From: Verrucomicrobiota bacterium
GTDB lineage: Bacteria; Verrucomicrobiota; Verrucomicrobiia; Limisphaerales; Palsa-1400
DNA: 12,587 nucleotides
Reading direction: 5' to 3'
NCBI GenBank assembly: GCA_049510745.1
Contig: JBEKYR010000075.1
Coordinates: 1 to 12,587, forward strand
Shown: positions 1 to 12,587 of the stretch, in pieces
How the letters are laid out: the number at the start of each line of letters is the position of its first letter
Numbering within the stretch: position 1 is the stretch's first letter
The notes under the pieces: model-generated
What the model was told of the DNA's origin: nothing
Databases searched by the model: none
Seen by the model: the letters and a program-made list of their open reading frames with translations, nothing else
Program-made: the position numbers and the translations under genes

Positions 1-33
1 GCCTTGGGGGTGCAAGTCCCTTCATGCCCACCA
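1..33 (+). tRNA. 3' part of a tRNA cut by the window edge (likely the same short-arm Leu type as the next two)
   Basis: T-arm GGGGG-TGCAAGT-CCCTT, then CATGCCC-A-CCA. The preceding GCCTT matches the variable region of the tRNA at 255-338. Anticodon is outside the window. Confidence 0.75.
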
Positions 34-137
34 GCCTTCGCTTGCAGCGCAGCCAGAGCAAGGCTGCCGCGTCGAAGCGAAGCGAAGACGGGCTTTCTGA
101 CCCGTCCCACCGGGCTTCGGCTTGGCAGGCCATTTCG

Positions 138-222
138 CGGCGACTGGCTTCAGCGGGAAGAGCAGACCCCGGCGACTTAAAATCGCCGAGTCTTCCGGGT
201 GCAAGTCCCGGGTCGCCGACCA
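138..222 (+). tRNA. tRNA-Leu(TAA), atypical (short variable region, enlarged D region)
   Basis: Acceptor CGGCGAC/GTCGCCG, anticodon arm GGCGA-CTTAAAA-TCGCC, T-arm CCGGG-TGCAAGT-CCCGG, A73 plus encoded CCA. Confidence 0.85.
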
Positions 223-402
223 ACCTTCGCTCGCCGAGCTACGGCTTGGCAAGCCGGCGTGTGGTTAATCGGGAACAGCAGACCGGTTCGACTCAAGATC
301 GAACAGCCTTGGGAGTGCAAGTCTCCCCACGCCGACCAGCCTTCGCCAAGCCTACGGCATGGCAAGCCAACCTTCGCTGCCCAGCTACGGCTGGCAGGCC
401 AA
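223..402. repeat. REP-like spacer repeats (copies at about 223-255, 339-369, 370-402)
   Basis: Consensus GCCTTCGC-N3..7-GCTACGGC-N1..3-GGCA(A/G)GCCA, which carries GTAG on the minus strand. Further copies at about 112-132 (partial), 2389-2422, 2632-2665, 4869-4901 and 5147-5172. Confidence 0.75.
255..338 (+). tRNA. tRNA-Leu(CAA), atypical (short variable region, enlarged D region)
   Basis: Acceptor CGGCGTG/CACGCCG, anticodon arm TTCGA-CTCAAGA-TCGAA, T-arm GGGAG-TGCAAGT-CTCCC, A73 plus CCA. Confidence 0.85.
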
Positions 403-405
403 TTT

Positions 406-434
406 GGAATGTCAACCGGACAAGCGATCCGGCC
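406..434 (+). pseudogene. 5' fragment of a tRNA-Ser-like gene (acceptor strand and D arm only)
   Basis: GGAATGTCAACCGGACAAGCGATCCGGCC closely matches the first ~30 nt of tRNA-Ser at 2426. No anticodon arm, T arm or 3' acceptor strand follows. Confidence 0.7.
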
Positions 435-530
435 ATGTCATACTCTACGACATCGGGTGCTGAACAAGGAGGGGGAAGGGTTCAGGCGAAGATTCGTGCG
501 GGACTCAGCCGTTTTGCCCCGTTGCCCAGG

Positions 531-1778
531 TCATCTGATCGTAGCTGCCACCCCCAGAATCTGCCTTCCGATCGAATCCCTCAACTCTTTAGGCACGACG
601 TCCCTCTGTTCAAGGGTCTTCCATGCGGCAACAGTGCGCTCGGCCGTCTCGACGGCGATCCGCCACAGCGGACTTGCCGGAATCCGCGCCGTGTCCGCAA
701 AGCGCCGCATCTGGTCGGGAGTAATTTCAGAAAGGCTGCGGCTGCCGCCGAAGTTCAGCGCCAGTCTGTCGTTCGGAATGTACGGGAGCGTAGCGACAAA
801 ATCGTAGCCCGGCGAGAGCACGGGAGTGCGCCGGTCGGGGTACAGGAGCGACCAGTTCTTCAAGTGCATGTCGGCGTTGCCGATCAACACTGAGAAGATG
901 AGACGGCGGACGAATTCCCAGACGGCGTCGTCGCCCGCTTCGGCCCAGAGGACGGAGGCGATATTCGCGTAACTGCGGTATTTATACTTGTCGTTAGGAA
1001 ACTGTCCGAAGACTTGCGCGAAATCTTCCATGTGGACGGACTCCCCGCCTGACAAGCGGTCGAAGCGCCGGACGGCCAGAGCCTGGCCCCCGGGCTTACG
1101 CGCCTCTTCCGGGAGGCCCTTGATGTCCGCCATCGCCACGAGGCGGTTCTCGGGCACGGCGATGCCGACGCGGCGCGCCAGTTCGAGCATGGCGAATTCG
1201 TTCTCGGGGACAGCCGCGAAACGGGCGGACGGCAGCTTGACGATCCATGATCCGCCCATGCCGCCCACGGGGATGGTCAGTCCGCCAGAGGCTTCCATGA
1301 GAGCGGAGAACTTCAACTGCACCCCAGCCAGGGAAAAGCGCAGCGCCCCTTCGCGGGGATGATCGCCGTCATGATGATCATCTTCATCTTGGTGGTGAAG
1401 GCCGGCTTGCTGCGCCTCGCCTTCCGGCGGCGTGACCACAAGCGCGCCGGGGAGATCGGCGCCGAGCACGGCCAGCAAGAAGAATTCGCGCTCGGGATCA
1501 ACTCCCGCCAGCTTCGCGAGGTATCCACGCAGGTGTCCTTCGGGCAGCAGGTTCGAGAAGAACGGCGGCACGCGGCGGGGCACGGGGCGCAGAGTTGTCA
1601 CAAGCCCGCCGGTGCGGCCCTTGAAAGAAAGGCTCAAGGTTGGGCGCTGCGGATCGTCGATGTAGCCCTGCTCGAATGCGAAGAGCTGGCGGTCGCCCGC
1701 GAGGCGAGTGATGACACCGATTTGGCGCCCATGCAGGTGGACGAAAAGCGCGTTGAGCTTTTTCGGGTCAAACTTCAT
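531..1778 (-). CDS. hipA: HipA-family serine/threonine kinase toxin (type II TA) with N-terminal HipA coupling domain
   Basis: Motifs FFSNLLPEG, SLAGVQLKF (P-loop), ENE, RRFDR, HMEDFAQ, GNADMHLKNWS and SPGYDF. Start taken at ATG 1778 (MKFDPKK), which overlaps the upstream HTH gene. Confidence 0.93.
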   Translation of the reverse strand: MKFDPKKLNALFVHLHGRQIGVITRLAGDRQLFAFEQGYIDDPQRPTLSLSFKGRTGGLVTTLRPVPRRVPPFFSNLLPEGHLRGYLAKLAGVDPEREFFLLAVLGADLPGALVVTPPEGEAQQAGLHHQDEDDHHDGDHPREGALRFSLAGVQLKFSALMEASGGLTIPVGGMGGSWIVKLPSARFAAVPENEFAMLELARRVGIAVPENRLVAMADIKGLPEEARKPGGQALAVRRFDRLSGGESVHMEDFAQVFGQFPNDKYKYRSYANIASVLWAEAGDDAVWEFVRRLIFSVLIGNADMHLKNWSLLYPDRRTPVLSPGYDFVATLPYIPNDRLALNFGGSRSLSEITPDQMRRFADTARIPASPLWRIAVETAERTVAAWKTLEQRDVVPKELRDSIGRQILGVAATIR

Positions 1779-2142
1779 CGTGCGGTTCCCCGGTTGTGTC
1801 CTCGCTGGCGTCATCGGCATAGAGGGAGCGCTCTTCGCCCTCGCCGGGCTGGTCGTTGAGATGGTCGCGAATCAGGGACTGCACCACGGGGACGAGGGCA
1901 CGCGGGACCATGAGAAGATCGTGGTCGAGAATGCGGACCAGTTCCAGAAGCGTGTCGTAGCGCGGCACGATCTTCCCGGACTCGATGCCGGAGACGTGCC
2001 TCTGGGTCAGACCGATGCGGCTGGCCAGGTCTCTCTGAGACCAGCGGCGCTTCGCGCGCGCCTCCTTCAGAGATCGGCGCAACTCCTCCGGGAGGCCGTT
2101 CAGACGCAGCGTTTTGATGTCTTTATTTGCATCATCATTCAT
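1768..2142 (-). CDS. XRE/HipB-like helix-turn-helix antitoxin
   Basis: LKEARAKRRWSQRDLASRIGLTQRHVSGIESGK is an XRE HTH. Acidic C-terminal tail. Lies directly upstream of hipA and overlaps it. Start at ATG 2142 or 2145. Confidence 0.9.
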   Translation of the reverse strand: MNDDANKDIKTLRLNGLPEELRRSLKEARAKRRWSQRDLASRIGLTQRHVSGIESGKIVPRYDTLLELVRILDHDLLMVPRALVPVVQSLIRDHLNDQPGEGEERSLYADDASEDTTGEPHDEV

Positions 2143-2145
2143 CAT

Positions 2146-2230
2146 TGATACAATAAAATATATCTGGATGAATTGCAAGTGATGCCTTACATTACATTGA
2201 ACTCGCAGTCTGATATAACCAAAGGTATCA
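2146..2230 (-). promoter_or_regulatory. Putative sigma70 promoter and two palindromic operators for the hipBA-like operon
   Basis: On the minus strand, TTGCAA (2178-2173)-17 bp-TATTGT (2155-2150). Palindromes TGATA-N10-TATCT (2146-2165) and TGATA-N10-TATCA (2211-2230). Confidence 0.6.
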
Positions 2231-2293
2231 CCGATTACCTTGCCCGGTTTAAGACGGCACCAAGGGACGGGAGTTTGCGGCGACCATTCTGTC

Positions 2294-2388
2294 GCCCGTG
2301 TAGCCCAAGGCAGAGGGTGTTTGCGCACGGCCACCGCTCAAACCTCCGCCAGTGCAGGTGTCCCGACGAGTCCGGACCACGGGCACCA
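2294..2388 (+). pseudogene. Degenerate tRNA (probably Leu CAA of the same short-arm family as 4793-4865)
   Basis: Intact acceptor GCCCGTG/CACGGGC plus ACCA, D region TAGCCCAAGGCAGAGG, a CTCAAAC loop without a pairing stem, CCAGTGCAGGTG shared with Leu(GAG). The T arm is disrupted by an 18-nt palindrome. Confidence 0.65.
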
Positions 2389-2425
2389 GCCTTCGCTCGG
2401 CGAGCTACGGCTGGCAGGCCAATTT

Positions 2426-2517
2426 GGAATGTCAACCGGACGAGCGGACCGGGCCTGTTTGCTAAACAGCGCGCTCCTGGAAACGGGAGTGTGGTGCAAG
2501 TCCACGGCATTCCGCCA
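2426..2517 (+). tRNA. tRNA-Ser(GCT)
   Basis: Acceptor GGAATGT/GCATTCC, anticodon arm CTGT-TTGCTAA-ACAG, long variable hairpin CTCCTG-GAAA-CGGGAG, T-arm TGTGG-TGCAAGT-CCACG, G73 plus CCA. Confidence 0.88.
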
Positions 2518-2539
2518 GCCTTTGCAGGCGGCCACCATC

Positions 2540-2631
2540 GCGCGTTTAGTTCAAAGAGAACCGTCCAGCTTATAACTGGAGTCGCACTAGATGAGTGCCT
2601 GGGTCCGGAGCGTTACCGGAAACGCGCATCA
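2540..2631 (+). tRNA. tRNA-Ile(TAT)-like with long variable arm; 3' end ATCA
   Basis: Acceptor GCGCGTT/AACGCGC, D stem GTTC/GAAC, anticodon arm TCCAG-CTTATAA-CTGGA, variable hairpin GCACT-AGATG-AGTGC, T-arm TCCGG-AGCGTTA-CCGGA. Confidence 0.72.
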
Positions 2632-2670
2632 GCCTTCGCCCTTTGGGCTACGGCCTGACAGGCCATTTCC

Positions 2671-2748
2671 GTCCCTGTGGTGTAGCCCAGCCAACACGCC
2701 TGCCTCTCATGCAGGAGATCACCGGAGCAAAGCCGGTCAGGGACGCCA
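2671..2748 (+). tRNA. tRNA-Glu(CTC)
   Basis: Acceptor GTCCCTG/CAGGGAC, anticodon arm CCTGC-CTCTCAT-GCAGG, T-arm ACCGG-AGCAAAG-CCGGT, G73 plus CCA. Confidence 0.85.
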
Positions 2749-2756
2749 ATTTTCAC

Positions 2757-2793
2757 GCCCCCAAAGCATTTTGAGCGATGCACTCCTTTGGTA
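2757..2793 (+). tRNA. 5' half of interrupted tRNA-Thr(GGT)
   Basis: GCCCCCA acceptor strand, D stem GCAT/ATGC, anticodon stem strand CTCCT and loop TTGGTA. Its complementary strands lie at 4566-4603. Confidence 0.8.
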
Positions 2794-3113
2794 GCTGCAA
2801 AAACAAAAAAGTGGCGATTCCTTCGCCCTCTTTTTGCGTTTTCCAACTCGGCATTAGAGGAAAAGTCGGGTTGAACATATTCGTGGCCTTGAGCGGGCTT
2901 GCGGCGTCTGCACGCCGGAACCGGGTGCCGGAGGCCGGCACAGGCGCTGCCCCAGCGCCCAAGCTTTGTTGCGCGGGGGCCGTCGTTGGTCACACGAACC
3001 GTCCTGGGTTCTGCCACCCCGGCTCGGGCGCGAGCCCTCTGGACGGATGATCCGGCGAGCAACGCGCCGCGTTGACGACCGGACCTTCGGCAACCCTGCC
3101 GAGTCGGTTGCAA

Positions 3114-3944
3114 CTACTTCTCCACCGCTTTGAGCTTCGCGTCGATTTCCTCGAGGGCAAAGCCCTCGGCGGCGATCCGGCGTTGGGCATCGGTCAGCAC
3201 CAACCAGGGAAGACTCGCGATGCCCGTGACCCAGGCCGTTTGCTCTGATTCCTCCGCCACTTGGCCCACGGGGAACGGGAACGCGTTCGAAGTTTTCCAT
3301 TCCTGGAAAGAACGGCTGTCGATGACGGCGGCCTGCACACCCAGGACCGTGAGGCCCTTCTGCCGTAGCGCCTCGTGCTGCCCGATCACTTGGCGGACCA
3401 AATGCCGGGACGGACGCTGTTGGCTGTCGAAAAGGCAGAGCAGGATGGGCTTGTTGGTGGGCGCCGCGTCGCTCCCCAGGCCCAGCGGAGCCAGGTCCGG
3501 CAGCGGGTCGCCCTCGGCGACGACGTGCAACGTGGCGAAGATGTTTTTCAGCATAGCCCTGACCTTCGAGTCGGCACCCGGCGCCTTGGCGTCCGGGGAC
3601 GGAAGCTGAATCGTGAAGGCGACGGGATACTTTTCCACCAGCCAGAGCCGAAAGGCCCGGCCGTTCAGGCGGTAGTCCACGATAAGGTTCTTTACCTTTC
3701 CAGACGCGGGGTCGCCGCCAATTCCTGTGAACGGTTGCGCGATCGTGACCGACAACGCATCGCCCGACAGGTGCTGCCGCAGGAATGCGGTGACATCGCT
3801 CCAGGCGTCCGTGGTGCCGATGAAGGCTCTATCGATTTGCAGCGTGTCCTTGGCCACGAGCCCGTTCGCCACGAGCGCGGAGACGACAACCAGGATGGCA
3901 GGCAAGACCCGCAATCTCCCCGGGCGGACGTTGATCCTGTGCAT
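3114..3944 (-). CDS. Secreted protein: signal peptide, DUF3395/lectin-like domain and thioredoxin-fold (redoxin-like) domain lacking CxxC
   Basis: Basic and hydrophobic N-terminus; GGDPASGKVKNLIVDYRLNG motif. C-terminal GDPLPDL...ILLCLFDSQQRPS...LTVLGV...SLPWLVLTD resembles a TlpA/AhpC-TSA fold. Confidence 0.7.
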   Translation of the reverse strand: MHRINVRPGRLRVLPAILVVVSALVANGLVAKDTLQIDRAFIGTTDAWSDVTAFLRQHLSGDALSVTIAQPFTGIGGDPASGKVKNLIVDYRLNGRAFRLWLVEKYPVAFTIQLPSPDAKAPGADSKVRAMLKNIFATLHVVAEGDPLPDLAPLGLGSDAAPTNKPILLCLFDSQQRPSRHLVRQVIGQHEALRQKGLTVLGVQAAVIDSRSFQEWKTSNAFPFPVGQVAEESEQTAWVTGIASLPWLVLTDAQRRIAAEGFALEEIDAKLKAVEK

Positions 3945-4235
3945 ACGCCCAGTCTAATAAACCTCCAGTCCAAGTGTCACGCTGTTTATGAAACGAATAC
4001 TCGTCCTGGGCGCGTGACAGAATTCTTCGGCTACTCCGCTAAGCAGGTCTGCATAAACATTTTGACAGCGCTGGTGTGAAAATGGTGTGTGCAAGCGGAG
4101 GTGATTATGGGGTTGTTGCATCTGACATGTCGCCAGCGTGGGGAACTCATGACTGAGCGAGACGAAGCTGCTGATACAGCGACGTATCGGCGTGTGGTCG
4201 GTCTTTTGGCCGTGGCCGACGGAGTGCCACCCTCA

Positions 4236-4482
4236 CATGTGTTCCTATGCCGCTAGCAGCATAGTCGCCACAGCACTGCGATGGACCTATTTCGACATGG
4301 CGTCGACCGATCTGTCATTGCCCTCTGGCTTGGACATGAATCCATGGAAACGACGCAGGTTTATCTACACGCAGATATGTGAGCTCAAGGAGGAGGTGCT
4401 AGCCAGAACAGAGTCGTTCAACGGGCACCAAGGCCGCTATCGTCCAAAGGATAAACTGCTGGCCTCCCTTCAGAGCCTGTGA
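4236..4482 (+). pseudogene. Tyrosine recombinase C-terminal remnant (RIT third-recombinase type)
   Basis: Manual translation gives HVF[21-nt insert with stop]RHSTAMDLFRHGVDRSVIALWLGHESMETTQVYLHADM, a frameshift at 4380, then ELKEEVLART...RYRPKDKLLASLQSL*. This contains the HxxR, LGH and catalytic Tyr boxes. Confidence 0.88.
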
Positions 4483-4565
4483 TTATGCCGAATCCAACAC
4501 CTGAGAAAGCTGTGATTTAGCCGGAGCACGTAGTCCCACTCGGCATAAATTGGTTCCCGGCATTA

Positions 4566-4603
4566 TGGGAGCCAGTTCGGTGCAATTCCGAGTGGGGGCT
4601 CCA
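4566..4603 (+). tRNA. 3' half of interrupted tRNA-Thr(GGT)
   Basis: T-GGGAG pairs with CTCCT (2783-2787). T-arm TTCGG-TGCAATT-CCGAG. TGGGGGC pairs with GCCCCCA (2757-2763). T73 plus CCA. Confidence 0.8.
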
Positions 4604-4631
4604 GATCGGTTTGGCGGTCGTCCACCAACCA

Positions 4632-4703
4632 CGCAGTCGAGCCAGCGCTCAGGCAGGCGTCATAAGCCAGCCACGCCCAGGGCAGCACTGGGGACTGCGA
4701 CCA
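4632..4703 (+). tRNA. tRNA with CAT anticodon (Met or Ile2), reduced D arm
   Basis: Acceptor CGCAGTC/GACTGCG, mini D hairpin GAGC-CAGC-GCTC, anticodon arm CAGGC-GTCATAA-GCCAG (one mismatch), T-arm CCCAG-GGCAGCA-CTGGG, ACCA. Confidence 0.65.
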
Positions 4704-4706
4704 TTC

Positions 4707-4784
4707 GCCTCCATGTCCCGATGCATCGGGACGGATTTCTTTTGTAAAGAAACCTCGCCGGAGCGTCCCCGGCTGGAGGCTCCA
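4707..4784 (+). tRNA. tRNA-Thr(TGT) with D arm replaced by a perfect palindrome
   Basis: Acceptor GCCTCCA/TGGAGGC, anticodon arm TTTCT-TTTGTAA-AGAAA, T-arm GCCGG-AGCGTCC-CCGGC, T73 plus CCA. Confidence 0.7.
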
Positions 4785-4792
4785 TTTCCTTT

Positions 4793-4865
4793 GTTCGCGT
4801 AGTCCAACAGCAGAGACACGACGTCGAGAGCGTCGCCAGTGCAGGTGCGATTCCTGCCGCGGGCA
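4793..4865 (+). tRNA. tRNA-Leu(GAG), short variable arm, CCA not encoded
   Basis: Acceptor GTTCGCG/CGCGGGC, anticodon arm CGACG-TCGAGAG-CGTCG (C33), variable CCAGT, T-arm GCAGG-TGCGATT-CCTGC, A73. Confidence 0.75.
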
Positions 4866-4907
4866 TCCGCCTTCGCCGTTGGGCTACGGCGGGACAAGCC
4901 ATTTTCC

Positions 4908-4981
4908 GGCCTGCAAGCTTTAAAGTGAAGCCGCGGTCTTTTAAGCCGTGGAACCCGGAGCATTACCGGGGCGGGCCACCA
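4908..4981 (+). tRNA. tRNA-Lys(TTT)
   Basis: Acceptor GGCCTGC/GCGGGCC, D stem GCTT/AAGC, anticodon arm GCGGT-CTTTTAA-GCCGT, T-arm CCCGG-AGCATTA-CCGGG, ACCA. Confidence 0.85.
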
Positions 4982-4983
4982 TT

Positions 4984-5058
4984 TGCCGGGTCGTCTAATT
5001 CGTAGGACATCGCCCTTTGAAGGCGATTATGCTGGTGCAAATCCAGCCCCGGCAGCCA
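4984..5058 (+). tRNA. tRNA-Gln(TTG)
   Basis: Acceptor TGCCGGG/CCCGGCA, anticodon arm TCGCC-CTTTGAA-GGCGA, T-arm GCTGG-TGCAAAT-CCAGC, G73 plus CCA. Confidence 0.88.
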
Positions 5059-5063
5059 ATTTC

Positions 5064-5137
5064 CGCTCGGTAGTGAAATAGAATCACGTCTGGCCTACAC
5101 CCAGAAATCGGAGGGGCAGAACCTTCCCGGGCGACCA
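5064..5137 (+). tRNA. tRNA-Val(TAC)
   Basis: Acceptor CGCTCGG/CCGGGCG, D stem GTGA/TCAC, anticodon arm TCTGG-CCTACAC-CCAGA (C33), T-arm GGAGG-GGCAGAA-CCTTC, ACCA. Confidence 0.8.
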
Positions 5138-5206
5138 ATCTTTGCCTTCCGGGCTACGGCTCGGCGGGCCATTGTTTGCCGCGCCACCGCGCAAAGCGCG
5201 ACGGCG

Positions 5207-5281
5207 GGCCTCGTGGCGTAATCAGGAGCGCGCCGGTCTCTGAATCCGGAGGACTTGGAGCAAAACCAGGCGAGGCAGCCA
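5207..5281 (+). tRNA. tRNA-Gln(CTG)
   Basis: Acceptor (G)GCCTCG/CGAGGC(A) with 1:72 mismatch, anticodon arm CCGGT-CTCTGAA-TCCGG, T-arm CTTGG-AGCAAAA-CCAGG, G73 plus CCA. Confidence 0.82.
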
Positions 5282-5348
5282 ATTTCCCCATGCCAATACA
5301 CGAGAGGTTTGCCGCGCGTTGGGCGTATTGCATCGGCCTGCCCTGCGG

Positions 5349-6053
5349 TCAGCGCGTGTGTTTGGCGACGACGCGGTAGCGTGACCACGTCACGCTGCCC
5401 GGCAATTGTTTTCGCGACAGGAGGCGAAGAGTGGCAGCGGCTTTGGGCGGCGGGTCGCCGGGAATATCGAAAAAGCTCGAGATGCCAACGCCGCCGTCAG
5501 CGACCGGCACGGTGACGTGGCTGATTTCATCGACAAGCCCGGCGTGGAGCATGGCGCCGTTGAACTTTCCGCCGCCCTGGAGCATCAGCTTGCGCAGATG
5601 AAAATGGGTGCCGAGTTTGCGAAGGGCAACGTGCAAGTCAACTTCCTTCTTGCCGCAGAAGAGGTAGGAGACGCCGGCGGACTGGAGGTGCGCCAGATAA
5701 TCGTCGCCGACGCGCTCGGTGACAAGCAGGACAACATGATCACCGTCCACTTCATTCTCCTGGAAGCGCAGAACGCCTTTCGCATCCACACCGATGGCCA
5801 GTCGTTTGGCCTTTTTGTCGGCGATATGGTCACAACGAACGACCGGCTTCTTGGCGCGGGGCAGCTTCACGTTTCGGCCGGCAAATTCCTTCATCGTGGT
5901 CGTGCCCACGAGCCAGGCGCCGATGCCAAAGCTGGCCGCCGTGGTTTCGAAGAGCGTAGCGCTGTCTTTGCGGCCGGGAAGTTTGCCCCAGCGATCGCCC
6001 AGGATTTTGCCGTCGATGGTCGTACACATGTGGCAGATGACGTAAGGTCTCAT
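5349..6053 (-). CDS. RibD C-terminal domain / dihydrofolate reductase-family protein
   Basis: N-terminal RPYVICHMCTTIDGKI and C-terminal LMLQGGGKFNGAMLHAGLVDEISHVTVPVADGG are typical RibD_C motifs. Confidence 0.88.
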   Translation of the reverse strand: MRPYVICHMCTTIDGKILGDRWGKLPGRKDSATLFETTAASFGIGAWLVGTTTMKEFAGRNVKLPRAKKPVVRCDHIADKKAKRLAIGVDAKGVLRFQENEVDGDHVVLLVTERVGDDYLAHLQSAGVSYLFCGKKEVDLHVALRKLGTHFHLRKLMLQGGGKFNGAMLHAGLVDEISHVTVPVADGGVGISSFFDIPGDPPPKAAATLRLLSRKQLPGSVTWSRYRVVAKHTR

Positions 6054-6273
6054 GATTTTCTCCAGAGTTCGAATCCTTCAATGCCAACATGCGCCAAAAC
6101 TGTGCCGAAGGCCAGCCGGAAGCATACGCCAGAATGTGCGGACATTTCCCTTTCGTTCCTCTGGGCAGGACATTGAACGATGATCGGGAAACGTTTCGAT
6201 CCCGCCGTCGGCGAATCCTCAACAAAGAACAAACACCTCACCGCGGAAAGCGCGAGCCATGTGCAAACATTTT

Positions 6274-6858
6274 ATGAACGACATACTGAACAAGTCGATG
6301 GTGCTGGTGCTCAACCGCAACTGGCAGGCCGTCAACGTCCGCACGCCGCAAGAGGCCTTCTGCATGATGGCGACGAACGTGGCGACCGGCCTGGAAATCG
6401 AAGGCGAAAACCACATTCGTCCCGTCTCTTGGGACGAGTGGATCACGCTGCCCATTCGTCCGCAGGACAATGCGGTGCAGACCGTCCGTGGCCCGATCCG
6501 CGTGCCCACGGTGATCGTGGCTGTGAATTACGCCAAGGTGCCCAAGAAGCGCCCGAAGCTGTGCGCCCGCGCCATCCGAGAGCGCGACGGCAACCGCTGC
6601 CAATACACCGGCCGCGTGCTGCGCCCCGACGAAGGCAGCATGGATCACGTCCTGCCCCGCTCGCGCGGCGGCAAGAACGCCTGGGAGAACCTGGTTTGGG
6701 CCGGCAAGGACGTGAACGCCCGCAAAGGCAACCGCCTGCCGCACGAGGCCGGTCTTAAGCTGCTGTCGCTGCCGCGTGCGCCGAAGGAACTTCCGGCGAC
6801 TGCGGTCATTCGCAATGTTCACGGCGTTTATGAATGGAAACTGTTCCTAAACGAATAA
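6274..6858 (+). CDS. HNH endonuclease (McrA-like)
   Basis: VLVLNRNWQAVNV N-terminus and RDGNRCQYTG...SMDHVLPRSRGGKNAWENLVWAGKDVNARKGN. Start at ATG 6274 (alternative 6259). Confidence 0.9.
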   Translation: MNDILNKSMVLVLNRNWQAVNVRTPQEAFCMMATNVATGLEIEGENHIRPVSWDEWITLPIRPQDNAVQTVRGPIRVPTVIVAVNYAKVPKKRPKLCARAIRERDGNRCQYTGRVLRPDEGSMDHVLPRSRGGKNAWENLVWAGKDVNARKGNRLPHEAGLKLLSLPRAPKELPATAVIRNVHGVYEWKLFLNE

Positions 6859-6947
6859 ACAAGGGCGAGCGGGCCTTCAAGGCTCGCTCTTCCAAAAAAA
6901 GAGGATAAATTACAAGTTAACACGCTCGGTGAGCGAGACGCGCCGAT

Positions 6948-7919
6948 ATGGAAACATTGAATATTAATTCCCGCCACGGGTTGGCACGAGATCAACATGG
7001 CAAATGGTCGTTCAGCGAGGAATCCATGCCGTACCGTCCGCAGGAAGGCTTCCACAAAGTATTCAACAACAGCGTCGTCCAGTATCTAAATTGCTTTGAC
7101 AGTGCGTTTCGAGCTGCGAAGTCGGCGTGCGAATGCGAGTTCGTTTTCACATTGCTTGGCGTGAAGGGAATGATGGAGATGAGCTGGGATCCTTTCGAAA
7201 CGACGCGGCTCGCAATTCCTGCAATGGTCAAACTTCACGCAAAAATCGAAGACTTTGAGACACAACGACATCTTGGACTGTGGACTTACGGCCACATTAT
7301 TGAAGCATCGGAACCTTATGAACGCCTCGCAAATCTCATCGCGGTTTCTCAAGGGGAACGTTCCAAGATCTCCCGGTTTCCTCCGAGCAAAAATGGACGA
7401 CCGCAGAGCCCGGGCGAGAAGATTCGGAAGTTGGATCAAATGGCAAAAGCTGCGGGGCTTCCGAATGTCGTAGATCCATTAAAGGAGGTCTGGGATCGAG
7501 AGTTACGGAATTCCATTTTCCACGCAGACTATGGTCTGCACGGGGATTCTGTAGTGATCCCATCTGGTCCGCGAAAATACAGCCACGAACAAATTATGAC
7601 GATCATCAATCGCGCCCTAGCTTATCATCACGCTTTCACTAAGTTAATGGAAATCTACAGAGAGACATATGAACGGCCAATCACTGTCCCGGTTCACCCG
7701 CGTTTCAGCAACTCCCCCGGCGAAAGAGCCACAATTGTGGTTAGAGAAGGAGTTGGTGCAATTGGACTCAAACATTCATGGACCGAGGATGAGATTCGTC
7801 GTGGTCACGTTGCGTGGTTCTTTGGCATCGTGTTCTTGGAGGAAGGCAAACAGCTATCAACCAATCACTCAATCAATTTCTTCCATGCCGACGGAAAGGG
7901 TGAGCATGTTCCTATTTAA
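6948..7919 (+). CDS. Hypothetical protein with HEPN-like RxxxxH motif
   Basis: Long, lower-GC ORF. ELRNSIFHADY at about 7500-7532 follows a helical-looking region. The start may be later (ATG 7026). Confidence 0.7.
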   Translation: METLNINSRHGLARDQHGKWSFSEESMPYRPQEGFHKVFNNSVVQYLNCFDSAFRAAKSACECEFVFTLLGVKGMMEMSWDPFETTRLAIPAMVKLHAKIEDFETQRHLGLWTYGHIIEASEPYERLANLIAVSQGERSKISRFPPSKNGRPQSPGEKIRKLDQMAKAAGLPNVVDPLKEVWDRELRNSIFHADYGLHGDSVVIPSGPRKYSHEQIMTIINRALAYHHAFTKLMEIYRETYERPITVPVHPRFSNSPGERATIVVREGVGAIGLKHSWTEDEIRRGHVAWFFGIVFLEEGKQLSTNHSINFFHADGKGEHVPI

Positions 7920-7940
7920 GAAGACTCGATTCCTCCATTC

Positions 7941-8850
7941 ATGAACCCCAAAGATTTTCTGCGACTCGGCGTTCCTCTTGGCGCGGCCACTCGGCGGGCG
8001 ACGGATTTTGTCGCCAAGTTCATTTTCGGTGGGGGCGATAAGTCGCGGCTGCATGAGGAAGTAACGGCCATCATCGCCAATCCGTCGGCCTACGCGGGCG
8101 ACCGGCTGCGCGGCGAATTCGCGAAGGCATTGCTCAAGGGGCTGCTCCACCGCGCGTAGAGCCCGTGAAATACCAGCAGTGGGGTGACGGTCTTGAAAGA
8201 GACGCGGTGATGCAAATGGAGAAAACGTGTCTGTTGCCGGTTTCGGTGGCGGGCGCATTGATGCCCGATGCTCACGTTGGCTACGGCCTGCCGATTGGCG
8301 GCGCGCTGGCAACGGACAATGCCGTGATTCCTTACGCCGTCGGCGTGGACATCGCCTGCCGCATGAAAATGACGGTGTTGGATATTCCATTGCGCGACTT
8401 GGAGCAGAAGCAGGACCGGCTGACCCGCGCCATCGAGACGGAAACGCGCTTTGGCGTCGGCGCGACGTTCCGGGATCGCCGCGTCCACCAGGTGATGGAT
8501 GCCGATTGGGCGACCAGCCCGGTGACGAAACAGAACAAGGATCGCGCATGGTCGCAACTGGGCACCAGCGGGAGCGGAAATCATTTCGTCGAGTTTGGTT
8601 TGTTCACGTCGCACTCAAAAATCAACGATCTTGAGCCGGGAACCTATGTCGCGCTCCTGTCGCACAGCGGCAGTCGCGGCACGGGCGCGGCGGTTTGCGA
8701 TTACTACAGCAAGATCGCGTTCGCGCAATTTCCAGATTTGCCCAGCGAATTGAAACGTCTTGCATGGTTGTCGCTCGATTCACAGAAAGGGCAGGAATAC
8801 TGGAACGCGATGGAATTGATGGGGCGTTACGCCGCGGCCAATCACGAACG
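7941..8850 (+). pseudogene. rtcB: RtcB-family RNA ligase, frameshifted near 8138-8141 and C-terminally truncated
   Basis: Motifs MPDAHVGYGLPIGG, VGVDIACRM, QLGTSGSGNHF and HSGSRG. The ORF at 7941-8159 joins via ...ALLK/AAPPRVEPVKYQQWG. Homology ends after YAAANHE, where the frame runs into the antisense strand of the next gene. Confidence 0.88.
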
Positions 8851-8856
8851 GTTCGC

Positions 8857-10392
8857 TCAAGACGCCCTCTCATGGGACAAGGTGAACAACGCCGCGCACA
8901 GGACAAAGAAAAGAAAAATAACGGAATAGATTTGGAATGGAAAGTCGTAGCGGGCATAGAATAAGCAGCCTCCAAGGGCGGCCCAAAACAGCAGGGCCAG
9001 GGACGCTTTCGCGTGAATTCCGCGCGCGACAAACCAGTGGAAAAGGACGATACACAGGGCCAGAATGATCAGCGCGCTGCCCAGCCAGCCGAAGGTAATG
9101 AGAGTTTCCAACCAATCGTTGTGCAACTGCGCCGGCCAGTACTCTGCCGGGTCCGGCCGATAGAGTTGGAAAAGCGGTCCAAAGGTCCCCGGCCCGGTCC
9201 CGTAGAGGGCGCAATCGTCGGCCATCGGACGCGCCATGTCGTACATTTGATTGCGGCCCTCCAGCCCCGCTTCCAATTCGCGGCCCGCCAGGCGCGGCCC
9301 CAAACCCTCCCAGCCGACCAGCGCGCTGAATCCAAGAACCACCGCCAGGCCGGCTGCGATCGCGACCTTGGTTTTGACGTCTTCCTTGGGCTGGGCCGAC
9401 CAGAGAACGGCGGCGGCCAAAGCCAGGTTCACAACCGCCACGGCGGCGCCCATTCTGCTGGCTGAGATGATCGGGCAGGCCGCCATAATCATCGCGCACA
9501 CCAGCACCAAGTGGCGCGAACCTATGCCGAAAGCGTCACGGCGGCTGACCTTGCGGCGGGCGGAACGTTCCAATGTCCACCACAACCCCAGCGAGACAGG
9601 CCAGAGCAGGTTGAAATACTGGGCCGCATTGGAACGGTAGGCGTAGGGTCCGAACTGGGCAAGCGCCTCGGGGTTGTCATGCGTGGATTGGATAAATAGG
9701 AGCAGTGGCGTTCCATCGATTCGTTGAACAATGCCTTCAAGGCCGAGCAGCCCGCCGTTGATCGTCAGAACCCACAGCAGCCGCCTCAGGCGTTCGGGCA
9801 GCAGGCTTTCGCGCCGGCGATGCGGGTCGCCGAACTGGCCGCGTTCGGCGCGTTCTTCATCGGGCGTCTTGCCGAGCAACCAATCCCGCGCGGCCCAAAA
9901 CGACAGAGCGATCGCCAGGTAATTGCAGAAGGCTTGCCAACTGCTGGCGCTGTCGTAACTGTGCGGCAACCACGAAACGAAGGAATGGTACTCCAGACTT
10001 GCTACCGCGGGGTTGTAAATCGAGCGGCTGTTCAAGGCGCTGACAAAACAATAGCCGATGAGCAGCACGGTGAGCGCCGCCAGAACGCGGCTGAGAAAGT
10101 GCCCCGTTGTTGCCCTTTCGCGCTCGCCGGACCCGCCGGTTGGCTCCTCGTCGCGGTTCCGGTCCCAGCACGGATTGCGATAGCCGGTCAAAAACCGGAT
10201 GATCAATTTGACTCCGAGCAGCAGGCCCAGGAAATAACCAGCCCCGTTCATCGCCCATATCGACCACGGCTGGGTCGTTCCAAAGGCCCAGGGGCTGAAA
10301 AGAACCATCAAATAAAGAAGGCCCTCAGAGATGGCGTCGCACGCCCTGTATAGCCGAAGTGTTCTCAGTGAAAGACTCAGCGGCTTGAACAT
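8857..10392 (-). CDS. O-antigen ligase-family (Wzy_C/WaaL-like) membrane protein
   Basis: Multiple TM segments; FGPYAYRSNAAQY, SASRMG, GTGPGTF and HNDWLETLITFGWLG motifs. Confidence 0.88.
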   Translation of the reverse strand: MFKPLSLSLRTLRLYRACDAISEGLLYLMVLFSPWAFGTTQPWSIWAMNGAGYFLGLLLGVKLIIRFLTGYRNPCWDRNRDEEPTGGSGERERATTGHFLSRVLAALTVLLIGYCFVSALNSRSIYNPAVASLEYHSFVSWLPHSYDSASSWQAFCNYLAIALSFWAARDWLLGKTPDEERAERGQFGDPHRRRESLLPERLRRLLWVLTINGGLLGLEGIVQRIDGTPLLLFIQSTHDNPEALAQFGPYAYRSNAAQYFNLLWPVSLGLWWTLERSARRKVSRRDAFGIGSRHLVLVCAMIMAACPIISASRMGAAVAVVNLALAAAVLWSAQPKEDVKTKVAIAAGLAVVLGFSALVGWEGLGPRLAGRELEAGLEGRNQMYDMARPMADDCALYGTGPGTFGPLFQLYRPDPAEYWPAQLHNDWLETLITFGWLGSALIILALCIVLFHWFVARGIHAKASLALLFWAALGGCLFYARYDFPFQIYSVIFLFFVLCAALFTLSHERAS

Positions 10393-10618
10393 GGGGGGAC
10401 GCTATTTGGAATGGTTCCAGGGACCATAAATTTGCGGATGATTAAGCGATGGTCCGCGGCAATTGACAAGTCTCAACTAAAAACAAATAGGACCATCCAC
10501 TATCTCTTCGTCAGGGCGATGGTAAAATCGTCGGATTGCACTACACATATCCTTGTCATCTGCATGAGCTTAATCCACAGTGACTTACAGCGTTTTCGCC
10601 GGCTGTGAATCGAAATTA

Positions 10619-10752
10619 TGTCGGTTTCATTTACACTTTCCGGCTCACCTGATGTGATCGAGGCAAAGGAATCGATAGTTTTAACTCGTTGATACGCAAT
10701 GTGTAATATGCATAGATGGAACGTCAGAAAGTCTGCTGGCACAACCCTTGCT
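10619..10752 (+). promoter_or_regulatory. sigma54 (-24/-12) promoter with a candidate upstream activator site
   Basis: TGGCAC-AACCC-TTGCT at 10737-10752, and TGT-N11-ACA (TGTCGGTTTCATTTACA) at 10619-10635, upstream of the PEP-CTERM-like gene. Confidence 0.72.
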
Positions 10753-10820
10753 GACAATCACTATGAGATATGCCGTTTAAACAGCATTAGAGAGTGAAAA
10801 AAACCAACTTGACATCGAAC

Positions 10821-11546
10821 ATGAATAAATCAATCACAGTTTTTGCCGGGATGGCGGCGGTCGGAGCGCTCGTTGTTTTGGCCCAGAGTGCGCAGAGCCA
10901 AGTCCTCTACGATAACACCACAGGCAACACAGGTTACAATCTCAACTTTGCCGGGTCAGCGGGCAATGAGGTGGATCTCGCCGGCCCGTCCTCCGCCAAC
11001 TATCTGATCACCGGCTTCATCTTCCAGTACGACTTTGTTGGCACTGGCACTCCAACCGGCAGTGTGGATCTGAGCTTCTACAGAAACGACGGTTTTCCTC
11101 AATATCACGGCTATTACACCCCAGGCACGCTGCTGTATGATAGTGGGCCATTTTCGCTCACGAGTTTCACCTCGCCCGCGGGAGCGCAGCTCGTTTACGG
11201 TGTGCCAGACTTGGCCGGCGGAACCGGATCGGGAGTCGTTGCCGGCGGAGTCATTGTGCCAGATCAGTTTACCTGGGTTGTCACCTTCTCCGACTTGGGC
11301 GCAGGTGATAGTGCGGGCTTGGGTCTTTATAACCCGCCGACGGTCGGTGACAATTACGGCAATAATGCTTGGATGAATGATGGCAGCGGCTGGGTATTAG
11401 AAGCGACCATTCCTCCTTATCCTCCCGCTGAATTTGGCGCTAGAATCACCGGTTCACAGGTGCCGGATTCTTCCTGCTTGCCACTCTCCGTATTATCGGT
11501 GGCAATGGCTTTTGGCTGGATGAAGCGGTTCCAACGCCGCGGGTAA
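10821..11546 (+). CDS. Secreted PEP-CTERM/VPDSG-CTERM-like exosortase substrate
   Basis: Signal peptide (…LAQSAQSQ), Gly/Ser/Thr-rich body, C-terminal VPDSS followed by a hydrophobic helix and basic tail KRFQRR. Alternative start GTG 10794. Confidence 0.8.
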   Translation: MNKSITVFAGMAAVGALVVLAQSAQSQVLYDNTTGNTGYNLNFAGSAGNEVDLAGPSSANYLITGFIFQYDFVGTGTPTGSVDLSFYRNDGFPQYHGYYTPGTLLYDSGPFSLTSFTSPAGAQLVYGVPDLAGGTGSGVVAGGVIVPDQFTWVVTFSDLGAGDSAGLGLYNPPTVGDNYGNNAWMNDGSGWVLEATIPPYPPAEFGARITGSQVPDSSCLPLSVLSVAMAFGWMKRFQRRG

Positions 11547-11570
11547 TCCTCTCTCTATTTTCAATTCTCG

Positions 11571-11603
11571 AACAAGGCCCGGTTGTCCGGGCCTTGTTTT
11601 TTT
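11571..11603 (+). terminator. Rho-independent terminator
   Basis: AACAAGGCCCGG-TTGT-CCGGGCCTTGTT hairpin followed by a T run, just after the stop at 11546. Confidence 0.85.
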
Positions 11604-11761
11604 GACAACACCGTTCAGCAGGTCGATTAACTCGCTGCCGCCTGCTTCCGGCACCGCCATCGTGGTGCGAATCATCGCAGAGAATGCTGGCCGCAGGGCT
11701 TTCGGCGCGGCCGCAGGGGTTCAAAGCGCCAATACACCCGAACACTTGGCGCAAGTGCCTT

Positions 11762-12587
11762 TTAATGGAACAGAAGGCGGTAAAACGAGATCAATCCGCC
11801 GGGAACGACACTGATGCTCCAGTCGGCTCCATTGGTGGAGACCGCGTTAGTCGCGGCAGACCAGGCCACCGGTGGGGTCAAATTGGTGGCGTAGAGCAGG
11901 ACAAATCCCGCCGGATTGGTTGGCCATAAGGCCGTAATTGTCGGCACGCTGCTTGTTGTCACGATGCCTGTAAGGGGATTGGTGACCAGGATCGTTTGCG
12001 CGCCCGACTGGCTGATGCTGAACGAGGGAGGAGCAACCACGGTCGCATCGAGGCCAAATTCCCAAGTTGTGTTGGCGCTGTCCGTCGCGGTGGCGGAAAG
12101 ATACCTCCCCGGCCGAATCCCCAGAGGGAGAGTCAGGATAAAAGTGGCCTGGCCATTGGTGCCGGTTGTGATGTTGGTCGAACCGATGTATATCAAGCCC
12201 TCCCCATAGCCGGACGGGTTCGGCGCCACGTTCTCGTAGAACTGGATCAGGAATTGTCCATTGGCATAGGTGCTCATTGAGCCTTGAATGTCCGTGGTGA
12301 CACCGTCGCTGACCACCTCCGTCAAGGTAACCAAGTTGGAGATGGTCACCCCGGAGTTCCCGAGAACGATCCCCCAGCCTGCATTGGAAAAGATGCTGTT
12401 GCGGCTGACAAAGTTGCCCAGGCATCCGGCGCGTATCCGCACTCCGTCATACTGAGACGTTGTTGCATACGCGATGTGATTATCCGCGGCCGGAGTCGAT
12501 CCGCCCACCCAATTGTTGCCGGCCGTATTGAGAAAATCGATGTTGTGCCACTGATTGCCCAACGGGCTGGCGCCATCGGCCTTGGTT
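11762..12587 (-). CDS. C-terminal part of a large beta-helix-type surface protein (starts outside the window)
   Basis: The frame stays open to the window edge (TKADGASPLGN...). It contains N-x-I/V-GG beta-helix-like repeats, NSIFSN, GYGEG...YLSATATD, and a Verrucomicrobia-type end WPTN...ATNL...FYRL. Confidence 0.8.
   Translation of the reverse strand, partial: TKADGASPLGNQWHNIDFLNTAGNNWVGGSTPAADNHIAYATTSQYDGVRIRAGCLGNFVSRNSIFSNAGWGIVLGNSGVTISNLVTLTEVVSDGVTTDIQGSMSTYANGQFLIQFYENVAPNPSGYGEGLIYIGSTNITTGTNGQATFILTLPLGIRPGRYLSATATDSANTTWEFGLDATVVAPPSFSISQSGAQTILVTNPLTGIVTTSSVPTITALWPTNPAGFVLLYATNLTPPVAWSAATNAVSTNGADWSISVVPGGLISFYRLLFH

Follow-up and report, generated by a model that had tools for sequence, protein, structure and literature searches.

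An eroded 3' half of a probably mobile verrucomicrobial spare-tRNA operon with a probable pan-codon attenuator switch

Why should a long run of tRNA genes stand ahead of genes for an HNH endonuclease, an RxxxxH protein and RtcB, with a HipA toxin in its midst? The DNA analysed here, one whole contig of 12,587 nucleotides from a Verrucomicrobiota bacterium (the window), had been read as a tRNA damage and repair island in which these parts act together. Our analysis makes it probable that the window is instead the eroded 3' half of a spare-tRNA operon (an L-array) of Limisphaerales-type Verrucomicrobia, probably mobile, and probably a translation-rescue cassette switched by a pan-codon attenuator.

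Layout of the operon and its tRNA genes

The first 60 bases of the window (1-60) are the last 60 bases of contig C74, on which the operon begins; the array starts there, about 4.8 kb upstream. The order of parts is a promoter-like site, a 56-codon leader, a terminator, a second small ORF, a boxA-like 5' arm, the tRNAs, a 3' arm, HNH, a variable slot and rtcB. Between the two arms, C74 and the window together hold about 34 tRNA genes covering all 20 amino acids, in the long, co-oriented, non-periodic run of an L-array. The array is supernumerary, 47 short housekeeping tRNAs being encoded elsewhere in the genome, outside contigs C73-C75, and the same genome has a second, paralogous array on C73. 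The original prediction of about 16 co-oriented tRNA genes or fragments ahead of the HNH, RxxxxH and rtcB genes was confirmed, as the window holds 16 co-oriented pieces of 14 genes:

1-33 (+), 3' end of tRNA-Leu(CAG); the complete gene is C74 11231-11314
138-222 (+), tRNA-Leu(TAA), intact-looking, with long D region, short variable arm and G55
255-338 (+), tRNA-Leu(CAA), intact-looking
367-438 (+), duplicated spacer hairpin and tRNA-Ser(GCT) 5' stub, 88% like 2386-2458; marks the hipBA insertion
2294-2388 (+), degenerate Leu(CAA)-type tRNA with a small palindrome in place of the T arm (compared with L040 and L044)
2426-2517 (+), tRNA-Ser(GCT), intact-looking
2540-2631 (+), tRNA-Ile(TAT) with long variable arm; TCA end, CCA in relatives
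2671-2748 (+), tRNA-Glu(CTC), intact-looking; ARAGORN and Rfam are among the evidence
2757-2793 (+), 5' half of tRNA-Thr(GGT), a gene interrupted at its anticodon loop; halves joined in relatives L050 and L061
4565-4603 (+), 3' half of tRNA-Thr(GGT), by comparison with relatives
4707-4784 (+), tRNA-Thr(TGT) with a palindrome in place of the D arm, shared with L046
4792-4868 (+), tRNA-Leu(GAG), C33; encoded CCA lost
4908-4981 (+), tRNA-Lys(TTT), intact-looking
4984-5058 (+), tRNA-Gln(TTG), intact-looking
5064-5137 (+), tRNA-Val(TAC), C33, intact-looking
5207-5281 (+), tRNA-Gln(CTG), the array's final tRNA

Eight of these genes are complete within the window and look intact, with CCA. Elsewhere the D arm is altered in Thr(TGT), Ile(TAT) and Leu(GAG) no longer encode CCA, the T arm of one gene is disrupted, an insertion splits Thr(GGT), and one Ser stub is a duplicate. 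Because the tRNA genes are non-canonical, ARAGORN called only four in the window and Rfam five; at a score of 80 ARAGORN returned noise (10450 calls). A structural scan found eight tRNA units in window 1-6250, compared with 0-2 per random 6.25-kb window of the genome (n=40). Apart from tRNAs, Rfam returned just three weak matches for C74 5700-9200, all under their cut-offs, with no known RNA family in the leader and no Y RNA near the Ro60 remnant there; at gathering level it gave only tRNAs and one marginal nematode sRNA across six loci.

The leader was matched in 94 of 301 sampled genomes of the order, which is known here mostly from metagenome assemblies. The upstream flanks of 49 copies fall into 46 clusters, and this patchy distribution over varied sites, judged by genome comparison, is as seen for horizontal spread. 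Genomes carry several array copies and remnants, with frequent decay and insertions. Twenty-four RNA runs contain 7-14% of the words. Assembled metatranscriptome contigs of relatives, from seven runs, cover parts of the leader, tRNAs, Ro60, HNH and rtcB; since they carry no strand, ends or level, we do not count them as evidence of expression.

Inserted cargo and the HNH-rtcB end

The array of the window copy is interrupted by several insertions, and its 3' arm is followed by HNH, a cargo gene and a broken rtcB:

531-1775 (-), hipA-family kinase toxin gene, cargo (Pfam HipA_C, Couple_hipA); 0/75 related loci, 0/300 other genomes at E<=1e-60
1768-2142 (-), hipB-like HTH antitoxin gene, cargo (Pfam)
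2794-4564 (no strand), inserted cargo block with a thioredoxin-like ORF, 3114-3944 (-), and a tyrosine-recombinase remnant, 4257-4379 (+)
5349-6053 (-), RibD_C-family gene inserted ahead of the 3' arm (Pfam); present in 2/75 related loci
6219-6239 (+), 3' arm of the closing helix, 21 bp; complement of the boxA-like 5' arm, C74 6467-6487
6259-6858 (+), array-type HNH endonuclease gene, intact (Pfam)
6863-6892 (+), hairpin past the HNH stop, which relatives conserve and which forms the left edge of the variable cargo slot
6948-7919 (+), likely RNase gene of HEPN fold, 49% GC; cargo in the slot between HNH and rtcB (motif, fold comparison)
7941-8846 (+), rtcB pseudogene (Pfam) with a one-base frameshift near 8147 and truncation past about residue 301 of 463

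The HNH, HipA and RtcB identities proposed from the letters alone were borne out by Pfam, with two amendments: the HipA toxin within the array lies on the minus strand and is accompanied by a HipB antitoxin, and the rtcB that follows HNH and the RxxxxH gene is present but not intact. The latter has no full-length open frame (the reference being a 463-aa copy on C36), and it stands beside the HEPN-like gene and an O-antigen ligase. The locus is decaying, as had been supposed, with its broken rtcB and eroded tRNA genes. The thioredoxin-like block, RibD, the HEPN-like gene and hipBA were inserted later, and the rtcB of this copy is dead.

The RxxxxH motif that had been pointed out is invariant, with R187, N188 and H192 kept in 111/111 aligned homologues. 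The top three VIA matches of the predicted fold were HEPN chains (Csm6, Z 7.3, rmsd 4.4, 127 aligned; HepT-type, Z 6.8 and 6.6), all below the tool's trust level for helical folds. Foldseek gave nothing at E<=0.001, Pfam matched 0/111 homologues, and NCBIfam and PADLOC gave nothing. From motif and fold comparison the protein likely has a HEPN fold and is a candidate RNase.

The original prediction would have been abandoned if HNH and rtcB homologues had no link to tRNA arrays in other genomes. At least three co-oriented tRNAs lie upstream at 51/55 HNH loci with more than 2 kb upstream, and a close rtcB lies downstream at 24/55 and was not found at 31/55, although these loci are kin, several from one genome, so the counts overstate independence; on genomic context, therefore, the linkage holds. 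The core HNH paralogue had no tRNA within 1.5-kb flanks in 14/14 loci. Among the upstream regulators that had been guessed, TROVE/Ro60 was found, at 17/37 loci, intact in the paralogous array on C73 and as a remnant on C74, while RtcR and WYL were not, as far as seen. In relatives, Ro60 and a second RtcB are often located among the tRNA genes, the latter at 13/37 loci; no PrfH partner for it scored above the cut-off in 5/5 genomes. Pfam, NCBIfam and Rfam scans of this genome's two arrays gave no RtcR, RtcA or Y RNA, and the window ORFs scanned did not include the RtcR and RtcA genes that would stand beside rtcB in an RtcR-regulated rtcBA operon.

The view that HEPN and HipA toxins, RtcB and the array form one conflict system draws on the presence of all these parts in this genome, on the likely HEPN fold, and on the slot before rtcB, which often holds low-GC genes, some of them defence-like (DUF4238, DUF3800); slot genes of L062 and L063 have RNxxxH-type motifs. 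However, none of 75 related loci has hipBA or the HEPN-like gene, searches of 300 further genomes of the order returned neither at the cut-offs applied, and because of this absence both were rejected as core parts of the system. In addition, hipBA runs antisense to the array and has an insertion duplication at its flank, 6/30 loci have an empty slot (<170 nt) and the others mostly carry different genes there, and the rtcB of this copy is broken. The conflict system as a conserved unit is thus largely refuted, and we regard this reading as quite unlikely; within the genomes searched, the two toxin-like genes are confined to this one, and we take them for recent passengers.

The leader and the closing helix

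The front half of the operon, on C74, has the 56-codon leader next to a terminator. The leader ORF is intact in 44/45 copies, and its frame is preserved in 42/45 whereas that of the adjacent spacer is not. All 20 amino acids are present in 40 of the 44 intact copies, against a background of 467/20000 proteome windows (2.3%), 389/4400 base shuffles and 48% under column resampling. Among leader peptides of less than 60% identity (n=25), 16 had all 20, compared with 12% expected, and tyrosine was present in 25/25 at 13 different columns; single Tyr, Trp and His residues shift columns with coverage preserved. The leader codons represent on average 31.0 of 32 half-box families, compared with 29.2 with random synonymous codons. 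One to four amino acids are missing from 15 of 67 unique leader peptides. A second leader ORF, with its frame kept in 39/45 copies and as well conserved as the first, was considered as another pan-amino-acid sensor and rejected, there being no enrichment (18.1 vs 18.1).

The end of the leader is a strand complementary to the terminator that comes next. All 405 of 405 antiterminator cells pair, 19 by G-U, in a strand found by fuzzy search with its own consensus and so biased towards pairing; three-strand covariation of antiterminator and terminator comes from two loci only. Folding gave the antiterminator in 7/8 short transcripts and the terminator in 8/8 full ones. The leader thus combines a conserved short ORF with an antiterminator and an intrinsic terminator that exclude each other and overlap the end of the ORF. 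A sigma-70 scan gave no promoter at threshold; -35 and -10 boxes were read from the alignment. The leader core had no exact match in viral contigs and the terminator pattern none in 300 genomes outside the order, both by exact-match searches that miss diverged forms.

Because its end strand pairs with the terminator, the leader is likely to be a pan-codon attenuator that would turn the operon on when ribosomes slow. A ribosome at the leader stop codon would cover the antiterminator strand, and the terminator would form. Slowing at any codon, through starvation, tRNA cleavage or antibiotics, would keep that strand uncovered, so that it could base-pair with the 5' arm of the terminator and transcription would continue into the array.

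A 21-bp inverted repeat closes the array immediately before HNH. Its 3' arm was present in 68/68 testable loci and 0/14 controls. Where both arms are present (37 loci), the cells comprise 607 Watson-Crick, 21 G-U, 13 two-sided and 25 mismatched, eight of the 13 two-sided coming from L086 and L179, where a register shift may explain them; clean two-sided changes occur in L087, L162 and L183-L185. The 3' arm has an excess of G-U changes (27/48), confounded by transition bias. The boxA match of the 5' arm is partial: its first nine bases equal the spacer boxA-like words of relatives' rrn operons and the tail differs. Relatives served for this comparison because the genome's own rrn is missing from the assembly. 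In relatives' rRNA operons, by eye, the 16S leader has a boxA-like copy in the strand complementary to the 16S trailer. Genes for RNase III and of the NusB family are present in the genome. Nus-type antitermination at the boxA-like site would carry polymerase through the array, and the long-range helix would be a processing stem as in pre-rRNA; HNH would spread the cassette, and RtcB and Ro60 would repair cut RNAs. No 3' arm-to-5' arm joint, as in circularisation, was among the joints listed from RNA-run contigs of relatives.

The leader might instead be a general sensor of ribosome speed or antibiotics, like the whiB7 uORF, its full coverage arising incidentally from shared ancestry or from constraint on RNA structure. 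The leader RNA is indeed highly structured and conserved, its base shuffles already average 18.0 amino acids, and the M. smegmatis whiB7 uORF comes close to full coverage. Against this, the single Tyr, Trp and His move and coverage is kept all the same, and the equally conserved second ORF lacks enrichment, so that we find this account unlikely. A third reading makes the inverted repeat the DNA end of a selfish mobile element, or a site on it for protein binding, and the array largely silent baggage that HNH spreads. This seems more improbable still: the varied flanks, multiple copies and remnants, decay and insertions would suit it, but both arms are internal to the element, with the leader beyond one and HNH beyond the other, most departures in them are G-U-compatible, stems and CCA are kept in 640/684 tRNAs, and the attenuator is intact in 44/45 copies.

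The spare-tRNA operon with a pan-codon attenuator may be extended, tentatively and with rather more doubt than belief, to a self-contained mobile cassette. One leader peptide would monitor every tRNA decoding family, and any failure, for instance through an anticodon nuclease, would release a full replacement set of structurally recoded, nuclease-missed tRNAs (G55 T loops, often C33), transcribed and excised like pre-rRNA together with Ro60 and RtcB. A leader selected for every amino acid would explain directly, and in a way that is easy to test, how an array senses tRNA failure; through it decoding speed would be linked to both the supply of tRNAs and the repair of RNA, and it could be made into a portable reporter for starvation or tRNA damage. 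The closing helix suggests, from sequence comparison, that tRNA arrays borrow rRNA-operon transcription and processing.

Comparison with known systems

An L-array with HNH and rtcB is of a kind already described in cyanobacteria. In the mostly open-access literature covered, neither an all-20 leader nor a closing helix turned up as described for a tRNA array. In the accessible text of PMC8421152, the Anabaena PCC 7120 trn operon is an L-array with the HNH gene all8564 and a co-regulated rtcB, and Verrucomicrobia are among the phyla listed with L-arrays; the supplementary array tables of that paper could bear on Verrucomicrobia arrays. As far as that text goes, the two arrays share a long co-oriented run of extra tRNAs beside a full dispersed set, a patchy distribution, a linked HNH gene and a nearby rtcB. 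L-arrays have long been considered cryptic, and the only regulator that we found described is the cyanobacterial repressor, TrcR, which acts in Anabaena with promoter direct repeats (accessible text of PMC10272220). HNH lies upstream in Anabaena, whereas the verrucomicrobial array has it downstream, with an apparent leader-peptide attenuator and a helix closing around the tRNAs; in the text available, 'attenuat' occurs 0 times in PMC8421152 and PMC10272220, and 'boxA' 0 times in PMC8421152.

As in the rRNA operon leader-trailer helix, in the part of PMC10250234 available, a boxA-like word stands in the 5' strand of a long-range helix around stable RNAs. Unlike that helix, the array's encloses 0.8-16 kb of tRNA genes and passengers and no rRNA, and its boxA match is partial. 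In Salmonella, the RNA-repair operon rsr-yrlBA-rtcBA is under RtcR. The arrays resemble it, on the available text of PMC7790460, in uniting Ro60/Rsr with RtcB at a single stress locus connected with tRNA damage. They differ from it in lacking RtcR, RtcA and Y RNA in our scans and in carrying real tRNA genes instead.

The closest likeness for the leader is the mycobacterial whiB7/wblC uORF, a short uORF before an intrinsic terminator with a competing antiterminator. In the accessible text of 10.1101/2023.06.02.543512, efficient translation leads to the intrinsic terminator and stalling favours the antiterminator, and uORF composition determines which starvations are sensed, the M. smegmatis uORF having 19/20 amino acids. 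The whiB7 uORFs described there are variable and Ala-rich and control a transcription factor, whereas the array leader retains the full 20 amino acids, with almost every codon family, and would gate tRNA and repair genes directly.

Composition of the array and its conserved neighbours

The window, contig C75, is one of 85 contigs of a 5.6 Mb genome, and its positions 1-60 are identical to the final 60 bases of C74, the upstream contig on which the operon starts. ARAGORN reports four tRNAs in the window and Rfam five; a structural scan combined with comparison with relatives gives 16 tRNA pieces at 1-5281, corresponding to 14 genes, and bears out the original prediction that a non-canonical tRNA array precedes the HNH gene. 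Because C74 adds 21 tRNA units, one of which is shared with the window, the whole array comprises about 34 genes. Its anticodons (C74 plus window) serve all 20 amino acids, provided that a disrupted Asp gene is assigned through synteny with C73, the contig bearing a second, paralogous array.

The array tRNAs of the window are non-canonical. A G at T-loop position 55 is found in 624 of 640 CCA-ending array tRNAs from related loci, whereas in this genome's housekeeping tRNAs the count is 1 of 46. C33 replaces U33 in 108/684 array tRNAs (window and the related loci L037-L111) compared with 0/47 housekeeping tRNAs, a count in which part of the C33 calls may be ARAGORN register calls, and it is concentrated in the Ala, His, Leu(GAG), Thr(GGT) and Val(TAC) array tRNAs. 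The tRNA-Leu genes (window 138-338 and C74 11231-11314) share a conserved, enlarged D region and have no long variable arm, and a long variable arm in tRNA-Ile(TAT) (2540-2631) is common to relatives. ARAGORN also reports a 'Stop (tta)' tRNA on C73 (L001:2821-2897); since its T loop is canonical and its anticodon loop irregular, a suppressor reading is doubtful. Short palindromic spacer repeats lie directly 3' of tRNA CCA ends (window 30-135, 220-255, 340-400, 2390-2420, 2630-2665, 4870-4900 and 5140-5200); such repeats also follow a tRNA-Thr of the housekeeping set, on C4, and occur in the rRNA spacer of one relative.

The neighbourhood survey proposed in the original prediction linked the HNH homologues to tRNA arrays. 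It covered 75 loci with genes of this HNH subfamily; the closest HNH relatives come mostly from Limisphaerales or Verrucomicrobiia metagenome assemblies. At least three co-oriented upstream tRNAs occur in 51 of the 55 loci with more than 2 kb upstream, and a close rtcB (within 6 kb downstream) in 24 of these 55, 18 of them full length, although the loci are kin and the counts are thus not independent. Counted around the HNH loci, 687 tRNAs are upstream and co-oriented, 6 are downstream and 8 are on the opposite strand. With 1.5-kb flanks, tRNAs accompany 12 of 15 array-type HNH loci of relatives, whereas none was found at the 14 loci of the core HNH paralogue (39% identical). The suggestion that a TROVE protein might lie upstream also held, with Ro60 upstream of HNH in 17/37 loci, a remnant on C74 and an intact gene on C73. 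A second RtcB, of PrfH type, lies inside the arrays in 13/37 loci (for example 2791-3921 of related locus L050); no PrfH partner scored over the cut-off in the five genomes tested.

C73 has the same leader as C74, and array remnants occur on C80, C21 and C9. C74 further carries a metallophosphoesterase, a four-helix-bundle insert and, between duplicated stubs, a 205-aa gene (L002:9133-9750) that has no match in Pfam or NCBIfam and is present in 12/75 loci, mostly after Ro60. A short Lys/Arg-rich ORF behind its tRNA-Ser(CGA) (L002:8017-8170) is covered by RNA-library contigs of relatives. The genes at window 8857-12587 are unrelated to the array: an O-antigen-ligase-like gene with a paralogue on C71, an ORF at 10794-11546 with no family match, plus the end of a large protein that looks secreted. 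The C-terminus of the 10794-11546 ORF resembles a PEP-CTERM-type tail.

Cargo genes and the broken rtcB

Matches to Pfam confirm HipA, an HTH antitoxin, RibD_C, HNH and RtcB in the window. Neither the RxxxxH protein (6948-7919) nor HipA, HipB or a thioredoxin-like ORF was found in any of the 75 related loci, and a search of 300 other genomes of the order turned up no RxxxxH protein or HipA homologue at the cut-offs used. A spacer with the 5' end of a Ser-tRNA is present on both sides of hipBA; tRNA-Thr(GGT) is split at its anticodon loop by a thioredoxin-like block with a recombinase remnant. The gap between HNH and rtcB is shorter than 170 nt in 6/30 loci and elsewhere holds mostly unrelated low-GC genes. 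The RxxxxH protein is probably a HEPN RNase, because R187, N188 and H192 are invariant in 111/111 aligned sequences (among the 120 homologues listed), its model is confident (pLDDT 95), and its three top structural matches are HEPN chains, at Z of only 6.6-7.3.

The window rtcB is frameshifted near 8147, possibly by assembly error, and stops at 8846. On C36 there is a full copy of 463 residues, with no array seen around it. In L052, L104 and the window rtcB breaks at residues 299-304, and the sequence behind differs in each. The proposal of a decaying locus with putative backup-translation and RNA-repair functions holds, but the toxins, HipA and the HEPN-like protein, are passengers.

A leader that would sense all amino acids

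The most telling parts of the locus are window 6219-6239 and the DNA just upstream of the window. C74 5825-6520 matches 94/301 genomes of the order, many through its 3' block alone; the promoter-like boxes, leader ORF and terminator occupy about 5850-6200 of C74. In 45 near-complete copies, promoter-like boxes (taken from alignments, and not called by a promoter scan) are followed after a few bases by an ATG, an ORF of 49-59 codons and a terminator about 23 nt past the stop. The ORF is intact in 44/45 copies, and 40 of these 44 peptides contain all 20 amino acids, compared with 2.3% of 56-residue proteome windows, 8.8% of stop-free base shuffles and 48% under column resampling. With leaders from a further 40 regions included, the set grew to 67 unique peptides, of which 52 have all 20; three regions without leader core, three without detected ORF and three with unresolved start were excluded. 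Among peptides below 60% identity (n=25), 16 have all 20, where column resampling would give 12%; Tyr occurs in 25/25, at 13 different columns. This excess, together with Tyr at shifting columns, fits selection on amino-acid coverage rather than on a protein fold. Codon usage adds to this: on average a leader covers 31.0 of the 32 half-box families with 42.3 different codons, where random synonymous codons give 29.2 and 39.0. Of 20 short ORFs in this genome that stop shortly ahead of a strict terminator, three contain all 20 residues, namely the two array leaders and one unrelated ORF.

The final codons of the leader ORF are complementary to the 5' arm of the terminator in 405/405 pairing cells, 19 by G-U, although the antiterminator strand was located by consensus search, which favours pairing. 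All three strands change together in two loci. On folding, the antiterminator forms in 7/8 transcripts cut before the terminator 3' arm, and the terminator in 8/8 complete ones. A ribosome at the leader stop would hide the antiterminator, and transcription would end; slow decoding at any codon would leave it free, and transcription would pass the terminator.

A second small ORF of about 62 codons lies between terminator and boxA-like arm (L002:6200-6470 on C74); its frame is kept in 39/45 copies, its final 130 nt are nearly invariant with conserved hairpins, and it shows no amino-acid enrichment. A conserved motif about 95-120 nt before the leader ATG (L002:5835-5865 on C74, about 30 copies) is possibly an activator site or the left end of the element.

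The closing helix and comparison with known arrays

C74 6467-6487, where the leader ends, and window 6219-6239 are perfectly complementary. The 3' arm of this helix lies just upstream of HNH in 68/68 testable loci compared with 0/14 controls. In 37 loci with both arms these are 0.8-16.3 kb apart; the 3' arm is missing in one further locus. The cells of the 37 loci comprise 607 Watson-Crick, 21 G-U, 13 two-sided and 25 mismatched, the mismatches mostly at helix ends. The case for covariation is weakened by transition bias and by two possible register shifts, but five loci retain clean two-sided changes. The 5' arm begins like the boxA words of relatives' rRNA operons, in which, read by eye, the leader boxA copy lies within a strand complementary to the 16S trailer. 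The genome has RNase III and NusB-family genes.

Judged by its sequence, the tRNA array with HNH and rtcB is an L-array, a kind already known: PMC8421152 describes such arrays with HNH and rtcB, lists Verrucomicrobia among their hosts and reports stress induction in Anabaena. We found no description of a leader attenuator or closing helix on tRNA arrays in the literature searched, whose coverage was limited. The arrangement of ORF, antiterminator and terminator is that reported for whiB7 (10.1101/2023.06.02.543512). Whereas the Anabaena array is under the TrcR repressor (PMC10272220), the verrucomicrobial array would be controlled by its putative leader attenuator.

What the first reader, a model, noticed from the sequence alone, without database searches (positions are those of the whole stretch)
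2757..4603. tRNA-Thr(GGU) split in its anticodon loop by a 1.77 kb RIT-like element
Seen: joining 2757-2793 to 4566-4603 rebuilds a complete 75-nt cloverleaf, with acceptor GCCCCCA/TGGGGGC, anticodon stem CTCCT/GGGAG and loop TTGGTAT. Only a TA is shared at the two junctions, and no duplicated tRNA end restores the gene, unlike normal integrase insertions at tRNAs. The break falls at or just before position 37/38, the canonical archaeal/eukaryotic intron site. Inference: this is either a disruptive insertion or a tRNA that precise DNA excision, with recombinases supplied in trans, could switch on. Rejoining at the RNA level by an RtcB is a more speculative option.
Basis: partly seen in the sequence, partly recalled or inferred. 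Interest (0 to 1): 0.85.

Follow-up and report, generated by a model that had tools for sequence, protein, structure and literature searches.

The report
Broken jumping element splits spare tRNA
A spare threonine tRNA gene in a peat bacterium is cut in two by a gutted mobile DNA element of the little-understood three-recombinase (RIT) kind; it is most likely a plain knockout, but its clean ends make it a handy test of whether such elements can jump out and heal a gene.

Summary
The split is real. The halves rejoin into tRNA-Thr(GGU), and relatives carry the empty gene (one 75/75 identical) in the same long tRNA array. The insert is a non-autonomous RIT derivative: broken ritC tail, intact right end, one cargo gene.

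A same-strain contig (L102, otherwise identical over 2,576 nt) has 47 more bases at the left junction: a copy of the 6-bp target (tRNA nt 38-43), the RIT end palindrome and an inner site. Contig ends in two sequencing runs fit only that form. So the junction is an ordinary RIT 6-bp crossover, not an intron site.

Precise excision is geometrically possible but unsupported: no ritABC in the genome (94% complete), left end 11 bp short, ends from different elements, no circle in contigs, and a housekeeping tRNA-Thr(GGU) exists. RNA rejoining is unlikely: no splicing endonuclease or BHB, truncated neighbouring rtcB. A second locus shows a three-gene RIT in another array tRNA (one junction seen). 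The scan described RIT ends and a mini-RIT on other DNA before; no tRNA target among notes or papers seen.

The parts
2757..2793 (+). 5' part (nt 1-37) of array tRNA-Thr(GGU)
   Evidence: identical to the intact allele in L094
2793..2794 (.). Left junction. The window lacks 47 bp present in L102: target hexamer copy, 8-4-8 RIT palindrome, reverse complement of the hexamer, 6 nt, inner site
   Evidence: contig-length signature in X3 and X4
2793..2856 (+). Rest of the RIT left end: spacer and CGGCATTA site (2849-2856); holds a terminator-like hairpin 2813-2827 with T runs on both strands
   Evidence: On the window alone a profile of relatives' end spacers scores this stretch only E 7.6; the assignment rests on L102
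3114..3944 (-). Cargo ORF, 276 aa; no Pfam or NCBIfam family; C-terminal part 54% identical to a protein on C19; redoxin/thioredoxin-like look-alikes as a lead only (scores 0.86-0.88)
   Evidence: diverged copies of only this stretch occur in other organisms of X4 and X19
4008..4039 (.). 32-bp remnant of the end of another insertion sequence (transposase not classified here)
   Evidence: 86-94% matches beside long transposase-like ORFs in 6 loci of 5 genomes
4160..4482 (+). Decayed 3' part of ritC: R-H...GH...Y motif at 4266-4379, one-base frameshift near 4380, RitC-type tail to the stop at 4480-4482; upstream part degenerate (start approximate), 5' two thirds missing
   Evidence: (68% over 38 aa and 48% over 25 aa to RitC of L049)
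4483..4565 (+). RIT right end: inner site 4483-4490, site 4541-4548, 9-bp spacer, outer site 4558-4565
   Evidence: profile E 0.011, best hit in the genome
4566..4571 (+). Crossover hexamer TGGGAG = tRNA nt 38-43
4566..4603 (+). 3' part (nt 38-75, with CCA) of tRNA-Thr(GGU)
1..5278 (+). Context: long tRNA array, continuing on contig C74 (60-nt overlap); 24 relaxed ARAGORN calls over the joined stretch, some doubtful
6259..6858 (+). Context: HNH endonuclease gene typical of such arrays
   Evidence: PMC8421152 passages
8165..8929 (+). Context: truncated rtcB (profile positions 2-254 of 426)

Best explanation
A non-autonomous, hybrid RIT derivative (ends of two different RIT elements around a captured gene and a ritC stump) integrated by tyrosine-recombinase exchange across a 6-bp overlap, tRNA nt 38-43, into a redundant tRNA-Thr(GGU) of an accessory long tRNA array and knocked it out. 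Shown: the split, the empty allele, RIT end anatomy, three identical hexamers, loss of ritA/ritB, the redundant housekeeping tRNA. Inferred: that RitABC acted in trans (or that a full RIT decayed in place), that the insertion is recent, that it is now stuck, and that the window's 47-bp gap is an assembly error or a minor deletion of the hairpin end.
For: In all 13 RIT-like ends of 12 relative loci the layout is hexamer, 8-4-8 palindrome, hexamer, outer site, inner site 43 nt from the palindrome start; L102 has the same parts with the inner site at 32 (one further hit, L156, looked like chance and is not counted). In 8 of 8 full RITs with both ends the two junction hexamers share at least the first two bases, and 2 of 8 are identical; L102 has all three hexamers identical, as does 1 of the 8. 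Empty allele 75/75 identical. No three adjacent recombinase genes among 14 PF00589 matches in G000. Housekeeping tRNA-Thr(ggt) on C14. Only 1 of 59 informative metagenome loci is filled, and 4 others have unrelated inserts in the same tRNA. L080 has ritA, ritB and the start of ritC joined through the same palindrome end to the T arm of the array tRNA-Ile, so the site is not anticodon-specific. Array genes tolerate loss: 3 of 26 Anabaena operon tRNAs are pseudogenes and insertions are frequent (PMC8421152 passages).
Against: Both tRNA halves show no decay while ritC is badly decayed; this fits a recent insertion of an already broken element but also selection on the halves. attL and attR cores are intact with identical hexamers, so exact excision is not excluded. 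Empty alleles with near-identical flanks occur in the same samples (L094), although L094 drops to about 90% identity further on and looks like another array. G000 is 94% complete, so a RIT donor may be unbinned. No second copy of the element was found, so mobilisation as a unit is not shown.
Confidence: 0.8

Rival explanations
1. Excision switch: RitABC supplied in trans recombines the two identical hexamers, restores the tRNA exactly and removes a terminator-like hairpin, turning on tRNA-Thr and downstream array tRNAs under stress.
For: L102 form has matching 6-bp overlaps and both core sites; excision would give the L094 sequence exactly; halves undecayed; terminator-like site 2813-2827 just inside the left end (4 sites found against 2.4 +/- 1.8 in shuffles, so weak); three identical hexamers could record repeated cycles at this site (inference).
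Against: No ritABC in G000; left end lacks its outer site and shares only a 10-bp core with the right end, against 30-bp repeats with 0-1 mismatch in 8 of 8 full RITs; a circle would cut the element contig at 4571 with 48 unlaid letters, but X3 and X4 show 4593 and 70 (contigs drop rare variants); filled allele rare (1 of 59); whether RITs leave an empty site is listed as not tested, and related SE/GInt elements often leave none (PMC10214605 passages).
Confidence: 0.1
2. A complete RIT inserted here long ago and decayed in place (internal deletion, IS hit, cargo capture); the halves are simply not yet mutated.
For: IS-end remnant and ritC decay inside the element; no second copy found.
Against: Halves 75/75 identical to an intact allele while ritC carries a frameshift, a stop and a degenerate stretch; the two ends are not inverted repeats of each other, which simple internal deletion would not cause.
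Confidence: 0.07
3. RNA-level rejoining: the 1.8-kb insert is removed from the transcript like a tRNA intron and the halves are ligated by RtcB.
Against: No tRNA splicing endonuclease (PF01974) in G000, while 4 archaeal controls ring; BHB central helix only 2 of 4 pairs at 37/38 in both forms (one off-site register, after nt 41, gives 4 of 4 among 12 tried); no group I/II intron match in Rfam at E<=1; neighbouring rtcB truncated; terminator-like site in the left end; DNA recombination sites explain the junctions fully. The one joined RNA contig (X24) has 9 other letters in 213 and is a relative's intact gene.
Confidence: 0.02

Closest known systems
RIT (recombinase in trio) elements, ritA-ritB-ritC (Van Houdt et al. 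2012, PMC3414803, passages; Nielsen et al. 2017, PMC5737581, passages; Ricker et al. 2013, not seen, cited by others)
   Same: RitC-type catalytic tail; repeated TTATGCCG-type sites; palindrome at one end; 6-bp spacer at both junctions, as in the full RITs fetched here.
   Different: 1.8 kb instead of about 3.4-3.5 kb; no ritA or ritB, ritC broken; ends from different elements, left outer site lost; carries a cargo gene; target is a tRNA gene, whereas the passages read name transposase genes and radC.
tRNA-targeting integrative islands, anticodon-loop subsite (Islander, PMC4383910, passages)
   Same: Tyrosine recombinase exchange inside a tRNA gene; the anticodon region is a common crossover subsite (2083 of 3919 islands).
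   Different: Those islands carry a tRNA fragment that restores the gene and encode an integrase; here only 8 bp are repeated and no tRNA is rebuilt.
SE, GInt and Tn554 multi-recombinase elements (PMC10214605, passages)
   Same: 6-bp spacer carried from site to site.
   Different: Different gene sets; copy-out shown for SEs, not tested for RITs.
Long tRNA arrays (L-arrays), Anabaena trn operon (PMC8421152, passages)
   Same: Host locus: long array of extra tRNA genes with HNH and rtcB neighbours; insertions common.
   Different: rtcB truncated here; expression and regulation not tested.

Membership tests
RIT element | Three adjacent tyrosine recombinase genes ritA, ritB, ritC | tested here: not met
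   Only a broken ritC tail
RIT element | RitC-type sequence with its C-terminal tail | tested here: met
   68%/48% to RitC of L049 across the frameshift; DNA alignment to 11 ritC ends
RIT element | Terminal inverted repeats of about 28-34 bp | tested here: not met
   Only a 10-bp core shared, against 30 bp with 0-1 mismatch in 8 full RITs
RIT element | Palindrome at one end flanked by 6-bp spacers | tested here: met
   Met in L102, absent from the window; inner site at +32 instead of +43
RIT element | Length about 3.5 kb | tested here: not met
   1819 bp against 3364-3445 bp
RIT element | Mobility (multiple copies or circles) | tested here: inconclusive
   Empty alleles exist; no second copy in 301 order genomes, 31 family genomes or two pattern scans; no circle in contigs of 2 carrier runs
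tRNA-restoring integrative island | Duplicated tRNA end that restores the gene | tested here: not met
   No tRNA at either junction with relaxed ARAGORN
tRNA-restoring integrative island | Own intact integrase | tested here: not met
Archaeal/eukaryotic tRNA intron | Bulge-helix-bulge at the splice sites | tested here: not met
   2 of 4 central pairs at 37/38
Archaeal/eukaryotic tRNA intron | Splicing endonuclease in the host | tested here: not met
   No PF01974 match in a 94% complete genome
Archaeal/eukaryotic tRNA intron | Joined mature tRNA from the carrier | not testable with these tools
   Only contigs of one low-share RNA run were available
Self-splicing group I/II intron | Rfam intron core | tested here: not met
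   No match at E<=1
Long tRNA array (host locus) | Many tandem tRNA genes with HNH/rtcB neighbours, redundant to housekeeping tRNAs | tested here: met
Long tRNA array (host locus) | Silent until translational stress | not tested
   No expression data

The most novel reading that the evidence does not exclude
RIT elements and their miniature derivatives repeatedly land in stress-induced tRNA arrays (here Thr, in L080 Ile) without restoring the gene, and because the 6-bp overlaps match, RitABC from any visiting RIT can lift them out exactly, restoring the tRNA and read-through of the rest of the array: a DNA-level on-switch for a tRNA operon.
Probability: 0.08. Interest if true: 0.8.

Novelty: new variant of a known kind. 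Interest (0 to 1): 0.38.

Why it matters
RIT movement has not been tested by experiment according to the passages read (PMC10214605 table: target specificity, empty site and movement all 'not tested'). This locus gives both junctions and an exact empty site, with matching overlaps, so excision can be scored as restoration of a tRNA. It adds tRNA genes as RIT targets (two cases) and shows a cargo-carrying miniature form. It is also a warning: a 47-bp gap at a hairpin end in one assembly made an ordinary recombinase junction look like an intron site. For the host it probably matters little, since the tRNA is redundant.

Tried and rejected
Intron reading: rejected. Restoring tRNA end: none. Joint 2791-4564 in X3, X4 and X24 as proof of excision: rejected; the contig has only 22 letters on its short side, relatives with the intact gene are in the same samples, and the X24 contig has 9 other letters. 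L094 as an excision product: unlikely, about 90% identity beyond the first 130 nt downstream. My first reading, that the left end was truly lost, was overturned by L102. My first count of the 62 loci (51 intact, 11 other) was too crude and filed L102 as intact; one search replaces it, and my notebook figure '60/62' is wrong. Searches for further copies found none: left part in 301 order genomes (four chance-level hits), target-matched palindrome in genome contigs, left-end 19-mer (29 matches, none continuing like the window), 31 family genomes. The record behind L080 could not be opened, so its second junction is unseen; no copy of that junction in 31 family genomes. A palindrome-like stretch at 4245-4264 inside the ritC stump aligns with ritC coding sequence and may be chance. 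RNA folding of 2757-2900 is unremarkable (z -1.1). C12 and C50 recombinases are distant and truncated, with no RIT ends nearby. Paper searches listed no paper on a RIT in a tRNA gene; the library lacks most subscription papers, Ricker 2013 was not seen, and no supplements were read (the RIT tables of PMC3414803 could list tRNA neighbours).

Full report
Observation. Joining 2757-2793 to 4566-4603 gives a 75-nt tRNA-Thr(ggt) with encoded CCA. The gene belongs to a long tRNA array that continues on contig C74 and has HNH and rtcB neighbours, as described for L-arrays (PMC8421152, passages). The uninterrupted gene sits at the same position in four related genomes (six arrays). Among 62 metagenome loci with the exact left-half 21-mer, 54 are continuous tRNAs (39 distinct contexts; many loci are repeat assemblies), 4 have other inserts in the T arm, 3 are too short and 1 is filled with this element. 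L094 matches the rejoined tRNA at 75 of 75. The host has a separate tRNA-Thr(ggt) on C14.

The insert. It holds a 276-aa ORF on the minus strand with no Pfam or NCBIfam family (redoxin-like look-alikes below 0.9 are a lead only), a 32-bp remnant of another insertion sequence end and the decayed 3' part of ritC with a one-base frameshift. The right end is a normal RIT end: inner site 4483-4490, site 4541-4548, 9 bp, outer site 4558-4565.

The left junction is incomplete in the window. Locus L102 is identical to window 2671-5246 over 2,576 nt but has 47 more bases after 2793: a copy of tRNA nt 38-43, an 8-4-8 palindrome, the reverse complement of the hexamer, 6 nt and the inner site. Two carrier runs agree by contig geometry. 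In X3 and X4 the element contig is laid from 2793 with 70 letters left over, the empty-allele contig has a 22-letter short side, and the right-end contig stops at 4593. A simulation at k=31 (k taken from the tool's word size) gives 70, 22 and 4593 for the L102 form, 0 and 28 for the window form, 0 if the window form coexisted, and 48 and 4571 if circles were present. The unlaid letters were not displayed, so this is a match of lengths. Whether the window's gap is an assembly error or a real minor deletion I cannot tell; it has one base of microhomology.

Comparison with full RITs. In 13 of 13 RIT-like ends from relatives the inner site lies 43 nt from the palindrome start; in L102 it lies at 32, so the outer site is lost (L156 dropped as a chance hit). 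In 8 full elements with both ends (3 from genomes, 5 from viral contigs) the length is 3364-3445 bp, the terminal 30 bp are inverted repeats with 0-1 mismatch, and the junction hexamers share their first two bases; they are identical in 2, and all three hexamers are identical in 1. L102 has three identical hexamers but only a 10-bp core in common between its ends, so the ends come from different RITs. Earlier notes of this scan, read after these calls, describe the same end layout and a mini-RIT on other DNA; the reading that the spacers keep copies of earlier sites is taken from one of them and not proven here.

Mechanism. Most likely a hybrid, recombinase-less RIT unit was integrated by RitABC acting in trans, through exchange across the 6-bp overlap at tRNA nt 38-43 (inferred from anatomy and from general knowledge of tyrosine recombinases). 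The TA shared in the window is the end of the outer binding site matching tRNA nt 36-37. Unlike islands that restore their tRNA target (PMC4383910, passages), no tRNA is rebuilt. The undecayed halves beside a decayed ritC suggest a recent insertion of an already broken element (inference). A second case, L080, has ritA, ritB and the start of ritC joined by the palindrome end to the T arm of the array tRNA-Ile; only that junction is seen. RITs thus hit these arrays at more than one tRNA position, which argues against a dedicated anticodon system.

Switch or splicing. Against it: no ritABC among 14 recombinase matches in a 94% complete genome, a damaged left end, no circle signature at depth 30 and 13 (contigs drop rare variants), one filled locus among 59 informative, and a redundant tRNA. 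Empty-site formation by RITs is listed as untested, and SE and some GInt elements leave none (PMC10214605, passages); free RIT intermediates were inferred but not resolved as circles (PMC5737581, passages). RNA rejoining lacks a splicing endonuclease, a BHB and an intron core; the array's rtcB is truncated, though a full one is on C36; a terminator-like hairpin lies at 2813-2827 (not above shuffles).

Novelty. It works like a RIT but fails membership (no trio, no long inverted repeats, half the length): a non-autonomous derivative. Five paper searches listed nothing on a RIT in a tRNA gene; the library lacks most subscription papers, Ricker 2013 was not seen and no supplements were read. A word search of the scan's notes for a RIT-split tRNA gave 0. 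Verdict: real, mostly explained, moderately interesting as a test substrate; interest 0.38.

Noticed in passing
L080:2236-2395: A RIT with ritA, ritB and the start of ritC is joined by its palindrome end to the last part of the array tRNA-Ile(TAT); the inner hexamer is the reverse complement of the native tRNA hexamer, the junction hexamer differs by one base. Other end not seen.
   Followed up: partly
window 383-438 and 2403-2458: A hipA and an HTH (hipB-like) gene (531-2145) sit between two copies of a 56-nt repeat that includes the 5' end of an array tRNA gene (Ser-like by eye); relatives lack the insert. No integrase inside.
   Followed up: partly
L072, L117, L089 and L103, just 3' of the tRNA-Thr anticodon arm: Other inserts in the T arm of the same tRNA: about 60 nt in three loci and a long one in L103; 30-31-nt inserts also appear in the tRNA-Glu T arm in X3, X4 and X19.
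   Followed up: no
window 93-131, 217-255, 2383-2421, 2626-2664, 4876-4913, 5132-5170: A REP-like 34-39-nt repeat follows many array tRNA 3' ends here and is absent at those places in several relatives.
   Followed up: no
   Followed up: partly
window 7941-8929: rtcB is preceded by a 72-aa ORF that may be its frameshifted start and is cut off where an O-antigen ligase-like gene ends on the other strand.
   Followed up: partly
window 3105-3916: Diverged copies of the cargo ORF alone, without RIT ends, occur in other organisms of runs X4 and X19, which suggests capture from a relative.
   Followed up: no
L054:2100-2644 (G144); also L051, L053, L056, L058: A roughly 550-bp mini-RIT and other ritC stumps with intact right ends occur in the order.
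   Followed up: no
window 4533-4542 and 4588-4597: The last part of the right-end spacer is complementary over about 10 bases to the tRNA T stem and acceptor strand; seen by eye, probably chance.
   Followed up: no
G000 C73:2800-4650: A second tRNA array on the minus strand, including a TTA-anticodon call.
   Followed up: no
L067 against window near 1153: L067 lacks two bases inside hipA relative to the window, and its contig ends exactly at 2793.
   Followed up: no
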